Of a DNA stretch of 64,000 nt, positions 1 through 64,000 are shown in pieces (positions within the stretch are counted from its first letter, which is position 1; every line of letters starts with the position of its first letter). The position numbers were made by a program, and so were the translations under genes. Under the pieces are notes generated by a model. That model was not told the DNA's origin and made no database searches. It saw only the letters and a program-made list of their open reading frames with translations. The DNA comes from an uncultured Alphaproteobacteria bacterium (lineage in GTDB: Bacteria > Pseudomonadota > Alphaproteobacteria > HIMB59), in assembly GCA_902557145.1 (NCBI GenBank), contig CACDYZ010000008.1, positions 1,580 to 65,579 of the forward strand. The letters run 5' to 3'.

Positions 1-1
1 T

Positions 2-223
2 CAGCTAATAAGCTCTTGCAAATTCGTATTAAAATTATCTTTGAAGAACGGAGGCTCATCTATAAATGATTACAAATCTCCAGACGGAACACTGGGAAGT
101 TTCCAGAGTTTGTTTAAGGTTTACCAAAAGAAACATGTAATTTATAAAAAAAAATCCTATAAAATAAAAAAAATCATTCAAAATGGTCGTTCGACCTTTT
201 TTTCACCTGCTTTACAAAAATAA
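2..223 (+). CDS. mutM: Formamidopyrimidine-DNA glycosylase (Fpg/MutM), C-terminal part; gene begins before the window
   Basis: Frame is open from base 2 (QLISSCKFVLKLSLKNGGSSINDY..DG..GSFQ..FKVY...RSTFFSPALQK). GGSS/DG..G.FQ/RSTF is the Fpg C-terminus, and mutM-rpsT-dnaA is typical alphaproteobacterial synteny. Confidence 0.85.
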   Translation, partial: QLISSCKFVLKLSLKNGGSSINDYKSPDGTLGSFQSLFKVYQKKHVIYKKKSYKIKKIIQNGRSTFFSPALQK

Positions 224-282
224 AAAAATCTATATAAGTTATTAACGTTATTAAACGAACAACCTGTTAACAATATTTTAAT

Positions 283-549
283 ATGCCACAACATAAATCA
301 GCCAAAAAAAGACTTCGTCAATCTGATAGAAAAAAAACTGTTAACAAAGCAGTAAAATCCAATGTATCAACCCAATTGAAGGCGATTGATAAACTCATCA
401 AAGATAAAAAAGTAGATGAATCAATGGAAAAATTAAAAATGGTTATGTCTGTTTTGCATAAGTCTACTAAGAAGAAAATTATGCATCTTAATAAAGCCTC
501 AAGAACTATTTCCAAACTACAAAAAGATATTTCTGCAATTTCTAAATAA
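283..549 (+). CDS. rpsT: 30S ribosomal protein S20
   Basis: MPQHKSAKKRLRQ...HLNKASR..SKL; 88 aa, basic, upstream of dnaA. Confidence 0.96.
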   Translation: MPQHKSAKKRLRQSDRKKTVNKAVKSNVSTQLKAIDKLIKDKKVDESMEKLKMVMSVLHKSTKKKIMHLNKASRTISKLQKDISAISK

Positions 550-655
550 TTCTTTTTTTCAAGATATTTTTTTTAAAAAAAACGTTTTTTTTTATTCTTC
601 TTTTTTAACTTTTCATGTTTAAATACGCCTTCGTTTAGAGGAAGGAATATACATA

Positions 656-2023
656 GTGGAAGAAGAACTGCATCAAGGTGGCATAGATGTGTCCTGGTCC
701 AAGATAACATCTGAATTAAAAAAATCTCTAGACAAAGATACCTTCCAAAATTGGATTAAACCAATTTATTTTGAATCTCATATAGATACTTCTCTCACCC
801 TTTCAGTTCCAACAAGATTTTTACGTGATTGGATAATAAAAAACTATGCCTCAGTTATCAAAAAAGCTTATATGGACCAAGGTCATAGTATTGATAAACT
901 AGCTATACTCGTAAAAGAGAATAATGATCGTATTATTCCTGGTACAGAAGTAATTTATGAAGATAAAGATGATGATGAAGACACATATTATGATGACATC
1001 TCTGCACCATTAGACCCAAAATTTACTTTTGATAATTTTATTGTTGGAAAGCCCAATGAGCTAGCATATGCAGCTGCACAACGAGTTGCGCAATCGGAGG
1101 TAGTAAGTTTTAATCCATTATTTTTGTATGGAGGCGTTGGTTTAGGTAAAACACATTTAATGCATGCAGTAGCTTGGAATATAAAAAAAAGAAATCCAAA
1201 AAAAAATGTTGTTTATTTAACTGCAGAAAAATTTATGTATCAATTTATCAAAGCCCTCAGGTTTAAAAATATTATGAGTTTTAAAGAACAGTTCAGATCA
1301 GTAGATGTTCTTATGATAGATGATGTGCAATTTATTATTGGTAAAGACAACACCCAAGAGGAATTTTTCCATACTTTTAACACTCTAATTGACAAAAAAA
1401 GACAAATTATTATTTCAGCAGATAAATCACCCGCAGATCTTGATGGCTTAGAGGATAGATTAAAATCTAGATTAGGCTGGGGATTAGTTGCTGATATACA
1501 TCCTTTAACCTACGAGTTACGATTAGGTATCCTTCAAGCAAAAGCTGAGCAAAAATCTTTACAACTAAAACAAGAAGTGATGGAATTTTTAGCAAATAAA
1601 ATTACTAATAATGTCAGAGAAATGGAAGGAGCCTTAAATAGATTGGCTGTTCATGCATCAATTCAGGACTCTGAAATATCCGTTGACCTTGTGAAAGATG
1701 TTTTAAAAGATTTACTTAGAACTAACTCTAGAAAAATTACAATTGATGAAATCCAAAAGAAAGTTGTTGAGCATTACAATATTAAACTTTCAGATATGCA
1801 TTCTCCTAGAAGATCAAGATCTGTTGCGCGTCCTAGACAGGTAGCTATGTATTTAGCAAAATCAATTACAACAAGATCTTTGCCTGAAATTGGTAGAAAA
1901 TTTGGTGGCAGAGACCACACTACCGTTATCCATGCTATTAAGACTATTGAAGAAATTATGGTTAATGACCCTAACTTAGCAGAAGATATTGAACTTTTGA
2001 CTAGAATATTGCAAACTTCCTAA
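656..2023 (+). CDS. dnaA: Chromosomal replication initiator DnaA
   Basis: FTFDNF, NPLFLYGGVGLGKTHL (Walker A), LMIDD, and domain IV motifs RPRQVAMYL and GGRDHTTV. Confidence 0.99.
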   Translation: MEEELHQGGIDVSWSKITSELKKSLDKDTFQNWIKPIYFESHIDTSLTLSVPTRFLRDWIIKNYASVIKKAYMDQGHSIDKLAILVKENNDRIIPGTEVIYEDKDDDEDTYYDDISAPLDPKFTFDNFIVGKPNELAYAAAQRVAQSEVVSFNPLFLYGGVGLGKTHLMHAVAWNIKKRNPKKNVVYLTAEKFMYQFIKALRFKNIMSFKEQFRSVDVLMIDDVQFIIGKDNTQEEFFHTFNTLIDKKRQIIISADKSPADLDGLEDRLKSRLGWGLVADIHPLTYELRLGILQAKAEQKSLQLKQEVMEFLANKITNNVREMEGALNRLAVHASIQDSEISVDLVKDVLKDLLRTNSRKITIDEIQKKVVEHYNIKLSDMHSPRRSRSVARPRQVAMYLAKSITTRSLPEIGRKFGGRDHTTVIHAIKTIEEIMVNDPNLAEDIELLTRILQTS

Positions 2024-3133
2024 ATGGATTTTAGAGTTAGTCGAGAGGCTTTTTTAAGAGTTTTAACTCATGTCAGTTCAATTGTTGATAGTAGATCGAC
2101 TATTCCGATTTTATCCAATATCTATATTAAATGTGACAACAACCAAATTGAAATAAGATCAACAGATATGGACATCTCTATTCGAGAGTTTGTTTCAACT
2201 GACTCTTCAAAAAACGGTGAAGCAACGGTCAACTCCAGAATACTTACTGATATAATTCGTAAAACAAAAAAAAACTCTATTGTAAAATGTAAATTAGAGG
2301 GAAATAGACTAATAATAAACTCTGATAACTCCGTTTTCGAATTAAACGCATTAACTGCAGACGAGTTCCCAAAGTTTGTACCGTTAGACCCAACAAACTC
2401 TTTCGAGCTATCTATACCTCAGATTAAAAGACTCTTTAATAAAACAAAATTTGCAATATCTGCCGAAGAGACAAGATATTATCTCAATGGTATTTACTTT
2501 CATACTGTCACCAATGGAGCAAAGTCTACTTTAAGATGCGTTGCTACTGACGGTCATAGATTAGCTAAGACAGAGTTAGATCTAGCAAATGTTATCAACA
2601 TATCAGGTATCATTCTCCCAAGAAAATTTATACTTCAGTTAGACCGTATGTTAGGGGACTTTGAAGGTAAGGTAAAAATAATATGCACAGATACTCAGGT
2701 AAGCTTAGAAGCAGATAATTTCATAATCATAAGTAAGCTTATTGATGGAACTTTCCCAGATTACGAAAAAGTAATACCTGTATCTAATGATAAATTACTG
2801 CAAGTTGAAGCGGAACCATTTTTTAATGCTATTGATAGAGTCTCGACTGTAAATCAAGACAAAACACCCACAGTTAAATTACAATTTGAAAATAATAGTA
2901 TTAAGATTATGGCTACAAGCACAGACAGCAACAAAGGAGACGAAGAGGTTGCAGCAAACTACGCTGCTGAGGGTTTAGAAATACTTTTTAACTCAAAATA
3001 TATTTTGGATTTACAAGACGTGATTGAAGGAGATACTATGATCTTAGAGTTACTCAACCAATCATCACCAGTCATAGTAAAGGACCCTAAAGACTCAACA
3101 AGTTTATATATTTTAATGCCAATGAGAATTTAA
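2024..3133 (+). CDS. dnaN: DNA polymerase III beta sliding clamp
   Basis: TIPILSN, EETRYYLNG, VATDGHRLA, LIDGTFPDY, C-terminal LMPMRI. Confidence 0.98.
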   Translation: MDFRVSREAFLRVLTHVSSIVDSRSTIPILSNIYIKCDNNQIEIRSTDMDISIREFVSTDSSKNGEATVNSRILTDIIRKTKKNSIVKCKLEGNRLIINSDNSVFELNALTADEFPKFVPLDPTNSFELSIPQIKRLFNKTKFAISAEETRYYLNGIYFHTVTNGAKSTLRCVATDGHRLAKTELDLANVINISGIILPRKFILQLDRMLGDFEGKVKIICTDTQVSLEADNFIIISKLIDGTFPDYEKVIPVSNDKLLQVEAEPFFNAIDRVSTVNQDKTPTVKLQFENNSIKIMATSTDSNKGDEEVAANYAAEGLEILFNSKYILDLQDVIEGDTMILELLNQSSPVIVKDPKDSTSLYILMPMRI

Positions 3134-6669
<3,536 letters not shown>

Positions 6670-7914
6670 TTGGATAATCAAAAAAACTTCCTTTTCGTTA
6701 ATTCCTCCGACTTTCTAATTATACGAGCTATTGCTTTTGGCGGTCAGGCCGCTACTTTATCAATTACACAGTATTTTTTCGAAATTTCAAAAGTAGTTGC
6801 AACTGCCTCGTGGATTATAGCCTTTGTTTTGATGGCCAGCATTATCCTAGGTTTTTACTTAAACAAAGGTGATAAAATTATTTCAGAAAAACAAGTCTTC
6901 ATATTTTTATGTTTTGATATCATTCAAATTTCGAGTTTAATTGCCTTGAACGGTGGATACACTAATCCTTTCATATTTATCATCTTGGCCCCTATTGCTA
7001 TTGCAGCATCATACCTAGCGATAGAAAGAATAATTATTATTTTAAGTTTGGCGTTAGTTTGCTTTGCCTTAATATTTAATTTTTTTATTACTCTTCCTCC
7101 ATCTGTTCACCCAAATATTAATTTTACATATAGTTTAGCTATCATGATCTCTCTTTTTATAAGCAGCATCTTTTTAGTTTTCTATCTTTATTACTTTTCT
7201 CTAAACTACAAAAACACTCAAAAAGCATATGAATTAGCAAGCAAGCAACTTCAAAATGAAAAAGAACTTTTAAAAGTAGGTGGGTTAGCGGCAGCAGCTG
7301 TTCATGAACTAGGGACACCATTGAATACAATAAACCTAATTGTTGGAGATTTTAACCAAGATAAAAAGCTAAAAGATGATTATGGAAAAGACATTAAAAC
7401 GTTATTGTTAGAATTAGATAGATGTAAGGCAATACTTAAAGAACTTTCAACTAATCCAGAGTCAAAAGAACTCTCCTCTGAAATAACTAATATGTCATTA
7501 GATGCATATACACAATCTTTGTGCGAACAATTCTCGAATAATTATCGCGCAGTAAATTTAGATTATAGATCGGATGAAAATTCTAAAAATATTAATATTA
7601 AAATTACACCTGAGCTTAATATCGCTATGAATAATATAATCAAAAATGCAATTAGTTTTGCGTATAGAGAAATATTGATAATTTCAGAAACTTCAACAAA
7701 TAAATATTCCATCAAAATCCGTGATGACGGCCCAGGTTTTGATAAAAAGTTTATAGCTAATTTTGGAAAACCATTCTATTCTAGCAGGGCTGAAAAAGGG
7801 GTAAATATGGGCCTTGGTTTATTCATAACAAAACAAATGATTGAAAATCTAAATGGTGAAATATCAGTACAAAGTAATAATGGAGCAGAAGTAACTTTAA
7901 CATGGCAGATTTAG
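6670..7914 (+). CDS. regB: Redox sensor histidine kinase RegB/PrrB/ActS
   Basis: Multi-pass TM N-terminus with quinone-binding GGYTNPF, H-box AAAAVHELGTPL, conserved redox Cys in DRCK, DDGPGF and GLGLF. Confidence 0.92.
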   Translation: MDNQKNFLFVNSSDFLIIRAIAFGGQAATLSITQYFFEISKVVATASWIIAFVLMASIILGFYLNKGDKIISEKQVFIFLCFDIIQISSLIALNGGYTNPFIFIILAPIAIAASYLAIERIIIILSLALVCFALIFNFFITLPPSVHPNINFTYSLAIMISLFISSIFLVFYLYYFSLNYKNTQKAYELASKQLQNEKELLKVGGLAAAAVHELGTPLNTINLIVGDFNQDKKLKDDYGKDIKTLLLELDRCKAILKELSTNPESKELSSEITNMSLDAYTQSLCEQFSNNYRAVNLDYRSDENSKNINIKITPELNIAMNNIIKNAISFAYREILIISETSTNKYSIKIRDDGPGFDKKFIANFGKPFYSSRAEKGVNMGLGLFITKQMIENLNGEISVQSNNGAEVTLTWQI

Positions 7915-8462
7915 AACAAAACGCAGTAACAAAAGATAAAACACTTTTTATAATTGAGGACGATAAGCCCTTTCGAGAGCGACTAACCACTTCTTTTCAA
8001 CGAAAAGATTTCACAGTAACAGCAGCTGCGTCTAAAAAAGAGGCATTAGACGTTTTATCAGGCAATAACTTCAATTACGCCATAGTAGACCTTCGTTTGG
8101 GAGATGGCTCTGGTCTCGATGTTATTAAGGTAATAAAAGAGCAAAACCCAGAGTGTCGGACAGTTATGTTGACTAGTTACGGCAACATAGCTACAGCAGT
8201 GTCATCCGTAAAATTAGGCGCTGATGATTACTTAACGAAACCAGCTAATATCGATGATATTGAAAAGTCACTAATGTCCTCCACAGCTACATCTCTGCCC
8301 CCACCTCCTGAAAATCCAATGTCTGCAGATAGAATTAGATGGGAACATATACAAAGAGTTTTTACTCAGTGTAACCGTAACGTCTCTGAAACAGCAAGAA
8401 GATTAAAAATGCATCGAAGAACTCTTCAAAGAATTCTAAACAAGCACGCCCCTAAAGAATAG
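7902..8462 (+). CDS. regA: Redox response regulator RegA/PrrA/ActR
   Basis: Receiver domain plus PPPPENPMSADRIRWEHIQRV...NVSETARRLKMHRRTLQRIL. Confidence 0.97.
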   Translation: MADLEQNAVTKDKTLFIIEDDKPFRERLTTSFQRKDFTVTAAASKKEALDVLSGNNFNYAIVDLRLGDGSGLDVIKVIKEQNPECRTVMLTSYGNIATAVSSVKLGADDYLTKPANIDDIEKSLMSSTATSLPPPPENPMSADRIRWEHIQRVFTQCNRNVSETARRLKMHRRTLQRILNKHAPKE

Positions 8463-8494
8463 TATATACCTGCAATCTTTGTTATTCTGCGTAG

Positions 8495-11173
8495 ATGTCT
8501 GAGTCTCGGTTAATCCTTGTAGATGGTTCAGGATATATTTTCCGAGCTTACTACGCCTTACCCCCAATGAATAACTCCAGAGGTATACCCACTAATGCTG
8601 TTTATGGATTTTGTAATATGATGCTTAGACTAATAGAAGAACACCCCAGTGACAAAATACTAATAATACTTGATGCTGGTAAGAATACTTTTCGAAACAC
8701 TTTATTTTCTGAATACAAAGCGAACCGTGGAGAGGCACCTGAGGATTTAATACCCCAATTTAGTATCATTCGCGAAGCTATTGAAGCATTTGGACTCGAC
8801 GTTATTGAAAAAAAAGATTTTGAGGCTGATGACGTTATTGCAAGTTATGTTAAATATGGAGAGGATAATAAAATACCCACTACTGTATTCAGTTCTGACA
8901 AAGATCTATTTCAATTGTTATCAGCGAACAATCGCATCATGGACCCAATGAAAAATGTTGAGATTGATGAAGCAAAAGTAATGGAAAAATTTGGAGTTGG
9001 CCCAGATAGAATTACAGATGTTCAAGCTCTTATAGGAGATAGTGTTGATAATATACCAGGAGTTCCAGGAATAGGTCCCAAAACAGCCGCTAAATTAATA
9101 AATGAATTCGGCACTTTTGAGGAACTCTTGTTAAAAAAAGATCAAATTTCAAATGTTAGAATAAAAAAACTTATTCATGATCATGAGGAGTCTGCAAAAA
9201 TTAGCCATAAGCTTGTCATTTTAAAAAACGATCTTGAGTTACCTATTAAAATAGAAAAGTTAAAACAATTTGATGACTCCACAAAGCTGAATGACTTCTT
9301 CAAAAAGTACGAATTTAAATCACTTATAAGAACTAGTGCCAATGAAACAAAACCTCATGCATCAAAAAAAAATATAAATTTTAAATCATTAACTAAAACA
9401 AAAAAAATAATAGAATATCTAAATTCTCTTAAATCTGAAAAAATATTGGCTATAGATTTAGAAACTGACAGTTTAGACGTAAATACTGCAAATATTATTG
9501 GCATATCTTTATCGAAGGCCGACCAAGCTTATTACATACCGTTTAAATCCCCAGAAAATGAATTATCCAAGAAAGATCAAGAAAGTGTTCTTAAAAATCT
9601 TAGTGAACTGTGTGGAGATGAATCCATATTAAAATTATTTCACAATGCAAAATATGACTCTGTAATCTTAAAACGTTTTGGTGTCAACACTGTCTCTTTC
9701 CAAGATACATTGCTTATGTCTTTTTTTGTTAACAATGGTTTAACAAAACATAACTTAGAGGATTTGTATTATTACTATTTTGGAGAAGAAAAAGAAAAGT
9801 TCAAAGATGTTATAAAAAATGAGTCCAAAAGAAAATATAAAGATTTTTCTGAAGTGCCATTAGAAGCCGCAACAAATTATGCCGCTCATGACGCATATGC
9901 CACTTTTAAATTATATGAAACTCTCAATGAGCAGATAGCTGAGTCCTTAGATTGTTGGATTTATTATGATATTGATAAAAAACTAAGCTTAGTTCTCCAA
10001 GAAGTAGAAAGCAATGGTTGTAAAATTGATTTAAAATTTTTAAATAAGCTAGAAATAGATCTCAACAAAGAAATTGAAAAAATTGAGCGGAAAATATTTA
10101 AGATTGCTGGTGAAGAATTCAATATTGGGTCCCCAAAACAATTAACTGAAATTTTTAAGAAATTAGATATTAAAGTCACAAAGAAGACTAAGGCAGGAGA
10201 CTTTCAAACAAATGTGAAAGTATTAGAGCAGTTAGAGTCCGAAGATGTTGAAATAGCCTCACATATTTTGCAATGGAGACAATATTCCAAGCTTGTGTCT
10301 ACCTATACCTCGTCATTAGCTGATCACGCAGATAAAAAAGATAGGGTTCATAGCACATTTAATATTGCAGCAACCATAACAGGACGACTAAGTTCATCTG
10401 AACCTAATCTTCAAAACATCCCAATCAGAACTGAAATCGGAAAAAAGATAAGAACAGCCTTTATAGCTGAAAAAGATCATGAGCTTTATAGTTTTGACTA
10501 CTCACAAATTGAACTTCGAGTTTTATGTGAGGCGTGTGAAGACCCAAATTTATTGAAAGCTTTCAAAGAAGATCAGGACATTCATGAAAGTACGGGCCAA
10601 TTAGTTTTTAATAAAAAAATAATTAACGATAATGACAGAAGGATGGCCAAGATTATTAATTTTGGAATAATCTATGGAATTAGCCAATATGGTTTAGCTA
10701 AACAGTTAGGTGTTAGCAATGCGGAAGCAAAGCTTTTTATAGATAACTATTTTAAAAAATTTCCAAACATTAATGACTTTATGAAAGCAACCACCGACAA
10801 AGCAAAAAAACTAGGTTACGTTGAAAACCTTTTTGGAAGAAAGTCTCACATTAAAGACATCAATGCTAAAAACTTTATGCTCCGATCTTTTGCAGAAAGA
10901 CAAGCTATCAATGCACCTATTCAAGGCACAGCATCTGAGTTAATAAAAATTGCTATGTTGGATATTCATAACTATTTAGGGAAAAATAAATGTAAATCTA
11001 AAATGATATCTCAAGTTCATGATGAGCTTTTATTCGAAATTTATAAAAAAGAAAAAGATATTATTCCAGAAATAGTAAAGTTGATGGAAACATCACATCA
11101 AAAATATAAGTCATTTAAAACACCTATAAAAGTTGACTTTGGTGGTGGATTAAATTGGGGTGAGGCTCATTAG
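8495..11173 (+). CDS. polA: DNA polymerase I
   Basis: 5'-3' exo (LVDGS..FRAYYA, EADDVI), 3'-5' exo (DLETD, HNAKYD, YAAHDA) and polymerase motifs DYSQIELR, KIINFGIIYG, QVHDEL. Confidence 0.99.
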   Translation: MSESRLILVDGSGYIFRAYYALPPMNNSRGIPTNAVYGFCNMMLRLIEEHPSDKILIILDAGKNTFRNTLFSEYKANRGEAPEDLIPQFSIIREAIEAFGLDVIEKKDFEADDVIASYVKYGEDNKIPTTVFSSDKDLFQLLSANNRIMDPMKNVEIDEAKVMEKFGVGPDRITDVQALIGDSVDNIPGVPGIGPKTAAKLINEFGTFEELLLKKDQISNVRIKKLIHDHEESAKISHKLVILKNDLELPIKIEKLKQFDDSTKLNDFFKKYEFKSLIRTSANETKPHASKKNINFKSLTKTKKIIEYLNSLKSEKILAIDLETDSLDVNTANIIGISLSKADQAYYIPFKSPENELSKKDQESVLKNLSELCGDESILKLFHNAKYDSVILKRFGVNTVSFQDTLLMSFFVNNGLTKHNLEDLYYYYFGEEKEKFKDVIKNESKRKYKDFSEVPLEAATNYAAHDAYATFKLYETLNEQIAESLDCWIYYDIDKKLSLVLQEVESNGCKIDLKFLNKLEIDLNKEIEKIERKIFKIAGEEFNIGSPKQLTEIFKKLDIKVTKKTKAGDFQTNVKVLEQLESEDVEIASHILQWRQYSKLVSTYTSSLADHADKKDRVHSTFNIAATITGRLSSSEPNLQNIPIRTEIGKKIRTAFIAEKDHELYSFDYSQIELRVLCEACEDPNLLKAFKEDQDIHESTGQLVFNKKIINDNDRRMAKIINFGIIYGISQYGLAKQLGVSNAEAKLFIDNYFKKFPNINDFMKATTDKAKKLGYVENLFGRKSHIKDINAKNFMLRSFAERQAINAPIQGTASELIKIAMLDIHNYLGKNKCKSKMISQVHDELLFEIYKKEKDIIPEIVKLMETSHQKYKSFKTPIKVDFGGGLNWGEAH

Positions 11174-12143
11174 AACATTAATAATATTAATTTTTTTATT
11201 ACCCAACGTTGCTTTGGGTTTAACTTTTAAAAGTGATGGTTCAGTTGTTGATGGTAAAGGAAATATTATAGAGACTAGTAAAAGTACTGAAGTAAATATA
11301 TCTCAATTTGAAAAAGACCTTGAGAGGGTCTCAAAAGACTCAGGTTTTATAGATCAAGAAGGAAAAATATATTTCCGAGATCAGATAACAGACAAAAAAA
11401 ATTCTATAATTATCATTTACAGTCATGGAGCTCAAGGAGATCAAAGAATAGATAAGTGTTTGAGTAGTTGGGCAAAAGTTCCACCTGTAATAAGAGATTT
11501 ACATAATATGAAAATAAAATCTTATGTAATAAAAATATACAGATTATGTTCTGGAGTAAGAGGGTGGACTAATGAAGAACAAGAAAGAATGTGGAGGGCC
11601 CATGGAAAATTAGGAAAATTAGATCTTAATCTTATGGCTAGTGACGGAGCCCAATTAATGAATAAACAAAAAGGATACCAAAAGCTAATAGTTATCAAAA
11701 ATAAACTAGATGAGCTCATAGAGCTTGGTTTTGATAAAATTATCCTTGCAGGTCATTCATCTGGAGGTTGGCAGTCTTTAAAACTTAAAACTTTGTATCC
11801 TGAATTGATAACTGGAGTTATTGGATTAAATCCTGGTGCTGGAGGAACAGTACAAAATAGAAAAGATTGGCCATGGTGGACAGACGTTAGGTATTATGGT
11901 TTTGGGGAATATAATAATCTAAATGCTTTAATACTGACACACGATAAAGATAATTTTAATTCTCCAAAAGATTATGATGTATTTAAAAATATAGACACTG
12001 TAAAAAAAATAAATTTGACAAAATCTACGTGTAAAGGAAAAATCTCACTTGGTGGCTATCATGGTGTAACCTTAACCCATTGCTATTCAATAGAAGAAAC
12101 TAAAAGTAAAAATATAAAAAATTATTTAGAGAACTTGTTTTAA
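11160..12143 (+). CDS. Putative exported alpha/beta hydrolase
   Basis: Hydrophobic signal-like N-terminus, IIYSHG, nucleophile elbow AGHSSGG, candidate Asp (HDKD) and His (GYHG). Confidence 0.6.
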   Translation: MRLIRTLIILIFLLPNVALGLTFKSDGSVVDGKGNIIETSKSTEVNISQFEKDLERVSKDSGFIDQEGKIYFRDQITDKKNSIIIIYSHGAQGDQRIDKCLSSWAKVPPVIRDLHNMKIKSYVIKIYRLCSGVRGWTNEEQERMWRAHGKLGKLDLNLMASDGAQLMNKQKGYQKLIVIKNKLDELIELGFDKIILAGHSSGGWQSLKLKTLYPELITGVIGLNPGAGGTVQNRKDWPWWTDVRYYGFGEYNNLNALILTHDKDNFNSPKDYDVFKNIDTVKKINLTKSTCKGKISLGGYHGVTLTHCYSIEETKSKNIKNYLENLF

Positions 12144-12156
12144 TTTACATTGATTA

Positions 12157-12396
12157 TTAGAAATCATCATCAGGTTTATTAAAGGCCATCCATTTTTCTA
12201 ATTCATGGTATCCACCAATTTTTTCACCATTGATAATTATCTGTGGGAAAGTCTTAGCAGTTGGAAATATTTCAAAAAATTGTTCTCTACTATAATCTTG
12301 ATTTAACATTAATATTTCAGGATCATGGGTTGCTAAGGCTGACTTAGCCATAGTACAAAAAACACAGTTATCTTTGCTATATATCTTTACTTCCAC
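12157..12396 (-). CDS. Glutaredoxin (probable RNR reductant)
   Basis: IYSK..CVFC, TFPQI, IGGY; directly abuts nrdB. Confidence 0.9.
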   Translation of the reverse strand: MEVKIYSKDNCVFCTMAKSALATHDPEILMLNQDYSREQFFEIFPTAKTFPQIIINGEKIGGYHELEKWMAFNKPDDDF

Positions 12397-13386
12397 TTAG
12401 AAAGACTCGTCAAATGACAAGGAGCGATCTGTTGGCCGCTGATATTCACTAACCCTTTTTTCAAAAAAGTTAGTCACATTTTGAACATCTAGAGCTCTCA
12501 TAAAGTCAAATGGATTTTCTGTATTAAATACTCTATCAAATCCAAAAAGATCAGCTATACGATCCGATACTGCTTCGATATACATACACATCATCTCTTT
12601 GTTCATTCCAATAAGATCAACGGGTAGTGCGTCAGTGACAAATTCTTTTTCAAATTCAACTGCTTCTCTAACAATTTCCTCAAACTCTGATTGATTCACA
12701 GAGCCTGGTATTAAATCCATTGATTTAATATCTTCATCTGACAATGTTCCCTTATTAAACTTTTCACTTAATGTCTTAAACATTAAAGCAGAGAAACTAA
12801 AATGCATCCCCTCATCTCTTGCAATCCAATCATTAGAAAGTGCTAGGCCTGGAAGCAGACCTCTTTTTCTAAAGTAATAAATGGCACAAAAAGATCCTGC
12901 AAAAAATAACCCCTCAACCAAACCAAAAGCTATTAATCGCATAAGTAAATTTTGATTTCCATTAAGCCATTTTGAAACCCATTGTGCTTTTTTATTAATA
13001 CAGGGAACATTTTGAATTGCAGAGAACAACTTATCTTTTTCTGACGGGTCCTCGACGTAGGCTTCTATTTGTAAACCATACATTTCAGCATGAATAGATT
13101 CATTTAGCATCTGCATGGTAATAAATAATCGGGACTCAGGAATTAAAATTTCATTATAAAATCTTGAAGCTAAGTTCTCGTTTATCATAGCCTCTGAATT
13201 TGCAAAGAATGCAAGCACATGTTTAATAAAGTGTATTTCTCCCTCACCTAGTGTTTTTAGATCTCTTAAATCATCTTGGAGTGAAACTTCCTCGGGTGTC
13301 CAAAATGCTTGTACGTGCTGTTTATAACGATCGAAAATTTCTTGATGTTGAATAGGGAAAATTGATTTGCATCCTTTAGATATCAT
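12397..13386 (-). CDS. nrdB: Ribonucleotide reductase class I beta subunit, eukaryote-like sequence type
   Basis: FWTPEEV, FFANSEAMINENL, ESIHAEMY, VEGLFF, RDEGMH, TNFFEKRVSEYQ. Confidence 0.96.
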   Translation of the reverse strand: MISKGCKSIFPIQHQEIFDRYKQHVQAFWTPEEVSLQDDLRDLKTLGEGEIHFIKHVLAFFANSEAMINENLASRFYNEILIPESRLFITMQMLNESIHAEMYGLQIEAYVEDPSEKDKLFSAIQNVPCINKKAQWVSKWLNGNQNLLMRLIAFGLVEGLFFAGSFCAIYYFRKRGLLPGLALSNDWIARDEGMHFSFSALMFKTLSEKFNKGTLSDEDIKSMDLIPGSVNQSEFEEIVREAVEFEKEFVTDALPVDLIGMNKEMMCMYIEAVSDRIADLFGFDRVFNTENPFDFMRALDVQNVTNFFEKRVSEYQRPTDRSLSFDESF

Positions 13387-13419
13387 GACTTACTCCTTAT
13401 AATAAATTGATAGAAAATC

Positions 13420-16170
13420 TTACGCACTACATGTTACGCAATCTTCTGGTTCATTAGATTGCGCCTCTTTCACATAAGACTCTTTTGCTTTTTTTTCAGA
13501 AGACACGGTTACTTTAACTGCGTCTACAGCTGATCGGCTTCTCAGGTAATACATGCCTGTTTTCAAGCCTTTTTTCCATGCATACATATGCATAGAGTTC
13601 ACTTTTCCAAAAGTAGGGGTTGCCAACCATAAGTTCATGGATTGGGTTTGATCGATAAATGGTGCTCTGTCCGCTGCCATATCAATGACTGTTTTTTGAG
13701 ATGTTTCCCAAACAGTCTTGTAAACATCTTTAAGGTCTTCTGGGAAACCCTCAATATTCTGAACGGAGCCATTTTCTAATATAATTTGATCGCGTAATTC
13801 TTTACTCCAAAGGTTCCTTTTCATCAATTCTTTTACAAGGTGACGATTTACTAATAAGAATTCTCCAGAGAGAGTTTGTCTTTTATAAATATTTGATGTT
13901 TGCACTTGAAAGGTTTCTGTATTACCCAAGATGATACCAGTTGAAGCTGTTGGCATACATGCTGTGGTCAAGGAATTACGCACCCCATGTTTTTGAATCT
14001 TCTCCATTAGGCCTTTCCAATCCCACATACTTGATGGTTTAACGCCCCACAGATCAAATTGAAATTGCCCCTCAGAAAGAGGAGAGCCCTTAAAAGTAGA
14101 ATAGGGTCCTTTGTCAGCTGCTAGCTCCATTGATGCTTCTAAGGCACCAAAGTAGACTGTTTCAAATATTTGCTTATTAATAATCTGTGCTTGAACAGAG
14201 TCATATGCAATATTCATTTTGAAATAAACATCAGCTAGACCTTGTATGCCAAGACCAATTGGTCGATGACGACTATTTGAGTTCTCTGTCTTATTTGTAG
14301 GATAAAAATTAATATCTATAACTTGATCCAAGTTTTTTGTAGCTAGTTTCGCAACTTGGTATAAGTTTTGGTAATCAAATTTACTTTCATCTGTAACAAA
14401 TTTAGGTAATGCAATTGATGCTAAGTTACAAACAGCTGTCTCATCTTTTTCAGAGTATTCAACAATTTCAGCACAAAGATTAGACGATTTAATTACCCCA
14501 ATATTCTTTTGATTAGATTTTTTATTTACGGCATCTTTGTAAAGCATATACGGCTGACCAGTTTCAATTTGTGCTTCAATGATCTTTGACATCAAGGCTC
14601 TTGCCTTAATTCTTTTAAGATCAGGCATTTCATTTTCGTATTTGGTGTATAGGTCTACAAACTCTTTCCCATAAGTGTCAGATAATCCAGGACATTCATG
14701 TTCACTCATTAATGTCCAATCAGCATCTTCTTCAACTCTTTCCATAAATAAATCTGGTATCCAAAGAGCATAAAATAAATCTCTGGCTCTGAATTCTTCA
14801 GCACCTGTGTTTTTCCTAAGCTCTAAAAATGACTCAATATCAGCATGCCATGGCTCTAAATAGACTGCAAAAGAGCCCTTTCTCTTGCCACCTCCTTGGT
14901 CAACAGATCTTGCGGTTTCGTTAAAAATTTTAAGAAATGGAATTAATCCATTCGATTTACCATTTGTTGATTTAATACGACTCCCACCACCCCTAATGTT
15001 ATGGGCGTGAAGTCCAATACCACCCGCTGTTTTGGAAATCAAAGCACAGTCTTTCACTGTATTAAAAATCCCTTCAATAGAATCATCTTCCATTCCAATT
15101 AAAAAGCAAGATGATAACTGTTGCATTTTTAATCCACTATTGAAAAGAGTAGGTGTTGCATGAGTGTAGAAACCTTGAGATAAACTGTCATATGTTTTTT
15201 TAACCTGATAAAAATCAAACTTATCACCCGAAACACACAGAGCTACTCTCATCCATAAATCCTGAGGTCTCTCCGCAGTTTTGTTATTTGATTGGAGAAG
15301 ATAAGCTCTAAATAAGGTAGTTAATGCAAAATAGTCAAAATAATAATCTCGATCATAATCGATAATTTTTTCTATTTCTTCAGCATTAGCTTTTACCTTT
15401 TCATAATACTCATCGCGCAACAAACCATCTTCGTAAAGATTTTTTGTTGCAATAATAAAACCAGGTGTTTCTTTGTGTAATGCATTAGCTTTAATTCTAC
15501 CAGCCAAATAAGAGTAGTCAGGATGTTCCACTGTCAAAGCAGCGGCTGTCTCAGCTAAGTAAGTATCAATTTCGTTTGTTGTGATACCATCGTATAAACC
15601 TTGGATAGCTTTTTGTGCAATCGTAATGGGGTCGATCTCTAATCCGTTTGATAAAATAGATATACGGTTTGTAATTTTTTCTAAAGAAATGTCTTCTTTG
15701 TTACCATCCCTTTTGGTAACTGCCATTGTTGAAACTTTGGCACCTATTTGTTCATTAAGTTGAGCGGTTTTATAACGTTGGTTTGCTCTTTGCTCTCTAT
15801 AAAGAACATAAGCACGGGCAACTTTGTGATGTTCCCCTCTCATTAATGCTAATTCAACTTGATCTTGAATATCTTCAATATGAATCATATCACCGTTAGC
15901 AATGCGTCTTGTCAGAGCTGCTGTTACAGTCTCAGTAAGATCAGAAACACTTTTGTCAATTTGCTTACTATCTCGAAGGTCGGTTTGCGCTAAAAAAGCC
16001 TTTCTGATGGCATTAGCGATTTTATCTGACTTAAAGGGTGTAATGGAGCCGTCTCGTCGAACAACGCTCAAACTTAACAAGTTTATTTCTTCATTTTGCT
16101 TATTTATTACGGTGTTTTTTGTTGAAATTTCTAATGATTCTGCGTTATTTGTTTCCATTCTACCTACCAA
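13420..16170 (-). CDS. nrdA: Ribonucleotide reductase class I alpha subunit with two ATP cones (start may be the ATG at 16158)
   Basis: QLSSCF, SSNLCAEI, AVCNLAS, MYYLRS and C-terminal CVTCSA; cones begin at VVRRDG and VTKRDG. Confidence 0.98.
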   Translation of the reverse strand: MVGRMETNNAESLEISTKNTVINKQNEEINLLSLSVVRRDGSITPFKSDKIANAIRKAFLAQTDLRDSKQIDKSVSDLTETVTAALTRRIANGDMIHIEDIQDQVELALMRGEHHKVARAYVLYREQRANQRYKTAQLNEQIGAKVSTMAVTKRDGNKEDISLEKITNRISILSNGLEIDPITIAQKAIQGLYDGITTNEIDTYLAETAAALTVEHPDYSYLAGRIKANALHKETPGFIIATKNLYEDGLLRDEYYEKVKANAEEIEKIIDYDRDYYFDYFALTTLFRAYLLQSNNKTAERPQDLWMRVALCVSGDKFDFYQVKKTYDSLSQGFYTHATPTLFNSGLKMQQLSSCFLIGMEDDSIEGIFNTVKDCALISKTAGGIGLHAHNIRGGGSRIKSTNGKSNGLIPFLKIFNETARSVDQGGGKRKGSFAVYLEPWHADIESFLELRKNTGAEEFRARDLFYALWIPDLFMERVEEDADWTLMSEHECPGLSDTYGKEFVDLYTKYENEMPDLKRIKARALMSKIIEAQIETGQPYMLYKDAVNKKSNQKNIGVIKSSNLCAEIVEYSEKDETAVCNLASIALPKFVTDESKFDYQNLYQVAKLATKNLDQVIDINFYPTNKTENSNSRHRPIGLGIQGLADVYFKMNIAYDSVQAQIINKQIFETVYFGALEASMELAADKGPYSTFKGSPLSEGQFQFDLWGVKPSSMWDWKGLMEKIQKHGVRNSLTTACMPTASTGIILGNTETFQVQTSNIYKRQTLSGEFLLVNRHLVKELMKRNLWSKELRDQIILENGSVQNIEGFPEDLKDVYKTVWETSQKTVIDMAADRAPFIDQTQSMNLWLATPTFGKVNSMHMYAWKKGLKTGMYYLRSRSAVDAVKVTVSSEKKAKESYVKEAQSNEPEDCVTCSA

Positions 16171-16194
16171 GTTTACGTGTATAAATGCATATAA

Positions 16195-16242
16195 GCACTA
16201 GATGTAGTGTTTATTGCCTAGTGACTATACAATTTATAGATA
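16195..16242. promoter_or_regulatory. Tandem NrdR boxes upstream of nrdA
   Basis: 16195-16210 reads ACACTACATCTAGTGC on the minus strand, close to the NrdR consensus acaCwAtATaTwGtg. A weaker copy, ATACAATTTATAGATA (16227-16242), is offset by 32 bp, the canonical tandem spacing. Confidence 0.8.
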
Positions 16243-16529
16243 ATCATAGTCAAATCATTTTGTATTTAATTCTGAAAACCTAATAAATTCAATTAGAAAT
16301 TGGAGATTCAATTAACAATTAAATCGGAAATATTCACAGGTTTTTATAAAATTTTTCTTGGCATACGAATATGTTTAGAGAAGCTCTAATCCTTAAGTAG
16401 TTTAGCCACTTTTTAAATAATTGATTCGAGCGGTTACATAACTTTGAATGAAAAGTTCTATGTACAACTTTCATAGCAAAATAAGCATTTTTATATAGAC
16501 CTCATAGTAAAATTCCTTAATTTCATCTA

Positions 16530-17480
16530 GTGAAAAAAATTCTTGGAGTAGGAACTGCTTTGGTTGATGTCATTTGCCAGGTGGAAGACAACATAATTAG
16601 TATCTTAAATTTATCTAAAGGCTCAATGACTCTAATCGATGAGTCTCAAATCCAAAAAATAAGAGCAAATTTTACCAACCCTTTAATCACTTCAGGTGGA
16701 TCTGTTTGCAATACCGTTCATGAACTTAATTTTGGTTCCCATGAGGCTAGTTTTTATGGAAAGGTGAGCGATGATGAATATGGAAATGCTTTTATCCAAG
16801 ATTTAGAAAAAGCAAATATTTCATTTAAGGGAGTTTCAAGAAAAAGTGACCTACCTACGGGATGTTGTAACATACTAGTATCACCTGATGGTGAAAGAAC
16901 TATGGCAACACACATTGGTATCGGATCTCAGTTGCAACCTGATGAGGTTAGTGAAAATATTCTCGACAATATTGACCACATGTATATGGAGTCATATCTT
17001 TGGGATCATGAATTAACAAAAAAAACTTTAAAAAAATTTGGAGATATAGCCAAATCTAAAAATATAGAAATTTCATTATCTCTTTCAGATCCTTTTTGTG
17101 TTGATCGACATAGAGATGAATTAAACAATTTTATAAAAGAGAATGTAGATTTGGTTTTTTGTAACTTCGATGAAGCTAAAATGTTTTCACAATCTGAAAC
17201 TATGGCAGATGTGAGTTCATTTTTTAAAGACTATGGAAAAAAAATTGTCATGACTTCAGGATCTGAGGGAGCTTATTTTTTTTATAACGATGATGTGAGT
17301 CATCAACCCTCTAAAAAAATAGAAAATGTAGTTGATACTACAGGTGCAGGAGATAATTTTGCAGCAGGTTTTTTAGATATCTATTTGTCAGGAAAGTCTG
17401 TCGATGAAGCTTTAATTAACGGAAACACAAGGGCTGTTGAAGTCATTCAACAGTTAGGACCAAGGATAAAAAGAGCTTGA
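16530..17480 (+). CDS. PfkB-family kinase, adenosine kinase-like
   Basis: G.ALVD, KGSMTLI, SGGSVCNT, GERTM, DTTGAGDNFAAGF; upstream of ahcY. Confidence 0.8.
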   Translation: MKKILGVGTALVDVICQVEDNIISILNLSKGSMTLIDESQIQKIRANFTNPLITSGGSVCNTVHELNFGSHEASFYGKVSDDEYGNAFIQDLEKANISFKGVSRKSDLPTGCCNILVSPDGERTMATHIGIGSQLQPDEVSENILDNIDHMYMESYLWDHELTKKTLKKFGDIAKSKNIEISLSLSDPFCVDRHRDELNNFIKENVDLVFCNFDEAKMFSQSETMADVSSFFKDYGKKIVMTSGSEGAYFFYNDDVSHQPSKKIENVVDTTGAGDNFAAGFLDIYLSGKSVDEALINGNTRAVEVIQQLGPRIKRA

Positions 17481-17535
17481 TAACACTTAATAAATCATAT
17501 TTTATTTTAAATAGTCTATCTAAAAGGAGGGTTAT

Positions 17536-18816
17536 GTGGATTACAAAGTAAAAGATATTTCTGAACATGGTTTCGGAAGACAAGAAATCGAAATTGCAGA
17601 AACTGAAATGCCAGGATTAATGGCCATAAGAGAACAATATGGTAAATCAAAGCCATTAGCTGGGGCAAATATTATGGGATGTCTTCATATGACCATACAA
17701 ACAGCAGTTTTAATTGAAACACTCGTCGAACTTGGAGCTAAGTGTCGATGGAGTTCGTGTAATATTTATTCAACCCAAGATCACGCAGCTGCAGCAGTAG
17801 CTCAAAGTGGTACGCCTGTATTTGCTTGGAAGGGAATGAATGAGGAAGAGTTTTGGTGGTGCATAGACCAAACTATCGAAGCTGAAGGATGGGAACCAAA
17901 TATGATTCTTGATGATGGGGGAGATCTGACTCTTCGCATGCATGAGAAATATCCTGAACTTCTTAAAAATGTTAAAGGACTTTCCGAAGAAACTACAACG
18001 GGCGTTCTTCGTTTAGAGCAAATGGCAGCTAAAGGAACTCTCCAAGTACCTGCTATAAATGTTAATGACTCTGTTACAAAAAGTAAATTTGATAATTTAT
18101 ATGGCTGTAAGGAGAGTTTGGTTGATGGTATTCGTAGGGGAACAGATGTAATGATGGCTGGTAAGGTTGCAGTTGTTGCAGGATTTGGAGATGTTGGAAA
18201 AGGTAGCGCAGCATCGTTAAGAGGAGCTGGTGCCAGAGTTCAAGTAACAGAGGTTGATCCTATTTGTGCCTTACAAGCAGCAATGGAGGGGTATGAAGTT
18301 GTTACCATGGATGAGGCTTGTAAGTATGCTGATATATTTGTAACTGCAACTGGTAACAAAGACATTATCACACAAGATCATATGAGAGAAATGAAAGACC
18401 GTGCCATAGTTTGTAATATTGGTCACTTTGATAATGAAATACAAATAGATGATTTACAAAATTACAAATGGGAAGAAATTAAACCACAGGTTGATCAGGT
18501 AACATTCCCAGATGGCAAAAAAATCATTATTCTTTCAAAAGGAAGATTAGTGAACTTAGGTAATGCAACAGGTCACCCAAGTTTTGTTATGAGTGCATCA
18601 TTTTCTAATCAGGTTTTAGCTCAAATAGAGTTATGGGAAAACTACAAAAACTACGAAAATAAAGTTTATGTTCTTCCCAAGAAATTAGACGAAATGGTAG
18701 CTATGTTTCATTTAGAAAAAGTTGGGGCAAAATTGACCCAAATGTCAAAAGATCAAAGTGATTATTTAGGAATCGAAAATCAAGGACCATTTAAGAAAGA
18801 TACATATAGGTACTAG
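17536..18816 (+). CDS. ahcY: S-adenosylhomocysteine hydrolase
   Basis: [46 protein letters not shown]; SD GGAGG upstream. Confidence 0.99.
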
Positions 18817-18818
18817 CC

Positions 18819-19991
18819 ATGAGAAAAGATTTTACTTTTACATCCGAGTCAGTATCTGAGGGTCACCCAGATAAAGTCTCTGATAGGATTTCAGATGCAG
18901 TAGTTGATCATTTTATTGCAAAAGATCCATATGCAAGAGTAGCTTGCGAAACACTCACTACGACCAATAAGGTAGTTTTATCAGGTGAAATTCGAGGCCC
19001 AGTTCAAGAAGATAAAGATGAAATTATCTCAAAAGTTAGAAACTGCATTAAAGATATAGGTTATGAGCAAGATGGGTTTCATTGGCAAACCGCAGATGTT
19101 CAGTATCTACTTCATGGACAATCAGCTGATATTGCAATGGGTGTAGACTCATCATCTGACAAAGATGAAGGTGCTGGTGATCAAGGAATAATGTTCGGAT
19201 ATGCTTGCACAGAAACACCAGAGTTAATGCCTGCTCCGATTTTCTATTCTCATAAAATTTTAGAGTTAATGGCTAATGGAAGAAAAGATGGCAGCATGAA
19301 GGGATTGGAGCCCGACTCTAAGAGTCAAGTAACTCTGAAATATGTAGATGGTAAACCTAATGCTGTAACATCAGTTGTGATATCAACTCAACACGCTGAT
19401 GGACTTTCTCCTAGTGATGTCAAAGAAATTGTTAATCCAGCTTTAAAACAGGCAATACCTGAAGAGCTTTTAAAAAACTTAGATGATAGTGAATATTACG
19501 TGAATCCGACTGGAAACTTTGTAATAGGTGGACCAGATGGAGATACAGGCCTTACCGGAAGAAAAATCATTGTTGATACATATGGTGGTGCGGCACCACA
19601 CGGTGGAGGAGCTTTTTCAGGAAAAGACCCAACAAAGGTTGATCGTTCTGCTGCATATGCATCTAGATATCTTGCAAAAAATATTGTTGCTGCAGGTTTG
19701 TGTGATCAATGCACAATTCAATTGTCATACGCAATTGGAGTGGCTAAGCCTTTGTCAATTTATGTTAACACTCAAGGCACAAATAAAATAGATGAAGCCA
19801 AAATTGAGGCAGCAATACCTGAGATTATGAACTTATCGCCAAGAGGAATTAGAGAGAAACTGCAGTTAAATAAACCAATTTACGAACAAACAGCAGCTTA
19901 TGGTCACTTTGGCAGAACTCATGATAGTTCTAATGGAGCTTTTTCATGGGAGGGTTTAGATTTAGTCTCTGATTTTAAATCCCTCGCTTAG
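18819..19991 (+). CDS. metK: S-adenosylmethionine synthetase
   Basis: [38 protein letters not shown]. Confidence 0.99.
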
Positions 19992-20441
19992 TTGAGTTTA
20001 AATTTTTCTATCTCACAAGAGAAACAACTTGATGAAATTGTAAAAAAATTAATTAAATCTATTTCTGCGCATCAAATATTTTTTTTTGAAGGAGAGGTGG
20101 GATCAGGCAAAACAACTCTTATTCGGCACCTATTAGAAGGTATTGCAAAACTTGAGAATAAAAAACTATTTTTTCAAGGAAGTCCGACTTACCAACGAGA
20201 GCATATTTATAATTTTAAAAAATTTGACGTTGTTCATTTTGATTTTTATCAAGTTGATAATTCCACAATAGATATTGATGAATATCTTTTGAATAAGTGT
20301 ATTTTTATTGAGTGGCCTTTAGAAGCTTTAAAAAGTAAATATTTTGATGAGGCCTTATTTATCAAAATCGATTTGAAAAATAAAATTAGAGAAATTAAAA
20401 TTCAATCACGGAACAACAAATGGCTCCAGAAAATAAAATAA
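19992..20441 (+). CDS. tsaE: t6A biosynthesis ATPase TsaE
   Basis: GEVGSGKTT, SPTY, HFDFY, IEWP. Confidence 0.88.
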   Translation: MSLNFSISQEKQLDEIVKKLIKSISAHQIFFFEGEVGSGKTTLIRHLLEGIAKLENKKLFFQGSPTYQREHIYNFKKFDVVHFDFYQVDNSTIDIDEYLLNKCIFIEWPLEALKSKYFDEALFIKIDLKNKIREIKIQSRNNKWLQKIK

Positions 20442-21388
20442 ATTTAATAAAAATAAAAAAACATCTTTCAAGTAAGAATTTTAAAGTTGGAGGTTTTATT
20501 AATTTTGAGTCTGATGCTTCAGATAAAGTATTTAAAATTTGTAAAACTGCAAATAAAAAACTTTTATTACTATCATTTCAAAACAAACCTAATGATTTTA
20601 AAAAATATGTAAAAGCCACGGAGGTATTAATAAAACAAAAAGTAAATACCCCTAGTATTATAGATCTTAGCCGTAGTCATAAATTTGTAATTATGGACTA
20701 TTTTCCAACTACTAATACAGCAAGATATTTTAAAAAAAATTACATGAAGCAAATACTTCCTCTGGCAACTCAAGCTATTATAAATTTACAAAATACGAAA
20801 AAAAAAATATCTGGTATTAAAACAAAACCCCACTCAAATTTACTAAATGATGCCATCAGGGGAGTTAGTAAATATATCCAACATTATGATCATAAAATTG
20901 AAATTGGCTTTTATTTAAACAAACTAATTGTTTTATCATTAAAGAAAAATACTGAAAATCAACAAATATATAAACCAGTTCTTACACATGGAGACTTTTT
21001 CCTAGAAAATCTTATTTACTATAAGCGTCTCTTATATGTCATTGATCATCAAGACTTACATTACAATCATCCTCATTTAGACATAGCATCATTAATTTTT
21101 GATGCACGAAGGTCATATTCACAAATTATAGAGGAAAGATTGATGAGAATTTATGCAAAAAAACAGAAAATAAATTTAAAAGAATTCAAAGAAAACATTC
21201 ATCTTGTAAGTTTATTAAGAAATTTAAGAATTTTAGGAAACTGGGTACAACTATTTGATGTCGGAAAGCCTAAGTATTTAAAAAAATATAGAAGAGAAAC
21301 TTGGAAACAAATTTTTAAGCATGTTGAATATTTACGTTTTTGGGATTTAAGAGAAATCTTTATGGATATTTATAAAAAAACAAAATAA
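20420..21388 (+). CDS. amgK: APH-fold phosphotransferase, AmgK-like anomeric MurNAc/GlcNAc kinase (divergent)
   Basis: DAS, HGDF..NL, IDHQD, DIASL..DAR, RNLRILG...GKPKY; tsaE-amgK-murU synteny. Confidence 0.7.
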   Translation: MAPENKINLIKIKKHLSSKNFKVGGFINFESDASDKVFKICKTANKKLLLLSFQNKPNDFKKYVKATEVLIKQKVNTPSIIDLSRSHKFVIMDYFPTTNTARYFKKNYMKQILPLATQAIINLQNTKKKISGIKTKPHSNLLNDAIRGVSKYIQHYDHKIEIGFYLNKLIVLSLKKNTENQQIYKPVLTHGDFFLENLIYYKRLLYVIDHQDLHYNHPHLDIASLIFDARRSYSQIIEERLMRIYAKKQKINLKEFKENIHLVSLLRNLRILGNWVQLFDVGKPKYLKKYRRETWKQIFKHVEYLRFWDLREIFMDIYKKTK

Positions 21389-22030
21389 ATGAATATTTTA
21401 GTATTAGCAGCTGGTTATGGAAATCGAATGGATGATTTAACAAAAAATATTCCTAAACCTATGCTCAAGATAAACCAGAAAATGCTTATTGATTATGCAA
21501 TAGAAATAGCACAAAAAATTTCTCATCAAAGAATTTTTGTTAATACACATTATCAAAACCAAATCTTAGAAAGTTATATAAAAGAAAATTACTTAGATAT
21601 TTTTATATCTCATGAACCTAATATTCTAGGAACAGGAGGCGCTATAAAAAAAATACAAAATGATGATTTATTGATTTTAAATACTGATAATTTATGGCAA
21701 GAGACATTTGTAAATGAAATAAAAGAATCCATAAATTTTTTTAATAAAAATAAGAACGTTGAAAATCTACTACTCGTAAATTCAAATAGTGAAATCTTTG
21801 ATTTAGAAATGAAAAATAAAAATATAATAAATTTTCCATCATTCAATCACAACACGCAATTTCAGGGATGTCACTTGATCAGAAATAAATCTCTTAACCA
21901 TTATCCGGATATTTTTAACATCCAAGATTATTGGATTAATAGCTCTATTGAGGGAAAATTATATGGATATGAAACTGTTAGTATTAATCCACACGTGGGA
22001 ACAAAAGAATTATATTTGAAATACCAATAA
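21389..22030 (+). CDS. murU: MurU-like nucleotidyltransferase
   Basis: LAAGYGNRM..LT..PKPML, VNTHY, LGTGGAI; follows amgK. Confidence 0.72.
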   Translation: MNILVLAAGYGNRMDDLTKNIPKPMLKINQKMLIDYAIEIAQKISHQRIFVNTHYQNQILESYIKENYLDIFISHEPNILGTGGAIKKIQNDDLLILNTDNLWQETFVNEIKESINFFNKNKNVENLLLVNSNSEIFDLEMKNKNIINFPSFNHNTQFQGCHLIRNKSLNHYPDIFNIQDYWINSSIEGKLYGYETVSINPHVGTKELYLKYQ

Positions 22031-22049
22031 TAATTACCATATTTAAATT

Positions 22050-22376
22050 ATGTCAGTAGAACAAATTAACGATGCTAACTTTCAAGAAAAAGTTATGGAA
22101 TCCTCTAAAAATAAACCTGTTTTGGTTGATTTTTGGGCAGAATGGTGCGGGCCGTGTAAGGCAATAGCTCCTATATTAGATAATATTGCATTAGAGATGG
22201 GAGATAAAATTTCTATTAAAAAAATTAATATTGATGAAAATCCACAAGCTCCAGCTAATTTTAGTATTAGAAGTATTCCAACAATGATTTTATTTAAAGA
22301 TGGATCAATGGCTGATGCCAAGATTGGTATGGGCTCAGAAGCTGATTTAAAAAATTGGATAAATAGTAAAATTTAA
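22050..22376 (+). CDS. trxA: Thioredoxin
   Basis: VDFWAEWCGPCK, IRSIPT. Confidence 0.97.
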   Translation: MSVEQINDANFQEKVMESSKNKPVLVDFWAEWCGPCKAIAPILDNIALEMGDKISIKKINIDENPQAPANFSIRSIPTMILFKDGSMADAKIGMGSEADLKNWINSKI

Positions 22377-22397
22377 TCTTTTAAATATTTACTTTCA

Positions 22398-23492
22398 TTA
22401 CTTTGTTTTTTTTTCAAACCTCAATAAATGATCTTTAAAGTTCAGAGAAAGTTTTTTTGCGCTAGTACTAATCTTATCTAAAAACTTAACATTAATACTG
22501 ATATTATTTTGCTCATTTTCAGATATTTGACCAACATAAGTAATAGCATTCCATAGTCCCAATGAATTCATAGGTGAAAATCTTCTTTTTGAAGAAAGAG
22601 ATATATTTAGGAAAGAAAAAAGAAAACTTGATATATTTACACTATACTTTTTTGAAAATTCAGGAATATTTTTAGCGGCAGTTTTAATAAAAGTTTTTGG
22701 ATCATTATATTGAAAGGGATTAATTTTAGGAAAAAATTGTTTTAGTATCTTTTTTGTAAAATCATTTCCCGATGAATAGATAAAAAACAGTTGGCCCTTA
22801 TAATCTAGCATTTTAATTAGGGGTAATAATACAAGATTGAGAGTTCTTTGATAAGGAGATCGCAATCGAAAGGCTTGTGATGCTATAATAAAATCATAGA
22901 CTTTGGGTACATCTGTTAATTTTTTAGGAATTAGATGACTTAAAGAAATCTTTTGGTCTTTTCTATAAATAACCATAAAGCTTTTGTGTTTTGGTCTTAA
23001 AATCGTAGAGGAGGTATCCTCTTTTATAGCCCAGTTCTTTTTAATGATGTCACTCATATTCATAAGTTGTAGATTAAAACTAAAGCTAGAGTTTCCAGAT
23101 AATTCTTTTTTTATCAATTTGCAGTCTTTGAATTCCTTCTCATAAATATCTCTGTAAGAGGCGTTAGTTATACAAAAAACTAAATTTTTGTGCTCGTAAA
23201 ATCTATAACCTAAAAAAGCAAGTAAGCTATTGATGTCATCAATGCTTATTTCTTTTCCCACAACTATAATAGGATCTTCTGGAAATTTTTCGTGTGCTGC
23301 AGATAAGAGAGTAGATATTACACTTCCATCACCAGTTCCAGCATCAAAAATTCTAAAAGCATCTTTGCTTATTTTTGATTTTTTAATGTATTTCGCTAAT
23401 TCAAAAGCAATCTTACTCTTTTCATTTGTCGAATTTACGAATGATAGATATTTGTCCCTTGAGTCGAAAAAATCTGCCTTTTTTGCGCCCAC
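22398..23492 (-). CDS. Conserved hypothetical protein with SAM-dependent methyltransferase-like fold
   Basis: IFDAGTGDG (motif I), VGKEIS, YDFIIASQ; SD AGGAG before a GTG start. Confidence 0.55.
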   Translation of the reverse strand: MGAKKADFFDSRDKYLSFVNSTNEKSKIAFELAKYIKKSKISKDAFRIFDAGTGDGSVISTLLSAAHEKFPEDPIIVVGKEISIDDINSLLAFLGYRFYEHKNLVFCITNASYRDIYEKEFKDCKLIKKELSGNSSFSFNLQLMNMSDIIKKNWAIKEDTSSTILRPKHKSFMVIYRKDQKISLSHLIPKKLTDVPKVYDFIIASQAFRLRSPYQRTLNLVLLPLIKMLDYKGQLFFIYSSGNDFTKKILKQFFPKINPFQYNDPKTFIKTAAKNIPEFSKKYSVNISSFLFSFLNISLSSKRRFSPMNSLGLWNAITYVGQISENEQNNISINVKFLDKISTSAKKLSLNFKDHLLRFEKKTK

Positions 23493-23580
23493 CTTTGTTC
23501 TCCTACTCTTCTTTTAAACTAGAAATAGAAATATTTCCATAATAGACTTTACTTAAAAAAAATAAGAAGAGATTACTAAT

Positions 23581-23964
23581 CTATTTTTTTAAATTAAACC
23601 CAGCTTCAACCCAAGCTTTCGTTCCACCTGTGAGATTGGACACATCGCTATAACCCATATCTTGAAGAGTCTTAGTTGATAAAGTTCCTTGACCGCCGAC
23701 ACCACAATAAACAACAATTTTTTTTTTGGGATTAAGCTCTTCTTTTCTAAGAGGATTATCTGGTCTTTGATCGGCGTGAAATTCTAGCATGTCTCTTGGA
23801 ATATGAACTGATCCTTCTATTTGACCCTCAGCCTCAATGACATCTTTTGATCGAACATCAACAAGGATGATTTCCTTGTTATCTAATTGCTGTTTTAATT
23901 CCTCTGGGCTCACTGATTTGATTTCAGCATTTGCTTCTTCTAAAAGCTCTGGAAAGGTCTTCAT
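23581..23964 (-). CDS. Rhodanese-like sulfurtransferase
   Basis: LVDVR, GSVHIPR, VYCGVGGQG, LTGG..AW. Confidence 0.9.
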   Translation of the reverse strand: MKTFPELLEEANAEIKSVSPEELKQQLDNKEIILVDVRSKDVIEAEGQIEGSVHIPRDMLEFHADQRPDNPLRKEELNPKKKIVVYCGVGGQGTLSTKTLQDMGYSDVSNLTGGTKAWVEAGFNLKK

Positions 23965-24043
23965 TTATTCATTTCTCCTTAATAACTATTGATAATATAT
24001 AACTGTTTGATCTTAAATTTAATATATTACTATAATATAAGAC

Positions 24044-25078
24044 ATGAATAATATTGTAAATCCTGGATCTAGTCACGAAACAGATGTTGTCATAATTGGT
24101 GCTGGGCCTTGTGGTCTCTTCCAAGTATTTGAGCTGGGCCTTTTAGATATGAAATCTCATCTCATTGACAATTTAGACAAGATTGGTGGACAATGTGCTG
24201 AGCTTTATCCTGATAAAAACTTGTATGACATTCCAAGTAGACCAGCCATTACAGGTCAAGAATTAACTGATGATTTAATAAAACAAGCAGAACCCTTTAA
24301 CCCTACTTATCACCTGAACCAATTAACCTCGAAAATTGAAATTAATGAAAATGATATTTTGGTAGAAACAGATAAAGGTAGCTCAATTAAGTGCAAATCT
24401 GTTGTTATTGCTGCTGGAGCAGGTAGCTTTGTTCCAAGAAAACTTCCAGCAGAAGGTGCTAATCAATTAGAAAATAAAAATATTTTTTATTCAGTCAAAA
24501 AAAGAACAGACTTTCAAGACAAGAATATTTTAATTATTGGTGGGGGTGACTCTGCTCTGGATTATGTTATGGGATTTCAAGGTATTGCTAAAAAAGTATC
24601 ACTGATTCACAGAAGAAAAGAATTTAAAGGCGTTCAAGACTCAGTAAATAAAGTTATGTCGTTGGTAGATAAAGGGGAAGTAAATTTTAATATGGGAAGC
24701 CTTAAGAATGTTTCTCTTAATGAAAAAGGCAAAGTAACAGTCACTCTTGATGATGATAAAATAATTGACGACATTGATGCAATATTTCCATTTTTTGGTT
24801 TAAAAATAGAATTAGGACCAATCGCAGAGTGGGGATTAAACTTAGAAAAGAATCATATATCTGTTAACACTGAAAATTTTGAAACCTCGATACCAAGAAT
24901 TTTTGCTGTGGGAGATATTTGTATCTACCCAGGTAAGTTAAAATTGATATTAAGTGGTTTTCATGAAGCTGCACTCGCTGCAAAAAAAATGTTTGAGTAC
25001 TGTCATAGTGATAAAAAGTATGTTTTTAGATACACTACTTCATCAAGCGATTTACAAAAAAAATTAGGTGTGAAATAA
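24044..25078 (+). CDS. Thioredoxin-reductase-like ferredoxin-NADP+ reductase
   Basis: IGAGPCG, GGQCAELYPDK, GGGDSALD, HRR, YPGKLKLILSGFHEAA, YTTSS; no TrxB CxxC. Confidence 0.88.
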   Translation: MNNIVNPGSSHETDVVIIGAGPCGLFQVFELGLLDMKSHLIDNLDKIGGQCAELYPDKNLYDIPSRPAITGQELTDDLIKQAEPFNPTYHLNQLTSKIEINENDILVETDKGSSIKCKSVVIAAGAGSFVPRKLPAEGANQLENKNIFYSVKKRTDFQDKNILIIGGGDSALDYVMGFQGIAKKVSLIHRRKEFKGVQDSVNKVMSLVDKGEVNFNMGSLKNVSLNEKGKVTVTLDDDKIIDDIDAIFPFFGLKIELGPIAEWGLNLEKNHISVNTENFETSIPRIFAVGDICIYPGKLKLILSGFHEAALAAKKMFEYCHSDKKYVFRYTTSSSDLQKKLGVK

Positions 25079-25079
25079 T

Positions 25080-25304
25080 TCACTCAGACTTACAGTTTAA
25101 TTGTGGGTCACATAAAGGTTTGTTAGAACTCTTTTTACAACCACAAAAAAAAACAATTTCATCCTTAATGGCTTTATAAGGAACATTTGAATACCCAGTT
25201 ACTTTATGAGAGCCATCACAAAAAGGCTGATTTTTACTAAGACCACATGAACACCAATAATACTTTTTTCCTTTTTTAACAAATATTGCATAAGACTTAC
25301 CCAC
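25080..25304 (-). CDS. CDGSH iron-sulfur domain protein (tandem motifs)
   Basis: WCSCGLSKNQPFCDGSH and a second, variant motif FCGCKKSSNKPLCDPQ. Confidence 0.85.
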   Translation of the reverse strand: MGKSYAIFVKKGKKYYWCSCGLSKNQPFCDGSHKVTGYSNVPYKAIKDEIVFFCGCKKSSNKPLCDPQLNCKSE

Positions 25305-25335
25305 TAAGATATATTGATAATCATATTTTTTTATA

Positions 25336-26451
25336 TTAATAAATATTCTGTTTTTTTAGAATATGCTTATAAACTGTGGTTCTGGAGATATTTAATCTTC
25401 TAGAGACATCACTAACTTTTTTTCCAGATTGTTTATAAGTCTTTTGAATTAAAAGACATTGTTGTTCTCTAATCGGTGAACCATCACATTGGTCACAAGG
25501 TTCATAGGCCTTTGTTGATTTTTGATTATTATGTTGCCCAAAAGAAGAGGATTGTCTTTGAAATAATTTGATAAATACACTAGATCCCAATCTATCTCTT
25601 ATTTGAAGAGTTTTGTTGGAATTTAATTCATGAGCAATTTTTTGAAAGCTTGTATCAAAATAATCAGAAAAACTATCACTAGGATCTATCAAGATACCAC
25701 TTAACATTATTTTTGAATTTAAATTCATTCCCTCTATGAACCCTTCTTCATTGACTGCAATTAATCCTATGCTGTTCGTATGAAGATACTCACTACGAGG
25801 GTGAAAAGCATATATGTCTGCATATTGAAAAAAATTGAGAAATAATTTTTGCTCAATTGACTTAGCTGAAAGTTTTACTAGGGCTAATGTATGATCCTGT
25901 CTGGATGTGGCATCAGTTGATGCATCAATAATGCCTACAATATTTTGTTTATGATCAAAAATAGGATTTGCAAAACATGATAAATTACAATGTTCATCAT
26001 AAAAATGTTCATTACCAGCAACTATGGACGGTGTTTTTGTTTGAAGCGTTAAACCCAATCCATTTGTTCCACGAAATTCTTCTTTCCAAATTGATCCAGG
26101 AATGACTACTTTACGAGCCTTGCTGTTATAAAACTCATTATCATAAAGAGTGTCTAATACAACACCATCAGTGTTTGCAAACGCTACCATAAAATTTGTA
26201 CCTGCAATTTGTGAGTGCAGTAATTCCAACTCAGGTAAAATGAATTTCCGAACATCGCTAAATTTTTCCTGTGCTTCATTCAACTCTGAGTTACTTAAAA
26301 CAGCATCAACTGATTGATCTCGAGGATTAAGTCCATTCTCAAAACATCGAACCCAACTATCAACAATTTTTTTATCTGTGAAATCTAGAGATAAACCTCT
26401 ATGCTTTTCCAAAATTTTTGCTTGTTCCACTAATTGCCTATAGGACTGCAT
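25336..26451 (-). CDS. AcoR-like GAF/PAS + Fis-HTH transcriptional regulator lacking the AAA+ domain
   Basis: DSWVRC, W.EE.RGTNGLG, EHF...LSC.ANPIFD, C-terminal HTH SRRLNISRTTVYK; no Walker A or GAFTGA. Confidence 0.8.
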   Translation of the reverse strand: MQSYRQLVEQAKILEKHRGLSLDFTDKKIVDSWVRCFENGLNPRDQSVDAVLSNSELNEAQEKFSDVRKFILPELELLHSQIAGTNFMVAFANTDGVVLDTLYDNEFYNSKARKVVIPGSIWKEEFRGTNGLGLTLQTKTPSIVAGNEHFYDEHCNLSCFANPIFDHKQNIVGIIDASTDATSRQDHTLALVKLSAKSIEQKLFLNFFQYADIYAFHPRSEYLHTNSIGLIAVNEEGFIEGMNLNSKIMLSGILIDPSDSFSDYFDTSFQKIAHELNSNKTLQIRDRLGSSVFIKLFQRQSSSFGQHNNQKSTKAYEPCDQCDGSPIREQQCLLIQKTYKQSGKKVSDVSRRLNISRTTVYKHILKKQNIY

Positions 26452-26494
26452 GGGCCAAAGCTAACAATTTCACAGGATGAATACAACTTAAAGA

Positions 26495-26561
26495 TTGTTC
26501 AAAAAATGAACAAAAAAATAGTTTTTTCATTAAAAAAAGTAACATATGTCAAATTTGAACA
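26495..26561. promoter_or_regulatory. Candidate operator pair for the divergent GAF-HTH regulator
   Basis: Perfect inverted repeat TTGTTCA-N5-TGAACAA (26495-26513) and a second imperfect copy TGTCAAATTTGAACA (26547-26561), upstream of a TATAGT at 26580-26585. Confidence 0.6.
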
Positions 26562-26617
26562 TTGGAACTAAATCTAAATTATAGTTTAATAATTACATAA
26601 GAACCTAGGAGGAACTA

Positions 26618-27679
26618 ATGAAAGCTCAAGTATTACATAATTACGATCCTGATATGAAGCAGGAGGTTTGGGTAAAGGAAGAAGAGGTTCCAGATCCTAA
26701 ATTAGAAAAGGCCTCAGATGTCATAGTTAAGATTGGCGCTGCAGGAGTTTGTAGAACAGATTTACATGTTATAGAGGGAGAATGGAGACATATCCAAGAT
26801 CCTGATGATAAACTTTTACCCTGTGTCATGGGACATGAAAATGCAGGATGGATTGAAGAAGTTGGAAGTGACGTTGAGGGTTTTAAAAAAGGGGACTCAG
26901 TTATTCTCCATCCAATCATCTCTGGAACTAACGGTACTTGTCTTAGTTGTAGAAAAGGGTTAGACACTCATGCTGAAAATGGAATTTTTCCAGGACTTAA
27001 TGTAAAAGAGGGTGGCTACTCCGAATTATTAAAGACTAGTGTAAGAAATCTTATTAAGATACCAAATACTTTAACCCCAAAAGACGTAGCACCTTTCTCC
27101 GATGCAGGATTAACAGCCTATAGAGTTGCTAAAAAAGCAACTAGGCATCTTTTACCTGGAGAAAATTGTGTTGTGATTGGCGCTGGAGGTTTAGGTCACA
27201 TAGCCATTCAGTGTTTGAAGGCAATGTGCGCTGCCAACATAATTATTGTTGAAAAATCTGAAACTGCTCTAAAACATGCAATGCCTCTTGGTGGAGATCA
27301 CGGTGTCTTGATTGATGGCAATGAAGTGGAAAGAGTAATGGAGTTAACTAAAGGCCTAGGTGCAGAAGCTGTTATTGATATGGTGGGAGAAAAAGGCTCA
27401 ACTTCAATGGGGCTTAATATGACAAAAAACACTGGGTCTTATTATATAGTTGGATACGGAGAAGACATTAAAATCAAATCTGTTGATATGATTATCTCTG
27501 AGAGAAATATCATAGGAAATTTAATTGGTACGTGGTCTGAGCTTTATGAACTAATGGAGTTAGCGAATAAAGACTTAGTTAGGTTATCTATGCAGGAGTA
27601 TAAGCTAAGTGAAGCTAATAAGGCCTTGCACGATCTTAATAGCGGTTTAGTTAAAGGTAGAGCCGTTTTAGTACCATAA
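26618..27679 (+). CDS. Zn-dependent NAD(P) alcohol dehydrogenase (MDR family)
   Basis: AGVCRTDLH, GHENAG, DAGLTAY, GAGGLG, GRAVLVP; SD AGGAGG. Confidence 0.9.
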   Translation: MKAQVLHNYDPDMKQEVWVKEEEVPDPKLEKASDVIVKIGAAGVCRTDLHVIEGEWRHIQDPDDKLLPCVMGHENAGWIEEVGSDVEGFKKGDSVILHPIISGTNGTCLSCRKGLDTHAENGIFPGLNVKEGGYSELLKTSVRNLIKIPNTLTPKDVAPFSDAGLTAYRVAKKATRHLLPGENCVVIGAGGLGHIAIQCLKAMCAANIIIVEKSETALKHAMPLGGDHGVLIDGNEVERVMELTKGLGAEAVIDMVGEKGSTSMGLNMTKNTGSYYIVGYGEDIKIKSVDMIISERNIIGNLIGTWSELYELMELANKDLVRLSMQEYKLSEANKALHDLNSGLVKGRAVLVP

Positions 27680-27738
27680 AAAGTTTGTTACCAGATTAAG
27701 TTCTGAGCAAAATACGAAGTATTAAGGGAGGGAAATAA

Positions 27739-29265
27739 ATGAAACTTAAAACTTTGATAAGCGCCTTGGCGTCTGTCCTCTTGATTGGCAGCCAGGTTGC
27801 ACATGCAGATAAGTGGGGAGATCAGTTTCCACATATTGCAGCAACAGGAGACATTCCTGGAATGTGTTCATATGAATCTATGTCAAAAAAAGACTATAGT
27901 GGAAGAACACTTACTATTAACACACACGCGATACCTGTTATGGGTGAGCCAACAGCTCTTCACGCTGAGCAGTTCGAAAAATTAACAGGTGCCAAAGTAG
28001 AAGTAACACATACTCCTGCTGGAGACCTATACTCAAAGGCAATGGTTCCTTTCCAAGCTGGTCAGGCTCCTTATGATATTGTTTTTGGTTTTTCAAACTT
28101 CATCAATGACTGGAAAAGATATTTAGCTCCAGTACCACAAGAGTATGTTGACCAAATGGAAGGCGTTTCAGCTTCACATAAAGCGATCGCCTCATGGGAT
28201 GGTGTTATGTACCAATATCCTGTTGATGGTGACAGACACTATTTGAAATACAGAAAAGACGTTATCGATAATCCTGAGATGCAAGCTAAATATAAAGCAG
28301 ACACAGGTAACGAATTAAAAGTACCAACAACTTGGAAAGAGTATGGGGAAATGGCTTCTTACTTTAATGGTTGGGACTGGGATGGCGATGGAGAACCAGA
28401 ATACGGCTCTGCTGAGGTTATGAAAAAAGATGATCTTATGTATGCTGCATTCTACTCTCGATCTGTAGCTTATGCTAAAAATCCTAGCACACCTGGTGGC
28501 TTCTTTTTTGATTTAGAAACTATGGAGCCTCTAATCAATAATCCTGGTTTCGTTGAAGCTTTAACTGATTGGGTTGATGCTGTTAATTATGTTCCTCCTG
28601 GAGGAATTAACTTTGGTCTCGGTGATGAAATTAATTCATTTGGCGGAGGTCAGACTTTATTCAGCTTTTCATGGGACGATGCTTTTGTTGCAGCAATGCA
28701 ACCTGATAGTCCAATTTCAAATCAAGTAGGTGCCGCTCAGCTTCCTGGCGCTGATAAAGTTTGGAACAGAGAGAACGGAATGTGGGACGCTAAGTCTAAT
28801 CAAGCTCCTTTCTTTGTTTGGGGATGGGCAGTTGGTGTTGCCGGTAAATCAGATAACAAAGACGTTGCCTTTGATTATCTTTGCTTCTTTGCAAATGGCG
28901 CTAACCACCAAGCAGACATCGGAATTGGCCGATTTGGTGTAAATCCATTTATGGAAGAGGACTTTAAAGCTGATGTTTGGACACAAATTGGCTGGGACAA
29001 AGATATTGCTCAATCATATGTTGAAACACTGGCTGATATGGAAAAAAGTACTAATAGAGTATTTCCATTAAGAGTTCCTGGAACTTTCGAGTTCAACAGT
29101 GCTTTAGCAACTGGTACTGCAAAAGCTTTAGCAGGTCAATTATCTCCACAAGCTGCACTTGACGAAGTATATGCTGAATGGGTAGCAATTCTTGAAAGAG
29201 TTGGTGCTGATAACGTAAGAGATGCATATGCAGTCGGTGTAAAAATGGAAGATAACGAATTATAA
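27739..29265 (+). CDS. ABC transporter substrate-binding protein (carbohydrate/polyol family)
   Basis: Signal peptide ending AHA, YP.DGD..YLKYRKD, P.TW.EY, GELS-like C-terminus (GQLSPQAALD); strong SD. Confidence 0.9.
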   Translation: MKLKTLISALASVLLIGSQVAHADKWGDQFPHIAATGDIPGMCSYESMSKKDYSGRTLTINTHAIPVMGEPTALHAEQFEKLTGAKVEVTHTPAGDLYSKAMVPFQAGQAPYDIVFGFSNFINDWKRYLAPVPQEYVDQMEGVSASHKAIASWDGVMYQYPVDGDRHYLKYRKDVIDNPEMQAKYKADTGNELKVPTTWKEYGEMASYFNGWDWDGDGEPEYGSAEVMKKDDLMYAAFYSRSVAYAKNPSTPGGFFFDLETMEPLINNPGFVEALTDWVDAVNYVPPGGINFGLGDEINSFGGGQTLFSFSWDDAFVAAMQPDSPISNQVGAAQLPGADKVWNRENGMWDAKSNQAPFFVWGWAVGVAGKSDNKDVAFDYLCFFANGANHQADIGIGRFGVNPFMEEDFKADVWTQIGWDKDIAQSYVETLADMEKSTNRVFPLRVPGTFEFNSALATGTAKALAGQLSPQAALDEVYAEWVAILERVGADNVRDAYAVGVKMEDNEL

Positions 29266-29277
29266 AATACTTAATTT

Positions 29278-29307
29278 AGTGATCGCTCATAAAATTGAGC
29301 GATCACT
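29278..29307 (+). terminator. Intra-operonic stem-loop after the SBP gene (mRNA stabiliser or partial terminator)
   Basis: Perfect 12-bp stem AGTGATCGCTCA-TAAAAT-TGAGCGATCACT. Confidence 0.75.
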
Positions 29308-29339
29308 TCAAAGACTAATTTTTTTATACTAATAGCTGA

Positions 29340-30203
29340 ATGAACTTTAAACATAAATATGTATTTTTACTTCCGGGTTTAATTGTTTTAATCGGCATCT
29401 TAATATTTCCCATTATTTTCACTGTAAGATTGAGTTTATCAGGATGGAATAGCTTTAATCCAGGATTAGACTTTATAGGTTTTAAAAATTATGTTCGGTT
29501 ATTTACTGACGATCCTCGTTTTTGGCAGTCTTTCTTTAGATTAAGCTTTTTAGCTATCACAACAGTTTTTCTTCAATACATAATTGGCTTTGCTTTAGCT
29601 CATATGGTCTGGAAAGATATTAAATTTAAAAGATTCTTCAGAGTTTTATTTCTTATTCCCATGATGACTACCCCAGTAATTATGACTGTTATTTGGAGAA
29701 CTTTTTTTCATGAGTCTTTAGGCCCTTTAAATGATTTTTTAAGTATTTTTGGAGTGCAACCCCCATGGCTTTCAAGTCCTAGTTTAGCGAAAGTTTCAAT
29801 TATTGTTGTGGAAGTTTGGCAGTGGACTTCATTCATGTTTTTATTAATGTTAGCGGGGCTTCTAAGTTTACCTAAAGAACCCTTTTTAGCTGCTGCTGTT
29901 GATGGTGCTAGCCCTTTTAAAAAATTTATTTATGTCACCTTTCCACTTATGGCGCCTATTTCTATTGGAGCAATTATAATTAGACTTATTGAAGCTTCTA
30001 AAATCATGGATACTGTCTTCGTTTTGACAAGTGGTGGCCCAGGAACATCAACTGAGACATCTAGTTTTTTTATTTTTATAAAGGGACTAAGAGAATTTCA
30101 AATGGGATATGCGGCAACAGCTTCTTTTACATACCTCATTATTATGATCATAAGTCTTACAATTATTGTTAAAGTTCTAACTAAGGTATTAATGAGAGAG
30201 TAA
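29340..30203 (+). CDS. Carbohydrate ABC transporter permease (MalF-like)
   Basis: FIGFKNY, WQWTSF, EAA-like loop AAAVDGAS, LTSGGPG. Confidence 0.92.
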   Translation: MNFKHKYVFLLPGLIVLIGILIFPIIFTVRLSLSGWNSFNPGLDFIGFKNYVRLFTDDPRFWQSFFRLSFLAITTVFLQYIIGFALAHMVWKDIKFKRFFRVLFLIPMMTTPVIMTVIWRTFFHESLGPLNDFLSIFGVQPPWLSSPSLAKVSIIVVEVWQWTSFMFLLMLAGLLSLPKEPFLAAAVDGASPFKKFIYVTFPLMAPISIGAIIIRLIEASKIMDTVFVLTSGGPGTSTETSSFFIFIKGLREFQMGYAATASFTYLIIMIISLTIIVKVLTKVLMRE

Positions 30204-30205
30204 AA

Positions 30206-31054
30206 ATGCCCAAGTTATATACATTTTTGAAATATTTTTTTGTCATACTGTGGGCTTGCTTTGTTATAGCTCCTTTTCTCTGGGCAATTTCAACCTCATT
30301 TAAAGATTTTAATTCAGTAACTGGAGGTGCAACTTATATTCCATGGCTACAGTTTGAACCCACATTAGATGGATGGAGTGTCTTATTTAAGCCTGGCTCG
30401 CAAGGTGGTATCAACATTATTGGCCCATACTTTAATAGTATTTTTGTAACACTTACGGCAAGTCTGATTAGTATTGTGTTGGGCACACTAGCTGCCTATG
30501 CTCTGTCTCGTTACACTTTCAAAGCTGGATTTGTAAAAAACAATGACATTACTTTTTTCTTTATTTCGCAAAGAATTATGCCACCTGTCGTATTGTCAAT
30601 TCCCTTTTTCCTTTTTTTAAGTACTTTGGGTCTTCTCGATAGTCTTGCTGGTTTAATTCTAGTTTACATTGTTTTATTAATGCCAATCGCTGTTTGGATT
30701 ATGGTTGACTTTTTTAATCGTGTTCCAAAGGAAATTGATGAGACAGCTTTAATTGATGGATGTAATCCTTTCCAAGCTTTTTTTAAAGTAGTGCTCCCTA
30801 ATTCTGTTCCAGGTATGTTAGTAGCTGGCTTATTTTGTATAATTTTTGGTTGGATTGATTTTTTCTTTGCATTTATTTTAACTTTTACAAAAGTACAACT
30901 ACTCCCAGTTAAAATCGTAGCCTTAAATTCCTCAATTACACCTTGGTGGAGTTTATCTGCAGCAGCATTAGTATCTGTTGCACCATTAATAATAGTAGCA
31001 TTTATCGTAGAACGTTATTTATCTAAGGGTAATTTATCAGGAGCTCTAAAATAG
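30206..31054 (+). CDS. Carbohydrate ABC transporter permease (MalG-like)
   Basis: NS......AAYALSR, EIDETALIDGC loop; hydrophobic. Confidence 0.92.
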   Translation: MPKLYTFLKYFFVILWACFVIAPFLWAISTSFKDFNSVTGGATYIPWLQFEPTLDGWSVLFKPGSQGGINIIGPYFNSIFVTLTASLISIVLGTLAAYALSRYTFKAGFVKNNDITFFFISQRIMPPVVLSIPFFLFLSTLGLLDSLAGLILVYIVLLMPIAVWIMVDFFNRVPKEIDETALIDGCNPFQAFFKVVLPNSVPGMLVAGLFCIIFGWIDFFFAFILTFTKVQLLPVKIVALNSSITPWWSLSAAALVSVAPLIIVAFIVERYLSKGNLSGALK

Positions 31055-32127
31055 TGTCATTATTAATTGACCATATTTCTTTTAAGCCAACTGAAGAATA
31101 TCATCTAAACGACGTTACTCTTAATTTTAATCCTGGAAAGATGTATACCATTTTAGGGAGAACTTTATCTGGCAAAACTACACTTTTAAAAACTATAGCT
31201 GGACTACAAACGCCTGACTCAGGGTCTATTAATTTTGAAGGAGCAGATTTTTTATCTGTCCCAGTTTGGAATAGAAATGTAGCTATGGTTTATCAGCAAT
31301 TTATAAATTACCCCCATTTAAATGTCATAGAAAATATCGCATTTCCTCTAAAACAAAGAAAAATGGAAGAAAATTTAATTGAAAAAGAGGTCAAAGAAGC
31401 CATGGAGAAAGTGGGTTTAATTGGTTTTGAGTTAAGAAAAATTCAAGAATTATCAGGCGGCCAACAACAAAGAGTGGCCTTAGCAAGGTCGCTAGCCAAA
31501 AAAGCTAAAATACTTCTATTGGATGAGCCACTAGTTAATCTTGACTATAAATTAAGGGAGGGTCTTAGAGAGGAATTTAAAAAACTTTTTAGTGGATCTG
31601 AGGCTTCAAACTCAATTTTAATTTATGCAAGTACAGACCCTTTAGAGGCTATGCAGCTCAATGGAGACATCATTGTTATTGATGAGGGTAAAGTACTTCA
31701 AACTGGTTCAGCTAAAGATGTTTTTGAAAATCCTGCCACAGCTAAAGTTGCAGAAATAACTAATGACCCTGCGATGAATATAAATAAAGGCCATATACAA
31801 GATAATACTCTTGTCATGAACAACAATGTTCAAATTCAAATCCCCGATCAACTTAAATCAATTCCTAATGGCGACTACCAAGTAGGTATAAGAGCCACAG
31901 ATTTATATTTAGACGATAATGGATTTAGCTTTGATGTAGAAATCTCTGAGATTTCAGGATCTGAGACCTTCCTTCATTTACGAAATAACGATTTGAAATG
32001 TGTTGCAACTATAGAAGAGGTAAAAACATATGAAGCTAATGAAGTTGTTAAAATAAATTTTGATAAGTCAAAAATTTATTTATTTAAGGAGACAGGAGAA
32101 CTATTACACTCTCCCTATCAGCAATAA
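31054..32127 (+). CDS. ABC ATP-binding protein, GlpS-like
   Basis: GRTLSGKTT, VAMVYQQFINYP, LSGGQQQR, LLDEPLVNLDYKLRE. Confidence 0.85.
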   Translation: MSLLIDHISFKPTEEYHLNDVTLNFNPGKMYTILGRTLSGKTTLLKTIAGLQTPDSGSINFEGADFLSVPVWNRNVAMVYQQFINYPHLNVIENIAFPLKQRKMEENLIEKEVKEAMEKVGLIGFELRKIQELSGGQQQRVALARSLAKKAKILLLDEPLVNLDYKLREGLREEFKKLFSGSEASNSILIYASTDPLEAMQLNGDIIVIDEGKVLQTGSAKDVFENPATAKVAEITNDPAMNINKGHIQDNTLVMNNNVQIQIPDQLKSIPNGDYQVGIRATDLYLDDNGFSFDVEISEISGSETFLHLRNNDLKCVATIEEVKTYEANEVVKINFDKSKIYLFKETGELLHSPYQQ

Positions 32128-33200
32128 TGGCAAAAATAGTTTTAGATAACATTGCACATTCTTATGACCCTAATGCAAGTAACCCAGTATTTGCTCTTAA
32201 ACAAATGTCTCTTTCTTGGGCTGATGGAGGACGGTATGCATTATTAGGACCGTCTGGATGTGGAAAGACAACAATGTTAAATATCATGAGCGGCCTAGTG
32301 ACCCCTTCGCATGGAAAAGTTTTTTTTGATCAAAGTGAAGTAACACGTATGATTACTGAAGAGAGAAATATTGCTCAAGTCTTTCAATTCCCTGTTATTT
32401 ACGGAACTATGACCGTTTATGAAAATCTTGCATTCCCCTTAAAATGTCGACAATTTCCAGAGGACCAAATAGACAAAAAAGTCAAAGAGGTCTCAGAAAT
32501 ATTGAATTTACATAACTTTTTGGACAATCGAGCAAAAGGATTAACTGCTGATCAAAAGCAACTAATCTCACTTGGAAGAGGTTTAGTTAGAGAAGATGTT
32601 GCTGCGATATTAATGGATGAACCATTAACAGTGATTGACCCTGATTTAAAATTTCGTCTAAGAAGAAAGCTAAAAGAGATTAATGATAAATATAAGACGA
32701 CATTGATTTATGTAACCCACGATCAAAATGAGGCTATGACATTTGCAGATAATATTATTGTTATGGATCAAGGCGAGGTTGTTCAAGCAGGATCACCCAA
32801 GGACCTTTTCGAGAGACCGCAAACAACATTTGTTGGGTATTTTATTGGATCTCCTGCAATGAATTTATATGAATGTTCCGCAACCTCAGAAAATCAAATT
32901 TCCATTGGTTCTAATTCATTTAAAGTTCATACTAATATCAATAATACTGACTCAAAAGATTTAAAATTAGGAATTCGCTCAGAATATATTACAGTTGAAA
33001 GTAAACTAAGCGATAATTCATTAGAAGCAGATATAATCGAGGTCGAAGATTTTGGAAACTATAAACTAATTACTGCATCATTTGACTCAGTAAAAATAAA
33101 AGCAAAAGTTAAAAGAGAATTAGATATACCATCAGAAAAAGTTATCCTTAAGCTACCCGCAGAACATTGCTGTATATATGAAGATAATAAACTTATCTAA
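32127..33200 (+). CDS. ABC ATP-binding protein, GlpT-like
   Basis: GPSGCGKTT, IAQVFQFPVIY, degenerate signature LTADQKQLISLGRGL, DEPLTVIDP. Confidence 0.85.
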   Translation: MAKIVLDNIAHSYDPNASNPVFALKQMSLSWADGGRYALLGPSGCGKTTMLNIMSGLVTPSHGKVFFDQSEVTRMITEERNIAQVFQFPVIYGTMTVYENLAFPLKCRQFPEDQIDKKVKEVSEILNLHNFLDNRAKGLTADQKQLISLGRGLVREDVAAILMDEPLTVIDPDLKFRLRRKLKEINDKYKTTLIYVTHDQNEAMTFADNIIVMDQGEVVQAGSPKDLFERPQTTFVGYFIGSPAMNLYECSATSENQISIGSNSFKVHTNINNTDSKDLKLGIRSEYITVESKLSDNSLEADIIEVEDFGNYKLITASFDSVKIKAKVKRELDIPSEKVILKLPAEHCCIYEDNKLI

Positions 33201-34266
33201 GAAATTTTTTATATTTATAATATATTTTTTATTTTTCCTTAATAATAATGCTTATTCTTTAACCCTAGAGAAAACATCAGTAACCCTAGATCATCCATGG
33301 GGAATGAGCTGGATTGATGATAAAAATTTATTGATAACTCAAAAATCAGGTGAAATTTTTATTGTTAATACAAATGATTACACAAAAACAAAAATTGATC
33401 ACAAAATCCCTTTCATTCAACACGGACAGGGAGGACTTTTAGATATTACAAGTGAAAAAAATATTGTATGGGTTACCGGCTCTATCAAAAAAAAAGGCAA
33501 ATACACAACAGCTATTTACCGAGCTGAATTTAAAAATGATAAACTGATAAATGAAAAGTTAATTTATGAAGCTATTCCTTATTTCGATAATGGCAAACAT
33601 TTTGGTTCAAGAATAGAAATTCTTGATGATTATTTATTTATTAGTATTGGTGAAAGAGGAAAAGGGATGATTGCCCAAGACCCCACAAACTCTATAGGAT
33701 CAATAATTAGAATTCACAAAAATGGCGAATACCCTGAAGATAATCCCTATTTGACAGACAAAGAGTGGTTACCTGAGTTATTCCAAATTGGTGTAAGAAA
33801 CCCTCAAGGAATGACATTGGATCCTCAAACAAAATCTATTTACATATCCAATCACGGACCTAAAGGAGGCGACTTCATTGGAAAAGTTGTCAGCGGATCC
33901 AATTATGGCTGGAAAAAAATAGGATGGGGAGGAACAAATTACTCTGGTACAAAAATTGGTGATGGCAATGCCTGGGAACCTGGTTTCTTAAAACCAGACT
34001 TTATATGGGTCTCCTCTATCGCAGTAAGTGGTATCAAGTTTTATGATGGTGATGCTTTTCCACAGTGGCAAAATTCACTCTTAGTTTCCTCTCTGAAATA
34101 CCAATACTTATCTGTTTTACATAGAAAAAATAACTTATTTATTAAAGAAGAAATTATTTTTAAAGATAAAATTGGAAGAGTAAGAGATATAGAAATAGAT
34201 CAAACAGGCAATATATATATCATCGCTGATGAAAGAGACTCAAATTTATTTATTTTAAAACCTTAA
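33178..34266 (+). CDS. PQQ-dependent aldose sugar dehydrogenase (YliI/sGDH family), exported
   Basis: HPWGM, GQGGLLD, HFGSR, GERG, G.RNPQG, HGPKGGD, NYGW, GRVRD. Confidence 0.88.
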   Translation: MKIINLSKKFFIFIIYFLFFLNNNAYSLTLEKTSVTLDHPWGMSWIDDKNLLITQKSGEIFIVNTNDYTKTKIDHKIPFIQHGQGGLLDITSEKNIVWVTGSIKKKGKYTTAIYRAEFKNDKLINEKLIYEAIPYFDNGKHFGSRIEILDDYLFISIGERGKGMIAQDPTNSIGSIIRIHKNGEYPEDNPYLTDKEWLPELFQIGVRNPQGMTLDPQTKSIYISNHGPKGGDFIGKVVSGSNYGWKKIGWGGTNYSGTKIGDGNAWEPGFLKPDFIWVSSIAVSGIKFYDGDAFPQWQNSLLVSSLKYQYLSVLHRKNNLFIKEEIIFKDKIGRVRDIEIDQTGNIYIIADERDSNLFILKP

Positions 34267-34286
34267 CTTTAATTTATGTTCAACTA

Positions 34287-34589
34287 GTGAGAAAAATATT
34301 TTTACTAATTTCGTTATTTTTTTATAACAACCTTTTTGCTTATAATGAAGATGAAATAATTTGTGTTGCAACTTATGAGCTAGCAATAGATTTTTTTATT
34401 CAAATGAAAGATGAAAAAACCTCTCAAGACATTTTTTTAAGAAAGCAAGAACTATTAAACAAATATGAAGAGGGACACTTTCCTTTAGAAGACATTGAAT
34501 TTATGAGGACAGAAATACATTATGCTTGGTCAAATAACTTTGATTTCCTTCCACCAATTTTAGAAAATTGCATAAAGAATGTTAAATAA
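34287..34589 (+). CDS. Hypothetical exported protein
   Basis: 100 aa, signal-like N-terminus, two Cys; fills the gap in a same-strand run. Confidence 0.55.
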   Translation: MRKIFLLISLFFYNNLFAYNEDEIICVATYELAIDFFIQMKDEKTSQDIFLRKQELLNKYEEGHFPLEDIEFMRTEIHYAWSNNFDFLPPILENCIKNVK

Positions 34590-34605
34590 CTGAGAAATTA
34601 AAATA

Positions 34606-35478
34606 ATGAATAGCAAAGATGTCTCCACAGCTCTTATATGTAAAAACATACTTGGAGAAAGTTGTTTTTGGGACCCGAGAATTAATTCTTTAATTTGGAC
34701 AGATATAGAGGGTAAAAAGATATGGAAGCTTAATGAAAAAAATCAAAGCTCTGATTATAATTTGCCAGATAGGGCAGGTTTTATATTACCTAGAAAGAAA
34801 GATGGATTTATTATCGGTTTTCCAAAACATATTGCTATTTCAAACCAAGACTTTTCTTCTTTTGAAAAAATATGTGATGTTGAAATTAGTGTAAAACAAA
34901 CTCGAATTAATGATGCAAAAGTCGACCCTTATGGTGGAATTGTATTTGGCACTTATAACGAGGATCCAGATAAAATAAATAGAAAGCCCATTGCAAATCT
35001 TTATAGATTAGCTCCAGATCTTTCCTTAACTCATCTTTTGTCAAATATTACTGTTTCAAATGGTATAGCCTTTTCTCAAAATGAAAATATTATGTACTTT
35101 GCAGACACACCAACTGGTCTTATACGAAAATTTGAGTTCAACCATGATTTTAAAAAATTACTCGAATTAGAGTCAAATATGACTTTTGATGATGTTGGAG
35201 AACCAGATGGGGCCACTGTAGACATCAATAATAATTATTGGTCGGCAAGGGTTAGGGGAAAATGCATCTTATGTATAAATACGGAAAATGGAAAAATCAT
35301 TGAAAAAATTGAACTTCCTACTAATACGCCAACTTGTGTAACTTTTGGGGACACTGATCTATCAAGTTTATATGTGACTTCGCTGAGAGCAGATCCAGTT
35401 AACGATGCTGCTGGTGGTAATCTTCATAAAATTAAAACTGAAACAAAAGGATTTAAGCAGCTTTTAACTGATATTTGA
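34606..35478 (+). CDS. SMP-30/gluconolactonase family sugar lactonase
   Basis: LGES..WD, RIND.KVDP.G, SNGIAFS, PDG.TVD, PTCVTFG. Confidence 0.9.
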   Translation: MNSKDVSTALICKNILGESCFWDPRINSLIWTDIEGKKIWKLNEKNQSSDYNLPDRAGFILPRKKDGFIIGFPKHIAISNQDFSSFEKICDVEISVKQTRINDAKVDPYGGIVFGTYNEDPDKINRKPIANLYRLAPDLSLTHLLSNITVSNGIAFSQNENIMYFADTPTGLIRKFEFNHDFKKLLELESNMTFDDVGEPDGATVDINNNYWSARVRGKCILCINTENGKIIEKIELPTNTPTCVTFGDTDLSSLYVTSLRADPVNDAAGGNLHKIKTETKGFKQLLTDI

Positions 35479-35481
35479 CTC

Positions 35482-36444
35482 TTATAAATACTTCTTATTA
35501 ATTAAGTTTTCTTTATTGAGTTCATTCATATTTTTTAAAAAATAAACAATATTTTGTGACGCCTCTAGTGACATTCTCTCTCGACACTCCAACGTTAAAG
35601 CAGCATTGTGAGGAGTTAATAAAATATTATCTAGTTTAAAAAAAGGATGATCGGGCTCAGGTGGCTCAGATGTATAAACATCCATCCCAGCACCCCGAAT
35701 TTTCTTTGCCTTTAAAGCTTGACACAAATCATCTTCATTAACGATTCCCCCTCTTGATGTATTTACAAGAACAGTATTTTTTTTCATAAGCTTTAAATCT
35801 ACTTCAGAAATAAAGTTTGTTGTATTTTCGTTTAATGGTAAATGAATAGTGATGAAGTCCGCTAAAGCCAAACCCTCATTTTTTTCAATTGGGATACATT
35901 TATTTTTTTTTATAGAGTCACTATCTAAAAATGGATCGTAAACATATACTTCCATATCAAATCCTAGACATCTTTTTGCAACTTCTTTCCCTATTCTTCC
36001 AAAACCAATAATAAGAACTTTTTTTTTATACAATTCAAAAATGTCAGGTAACTGAGATCTTTTATCAAAATTTCCTTCTTTAACCAAGTTATCTGATAAA
36101 GAAAGATTTTTAGTTAAATAAATAAAAAATGACATGACATGCTCAGAAACACTTGCAGCATTAGACGTTGAGGTGATACCAAGAGCAATTTTATTCTCAT
36201 TAAGAAAATCTAAGTCAACATTATCATAGCCAACACCATGCCTTGAAATAATTTTTAGATTATCGCAATGTTTTAAAATATCTTGATCTAGCTTTGATGT
36301 TCTTAATAAAATTCCATCAACATTTTTTAAACTTTCCTTTAAGCTTTGAATTTCAAAATTATCTACTTCAAAGACCTCAAATTTGTTGTTTTTTAAAAAC
36401 TCTAAGCCTTTTGGATGAACTGTACCTAGAATAGCAATCTTCAT
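35482..36444 (-). CDS. D-isomer 2-hydroxyacid dehydrogenase (SerA-like)
   Basis: SRHGVGYDNVD, GFGRIG, NTSRGG, DVY..EP, LTPHNA. Confidence 0.9.
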   Translation of the reverse strand: MKIAILGTVHPKGLEFLKNNKFEVFEVDNFEIQSLKESLKNVDGILLRTSKLDQDILKHCDNLKIISRHGVGYDNVDLDFLNENKIALGITSTSNAASVSEHVMSFFIYLTKNLSLSDNLVKEGNFDKRSQLPDIFELYKKKVLIIGFGRIGKEVAKRCLGFDMEVYVYDPFLDSDSIKKNKCIPIEKNEGLALADFITIHLPLNENTTNFISEVDLKLMKKNTVLVNTSRGGIVNEDDLCQALKAKKIRGAGMDVYTSEPPEPDHPFFKLDNILLTPHNAALTLECRERMSLEASQNIVYFLKNMNELNKENLINKKYL

Positions 36445-36555
36445 TTTACCTCTTGATTATTTGTTATGTCAAAAAAGTATGAAATTTAAAAGGTTTTTCA
36501 TTCAAATTATCTTTCTATCGTGTAATATCTTATCGGTTAAGTTTTTGGAGGAATA

Positions 36556-38400
36556 ATGAAAACCATCAAATTGTCTTGTGCTCACGCACTTTTTAAATTT
36601 CTAATTGCGCAAAAAATTATAGTTGATGGTAAAAAAGCACCTCTATTCCCTGGAGCATTTGCTATTTATGGCCATGGAAATGTTGCATGCTTAGGTCAAG
36701 CAATGGAAGAGTTTCAATCAGATCTTCCTGGATATAGAGGTCATCATGAACAAAGTATGGCCTTGACTGGCATCGGCTATGCTAGAGCAATGAGAAGAAA
36801 ACAAATTTTTATTGCCACCTCATCAGTTGGTCCTGGTGCAACTAATATGGTCACCGCCGCTGCTGTAGCCTTAAGTAATCGTCTCCCAATACTGCTCCTT
36901 CCTGGTGATACTTTTGCCAGTCGCTTTCCTGACCCAGTATTACAACAAGTCGAAAATTTCAATTCTCCCATCGAAACTGCAAATGATTCCTTTAAGCCTG
37001 TCTCGAAATATTTTGACAGAATTACAAGACCTGAGCAAATTCTTGGCTCTCTTCCTCAAGCTATCCAAGTAATGCTTGATCCCTCTGATTGTGGACCAGC
37101 AACCATTGCAATGTCACAAGACGTTCAAGGAGAGTCATTTGATTATCCCGAAATATTTTTTGAGGAAAAAATTCACGAGATAAGAAGAATTCATCCTGAT
37201 CCAAGCCAAGTGAATCAAGCAGCTGAAATTCTTAAAAATTCTAAACAACCTATAATTATTTCAGGAGGTGGTGTTCTTTATTCTGAAGCAGAGCAAGAGC
37301 TTTCAAATTTTGCAAAAAAACACAACATCCCTGTTACTTCAACAGTAATGGGTATCGGATGTATGACTAAAGATGACCCTTATTATATTAGTACTGTAGG
37401 AGCTTTGGGACAGGGCTCTTCTAATAATCTTTCAAAAGATACAGATCTAGCCGTTGCCATAGGAACAAAACTTGCAGATTTTACAACAGGCTCTTGGGCA
37501 AATTTTGAAAACCCTAATTTCAAATTAGTTTCAGTTAATACAGCTCGTTATGATACGACCAAGCATTTAGCCACTCCAGTTATAAGTGATGCTAAAGTTG
37601 GGCTCCAGAAAATATCAGAAGCTTTGGGTGACTGGAGAGCCCCTGATCCCTGGTACCAAAGAGCAATCAAGGAGAGAGATGAATGGGACGCATACGTTGA
37701 AAAACAAAGCGGCCCTACTAATCAAGAAGAGCCCTCATATGCTCACGCAGTAGGGGCGGTTTATAGAAATTCAGATCCAAGTGATATTGTTGTTACAGCT
37801 GCAGGAGGCCTCGTAGGAGAGGTTGTTCAAGTTTGGAAACCAAGGCAACTTAACACTTTTGAGACGGAATGGGGTTTTAGTTGCATGGGATATGAAATAT
37901 CAGGAGCACTTGGAATTAAGATGGCTAAACCCGATCAAGATGTGGTGGTCTTTGTTGGAGATGGTTCTTATTTATTGAACAACAGTGATATCTACAGCTC
38001 AGTTCTTTATGATCAAAAACTTATTATTATTGTTTGTGATAATGGTGGGCATATGGTCATCAATCGCCTTCAACTAGCCAAAGGGGGCAAGGAGTATATT
38101 TGCAATCTTCGTGCTGCGAGAGCAACAAATTTACAATTTGTAGACTTTGAAAATCACGCAAAAAGTATGGGAGCTAATGCTGAAACAGTTAGCTCTACCT
38201 CAGAGCTAGAAGCAGCTTTTAAAAGGGCCAAAGACTCAGATAAAACATATGTCATTGCAATTAAAACTCATGGTTACGAATGGTTAGAGGGAACAGCCTT
38301 TTGGGAGAGCCCAACACTGCAAGACCCAATTACTGAAGATAATAAAAAAGCTTTAAATGACTTTGAGTCTGGAAAGGATAAACAGCGCAAAGGCGTCTAA
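36556..38400 (+). CDS. iolD: ThDP-dependent 3D-(3,5/4)-trihydroxycyclohexane-1,2-dione acylhydrolase
   Basis: AIYGHGNV, EQSM, PDPVLQQ, YFDRITRPEQ, E.GFSCMGYEI, GDGSYL, INRLQ. Confidence 0.88.
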   Translation: MKTIKLSCAHALFKFLIAQKIIVDGKKAPLFPGAFAIYGHGNVACLGQAMEEFQSDLPGYRGHHEQSMALTGIGYARAMRRKQIFIATSSVGPGATNMVTAAAVALSNRLPILLLPGDTFASRFPDPVLQQVENFNSPIETANDSFKPVSKYFDRITRPEQILGSLPQAIQVMLDPSDCGPATIAMSQDVQGESFDYPEIFFEEKIHEIRRIHPDPSQVNQAAEILKNSKQPIIISGGGVLYSEAEQELSNFAKKHNIPVTSTVMGIGCMTKDDPYYISTVGALGQGSSNNLSKDTDLAVAIGTKLADFTTGSWANFENPNFKLVSVNTARYDTTKHLATPVISDAKVGLQKISEALGDWRAPDPWYQRAIKERDEWDAYVEKQSGPTNQEEPSYAHAVGAVYRNSDPSDIVVTAAGGLVGEVVQVWKPRQLNTFETEWGFSCMGYEISGALGIKMAKPDQDVVVFVGDGSYLLNNSDIYSSVLYDQKLIIIVCDNGGHMVINRLQLAKGGKEYICNLRAARATNLQFVDFENHAKSMGANAETVSSTSELEAAFKRAKDSDKTYVIAIKTHGYEWLEGTAFWESPTLQDPITEDNKKALNDFESGKDKQRKGV

Positions 38401-38404
38401 TTTT

Positions 38405-39139
38405 TTGATTTCAAAAAAAAAAATTGTTTTAATAACTGGAGCTGAGTCAGGTATTGGAAAAAGCACTACTAAAGTATTTCTAGATAATGGCTATAGAGTT
38501 ATAGGCACTTGTCTCAAAAATAATAAGAACAAAGATATTGAAGGTATTGAATATCATAAGATTAATATCACTAATAATTTAGACTGGGAAAATCTGGCTT
38601 CTTATATCAAAGATAAATATAAAAAAATTGATGTTTTAGTTAATAGTGCTGGTGTCAGATTAAGTGGAAATTTAGAGACAACCTCTATGAATGACTGGTC
38701 TTATCACTTAAATAATAACGTTACTGGTACTTTTCTTTCATGTAAGCATATTCTACCTTTCTTAAAGAAAGCAAAAAATTCATCTATTATCAACTTGGCC
38801 TCAATAAATAGTGTTCGAGGAGTAAAAAATATGTTGGCTTATGCAACATCCAAGAGTGCGATAATATCTTTTACTGCTTCTCTTGCTCTCGATTTATCCA
38901 AACATAATATTAGAGTTAATGCAGTTGCCCCAGGTGCTATAGATACGCCAATGTTAGCTTCCTTTAAAAAAGATTTGTCATCAAAAGAGTATAAAAAAAG
39001 AATGAGGGAAAACCATCCTATTGGAAGGATCGGAAAACCCAAAGAGGTTGCTAGTGTAATTTATTTTTTAGCAAGTGAAGCATCTTCTTTTATGACGGGC
39101 CTCACAATACCTGTCGATGGAGGCAGAAGCATAAGATAA
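38405..39139 (+). CDS. Short-chain dehydrogenase/reductase (likely TTG start at 38405; the track start 38357 overlaps iolD)
   Basis: TGAESGIG, LVNSAG, Y..SK, IRVNAVAPG, VDGG. Confidence 0.88.
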   Translation: MISKKKIVLITGAESGIGKSTTKVFLDNGYRVIGTCLKNNKNKDIEGIEYHKINITNNLDWENLASYIKDKYKKIDVLVNSAGVRLSGNLETTSMNDWSYHLNNNVTGTFLSCKHILPFLKKAKNSSIINLASINSVRGVKNMLAYATSKSAIISFTASLALDLSKHNIRVNAVAPGAIDTPMLASFKKDLSSKEYKKRMRENHPIGRIGKPKEVASVIYFLASEASSFMTGLTIPVDGGRSIR

Positions 39140-39144
39140 GAAAT

Positions 39145-40473
39145 TTAATTTCTATTTAAAAATTTTGAAAATTCATAATAAGACTTTTTTGGAATTCTTT
39201 TAAAATTTTCAAAATCTACAAAAACTAAGCCAAATCTTTTTGAGTACCCAAACGCCCATTCATAGTTATCAAGTAATGACCAGGCAAAGTATCCTTTAAC
39301 ATTTAAACCTTCTTTTAAACAATTTAAAATTTCTTGAAGATGTAAATGAAAATATTCAACTCGGTCTAAATCATTAACCTCATTTCTGGCATTCAACTCA
39401 TCATTATTGGCCATTCCATTTTCAGTAATATAAATAGGAATTTGACTACTGTACTCGTTAGATATTCGTTTTATAAAATAACTCAAACCTGTTGGGTAAA
39501 ACTCCCAATCCATATCAGTTTTTTTTAATGACCCCCTGAGTGTTTCATAATCAATACCATCCTCAGATTTTTTATGTTTGATAATTGACCTCGTATAATA
39601 ATTTAGACCAACCCACTCTAAGGGATGAGAAATTATTTTTAAATCCTCATTAAAATTTTTTGATAGATTATTTCCTAAAACTTCTAATGCTAATTTTGGA
39701 TAGCTCCCTTTAAAAATAGCATCGGAAAACCATCGATTATGGATTTCATCAAATAATTTTAATGCATTTAAGTTATCGGGTTCTTGATTAAAAGGATCTG
39801 CGTATTGATTATTTAGCACAATTCCAATTTTATGAGGTCTATTAGATTTCAAGGCTTGTAGAGACAAACCATGTGCTAATAAAACATTATGCATAGTTAA
39901 GACGGCTGACTTTAGGTCTTTCTTGCCAGGTGCATGTTCCCCTAAATAATGGCTCAGCCATGAGACACACCATGGTTCATTAATAGTTGCAACTTTTTCA
40001 AATTTATCTCCAAATTGCTGAGATATAAAATATGAGTAATCAGCAAAATGCTTACAGGTATCTTGATTTTCCCAACCACCCATTCTCGAGAAACGAATAG
40101 GTAAATCCCAATGATAAAGAGTAGGAAAAGGCTCTAAGTCATTGTTTAAAATCTCATCCAAAAGTCGATTATAGAAATCGACACCTTCTTCATTAGAATT
40201 AGAATTAGTTTCAGGAAACAATCTTGGCCAGGCAAAAGAAAAACGATAAGCTTTAAATCCAAGGTCTTTTATGAGTTTAATATCTTCTCTAAAATACTCA
40301 TAATGATTACAAGCTCTTAAACCATCAATGCCTTTTAATTTTTTTTGGGCGAATTCATCCCAAATAGATTTCCCACATCTTCCATAACTATTACCTTCTA
40401 TTTGATACGATGAAGTGGCGGCACCAAAGGTGAAATTATTTGGAAAATCCTTTAGAACAGAAAGGTTATCCAA
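39145..40473 (-). CDS. GH1 beta-glucosidase
   Basis: FGAATSSYQIEG, YRFSF.W.R, TLYHWD, INEP, ITENG, WSLLDNYEW. Confidence 0.95.
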   Translation of the reverse strand: MDNLSVLKDFPNNFTFGAATSSYQIEGNSYGRCGKSIWDEFAQKKLKGIDGLRACNHYEYFREDIKLIKDLGFKAYRFSFAWPRLFPETNSNSNEEGVDFYNRLLDEILNNDLEPFPTLYHWDLPIRFSRMGGWENQDTCKHFADYSYFISQQFGDKFEKVATINEPWCVSWLSHYLGEHAPGKKDLKSAVLTMHNVLLAHGLSLQALKSNRPHKIGIVLNNQYADPFNQEPDNLNALKLFDEIHNRWFSDAIFKGSYPKLALEVLGNNLSKNFNEDLKIISHPLEWVGLNYYTRSIIKHKKSEDGIDYETLRGSLKKTDMDWEFYPTGLSYFIKRISNEYSSQIPIYITENGMANNDELNARNEVNDLDRVEYFHLHLQEILNCLKEGLNVKGYFAWSLLDNYEWAFGYSKRFGLVFVDFENFKRIPKKSYYEFSKFLNRN

Positions 40474-41542
40474 TTATATTAGTATTTTGAGAATTGAATA
40501 AATTAGATCTATCTAAATCAAATTTCACTTTAATTGTATCGCCAACTTTAACAGGACTATCTCCAGGTGCTTCAACAACAACTGGCTCATTATCATGTTC
40601 TAAATATATAAAAGTATTCGAACCTAATTTTTCAACAACAAACGCTTTACTTTCCCAGTCATGATCTGACTCAGCTGTTATATGAATATCTTCTGGTCGT
40701 ATACCAAATGTGACTTTTTCATCTGATTGGCTTGTTGTCTTTTTTGGGAGAATTAAGTTAGTCCCAAGAGCATCTACCTCTGTACTTTCACTTGAAGATG
40801 ATTTGTATTGAGCAGGGATAAAATTCATTTTCGGTGAACCAATAAATCCTGCTACAAATAAATTACTTGGTTTATTGTAAAGTTCTATGGGGTCCCCTTG
40901 TTGAGAAATCTCTCCTTGATCTAAGACTACAATTTCATTAGAGAGAGTCATTGCTTCAGTTTGATCATGGGTAACATAAACCATTGTGGTATTAAGCTGC
41001 TCATGTAGTTTTGCTAATTCAATTCTCATTTGAACTCTCAAAGCTGCGTCTAGGTTAGATAGAGGCTCATCAAAAAGAAAAACTTGAGGTTTTCTTGTTA
41101 TAGCTCTTCCAATAGCTACACGTTGACGTTGACCTCCTGATAATTGTTTGGGTTTACGCTCTAAGTAGTCTTGTATTTGAAGTGTTTTTGCAGCTTCTAA
41201 AACTCGTTCATTGATTTCTTCTTTAGATCTTTTTTCTAATTTTAGGCCAAACGCCATATTGTCAAAAACTGTCATGTGGGGATACAAAGCATAAGATTGA
41301 AAAACCATAGCTATATTTCTATCTTTAGGAGATAAATCATTAACTTCCCTGTCATCTATTGAGATAGTTCCAGAGTTTATTTCTTCTAAACCTGCTATCA
41401 TTCTCAATAATGTTGATTTACCACATCCAGAGGGTCCGACTAAAGTGGTGAAAGATTGATCTTTTATATCGAGCGAAAAATCCTTTATAACATGGGTTTT
41501 TCCATAATATTTATTAAGAGATTTAATATTAATTGATGACAT
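40466..41542 (-). CDS. aglK: Sugar ABC ATP-binding protein (AglK/MalK-like)
   Basis: GPSGCGKST, MVFQSYALYPHM, LSGGQRQR, DEPLSNLD; operon position. Confidence 0.85.
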   Translation of the reverse strand: MSSINIKSLNKYYGKTHVIKDFSLDIKDQSFTTLVGPSGCGKSTLLRMIAGLEEINSGTISIDDREVNDLSPKDRNIAMVFQSYALYPHMTVFDNMAFGLKLEKRSKEEINERVLEAAKTLQIQDYLERKPKQLSGGQRQRVAIGRAITRKPQVFLFDEPLSNLDAALRVQMRIELAKLHEQLNTTMVYVTHDQTEAMTLSNEIVVLDQGEISQQGDPIELYNKPSNLFVAGFIGSPKMNFIPAQYKSSSSESTEVDALGTNLILPKKTTSQSDEKVTFGIRPEDIHITAESDHDWESKAFVVEKLGSNTFIYLEHDNEPVVVEAPGDSPVKVGDTIKVKFDLDRSNLFNSQNTNIIG

Positions 41543-41563
41543 TTATAACCATATTTTAAATTA

Positions 41564-42880
41564 TTATTTTAAATATCCTAAATATTCTTTTTGAAATTCT
41601 ATCATTGTATCCATTAAAGATGCTACTGAGTTTGGGTTTTCCACAAGTGGGTCAGCCAAAAGAGCATGAATGGCAGTTTGTTTAGATTCATTTAATATTG
41701 CCTTTGTAGTCAATTGAATTGTTCCTACTTGCGCATTAAGAAGAGCACCAAAAGGCTCAGGATAATTATCTAATTTTTTACCATGAACCCCTGTTTTGTT
41801 TATTATGGCAGGCACTTCAACAACAATATCATTTGGCAAACACTCAATGAAATTCTCATTCTTTATGTTTACGGCATGCTCTAACATATTTAAGTCTGCC
41901 ACAATACTCTCAATAATTGGTATTGCTCTTTCATGAGGTTCAGGATGACTCATATCAAAAAATTGCTCATAGCCATCGTTTGAAAAAAATGACAAACATC
42001 TTTTTTTATATTTATCGTAAAAGTCTAAAATTCCATCATGGTCAGCAACACTATAAGCCCAAGACAAATATTCTCCTAAATGACTATCTGTTGTAATTGG
42101 TAAATATCCATACCTTTTAAATAATTCAAAAAATAAACCTCTCTCTGCACCGGCATTAGAAAAAAATCCTTCATGATCATTAACTAAATCAGAATAATAA
42201 CCTTCAAAGTTTTTATTGATTAAGGGATATCCATCTTTACCAGAGTCTTTATAAGTTGCATGTAATAAAATACTAAAGTGATTTAATCCCCCAGCTTCAA
42301 ATTGAATATTGTCTAAATCAGTTTCCATCAGCGTTGGAAGCTGACGGCTCATAGAAGCAATTTCATGACACAAGCCTGTAATTTTTAAATCTGGAAAACG
42401 TGTGGTCAATGCATGGCATATACGTTGCATGGGATTTGAGTAACTAAATATAAATGCCTCTGGACAAATTTTTTCAATATCCTCACAAATTTTTATAATG
42501 GCTGGTATTTGACGCATTGCATGGAATAGACCACCAGGTCCACCATTTTCTCCATAGACCTGTTTGATGCCATATTGAAGTGGGACTTTCCAATCTTGCT
42601 CCCAAAGATCAAATCTACTCCCCACTTCTATTGATATAAGACAAAAATCAGCATTTTGGAGAGCCTCTGTTCGAGAGGTTGTCGATACTATATTAAAGTC
42701 TACGCCGAGCTTTTCTTTGAAAGAAAGTGCAATGTTATGGGTATTTTTTAAGGTTTCAGAATTAATATCGTGTAAGACCAATGTTGAGCCAGAGAGAATT
42801 TTTGATTTAAAAAAATCACCAACAATTCCAAGACCAAAGTTTGTGCTTCCAGCACCAATTATTACTATTCTATTACTCAT
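41564..42880 (-). CDS. GH4 NAD+-dependent glycosidase, probably alpha-glucosidase
   Basis: IIGAGS, GE.GGPGG, YSNP, Cys motif GLCHEI, GLNHF. Confidence 0.88.
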   Translation of the reverse strand: MSNRIVIIGAGSTNFGLGIVGDFFKSKILSGSTLVLHDINSETLKNTHNIALSFKEKLGVDFNIVSTTSRTEALQNADFCLISIEVGSRFDLWEQDWKVPLQYGIKQVYGENGGPGGLFHAMRQIPAIIKICEDIEKICPEAFIFSYSNPMQRICHALTTRFPDLKITGLCHEIASMSRQLPTLMETDLDNIQFEAGGLNHFSILLHATYKDSGKDGYPLINKNFEGYYSDLVNDHEGFFSNAGAERGLFFELFKRYGYLPITTDSHLGEYLSWAYSVADHDGILDFYDKYKKRCLSFFSNDGYEQFFDMSHPEPHERAIPIIESIVADLNMLEHAVNIKNENFIECLPNDIVVEVPAIINKTGVHGKKLDNYPEPFGALLNAQVGTIQLTTKAILNESKQTAIHALLADPLVENPNSVASLMDTMIEFQKEYLGYLK

Positions 42881-44016
42881 CCTTTTATAGATCCTGCTAC
42901 CAATCCTCTTATAAAGTATCTTTGAAGAGAAAAGAAAATAAATAATGGCACAGTCATTGAGACAAAAGCACCAGTTGTTAGTATCTCCCAGTTTTCTCCT
43001 CTCGACCCAAGAAGCTCTTTAAGCTTTGCTGTTAAGATAATTTCACTTGGATGTTTATCTAAGAAGACTAAACCTACGAGCAAATCATTCCATACCCATA
43101 AAAATTGTAAGATAAAAATAGATGCGAATGAGGGTATTGATAATGGAACTACAATTTTTATAAAAGTATCGTAATGCGTTGCCCCATCAACTCTAGCCGC
43201 CTCGATCATTTCACTTGGGAGTGTTTTTAAAAAATTCCATAACAAAAAAGTAGTCGAGGCGAGACCAAATCCAGTATGCGCCATCCAAATACCGGGAAAA
43301 GATTTTGCACTGACTCCAAACAATGCCCCAAAGTCATTATAAATTGTTAAGACAGGTATTAGACACATCTGTAGGGGAACAACAAGTGAGGCAATTATTG
43401 TGGCTAATAAAATATCTCTCCCATAAAATTTCATCCAAGTAAGTGCATATGCAAAATAAGAACATATAATTAAAGGTATTAGAGTTGCAGGGAGTGCAAC
43501 CGCTAACGTATTTAAAAAAGCCTGCCCCAAGCCCTCTTTTAGGAGTACCTCTTTATAATTATCAAGTGTAAAGCTAGGCGGGCTCTTAGCAGACACAAAA
43601 ATCCTTTTACCTTTTTTCTTTTTAAATTCCTCTTTTGATTTCCATACATAATCACCGTTTTCAAAAACAGTTATTTCTGTTTGATCTTTAAATAGCGCAG
43701 TCTCGCCAACTTCGTATTCATCAATGTTTTTAGATGTTACTCCAAAACGAAAAATCTCTTTTTCTTGACCCCCATCGAATAAATTACTTTTTATAAAATA
43801 ATAATTCCCGTCTTTGATTTGTGCGTCTTTACCTTCAGTTCGATATATCTCGTTGATTTCTGTGGTAGTAAAGGATGTCCACCAACCACTGATGGCAAGT
43901 ACGTCCTTGTCTCTTAAAGAGCTGATAAATAATCCAAAAGTAGGAACAATCCATGCTACTACAAAAAAAAGTAATAAAAGTTGTGATAACACTGAAGTAA
44001 ATGTAATTTTTTTCAT
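42877..44016 (-). CDS. aglG: Alpha-glucoside ABC permease
   Basis: W..PTFGLFISS.R, SGWW, FTLDNY, LVVPLQ, EAARVDGA, QFLWVWNDLLV. Confidence 0.85.
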   Translation of the reverse strand: MKKITFTSVLSQLLLLFFVVAWIVPTFGLFISSLRDKDVLAISGWWTSFTTTEINEIYRTEGKDAQIKDGNYYFIKSNLFDGGQEKEIFRFGVTSKNIDEYEVGETALFKDQTEITVFENGDYVWKSKEEFKKKKGKRIFVSAKSPPSFTLDNYKEVLLKEGLGQAFLNTLAVALPATLIPLIICSYFAYALTWMKFYGRDILLATIIASLVVPLQMCLIPVLTIYNDFGALFGVSAKSFPGIWMAHTGFGLASTTFLLWNFLKTLPSEMIEAARVDGATHYDTFIKIVVPLSIPSFASIFILQFLWVWNDLLVGLVFLDKHPSEIILTAKLKELLGSRGENWEILTTGAFVSMTVPLFIFFSLQRYFIRGLVAGSIKG

Positions 44017-44996
44017 ACTTTTTGGTCTTGTTTATGCCTGTATAGGTTCCAGGCTAGAATAGGAGTCACTCCAATTAAAATACAAAAGGCAAGTACACTT
44101 CCTCTTCCAGAGTCGCCTCCACCTCTAAACATCCAATCGTACATGAGATTTGCTAATACCTCAGTTTGCCATTGACCGTTTGTCATGGCGTAGATGATGT
44201 CGAAAACTTTTAATACTAAGATTGTGATAATGGTCCAAATTACCAAGATAGTTTGTTCTAAAAAAGGAACAATGATTGACCAAAATATTTTAAGTTCACT
44301 TGCCCCATCAATTCGTGCGGCATCTAACGTTTCATTGGGAATACTTCTAAGAGCAGCACTAAAAATTACAAGAGCAAGACCCGTTTGTATCCATATCATA
44401 ATTGCCATTAAAAAGAGATTATTCCAAATGGGTATTGTTAACCAAGCTTGCGGCTCGAAACCCAGTGCAACTGCAATGGCATTTAAAAGTCCAATTTGTT
44501 GATCGCCGGGACCTCTGTAATCATACATAAATTTCCAAATTACACCTGCCCCAACAAATGAAATTGCCATCGGCATAAATATAATTGATTTAGCAATAGA
44601 TCCCCACCAGACCCTGTCTGCTAAATTTGCAATCACTAAACCAAAAAATGTACTCATAGTCGGTACTACTATTAACCATCCTAAGTTATTAATGATACTT
44701 CGTTTGAAATCAGGATCTTTGATTGCCCAAGAGTAGTTGTATAACCCTACAAAGTTCTCACCTATCTTATCGTAAAAGCTCAGTCTGATAGTTTCAAAGA
44801 CGGGATATAATATAAAGACAAATAGCACTATAAATGCGGGTGCGATGAAAATTATAACCCTAATTGAATTTTCTAAGGCAAACTTTTTTGAAGCTCTTAC
44901 CCTAAAATAATCCAATAAAAAGTTTGAAAAGTGAAAAAATGCTACAAAAAAAAGAACACCAATAAGAACAGTTATTGCAAGGGAAAATATACTCAT
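44013..44996 (-). CDS. aglF: Alpha-glucoside ABC permease
   Basis: FMPMAISFVGAGVIWKF.Y, QIGLLNA, WIQTG, DAARIDGA, LKVFDI. Confidence 0.85.
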   Translation of the reverse strand: MSIFSLAITVLIGVLFFVAFFHFSNFLLDYFRVRASKKFALENSIRVIIFIAPAFIVLFVFILYPVFETIRLSFYDKIGENFVGLYNYSWAIKDPDFKRSIINNLGWLIVVPTMSTFFGLVIANLADRVWWGSIAKSIIFMPMAISFVGAGVIWKFMYDYRGPGDQQIGLLNAIAVALGFEPQAWLTIPIWNNLFLMAIMIWIQTGLALVIFSAALRSIPNETLDAARIDGASELKIFWSIIVPFLEQTILVIWTIITILVLKVFDIIYAMTNGQWQTEVLANLMYDWMFRGGGDSGRGSVLAFCILIGVTPILAWNLYRHKQDQKV

Positions 44997-45012
44997 AGGA
45001 TATGTAGAGAAA

Positions 45013-45041
45013 CTAAGGGCAAATATACTATTCGCCCTTAG
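45013..45041 (-). terminator. Stem-loop between aglE and aglF
   Basis: Minus strand CTAAGGGCGAATA-GTA-TATTTGCCCTTAG (13 bp with one G-U), followed by TTTCTCT. Confidence 0.7.
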
Positions 45042-45060
45042 ATAAGAAAATTACTTTTTT

Positions 45061-46370
45061 TTATTGACCAGCTTCCCAGCTAGCTTGTATTTCGTCTGCG
45101 ACTTCCTTAGCTGACTTACCATTGGTGTAATCAACCATTCCTGTCCAGAAAGATCCTGCTCCAACCCAACCAGGCATTAAGTCTGATCCATCAAATCTAA
45201 AGGTTGTTGCATTCATTAAAATCTCATGCAGACCTTTAAAGGTTTCACTGGAGTATTTGTCAATATCCACATACTTATGAGGTGTTAAAAAACCACCTTT
45301 TTCCATGAATCTTTCATTAGCTTCAGTGTGAAGCAAGAATTTCATGAACTCGGTAGTTATCTTTCTGTCATTGGTAGGAGCCATAAGAGTTCCAGCACCT
45401 AAAACAGGTTTTCCTAAGTCTTGAGACTCAAAAGGTGGGAAGTAGAAGAAGTCATAGTCAACACCAGCTTCTGATCCTTCAGGAAAGAAGGCAGGAATAA
45501 AGCTAGCTTGTCTATGCATCATACACTCCGCAGGAGAAGTAAAGAGCCCATTTGGAGAGTCTCTAAAGTCAGTTGTAGCAACAGCTTTAGTTCCACCATT
45601 AACATAAGAGTCATTTAATGCAATTGAACCAAAGAATTCCATTGCATCGATCACTCTTTGATCATTGAACTTCATATCATTAGACACCCACTGATCGTAA
45701 GTTATTGGTGAATGAGTTCTTAACATAATGTCTTCCATCCAGTCAGTAGCTGGCCACCCAGTTGCTCCACCAGAACCTAATCCAATACAGAAAGGTGTGT
45801 TTCCATCACTAACCATTTGATCTGCTAATGCTAATAATCCTTCCATACTTGTTGGGATTTCATAACCGTTATCTTCAAAGTTATCTGGTGAGTACCACAC
45901 TAAACTTTTTACATTCACTCTGTAAAAAACACCAAAAAACTTTTCAAAACCAGTTTGATCTTTATATGTTGTAAGGTCTACCCAAGATTGACCTGCAGCA
46001 TAGTTATCAAGTACCATTTGTTTAACATCATCACCTAATGGGGATAAACAACCAGTCGCTGCAATATTCGCTGCTAATCCTGGTTGAGGGAATACAGCGA
46101 TATCCGCTGGGCTTCCTGCTTGACAGTCAATATTAATAATTGATTCAAACTCATCAGAACCCCCGTACTCGACGGACGCACCAGTTGCTGCTTCAAAAAT
46201 TGATATGACATCCCTGAAATCATCATCTTGTGGTGCTAACCAAGGACCAAAGATTGTTAATTTTTCTCCCGACAGGTCAGGGCCTGAATATGCGTGAGAA
46301 CCAGCATTTGCATAACTTGCCCCAAATAAGGAAAGCGCAATTATTGCTGTAAGCGTTTTTAATATTTTCA
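45061..46370 (-). CDS. aglE: Alpha-glucoside ABC substrate-binding protein (start at ATG 46370 rather than 46437)
   Basis: SD AGGAGGAGG before MKILK plus a signal peptide; PQPG, KSLVWY, GSGGATGWPATDW.ED, HRQASF, FRFDGSDLMP. Confidence 0.9.
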
Positions 46371-46565
46371 TAGAAATCCTCCTCCTAGAAAATTTGATTA
46401 TAAAATGTAACAAACTGAATATGATTTCAAATAGCAAAAAGCCATTTTACTATGCATATATGGAATATGTAAAATGCTTGTTAAATCAATGTTTTTTAAT
46501 TAAAAAAGGGCAAAAATCTAATACTATTTAATTTACCTATAAAATAATTGTATACCTAATTAATC

Positions 46566-47009
46566 ATGAATCACGCGATATCCACATTTCATTGGCACTG
46601 TAAACATACCTGGAAAAAAAGTGCAAAAAATACATCTTGGTGCTTGATCGGGTGCTCTATAGGTGATTTTGGAACTATTTTATATTTTCAAATCACCCAA
46701 ATCCCTTGGCCAGTGATGAGTATTATGATACTTGCGATAATTAATGGATTAATTACAAGCATAGTTCTTGAGACGATTGTTTTAATTCGACAGAACTTCA
46801 AATTTAATCAAGCATTAAAAACAGCTTTAGGCATGAGTTTCATTTCAATGATATCTATGGAAATTGCTATGAATGTCACTGACGTTATTTTAACTGGAGG
46901 GGCAATGCTTACATGGTGGGTAGTTCCAATTATGCTTTTTGTAGGATTTATTACCCCTTGGCCTTATAATTACTGGAGATTAAAAAAGTATAATATTGCG
47001 TGTCATTGA
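46566..47009 (+). CDS. DUF4396-family membrane protein
   Basis: WCLIGCSIGD, S.ISME..MN, GF.TPWPYNYW; C-terminal CH. Confidence 0.75.
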   Translation: MNHAISTFHWHCKHTWKKSAKNTSWCLIGCSIGDFGTILYFQITQIPWPVMSIMILAIINGLITSIVLETIVLIRQNFKFNQALKTALGMSFISMISMEIAMNVTDVILTGGAMLTWWVVPIMLFVGFITPWPYNYWRLKKYNIACH

Positions 47010-47464
47010 AAATTTTCATCTTATGCTCACTATCTTCCTTATTTCTATTTTCAAATAATCTTTTTGCCTCACATGTCACCGTCATTGATGGAGATACAAT
47101 TAGATTAGGTGATGTGAAAATACGCTTTAGTGGAATAGACGCCCCTGAAATAAACCAAACATGTGTTGCAAGTGAGGGAAAGGTAGCATGTGGAAAAATA
47201 TCAAGAGATCTTTTAATTGAAAAAGTTACAAATAATAAAATTAGTTGCACAGATGAAGGAAAAGATTTTTATGGAAGAGTGTTAGGTGAGTGCTTTGTCA
47301 ATGGAGAGTCTTTGAGTAGTTACTTAGTCAGAGAGGGTTTTGCATTTGCGTATAGAAAATATTCAAACAAATATATAGAGGATGAAGAGTACGCCAAATT
47401 CAATAAGCTTGGGATGTGGTCCATGGAATTTGAGTATCCCTGGGACTATCGAAGCAATAATTAA
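47000..47464 (+). CDS. Thermonuclease (SNase-like) family exported nuclease
   Basis: VIDGDT, IRFSGIDAPE, D.YGR, LVREG.A, GMW. Confidence 0.9.
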   Translation: MSLKIFILCSLSSLFLFSNNLFASHVTVIDGDTIRLGDVKIRFSGIDAPEINQTCVASEGKVACGKISRDLLIEKVTNNKISCTDEGKDFYGRVLGECFVNGESLSSYLVREGFAFAYRKYSNKYIEDEEYAKFNKLGMWSMEFEYPWDYRSNN

Positions 47465-48687
47465 TGAGTAATGTTAAAAAAATCGCTGTAATTGGGGCAG
47501 GAATTGTTGGACTGAGTACGTCTTATTATTTACAGTCCTCAGGCCATAACGTTACAATTTTTGATCAAAACGATCCAGGCTCAGGAACCTCGAGAGGGCA
47601 TGCGAACGTCATTGCAGATTATGGAGTTCCGGCACTGAACCAACCAGATATTTGGAGAAATTTATTGCGCTATATTTTTTATAGTGACTCACCTCTACAA
47701 ATAAGTTGGTCTTATTTGCCAAAAATGCTTCCTTGGATTGTTAAATTTCTTAAAAACTGTAATTCAAAATCAATGAACTATACAGCAGAGCATATGACAA
47801 GCCTTTTAAAAGAGGCCTTGCCATCGTATGAAACCTTATTGACTGAGATTGGTGCCACAGACTTACTCACTCATAAAGGAGTGTTATATGTTTGGATGAA
47901 TGAGAAAGAAAAGCCAACTCCTGATCAAATAGATGTTAGAAAAAAAAATAATGTTGAACAAGTAAGTCTCTCTCCAGCCGAGATCTTGGATCTCGAGCCC
48001 AATTTAAGCAAAAGTATTAAAGGGGGCTGGTATTTCCCTCGCGCCCACCACACTTTAAATCCAGATAAAATATTAAATAAGTTATTTTTAAAGTTTCTTG
48101 AAAAAGGTGGGCAATTTTTAAAGGAGAGGGTTTTCTCGATAAATCCCAGTCACGGGAAATTTAAGATCAACAATCAAGATTTCGATTGCTTGGTTATTTG
48201 CAGTGGTGCCTTTTCAAATGATTTAGTCAATCAACTAGAAAATAAAAGGATACCTCTTGAAACAGAAAGGGGGTACCATTTAGAATTTCTCGGAATGCAA
48301 GATTATTTAACTCGTCCAACTTGTTTGATAGAATCCGGCATGTACTTGACTCCCCTTGAATATGGAATTAGAGCTGCGGGAACAGTAGAGCTAGCGGGCA
48401 CGATGAAAAAGATCAATGAATCCAGGCTAAAATATATTAATTATTACGCCAAACAACTCATTCCAAAACTTCAAGATTATCAAAATTCATGGTTGGGCTA
48501 TAGGCCGACCCTTCCAGACTGTTTGCCAATTATTAGCAAGTCCCCAAAACTAAAAAATCTTTACTACGGCTTTGGACACAATCACCTAGGTTGGACTTTA
48601 GGCCCTATTACTGGAAAAGTAATCTCTGGACTAGTAAACGGTGAGACATCAAACAATCCAGCTTTTTCAATTGACAAGTTTTTATAG
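47464..48687 (+). CDS. FAD-dependent D-amino acid dehydrogenase (DadA-like)
   Basis: VIGAGIVG, ERGYH, RAAGTVE, WLGYRPTLPD.LP, FGH.HLG.TLGP. Confidence 0.88.
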   Translation: MSNVKKIAVIGAGIVGLSTSYYLQSSGHNVTIFDQNDPGSGTSRGHANVIADYGVPALNQPDIWRNLLRYIFYSDSPLQISWSYLPKMLPWIVKFLKNCNSKSMNYTAEHMTSLLKEALPSYETLLTEIGATDLLTHKGVLYVWMNEKEKPTPDQIDVRKKNNVEQVSLSPAEILDLEPNLSKSIKGGWYFPRAHHTLNPDKILNKLFLKFLEKGGQFLKERVFSINPSHGKFKINNQDFDCLVICSGAFSNDLVNQLENKRIPLETERGYHLEFLGMQDYLTRPTCLIESGMYLTPLEYGIRAAGTVELAGTMKKINESRLKYINYYAKQLIPKLQDYQNSWLGYRPTLPDCLPIISKSPKLKNLYYGFGHNHLGWTLGPITGKVISGLVNGETSNNPAFSIDKFL

Positions 48688-49256
48688 TGTATTTAAAGCT
48701 CTTCATTTTCATATTTACTATTTTAATTTCCTCAAAATTATTTTCTAATTCCTTGGATCAAGATTACTGTGTTGGCTACCTAGAAGAAGTTTACTGGTCT
48801 TTGGACCCGATTGAAGAGATTGAGACACGAGATCAAATTATACTCTTCTTCAATGAAAATTTTGAAGGAGCTAAAGGTTTAAATTATGACTTGTATTATG
48901 ACTCGCAATCAAAACAGTTCTTAACTGACTTAAGTGGTGTTGATATCAGCCAATACAAAAAAGTTAATTACCCTAATTTTGAAATCCTAGTGTTGGATGC
49001 ATACATCAATCTATTTAATGGAGACGGAACTAACTACTGTCCTGCTTTTTGGAATGATTGCTCCGAGGAGTCTTTAAGCTCTTTTTTTCAAGCATCTGAA
49101 GATTTTAGTCAATCTTGGAATGGCGAAGAAAATGTAATGGAATTCCTCGAAGATCACTTCGTTAATCATTATTGTACCATGTATCTCGATAATTCTATTG
49201 ATCAGAAAACCTTTACCAGCGACCTTAATATTTTAATCAATCAATTAACTAAATAA
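48687..49256 (+). CDS. Hypothetical acidic exported protein
   Basis: Signal-like N-terminus, four Cys; coupled to the upstream gene by a TAGTG overlap. Confidence 0.6.
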   Translation: MYLKLFIFIFTILISSKLFSNSLDQDYCVGYLEEVYWSLDPIEEIETRDQIILFFNENFEGAKGLNYDLYYDSQSKQFLTDLSGVDISQYKKVNYPNFEILVLDAYINLFNGDGTNYCPAFWNDCSEESLSSFFQASEDFSQSWNGEENVMEFLEDHFVNHYCTMYLDNSIDQKTFTSDLNILINQLTK

Positions 49257-49313
49257 ATTACTAACAACTTTTTTTGACTATTTGCACATGATCCATCAAA
49301 CAACCTTTATTTT

Positions 49314-49547
49314 ATGATACCTATAGATATGGGCTGGTGGAATGGTAAAGAGGAATTAAGCAAGAACACCGATATTACATATAATAAGTGTTCAGAGTGT
49401 GGAGACTATAAGGAGGTTTCCAAGAAATATATCAATAAAATCAGCGATGAATTGATAACAATTTGCTACGACTGTGGTAAAAAAAGATACATTGAGGGCT
49501 TAATGGTTGTTTCATCAATAGATGGAATGGGCGATTTTGAAGCTTAA
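49314..49547 (+). CDS. Small hypothetical protein with CxxC...CxxC (zinc-ribbon-like)
   Basis: CSEC...CYDC; occupies an otherwise empty gap. Confidence 0.55.
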   Translation: MIPIDMGWWNGKEELSKNTDITYNKCSECGDYKEVSKKYINKISDELITICYDCGKKRYIEGLMVVSSIDGMGDFEA

Positions 49548-49607
49548 TTTACCCTTAAAAGATCTTAACTATATAGACGTTTTTGCTATTATCCCTGTCT
49601 TATTATA

Positions 49608-51947
49608 ATGAGTAAATTTAATAAAATTGTAGTTATTGGATCTGGGACGATGGGCTCAGGTATAGCTGCCCATCTTGCTAACTCTAATCGACAAGTAGTT
49701 CTGCTGGATCTCAAAGGTAAAGACAAGCCTAACCAAATTTCTGAAAATGCCATTGATATTATAAAAAAATCAGACCCTCCACTTTTAGTAGAACGGTCTC
49801 GTCTGGAACATATTAAACCTGGTAACCTTGAAGATGATTTTGATGAAATTAAAGATGCAGACTGGGTAATTGAGGCAGTTGTTGAGCGGATAGACATTAA
49901 GCATAAGCTTTACTCTCAAATTGATAAAGTTCGTAGCCCTAACTCTATCATTTCATCTAACACCTCTACCATTCCTCTTTCAATTTTGACTCAAGAAATG
50001 TCAGATACTATGAAAGCTGATTTTTGTATTACGCACTTTTTCAATCCTGTTCGATTTATGAGATTATTAGAGATTGTTGAAACACCAACAATGAACAAAG
50101 ATAAGATGAGCGGCCTTCGTGACTTTTGTCAAAATGAACTTGGTAAAGGAATTGTTAACTGTAACGACACCCCGGGCTTTATCGGTAATCGTATTGGTGT
50201 GTACGCGATGCAGGTCGCGATGTATGAAGCGTTAGAGCGAGGTCTTCCAGTAGAAATCGCTGATGCATTATTTGGTCGACCTTTAGGAATTCCTAAAACA
50301 GGTGTGTTTGGATTGTACGACCTTATTGGAATTGATCTGATGAAAGATGTGCTCGCAAGCTTTAAAAAAGAATTACAAGAAAATGATCCCTTCATGGATG
50401 TGGTCGCACCTCATCCTTTAGTCGAGAAATTGCTTGAAAAAGGATTTAATGGAAATAAGGGTCCTGGTGGTTTTTATCAAACTACAGTCGTTGATGATGA
50501 TGAAATCGTCAAGGCGATGAACACCTCAGATATGAGTTATTATGATTTCGATAAAGTCGATTTAGAAATTGCTCGAAGAGTTGAGAAAGAGGGGATCAAA
50601 GCCCTTCTTGATGACGATAGTGAATATGGTCGATATGCTTTTGCAGTACTCGCCAAAATCATTAATTACAGCGCTTTTTGCATCCCTGAAGTTTCATCAA
50701 ATGTGACAGACATCGATGATGCACTTCGCATGGGATTTAATTGGAATGAAGGGCCATTTGAATTATTGAATGAGTACGGGCTCACCAAATTTGTTCAACG
50801 ACTTCAGGATGAAAAACAAGAAGTCCCCGAATTATTGAAAACCATGATTGGACTAAAACAAGAGCCTTACGATACCACCTCCTCACGAGCTTATGATCAT
50901 GAGGCGGGCATGAAGTTTATCTCTCGAGGAGAGGATGTACGTCGACTAGGTGATCACAAAAAATACGCTAATCATTTATCTAGAAATTTCGCAGCTACGA
51001 TATGGCAGTTTACCGACGAGCAGCGTGAACAAAAAATATTGTGTTGTGAATTTCACACCAAGGCAAACGCTCTGAATGCAGATGCGATGAAAATATTAGA
51101 GGAGTCAGTTGATCGCCTTGAGCAAGATAATTATCAAGGTCTTGTCGTCTATAATGAGGCAATGAATTTCTCCGCTGGTGCTGATTTAAATACCATGATT
51201 GGTCTAGCGGATGTGAAAGACTGGAAAGGGATTGATAAATACCTATCGGATTTCCAATCTACATGCAAAAAAATGAAATACGCAACCAAGCCTACAGTCA
51301 GTGCTGTAGCAGGACTTGCTATCGGTGGTGGTTTTGAAGTAGCATGCCAAACTTCTAAAATGGTCGCCCACATGAATAGTACATTGGGCCTAGTCGAGAC
51401 AGGTGTGGGTCTGGTTCCTGGGGGTGGAGGTTGTAAAGAACTATTATGGAGATGGGTGCAAGACGATAAATATACAAGCGATCACGATCAAGCAGCCCTT
51501 CAAGTATTCGATATTATAGGGTATGGGCTGATGGCACACTCTCCACTCCAAGCCAAAAAACACAAATTTTTCTTAGACAGTGATATTTTTGTTTTGAACC
51601 GAGATAATCTTTTAGTCGAAGCGTTTAAACAAGTATCTGCTTTAAAAGAAGGTTACTCAGCTCCAGAAAAGCCAAAGTTTCTTCTTAGCGGCCCTGAGGT
51701 AAAAGAGAAAATGCACCAAGTTTTGTTAGGTTTGGAGCAAAAAAACATTATTTTTGGCTACGATGTGGATATCGGTCTGCATTTAGCGGACGTCCTTAGT
51801 GGTGGAGATACGACCAAATCAAATGAATTGAGCGAAGCGGACTTATATAATTTAGAGCGACAGTCTTTGATAAATTTAATACAATCCAATAAGACGAGGG
51901 ATAGGATCCATGCAATGTTGTCTACAGGGAGAAGACTAAAAAACTAA
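49608..51947 (+). CDS. 3-hydroxyacyl-CoA dehydrogenase / enoyl-CoA hydratase fusion (FadN-type domain order)
   Basis: GSGTMGSG, EAVVE, SSNTS, HFFNP, PGFIGNRIG; C-terminal crotonase motifs FSAGADL, GGGFE, GLVE.GVGL.P.GGG. Confidence 0.92.
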   Translation: MSKFNKIVVIGSGTMGSGIAAHLANSNRQVVLLDLKGKDKPNQISENAIDIIKKSDPPLLVERSRLEHIKPGNLEDDFDEIKDADWVIEAVVERIDIKHKLYSQIDKVRSPNSIISSNTSTIPLSILTQEMSDTMKADFCITHFFNPVRFMRLLEIVETPTMNKDKMSGLRDFCQNELGKGIVNCNDTPGFIGNRIGVYAMQVAMYEALERGLPVEIADALFGRPLGIPKTGVFGLYDLIGIDLMKDVLASFKKELQENDPFMDVVAPHPLVEKLLEKGFNGNKGPGGFYQTTVVDDDEIVKAMNTSDMSYYDFDKVDLEIARRVEKEGIKALLDDDSEYGRYAFAVLAKIINYSAFCIPEVSSNVTDIDDALRMGFNWNEGPFELLNEYGLTKFVQRLQDEKQEVPELLKTMIGLKQEPYDTTSSRAYDHEAGMKFISRGEDVRRLGDHKKYANHLSRNFAATIWQFTDEQREQKILCCEFHTKANALNADAMKILEESVDRLEQDNYQGLVVYNEAMNFSAGADLNTMIGLADVKDWKGIDKYLSDFQSTCKKMKYATKPTVSAVAGLAIGGGFEVACQTSKMVAHMNSTLGLVETGVGLVPGGGGCKELLWRWVQDDKYTSDHDQAALQVFDIIGYGLMAHSPLQAKKHKFFLDSDIFVLNRDNLLVEAFKQVSALKEGYSAPEKPKFLLSGPEVKEKMHQVLLGLEQKNIIFGYDVDIGLHLADVLSGGDTTKSNELSEADLYNLERQSLINLIQSNKTRDRIHAMLSTGRRLKN

Positions 51948-53572
51948 TGAGTAATTTTGAACAAGGAATGCATAAAAATGATGCAAACTTTGTTCCTTTA
52001 ACTCCCATCAGTTTCCTTGACCGTATCAAAGACGTCTATCCCGACTATGAAGCTTTAGTATACAAAGAGAGAAAATATTCTTGGAGACAGGTTTATGACC
52101 GATGTACTCGATTTGCGAGCGCTTTAACAAAAGTAGGAATTGGTAAGGGTGATGTTGTCTCTATTATGGCAGCCAATACGCCTGAAATGTTCGAAGCACA
52201 CTATTCTGTGCCGATGACTGGGGGTGTTGTGAACACAATCAATACTCGTCTCGACACAAGAACTGTAGCTTACATCCTAGATCATAGTGACTGTAAAGTT
52301 TTTATTGTGGACCGACAGTTTCACAATGTTGTTGTGGATGCTCTAGCACAAGTTGACCGGGAGATCATGGTCATTGACATTGACGACAAACAAGCGGGAC
52401 TTGGAGATATCCCCGCAATAGGTAAATTAGAATATGAGAGTTTCTTAGAAACAGGTGATGAAGGATTTGAATGGATTAGACCAGATGATGAGTGGCAAGC
52501 AATTTCACTGAGCTATACTTCGGGTACGACAGGAAATCCTAAAGGTGTCGTTTATCATCATCGAGGATCTTATTTAATGTCGATGGGAAGTATCAGCGCC
52601 TGGAACATGCCTAACCGCCTGACGTATTTATACACTGTCCCTATGTTTCACTGTAATGGCTGGGGATATCCGTGGACTTTGGCTATGCTGCACGCCCGTG
52701 TGATTTTTATTAGAAATATTGTCGTTAAGGAAATCTTTGAATTAATCGACGAATATGATGTAACGCATTTTGGAGGTGCTCCGATTGTTCTAAACATGAT
52801 CGCCAACGCTCCAGCTGAAGATCAAAAAGCATTGAAAAATAAGGTTTATGTGATGACTGCGGGAGCTCCACCTCCTAGCTCAATTCTTCAAAAAATGGAG
52901 TCTTTGGGCTTTGAGGTTATGCATGTTTACGGGCTCACAGAAACTTATGGCCACGTCGTTCACTGTGCTTGGAATAAGGATTGGAATAGTTTAGCTGAAG
53001 ATAAACGCTCTGAGTTAAAAGCTTATCAAGGAGTTCGCTATCCCCACACTGAAATGGTATCGGTTATGAACCCCGATACACTCGAACCCGTTCCCTCTGA
53101 CGGAGAAACCATGGGTGAGATTATGATCCGAGGAAACACTGTGATGATGGGATATTATAAAAATGAAGAGGCCTCCAAGGAGTCTATGAAAAGTGGATGG
53201 TTTCACTCCGGGGACTTGGCAGTAATGCACCCTAGTGGATATATCCAAGTTAAAGATCGATCAAAGGATATCATCATTAGTGGGGGTGAAAATATCTCCT
53301 CGGTAGAAATCGAAAATATTATTACAAGGCATCCTGCCGTATCACTAGCAGCGGTTGTCGCAAGACCTGATGAAAAGTGGGGGGAGACTCCCTGTGCCTT
53401 TATAGAATTGGCTGACGGCCAAACAGTTGAGGAAGATGAGCTCAAGAAATTTTGCCGAGAGCATCTAGCAGGATTTAAAATGCCCAAAACTTTTGTATTC
53501 CAAGTCTTGCCCAAAACGTCAACTGGTAAAATTCAAAAGTACGAACTTAGAGAAACAGTTAAAAAACTTTAA
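51947..53572 (+). CDS. Acyl-CoA synthetase (AMP-forming), DmdB-like subfamily
   Basis: N.VPLTP.SFL, YTSGTTGNPKG, MFHCNGW, YGLTETYG, WFHSGD, PKTSTGKIQK. Confidence 0.88.
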   Translation: MSNFEQGMHKNDANFVPLTPISFLDRIKDVYPDYEALVYKERKYSWRQVYDRCTRFASALTKVGIGKGDVVSIMAANTPEMFEAHYSVPMTGGVVNTINTRLDTRTVAYILDHSDCKVFIVDRQFHNVVVDALAQVDREIMVIDIDDKQAGLGDIPAIGKLEYESFLETGDEGFEWIRPDDEWQAISLSYTSGTTGNPKGVVYHHRGSYLMSMGSISAWNMPNRLTYLYTVPMFHCNGWGYPWTLAMLHARVIFIRNIVVKEIFELIDEYDVTHFGGAPIVLNMIANAPAEDQKALKNKVYVMTAGAPPPSSILQKMESLGFEVMHVYGLTETYGHVVHCAWNKDWNSLAEDKRSELKAYQGVRYPHTEMVSVMNPDTLEPVPSDGETMGEIMIRGNTVMMGYYKNEEASKESMKSGWFHSGDLAVMHPSGYIQVKDRSKDIIISGGENISSVEIENIITRHPAVSLAAVVARPDEKWGETPCAFIELADGQTVEEDELKKFCREHLAGFKMPKTFVFQVLPKTSTGKIQKYELRETVKKL

Positions 53573-53769
53573 TTAACTTTTTTATTTTTATCTTCAGTGT
53601 TGATAACTTTGATAGCTTTTAGCTTTTTGTAACACATATAGCAGACAAGATTGTGATGACTTTTAATTAAGTTTTGTACCTTCTTTGGGGCTGTTCGAAT
53701 TTCAGACTCAATGTAGACGCTATCCATGACTGATAATTCTCCCTCGCAGTATTTACACTTCTCTGCCAT
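53569..53769 (-). CDS. Small CxxC...CxxC protein (likely ATG start at 53769)
   Basis: MAEKCKYC...LVCYMC; the ATG lies 2 nt after the upstream stop. Confidence 0.55.
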   Translation of the reverse strand: MAEKCKYCEGELSVMDSVYIESEIRTAPKKVQNLIKSHHNLVCYMCYKKLKAIKVINTEDKNKKVN

Positions 53770-53771
53770 CT

Positions 53772-54167
53772 CTAGTATTTTAAGTTTTTCTTGATTTTGT
53801 TCCAATACTGAAAAAATCTTTTTGCAGGATGAAGATAATTATCCTGTAACAAGAAGTAGTCGGGCAATTGCTCCACGTCATATGCACCACCAAGCTTTTG
53901 AAATAACTCTTGGTACACAGGCCTAAAAGTAGCTTTGGTTGTGATTTTTGATATGGGATTTTGACTATGAATTTCTTGCAATATTTCATATGTGTTTCCT
54001 TGATATATCTCAGCTTCAGCCTCTTTGGCCATAAAGTATCTATTTTCAATGATTTTTTCACTGAGCTCGTAGCCTTCGCTCAAGGCATTGTCAAAGATGT
54101 ATACAGGATTTCCCTCAATGCCTAGAGGCACTCTCATGAACTCATCATATAAAAAAACTAGGTTCAT
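53772..54167 (-). CDS. Hypothetical protein resembling a minimal photolyase N-terminal alpha/beta domain
   Basis: LVFLYDE, PVYIFD, IYQG, KRFFQYW; ATGA overlap with the photolyase FAD-domain gene. Confidence 0.6.
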   Translation of the reverse strand: MNLVFLYDEFMRVPLGIEGNPVYIFDNALSEGYELSEKIIENRYFMAKEAEAEIYQGNTYEILQEIHSQNPISKITTKATFRPVYQELFQKLGGAYDVEQLPDYFLLQDNYLHPAKRFFQYWNKIKKNLKY

Positions 54168-54901
54168 AAATTGGGAAAGAGCCTCGAACTAATCTCCTCA
54201 TAGCTTCCATCTATTTCTTGATTTTTCTCCGTTATTATCTCAATTGAGCGGTGACAGTATTTAAGGACATTTTCTAAATTAAAAATATACGGCTTTCCTG
54301 CAAAGGTGCTCGCTATCCATTGCCACGAAAAGTTATTACTCGCAATATCACCGTCTAGTAAATGACTGAGAAAAAACTTTGCTCCTGCCTGCCACTTCAC
54401 TCTTCTAAAATGAACAATATAAGAGGCCAAATACATACGCGAATGATTATGCAGATATCCAGTGGTCAGAAGCTGATCGATAAAAATATTGATTACTTGT
54501 GTTGGAGTTTTTGCAGATATGATGTCTTCAGGTAAGTCATCTTGATACTCGTGTGCTTTAAATCCTGTTTTATATTCTTCCACATCTGTCCATAGTTGAT
54601 CGGGATGATGATAGGCGTAACTTCTCCAAAAATCTCTCCATGCTAATTCTTGGATAAATTTTTCGCTCTCATTAAAAGCATATTTATCTCGAATATGTTC
54701 ATAGATCTCTTTATTTGAAATAATTCCATATTTGATGTGAGCAGATAATCTCGAAATTTGTCCATTGAGAAAGTTTCTAGTCTTTGCATAGAGTGATGGA
54801 TTAAAAGAGTTGAATTTTTCTAAAGCATCTTGCCTTGAGGCTACAGAGCTATTTGATTTAGTCGATGAGGGGATGAGATCTTGAATATTTGAAATTTTCA
54901 T
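54164..54901 (-). CDS. Stand-alone photolyase/cryptochrome FAD-binding domain
   Basis: YAKTRN, SRLSAHIKYG, KFIQELAWRDFW, TGYLHNHSRMYLASY, LLDGD.ASN..SWQW; 245 aa with no N-terminal domain. Confidence 0.88.
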   Translation of the reverse strand: MKISNIQDLIPSSTKSNSSVASRQDALEKFNSFNPSLYAKTRNFLNGQISRLSAHIKYGIISNKEIYEHIRDKYAFNESEKFIQELAWRDFWRSYAYHHPDQLWTDVEEYKTGFKAHEYQDDLPEDIISAKTPTQVINIFIDQLLTTGYLHNHSRMYLASYIVHFRRVKWQAGAKFFLSHLLDGDIASNNFSWQWIASTFAGKPYIFNLENVLKYCHRSIEIITEKNQEIDGSYEEISSRLFPNL

Positions 54902-54925
54902 TTCTAATTATACATACAATGTTGG

Positions 54926-55804
54926 CTAATAGATTGTTTGTAAATCAAATGTTATTTGGCTTCCAGGAGGAAGTTGAGAGATTTTGGAAATATCTTCTCC
55001 ATTTAAAATTGCAATCTTTGGATATCCACCAGTGCAGGGGATATCTCGCATTAATACAATAGGCTGCCCATCACTGGGTACTTGAATAGACCCAGGTAAA
55101 ATACCCTCAGACAAAATATCATGAGACTGGGAGCTAAGGATGGCCTCTCCTTTGAGCCTGATGCCCATCCGATCACTTTGAGCCGATATTGTAAAAGTAC
55201 TGCTAATAAATGATTGTAGAGCTTGATCTGTAAAAAATTGAAGTTGAGGACCAGGATGAACTTTAAAGTTTGTCTCCTTTTTGTAAGCAGGGTTTGGCAT
55301 GGATAGAAGATCCCAAGAACTCACATCCTTCAGAATTTCAAAGGTATCATCAACTTTCAACGGCCTATTGATAGAGCCAATTCCTGCCTTTGTGTCGGTA
55401 GAGAAACTTTTTAAACAAGGATCTAACCCAAGCCCATGTTCAACTGCAATGTAACCATAGACAGAGTCGATTGTATTATGAATATTCAACTCATCCCCTT
55501 CAAATAAATTTATACTCTTATAGGGTTGGCATATAATTTGAGTACCATTATTTTTTTGTATATTAATATTACAATTTCCACCGACACAAACCTTTACCGA
55601 ACCTTCCTTTACTTTTATTGAGGGTCCCACATAGGCAAATTCAATAAATTGATTATGATGCAGTGGTATAATTTTTTCTAATTCTTTAATAATTCGTTGG
55701 TCCATAGCTCCACTGGGGGAAACCCCTAAGTGTTGATAATGAAATCTTCCAAAATCTTGAATAGTTAAATGAGTCCCTGTACGGGTGATTACAAGTGAGT
55801 TCAT
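54926..55804 (-). CDS. pxpC: 5-oxoprolinase subunit C
   Basis: TIQDFGR, G.SPSGAMD, SDRMGIRL, GSIQVPSDGQP, TGGYPKIA. Confidence 0.9.
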   Translation of the reverse strand: MNSLVITRTGTHLTIQDFGRFHYQHLGVSPSGAMDQRIIKELEKIIPLHHNQFIEFAYVGPSIKVKEGSVKVCVGGNCNINIQKNNGTQIICQPYKSINLFEGDELNIHNTIDSVYGYIAVEHGLGLDPCLKSFSTDTKAGIGSINRPLKVDDTFEILKDVSSWDLLSMPNPAYKKETNFKVHPGPQLQFFTDQALQSFISSTFTISAQSDRMGIRLKGEAILSSQSHDILSEGILPGSIQVPSDGQPIVLMRDIPCTGGYPKIAILNGEDISKISQLPPGSQITFDLQTIY

Positions 55805-56520
55805 GAGGAGTACTCCTTGATCAATTCATTAATTGAAAAATGTTTCTTTTGGATTTGCTGAAACTCTTTATTGCTGACAGAGTAAAAACTTACCTTGTCT
55901 CCAGGTAAAAAAAGAGAGGGGTTAGGGTTTTGAAGATCAAATATATCGAAGGGTATTTGTCCGATAATATTCCAGCCACCCGGTGATATTTTTGGATATA
56001 TGCAAGTGTGGTTTTTAGCTATTCCAATGGATCGAGCAGGAATTTTAATTCTTGGAGTAGCTAATCGTGGTGTAATTAATTGAGAGGGGATGTCGCCTAG
56101 ATACGGAAATCCCGGCATGAAGCCTATATAATAAGTATAGTAACTCTCAGAGGTATGGAGGTTTATTATCTCTTCTTTTGTTATCTGATGAAGTCTTTGA
56201 ATTAACTTTAAATCCAAAGCGAAACTTTCATCATAACAGGCAGGTATTTTCCATGTTTTATTAGCACTTTTATGAGATTGAAATTTTATATCACTCATCT
56301 CTAAAGTAATTGTCTCTTTATTTTGATCGCGTATTTCAGAATTTTCAAAAATGATCACAATTTTATTAAATGAAGGAATTATATTTAGTAAAGGCAGTCT
56401 AAGATTTGAAATAGAAGAAAATGCTTTATTCACCTCTAGCGATATAGATTTTGAGGAGTCATCTCCAAAATCTAGGATCATCCCTCGGTCTCCATAAGAA
56501 TTTATTCCTTTGAAATACAC
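55801..56520 (-). CDS. pxpB: 5-oxoprolinase subunit B
   Basis: GDRG, IP.CYD, GFMPGFPYLG, PR..PR, YP..SPGGWNIIG. Confidence 0.9.
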   Translation of the reverse strand: MYFKGINSYGDRGMILDFGDDSSKSISLEVNKAFSSISNLRLPLLNIIPSFNKIVIIFENSEIRDQNKETITLEMSDIKFQSHKSANKTWKIPACYDESFALDLKLIQRLHQITKEEIINLHTSESYYTYYIGFMPGFPYLGDIPSQLITPRLATPRIKIPARSIGIAKNHTCIYPKISPGGWNIIGQIPFDIFDLQNPNPSLFLPGDKVSFYSVSNKEFQQIQKKHFSINELIKEYSS

Positions 56521-56540
56521 GCTAATATCTTAATGTAACT

Positions 56541-57317
56541 TTGGTGCATTTGAATAAAATTAATTTTAATTCTGATATAGCAGAAAAAGATCATAGTTTT
56601 TATGAGTCTGTTGATGTGCAACTAATAGACAAAATTAGCTCTGCCAATATTTCATGTTTATTTCATGGGGGTTCAAAAGAAGTTGTTTCTAAAGCACTTA
56701 GTTATTGTAATACAAAAAATGTTTCAATCGGAGCTCATGTCTCATTTTTAGATAGAGATAACTTTGGACGGTCACAAATAAATTGGAACAAGCAACTCAT
56801 CCATGAAATTCTCAACGATCAATTACTATTTATTCATAACCTTGCATTAGAAATGAGTGCTACAGTGACTCACATTAAACTTCACGGGGCTCTCAGTAAT
56901 ATGGCTTGTGTTGACCAAGATCTCTCTGCTGAAATAGTAGGCTACCTAAAAAAAAATTACCCTTCTTTGGTATTACTTGCGCCAGCTTTAAGTGAACTTG
57001 CAAAAATGAGCTCGGAGAGTGACACTGCTACTGCCCTTGAGGTCTTTGCAGACCGCACCTATGAGAGTAATGGCACACTCACACCTCGTTCTGTAAGTGG
57101 CTCATTAATAACAGATCCCAAAAGTGCCAGCGAACATGTTCGAGCAATGCTCATACAAAAGGGAATTATTTCACGCGCAGGGGATACTTTAAAAACAGAT
57201 ATACATTCAATCTGTGTACATAGCGACACACCAAATAGTATTGAAATATCTGAACAAATTTGCATACTCCTTGAAGAAATGAAGATAAAGCAAGTAACAC
57301 TTCCAGAATTTTTTTAA
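56541..57317 (+). CDS. pxpA: 5-oxoprolinase subunit A (LamB/YcsF family)
   Basis: N.D..E, SANISC.FH, GAH...D...FGR, HIKLHGAL.N, EVFADR.Y, SICVH.D. Confidence 0.9.
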   Translation: MVHLNKINFNSDIAEKDHSFYESVDVQLIDKISSANISCLFHGGSKEVVSKALSYCNTKNVSIGAHVSFLDRDNFGRSQINWNKQLIHEILNDQLLFIHNLALEMSATVTHIKLHGALSNMACVDQDLSAEIVGYLKKNYPSLVLLAPALSELAKMSSESDTATALEVFADRTYESNGTLTPRSVSGSLITDPKSASEHVRAMLIQKGIISRAGDTLKTDIHSICVHSDTPNSIEISEQICILLEEMKIKQVTLPEFF

Positions 57318-57324
57318 AACTATT

Positions 57325-57822
57325 ATGGGAAATTATTTTTTTTACGGCACACTTCGTTCTATTTCAGTTTTAGAAAAAGTTATTGGAAAGACATCTAACC
57401 ATTTAGATATAATTTCTGCTTTTGCACCTAAAAGTGAATTACGCCTTGTCATTGATGAGAATTTCCCAGTTATAATTTTTGGTGACAGCTACACGGGCGT
57501 TGATGGAATATTGGTTAAAGGTTTAACGGATGATGATATTGCACGCATACGTTTTTTTGAAGATGTAGAATTTGCTCCTAAAATAATGTCTGTTGAGACT
57601 GATGGAAAACACTCAGAGGCAAAATTTTTCTCTCAAAAAGGAGTTGAGCCTTCTATGGACCCTTGGATTTATGATGAATGGAAAGAGAAAGATGAGGCCT
57701 TAACTTTAGTAACCACTGAACTTTGGATGCAACTTTATGGGAAATATACAGCGGAAGAAGCAGATCAGTATTGGAATGATGTTAAAAAACAAGCTTATCA
57801 TCAGTATCACTCTCAACAATGA
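57325..57822 (+). CDS. Gamma-glutamylcyclotransferase (GGCT/AIG2) family protein
   Basis: N-terminal YFFYGTL, FP, V.G.LV.GL, and a conserved Glu in RFFE. Confidence 0.75.
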   Translation: MGNYFFYGTLRSISVLEKVIGKTSNHLDIISAFAPKSELRLVIDENFPVIIFGDSYTGVDGILVKGLTDDDIARIRFFEDVEFAPKIMSVETDGKHSEAKFFSQKGVEPSMDPWIYDEWKEKDEALTLVTTELWMQLYGKYTAEEADQYWNDVKKQAYHQYHSQQ

Positions 57823-58373
57823 GAGTTATTAATTTATTTCTACTTTTTTACTTTTTATTTACCCCCCATTCTTTTTCTAACGAGACTAGTTGGGATTTGT
57901 TAAAAGATGGCGGAAAAGTAGTTTTTATTCGTCATGCCTACGCTCCAGGGGGCGGAGATCCTGATAACTTTGAACTAGAAGACTGCTCAACACAAAGAAA
58001 TTTAAATCAACAAGGAATTCGTCAATCCCAAACAATTGGCAAATTATTTATTGAATATTCTATACCGGTAGACTTTGTTTATTCTAGTCAGTGGTGCCGT
58101 TGCCAAGATACAGCTCTGTATGCGTTTGGAGATTTTGAGAATTTTAGTGCATTAAACTCTACGTTTTCTAGTAAGTACCAAAAAAATCACACAAAACAAA
58201 TGTTAGAATTGAGTGAATTTATCAATAGATGGGACGATAGTGGGGGGAACCTAGTTTTCGTCACTCATTATGTGATAGTCGGCGGCTTTCTTGATTATTA
58301 TCCAAACTCTGGAGAAATTGTGATTGCAGATAAATCTTTATCAATTTTAGGGACTATAAAAGTAAACTTCTAA
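57819..58373 (+). CDS. Exported histidine phosphatase family protein
   Basis: IRHA.APG.GDP, CSTQRNL, SSQWCRC..TA, VTH. Confidence 0.88.
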   Translation: MRVINLFLLFYFLFTPHSFSNETSWDLLKDGGKVVFIRHAYAPGGGDPDNFELEDCSTQRNLNQQGIRQSQTIGKLFIEYSIPVDFVYSSQWCRCQDTALYAFGDFENFSALNSTFSSKYQKNHTKQMLELSEFINRWDDSGGNLVFVTHYVIVGGFLDYYPNSGEIVIADKSLSILGTIKVNF

Positions 58374-59476
58374 AAAAATACCCTTTCAATAAACCAATAT
58401 AAACCTATCAAGGAGATTATAACAGAAATAGGAATTTGCAAAAACGCCCGATACCAACTTTGGCGTGAGGGTAGAATAAAAATAATTGATGCAAAAATAA
58501 TGATTGCTATTTGAGCTACTTCAACTCCAAGATTAAATGAAATTAGACTTATTACCAGTTGACTTGTATTCAATCCGATATCTCCAAGAACAAAAGCAAA
58601 ACCTAAACCATGAATTAATCCAAAGATAAAAATTATGACGTAACGAGGAACAAACAAACGTCTTTGAAAAATATTTTCTATTGCGACATAACTGATAGAT
58701 AGAGCGATCAAGGGTTCTACAATTACTGCAGGGATAAAGATTAAATTAAAACTAGCAAGAATTAGTGTAATAGAATGTGCGAGCGTAAACATGGTTACTT
58801 GAAGTAATAGAGGTTTAAATTTAATTGCATAAAAAAAGATACCTATAATAAATAATATATGATCTAGCCCTTTAGGAACAATGTGCTCTATTCCTAGAAT
58901 TAAATATTCAATTATTGTTTTTCCTACTGAGGATTGTGACTGTTGTGATAAAATGGGCGATTTTTCAGCTGGTTGTAAATAACTTGTAAACAAGACAGAC
59001 TCTTTTGATAAATCTTCAAATTGTCTAATTACAACAGGTCCTATCTTTTTATCAAATTGAACTGTAAACGAAGAAGAGTCTTTAATATCGAAATTGAGAT
59101 ATAAAACAGTATCTCTCGGCATCTCTTCGTTTGTCTCATCAAACGTCACTACTTTATTTAGTAAGAGAGGTATGATCTCACTCTCGTTATTGATTTGGAT
59201 CTTATTAATAAATTTAGATTTATTTTTAAATACTAACTTTTCTATTTCTTGAACAGAAAAGGCCCTAAATTCGTCATATTTTTGAGACTGAGGAGAATTA
59301 TTTGTATCAACATAAATAGAGGCATCAATTTCAGACAGCACAGTTTCAGCATTCAATTTAAATTCAATTGAAGCATTTTCCTCTATAATGGTAATATCTA
59401 CGATCGCAGGTTTAATTTCATGTGTATGCAGAGGAGGGCTTAAGAGAAGAATTAAAAAGAATAAGTACTTAATCAT
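58370..59476 (-). CDS. HupE/UreJ-family metal (Ni/Co) membrane protein with N-terminal periplasmic domain
   Basis: G.EHI..GLDHILF, FTLAHSITL, FGLIHGLGFA, FNLGVE.AQ. Confidence 0.85.
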   Translation of the reverse strand: MIKYLFFLILLLSPPLHTHEIKPAIVDITIIEENASIEFKLNAETVLSEIDASIYVDTNNSPQSQKYDEFRAFSVQEIEKLVFKNKSKFINKIQINNESEIIPLLLNKVVTFDETNEEMPRDTVLYLNFDIKDSSSFTVQFDKKIGPVVIRQFEDLSKESVLFTSYLQPAEKSPILSQQSQSSVGKTIIEYLILGIEHIVPKGLDHILFIIGIFFYAIKFKPLLLQVTMFTLAHSITLILASFNLIFIPAVIVEPLIALSISYVAIENIFQRRLFVPRYVIIFIFGLIHGLGFAFVLGDIGLNTSQLVISLISFNLGVEVAQIAIIIFASIIFILPSRQSWYRAFLQIPISVIISLIGLYWFIERVFF

Positions 59477-59482
59477 TTAGTC

Positions 59483-60319
59483 ATGTTTACCAAAGTTCAC
59501 CTAAGAATTCTTTATGTTTTTTCATTCCTCACTGCTTGCATTGTTCAGGCAAGTGCTCACGAATTTTGGATTGAGCCAACTAAATACCAGCTTAATGATA
59601 ACATCATAAATGCTCACTTGAGAGTGGGGCAAGAATTTCAAGGTATGGCCTTAATGTATAATCCACAAGATTTTAAAACTTTTAAAATTTTATCTGGGTC
59701 TAAAAATAAAAAAGAAAAAGTTAAAGGTATACTTGGAAATGTACCAGCATTAAACACAAAGACAAAGTTGGAAGACTTATTAATTATTTATCATGAAACT
59801 ACTGATAAATTTGTAAATTACAAAAAATTTCAAAAATTTAAGGATTTTGTTTCTGAGAAGGGTTATGAACAATTAATTCAAACTCATTTAGATAAAGACT
59901 TCCCACAAAGTAATTTTATGGAAAGTTATCGGCGATATGCAAAATCTTTAATTACCACAAGTAGTGCTAGTAAAGGAAAAGATAAAAAAACAGGACTTTT
60001 ATTTGAATTTGTTTTAGATCAAAACCCTTATACAAATTTTGACTCTAATCAAATAAGTGCAACTTTATATTATAAAAAAAAACCCCTTCCAAATAACCTC
60101 ATTACAATTTTCTCAAAATATAAAAACTCTAAATTATCTGTTTCAAATGTCAAAACAGATGAGAAGGGTAAATTTACTTTTGAAACAGAACCAGGTAAGG
60201 AGTATCTATTAGACTCAGTTGTCATTTATCCATTAAAATCAAAACCTGATGAACAAGAACCAATCTGGCATAGTGACTGGGCCTCTACAACGTTCTTAGT
60301 TCCTGAAAATAATCTTTAA
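59483..60319 (+). CDS. DUF4198-like periplasmic protein (putative metal-binding)
   Basis: Signal peptide followed by AHEFWIEP, ESY.RYAKSL, NPY, TD..G, W.S.WAS.TF. Confidence 0.78.
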   Translation: MFTKVHLRILYVFSFLTACIVQASAHEFWIEPTKYQLNDNIINAHLRVGQEFQGMALMYNPQDFKTFKILSGSKNKKEKVKGILGNVPALNTKTKLEDLLIIYHETTDKFVNYKKFQKFKDFVSEKGYEQLIQTHLDKDFPQSNFMESYRRYAKSLITTSSASKGKDKKTGLLFEFVLDQNPYTNFDSNQISATLYYKKKPLPNNLITIFSKYKNSKLSVSNVKTDEKGKFTFETEPGKEYLLDSVVIYPLKSKPDEQEPIWHSDWASTTFLVPENNL

Positions 60320-60342
60320 TTTTCATTTATTAGTATAAAATA

Positions 60343-60684
60343 TTGGACATGATTTTTGTTCTAAAAGTAATATTAGCAGCCTTTGTAATTGCATTTGCAA
60401 GCTGGCTTTCTGGTAAAAAACCAGAGCTATCTGGATTTATTATTGCTCTTCCAATCGCGAGTATTATCGCCATCGCTTTCTCTTTCTTAGAGCATAAAAA
60501 TACAGAAAATACTGTAATTTTTGCTAAAAGTATTCTAATTGGGGTACCTGTCTCATATTTATTTTTCTTACCCTTCTTCTTCGCAAAAAATCTTAATATG
60601 AATTTTTGGTTAATTTACTTGATCGGATTAACGTTACTGGTAATTGGATATTTTGTTCATAAATACATAATGAGCCTTATTTAA
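60343..60684 (+). CDS. Small membrane protein (DUF3147-like)
   Basis: Four hydrophobic segments; KP.L.GFI.ALP..S. Confidence 0.6.
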   Translation: MDMIFVLKVILAAFVIAFASWLSGKKPELSGFIIALPIASIIAIAFSFLEHKNTENTVIFAKSILIGVPVSYLFFLPFFFAKNLNMNFWLIYLIGLTLLVIGYFVHKYIMSLI

Positions 60685-61302
60685 ATGTTTGAGTTATTCG
60701 CTGACTCCACTCCCAATGCTAGAAAAATTTCAATAATGTTAGAGGAGATCAACGAAAATTACTTAGTTACATTTATTAACTTAAATAAAGGAGAACAGTT
60801 CCACGAAGATTTTAAAAAAATCTCTCCTTTTTCAAAAATTCCCGTACTCAGACATGAAAAACAGACTATCTTTGAATCTGGTGCGATATTAATATATTTA
60901 GCAAACTTCTCTGGAGAGTTTTATGGAGTAAATCAAAATTTAACGACTCAATGGTTGATGGCACAGATGGGGTATATTGGACCAATGTTAGGGCAGCATC
61001 ATCAATTTCATCATTACAACCCAGGTAAAAGTGAATTTGGAGAACAACGATATTTTAAAATAGCAGAAACTATTTACAAAAATTTGGATGATCATCTATC
61101 TAACAATGAATATTTAGCAAGAGAATATTCAATTGCTGATATTGCAACGTTCCCTTGGATTGCAAGACATCCAATCCACCATATTGGTTTAAATAAATAT
61201 TTAAATTTGACTAGATGGTATAATAAAATTGCACTTAGACCTGCTGTTATAAAGGGTTACGATTTATTGAAAGACGGCACAGTGCCGCCAAGTGTAAATT
61301 AA
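60685..61302 (+). CDS. Glutathione S-transferase, YfcG/YghU (disulfide reductase) type
   Basis: TPNARKISIMLEE, SP.SKIP, FESGAILIYLA, GPMLGQ, YSIADIA.FPW. Confidence 0.9.
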   Translation: MFELFADSTPNARKISIMLEEINENYLVTFINLNKGEQFHEDFKKISPFSKIPVLRHEKQTIFESGAILIYLANFSGEFYGVNQNLTTQWLMAQMGYIGPMLGQHHQFHHYNPGKSEFGEQRYFKIAETIYKNLDDHLSNNEYLAREYSIADIATFPWIARHPIHHIGLNKYLNLTRWYNKIALRPAVIKGYDLLKDGTVPPSVN

Positions 61303-61303
61303 A

Positions 61304-61639
61304 ATGAAAGTATATTTCAATGGTTCATGTAATATTTGTAACGCTGAAATAAGTCATTATAAAAAAAAAACATGTGATATAAACTACGTTGATATCTCCA
61401 AAGATAGAGATGAACATATAAATCACCTTTCAAAAAAAGATTTATTCAGAAGAATGCACGTTTACCATCAGGGTAGGCTGATTTCCGGATCAGAGTCATT
61501 TTTAATTTTATGGGATACCATGCCCAGATGGAAATATTTGTCATCATTTTTAAAGTTACCAATTTTTAAGCAATTATGGAAAATCGCATACGAAACGATG
61601 GCATTGTTATTATATTATAAAAATAAATCTAAGATCTGA
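61304..61639 (+). CDS. DCC1-like thiol-disulfide oxidoreductase (DUF393)
   Basis: VYFNGSCNIC..EI, RMHV, G..SF..LW, AY. Confidence 0.82.
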   Translation: MKVYFNGSCNICNAEISHYKKKTCDINYVDISKDRDEHINHLSKKDLFRRMHVYHQGRLISGSESFLILWDTMPRWKYLSSFLKLPIFKQLWKIAYETMALLLYYKNKSKI

Positions 61640-61643
61640 GGAG

Positions 61644-61679
61644 AACCATTCTTGCAGTTTAACCACAAGAATGGTTTTT
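61644..61679. terminator. Stem-loop between the convergent DUF393 gene and folC
   Basis: Perfect 11-bp stem AACCATTCTTG/CAAGAATGGTT followed by TTT on the plus strand. Confidence 0.65.
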
Positions 61680-61761
61680 GGAGGATTAAGGTTAATCATC
61701 AATATCTACCCTAATCTCATAAAAATGGATCAAATAGATTGCCTTTAAAAAATAATATTAA

Positions 61762-63015
61762 CTAACTTAATTTTCGAGATTGGTTCTTTTTTATAACTTC
61801 TCCAATAAAATACAAAGAACCTCCAAAATAAACAGAAGTCTGTTTTGAAGATAATTTATTAATAGTTTTAAAAGACTGCTCTAAAGAGTCAGCAAAATAT
61901 AAAGAGAGATTTTTGGGCAATAGTTCTTTAGTAATAGAATTTTCTTCATCCATTCTAACGACCACAATTTTACTAAAGTGTTTTGACAAACGAGTAAGCA
62001 TTTGCAAATACTTTTTATTATTTAAAAAAGAGCATATTAATATTTTTTTATTTTTAGTTAATGATGCAATCAAGGCTTTCATTCCATCTATATTGTGAAA
62101 TCCATCTAGATAAATATCTTTGAATTTTTTAATCTTTCCAGTTAACACACCACTTTTAATTTTTTGTAATCTTCCTGGCCATTGACAATTGGTTAATGCT
62201 TTTTGGGTCACTTCCGTATCAAACGCATCTTTTAAAATATTTCTTGCTAAATGTATTCCTAATCCAGCATTAACTAATTGATGTGCACCCAATAAATTTA
62301 ATTTTGATATATCTATTTTTACATTATCAGAAATATAAAATTTAGATTTTACCTTCCACTCATCATTATAAATATCTGCATTCAATTTTCTTTTCTTTAG
62401 TTGTGACTTAATATAATTCATTACTCCTAACTTTTGCCTGTTAACAACAATGGTACTTTTTGAATTCAAAATACCTAATTTTTCGAATGCGATTTGATTT
62501 AAGGAAGTACCAAGATAGTCTTGATGATCTAAAGAAATCGGAGTAATAGCTGCAAATTTTGATTTTTTGATTATATTTGTAGCGTCAAACCTTCCACCGA
62601 GTCCTACTTCTAAAATTAAATAGTCAGCTTTATGATCTTGAAAAGCTTTAAAAGCTGCCGCTGTAGTTATTTCAAAAAAAGTAATTAAATTTCCTTCATT
62701 TATATTTTCACAATATCTTAAATATTTTAACAACTTTTGATTGGAAATATCTTTTGATCTTAATTGTATTCTTTCATTAAACTTTACCAGGTGTGGGGTA
62801 GAGTAAACATGTGTTGAATATCCATGGTGGTTGAGTATTGACTTTAAAATTGCTGCTGTTGAACCCTTCCCATTAGTACCGGCTATATGTATTACTTTGG
62901 GTAATAAACTCTCATCAAAATCTATTTTTTTAAGAAGTTTTTTTATCCTTCCTAAAGATAGATCAGAAAACTTCGGGTGAAGTTTTAGTAGTCTTTGAAA
63001 AATGGGATCTTGCAA
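61762..63015 (-). CDS. folC: Dihydrofolate/folylpolyglutamate synthase
   Basis: HIAGTNGKGS, PHL..FNERI, TFFEITT, LEVGLGGRFDATN, WPGRLQ, DG.HN, GSLY. Confidence 0.97.
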   Translation of the reverse strand: MQDPIFQRLLKLHPKFSDLSLGRIKKLLKKIDFDESLLPKVIHIAGTNGKGSTAAILKSILNHHGYSTHVYSTPHLVKFNERIQLRSKDISNQKLLKYLRYCENINEGNLITFFEITTAAAFKAFQDHKADYLILEVGLGGRFDATNIIKKSKFAAITPISLDHQDYLGTSLNQIAFEKLGILNSKSTIVVNRQKLGVMNYIKSQLKKRKLNADIYNDEWKVKSKFYISDNVKIDISKLNLLGAHQLVNAGLGIHLARNILKDAFDTEVTQKALTNCQWPGRLQKIKSGVLTGKIKKFKDIYLDGFHNIDGMKALIASLTKNKKILICSFLNNKKYLQMLTRLSKHFSKIVVVRMDEENSITKELLPKNLSLYFADSLEQSFKTINKLSSKQTSVYFGGSLYFIGEVIKKNQSRKLS

Positions 63016-63019
63016 GATC

Positions 63020-63865
63020 TTATTTTTTTACGAAAGATAAAACTTTTGAGAGAGATTGATTTAATTCTTTACGATGAACAACCATATCAATCATCCCGTG
63101 CTCTAAAAGATATTCTGCTGTTTGAAAATCTTCAGGTAACTGTTCTTTAATTGTTTCTTCAATCACTCGCTTGCCAGCAAAACCAATCATACTTCCTTTT
63201 TCTGCAATAATGATATCTCCAAGCATGGCAAATGAAGCACTAACACCACCTGTAGTTGGATGGGTCAGCACGCTAATGTATGGGATTTTATGCTGATCCA
63301 ACATATTCACAGCTGCAACTGTTTTGGGTAGTTGCATCAAACTTACGATACCCTCTTGCATTCTAGCACCACCTGAAGAAGCAACAGAAATAAATGGACA
63401 ATTTAAATCAACAGCATTTTTACAACCAATTTTAAATGCTTCGCCAACAAATTGACCCATAGAACCTCCCATAAAATTGAAGTCCAAAATAAATACTACA
63501 ACCTTTGTATCTCCAATTTCACCTTTAGCTAAAATAGCAGCATCTTTTTGATCAGTTTTTTTTTGTGCAGCCTTCATTCTATCGGAATACTTTTTAAGAT
63601 CTTTAAATTTTAAAGGATCATTATTTTCAAAAGGTACTTCTATAAGCTCAAAAGAATTATCGCCAAATAAATTTTTCAATCTACTATTTACATCCATATT
63701 CATATGGTAGTCACAATAGGAACAAACATTTAGATTTTCTTTTAAATCACTGACATAAAGAGTCCTCTCTCCACAACCACACTTGGTCCATAAATCAGAG
63801 GGGGGCTCTTTTCGAGTAACAAGAGAACTTAATTTAGGTTTTACATAATCTGTTAACCAGTTCAT
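63020..63865 (-). CDS. accD: Acetyl-CoA carboxylase carboxyltransferase beta subunit
   Basis: MNW, DPLKFKD, FMGGSMG, SGGARMQEG, PTTGGV, GFAG.RVIE. Confidence 0.98.
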   Translation of the reverse strand: MNWLTDYVKPKLSSLVTRKEPPSDLWTKCGCGERTLYVSDLKENLNVCSYCDYHMNMDVNSRLKNLFGDNSFELIEVPFENNDPLKFKDLKKYSDRMKAAQKKTDQKDAAILAKGEIGDTKVVVFILDFNFMGGSMGQFVGEAFKIGCKNAVDLNCPFISVASSGGARMQEGIVSLMQLPKTVAAVNMLDQHKIPYISVLTHPTTGGVSASFAMLGDIIIAEKGSMIGFAGKRVIEETIKEQLPEDFQTAEYLLEHGMIDMVVHRKELNQSLSKVLSFVKK

Positions 63866-63866
63866 T

Positions 63867-64000
63867 TTAAACTTTAACCTCTTTAATTAATTTTTTTAGA
63901 GCCATAAGATATTTATTGATATCCATTTTTAAATCAAAATATTTTTGTATAAGAGCTGAACCAATTATAACACCATCAGCATTAGTTTTTTTTGATATTT
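63867..64000 (-). CDS. trpA: Tryptophan synthase alpha subunit, C-terminal fragment (gene begins beyond the window)
   Basis: Minus frame reads ..TNADGVIIGSALIQKY...EVKV*; ADG.I.GSA motif and trpA-accD-folC synteny. Confidence 0.85.
   Translation of the reverse strand, partial: ISKKTNADGVIIGSALIQKYFDLKMDINKYLMALKKLIKEVKV

Follow-up and report, generated by a model that had tools for sequence, protein, structure and literature searches.

Subclasses of class I ribonucleotide reductase (RNR) are defined by their radical cofactor, and classes Ic, Id and Ie have each changed views on the synthesis of DNA precursors under iron scarcity. The locus discussed here raises the question of cofactor again. 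It lies in a window of 64,000 nucleotides, the whole stretch of DNA that was analysed, from an uncultured alphaproteobacterium, and includes an nrdB gene whose product is of eukaryote type in its scaffold and has Glu where class Ia proteins have Asp as the first metal ligand. The question is whether this is a conventional di-iron protein with an unusual ligand, or an R2 protein that has moved to another metal.

The nrdB gene and its relation to the known R2 classes

The window operon has the gene order nrdA-nrdB-grx. Its genes, and the residues of NrdB that are discussed below, are as follows, with coordinates for the window.

13420..16170, minus strand: nrdA, directly upstream of nrdB; it encodes the catalytic subunit that partners NrdB and has two ATP cones at its N-terminus.
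12397..13386, minus strand: nrdB (protein P0001, 329 aa), radical-generating subunit of class I RNR, eukaryote-type scaffold, Glu-ligand clade; identified from the ORF and PF00268.
12157..12396, minus strand: glutaredoxin gene, encoding 79 aa with a CVFC motif; the GTG start codon is immediately next to the stop codon of nrdB.
13192..13194, minus strand: GAG codon of Glu65, metal ligand 1, which is Asp in class Ia and Ib and is invariant as Glu in the clade.
13102..13104, minus strand: codon of Asn95, the second-sphere residue before ligand 2, which is Met/Ile/Val in NrdBe (Table 4, PMC6370689).
13090..13101, minus strand: E96-S-I-H99, ligands 2 and 3 by sequence comparison.
13078..13080, minus strand: TAT codon of Tyr103, the radical-site tyrosine, with a class Ia-like hydrophobic pocket (F162, F166, I188).
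12913..12915, minus strand: codon of Glu158, ligand 4 (VEG); the Glu-clade-specific Gly155 is one helical turn before it.
12802..12813, minus strand: E192-G-M-H195, ligands 5 and 6 (DEGMH), with the clade-specific F196 and S197 directly after.

NrdB is a class I RNR beta subunit, that is a ferritin-like R2 protein. It has a Pfam/NCBIfam profile match to PF00268 at 296 bits, and in a phmmer search of all PDB chains the top match is mouse R2 (E 1.4e-88). The top fold matches of its AlphaFold2 model (pLDDT 87.9, pTM 0.84) are all R2 proteins, human and mouse R2 being the best (rmsd 1.7-1.9 A, TM ~0.9 by target) with Chlamydia class Ic ranking next. The six metal ligands, on four helices, are E65, E96, H99, E158, E192 and H195, and the residues of the radical pathway (W29, Y103, D191 and the C-terminal Y315) are kept. 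Around Glu65 the translation of ORF 12397-13386 has the motif FFANSEAMINENL, and in the phmmer alignment helix B aligns gap-free to mouse R2 with E65 falling on the mouse Asp of FFAASDGIVNENL. A preliminary description of this DNA had placed Glu at ligand 1 (E65, GAG 13194-13192) of a eukaryote-type R2 with the other ligands and the tyrosine intact. The gap-free alignment agrees with that placing, all five remaining ligands and Tyr103 are present, and mouse and human R2 are indeed the closest proteins by both sequence and fold. We also considered whether some other Asp could be ligand 1 and rejected this, as helix B is gap-free in the alignment and contains no Asp.

With regard to the remainder of the operon, NrdA (916 aa) has two ATP-cone matches before an RRM1-like core. 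The listed nrdA start is a TTG at 16170, and an ATG at 16158 may be the real start. NrdR-box-like sequences are present upstream of nrdA (16195-16240), for example acactacatctagtgc at 16210-16195. The glutaredoxin is the probable reductant of NrdA. NrdB itself has an insertion of ~19 residues after the ligand-5/6 helix (residues 209-231, window 12694-12762, minus strand), which is common to the alphaproteobacterial Glu-type proteins and the Asp-type protein P0127; the Vibrio Glu type and eukaryotic R2 lack it.

The closest relatives among the known classes are the eukaryotic class Ia R2 proteins (mouse and human RRM2, p53R2 and yeast Rnr2; NrdBe in RNRdb), with ~45-50% identity to NrdB. They share with it the helix-B motif frame, the ExxH motifs, the radical Tyr with its pocket and the C-terminal Tyr, and in both cases the alpha subunit is RRM1-like. 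However NrdBe is tabulated with Asp at ligand 1 (Table 4, PMC6370689), the Asp that hydrogen bonds to the radical Tyr in class Ia, whereas the window NrdB has Glu. It also differs in having Asn95 and not Met, Ile or Val in the second sphere before ligand 2, in the clade-specific G155, F196 and S197, in the insertion described above and in its bacterial host, and the system differs in having a glutaredoxin gene in the operon and an extra ATP cone in alpha.

Class Ib (NrdF) is characterised by the NrdI activase and Asp at ligand 1, and neither was found for the window protein. Class Ic R2, as in Chlamydia trachomatis with its Mn(IV)/Fe(III) cofactor, has Glu at ligand 1 in common with the window NrdB and is the second-best group of solved proteins (E 1e-28; TM ~0.75). 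However class Ic (NrdBzc) combines Phe at the radical site with Glu in the second sphere, whereas the window NrdB retains Tyr103 and has Asn in the second sphere.

The combination of Tyr and Glu is the stated signature of class Id, a class that lacks NrdI and uses superoxide in assembling its Mn2(III/IV) cofactor (PMC8463856, PMC6754362). The class Id proteins (NrdBi, from Flavobacterium johnsoniae, Leeuwenhoekiella blandensis and Facklamia ignava) share with the window NrdB this pairing, the E E H E E H ligand set, the absence of NrdI nearby and a frequent marine occurrence. However they belong to another phylogenetic subclass and differ in each of several hallmarks. Class Id has Lys at Glu+4 (in the studied subgroup) and Trp at Glu+7 (strictly conserved in NrdBi) (PMC6754362), where the window NrdB has N69 and L72; it has Thr at ligand 5 minus 4, which keeps the Tyr ~7 A from Mn1 (PMC8463856), where the window NrdB has Ile188, invariant, as the Tyr partner; and all class Id alpha subunits are minimal proteins with no ATP cone (PMC8463856), unlike the two-cone NrdA. 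Solved class Id chains are missing from both the 60 best sequence matches and the 50 top fold matches of NrdB, and the model has an unbroken helix through residues 48-79, which is a further point against class Id. With no Lys, Trp or Thr hallmark, a two-cone alpha subunit and no close similarity in sequence or fold, membership of class Id was rejected. The preliminary description had cited class Id as a case in which the Tyr is kept. This is so, but the class Id Tyr does not carry the radical (PMC8463856), and retention of Tyr103 thus does not in itself show that a tyrosyl radical is formed.

Conservation and origin of the Glu ligand

Glu at ligand 1 is invariant in 120 close homologues, all of which carry ANSEAMINENL, and in 75 further relatives obtained by a protein search with the Vibrio sequence. 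Of 80 species-level genome loci 76 have it, the remaining 4 being unmatched by the search pattern. By contrast, Asp is found at this position in all 146 of the other eukaryote-type cluster representatives, these being the best 150 representatives of 50%-identity clusters less the fragments of the Glu clade. A sequencing error or a pseudogene was rejected as explanation, given that Glu is invariant in ~200 relatives and that the gene is the sole RNR.

Maximum-likelihood analysis unites all 39 Glu tips in a single clade (support 0.999). The sisters of this clade are Asp-type sequences (0.92), followed by P0127, which also has Asp. As the Glu sequences form a single clade nested among Asp-type sequences, the change from Asp to Glu is, on the evidence of the tree, a single event that took place inside the eukaryote-type scaffold and independently of class Ic and class Id. 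The Asp-type sisters (~55-60% identity) read FFAQSDGIVNENL in the ligand 1 segment, where the Vibrio Glu type reads FFAQSEGMINENL. These sisters came from the protein search with the Vibrio sequence, which gave three Asp-type sequences, at ~60% identity, with this reading.

Both Asp-type sister lineages are on phage-like contigs, one a JGI contig (L148, 2486-5929) and the other a Logan contig (L037), and one NrdA among these contigs is 1147 aa long and contains an intein. Pelagiphage RNRs were considered separately, both as a possible source and as possible members of the Glu type, and were rejected, as their beta subunit reads Asp with Tyr at +7 and their alpha subunit is minimal. In Pelagibacter phages HTVC309P and HTVC048P (L038 and L039) alpha is ~582-585 aa and beta only ~26% identical to the window NrdB; from its sequence this beta subunit looks NrdBk-like.

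The change at Glu65 does not stand alone. In a sample of 50 sequences E65, G155, F196 and S197 separate the Glu from the Asp types perfectly, and N95 is invariant within the Glu clade. W29, Y103, D191 and Y315 are also invariant in the clade, as are the residues of the Tyr pocket (F162, F166, I188). Judged by these alignments the metal site is remodelled rather than merely point-mutated, as residues flanking three other ligands have changed too, and the fixation of Glu together with changes beside three other ligands indicates a change of function and not drift. The literature searched contained no description of an NrdBe clade with a Glu ligand, and this branch of the eukaryote-type (NrdBe-like) R2 proteins is apparently distinct and undescribed.

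Two proposals of the preliminary description can be taken up here. An independent origin of the Glu on a eukaryote-like scaffold is upheld by the position of the single clade among Asp types and by the absence of class Id hallmarks. The proposed link to life in an iron-poor ocean needs to be corrected, as the change is a single older event that is not private to one oligotrophic lineage: descendants with Glu are also found in Vibrionaceae associated with fish, on a plasmid and on chromosome 2, and in a fish pathogen of the Bacteroidota.

Distribution and predicted regulation of the Glu-type operon

One RNR large subunit and one R2 are encoded in the window genome (1.19 Mb, 84% complete). Four near-complete relatives with the same NrdB likewise have a single alpha and a single beta gene for RNR; NrdI matches over the cut-off are absent from these four, and NrdD was found neither in them nor in the window genome. 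The lack of nrdI in the operon, already remarked on in the preliminary description, extends to the whole window genome at its 84% completeness, and there is no PF07972 (NrdI) match over the cut-off in 10 genomes. As the only RNR of the window genome and of its near-complete relatives the enzyme must be functional.

The Glu-type protein was found in 94 of 101 sampled genomes of the window organism's order, and among 301 sampled Alphaproteobacteria it is present only in the same order and one other family. There was no close homologue at E <= 1e-60 in the 400 Gammaproteobacteria sampled, and the Vibrionaceae copies were located only through the plasmid collection. The tblastn search of plasmid records gave relatives at 62% identity in Vibrio campbellii and on a plasmid of Photobacterium damselae subsp. 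piscicida, both with the nrdA-nrdB-grx order of the window operon and both reading FFAQSEGMINENL at ligand 1. The V. campbellii copy is on a record of the size of chromosome 2. The protein search with the Vibrio sequence added Glu-type proteins in V. harveyi, V. tapetis, Photobacterium kasasachensis and Ichthyobacterium seriolicida, and in more alphaproteobacterial MAGs.

The P. damselae subsp. piscicida plasmid (136 kb; L130, NZ_CP061863.1) has the Glu-type operon flanked by IS1, IS91 and DDE transposase genes, which points to a mobile operon. Ichthyobacterium seriolicida (L136, AP014564.1), a Bacteroidota fish pathogen with a 1.9-Mb genome, has the Glu-type proteins as its only R2 and RNR alpha, with a thioredoxin gene in place of the glutaredoxin gene downstream.

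In the Vibrionaceae the Glu-type operon is patchy, being present in 5 of 201 sampled genomes. The genomes that have it also encode class Ia NrdAB proteins of the E. coli type, whose ligand 1 is Asp, and NrdI was not found in them. A predicted Fur box (TGATAATnATTATCA, 0-1 mismatch) is present 61-77 bp upstream of nrdA in V. campbellii, V. tapetis, L134, G1180, G1356 and G1338, six loci in all, and it is conserved in an alignment of upstream regions; the Fur-like site of the P. damselae plasmid copy is weaker, with 3 mismatches. As a negative control, the housekeeping class Ia nrdA was examined in three of these genomes, and the ~900 bp before it held no Fur-like site with 3 or fewer mismatches. 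In V. tapetis (L132/L133, 699-12874) the Glu-type operon lies between a catalase gene, which precedes it, and sufABCDSE, which follows directly, and there is a perfect predicted Fur box (TGATAATAATTATCA) at 7305-7319, before sufA.

Repression of a second aerobic RNR by Fur is known from the Mn-dependent NrdHIEF of E. coli, whereas enzymes that require iron are normally turned down when iron is scarce. From these predicted sites the Vibrio Glu-type operons appear to be switched on by iron starvation. The E. coli NrdHIEF (class Ib) is likewise a second aerobic RNR and an iron-starvation back-up, but the Glu-type operon differs from it in having neither NrdI nor NrdH and in having Glu and not Asp at ligand 1, and the two sequence families are unrelated. 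The roles also differ, as E. coli NrdHIEF is a back-up whereas the Glu type is the only RNR of the window genome.

Fur control of the window operon itself is unsupported: there is one site with 3 mismatches, and such matches are at chance level (16 observed vs 15.7 expected). This is as expected if the enzyme is the only RNR. Metal uptake genes were looked at as a weak check on consistency. A search of five alphaproteobacterial genomes of the Glu type gave no MntH, and their only binding protein of the ZnuA family scores as Zn-type. In the window genome the ZnuA-family gene is split across two contig ends (G000 C7:5-490 and C16:25-255), and this looks more like a break in the assembly than like a pseudogene.

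Candidate cofactors and their consequences

Where a natural class I beta subunit has Glu at ligand 1, the metal in that site is Mn (PMC8463856). We infer for the Glu clade a cofactor that is iron-sparing and probably contains Mn, and would put the probability of this at about 0.5. The main argument for an iron-sparing cofactor is that the Vibrionaceae operon, as a second aerobic RNR with a predicted Fur box, resembles the NrdHIEF pattern. Indirect support also comes from the adjoining suf genes in V. tapetis and from the lack of a Fur-like site before the housekeeping nrdA in the three genomes examined. The remodelled site would then assemble, without NrdI, a cofactor (Mn2 or Mn/Fe) whose site 1 holds Mn. 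The oxidising equivalent would pass by the conserved route of W29, Y103 and Y315 to NrdA, which would be re-reduced by the operon glutaredoxin. The oxidant would presumably be O2 or superoxide, and Tyr103 may carry a stable radical.

We suggest tentatively that the Glu clade could be a new subclass of class I RNR, one that is NrdI-independent and Mn-dependent (Mn2 or Mn/Fe), with a eukaryote-type scaffold and a class Ia-like Tyr, serving as sole RNR in streamlined marine alphaproteobacteria and as an iron-starvation back-up in some Vibrionaceae.

The alternative that survives best is an ordinary di-iron tyrosyl-radical class Ia enzyme, which has a substantial, if less than even, chance of being correct. 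Glu would then be a tolerated variant, fixed in the lineage, that gives a four-carboxylate site like that of MMO with no role for Mn, and it would perhaps tune O2 activation or iron affinity. NrdB is after all closest to the di-iron mouse and human R2 proteins in both sequence and fold, the invariance of Y103, W29, D191, Y315 and the hydrophobic pocket (F162, F166, I188) is what such an enzyme would have, and no Mn importer was recognised in the five Glu-type alphaproteobacterial genomes. There is also the D84E variant of E. coli R2, which reportedly binds di-iron, reacts with O2 and still forms a tyrosyl radical; if this protein works with di-iron, Glu alone is no proof of Mn. In this variant too ligand 1 is changed from Asp to Glu and the Tyr is retained, but it is a laboratory point mutant of the distant NrdBg subclass (the engineered protein appears as reference 70 of PMC8927127), whereas the Glu of the window clade is natural, ancient and accompanied by other changes in the site. 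A merely tolerated Glu is also difficult to reconcile with the Asp of all 146 other eukaryote-type representatives and with fixation alongside changes beside three other ligands. Regulation is a further point, as a second RNR that is predicted to be Fur-repressed and is adjacent to suf would be a paradox for an enzyme that requires iron.

It is improbable that the enzyme is metal-promiscuous, taking Fe2 or Mn-containing clusters according to supply. Such flexibility might be looked for in the sole RNR of streamlined genomes that face variable trace metals, and class Ib enzymes are partly active with either metal, but class Id is inactive with Fe (PMC6754362). A true class Id enzyme, with a Mn2(III/IV) metal-centred oxidant made from superoxide scavenged through an open cavity lined with Lys, and a Tyr that is never oxidised, is least to be expected, as the Tyr/Glu pairing, the lack of NrdI and the marine hosts are outweighed by the differences in residues, alpha subunit and fold given above.

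If an iron-sparing, Mn-containing cofactor is indeed used by the Glu clade, it would give a second, independent Tyr/Glu signature, and this on the scaffold closest to the human enzyme. It would also account for the mobile, Fur-controlled second RNR in some fish-associated bacteria. The natural pairs of Asp and Glu sisters (~55-60% identity) are a clean system for study of the selection of Mn over Fe in R2 proteins. Single 90% clusters of the Glu type hold from hundreds to 1,783 member sequences, and this type is the one RNR present in very abundant ocean bacteria. If these use Mn, the iron cost of DNA synthesis in much of the ocean bacterioplankton would be lower than has been assumed.
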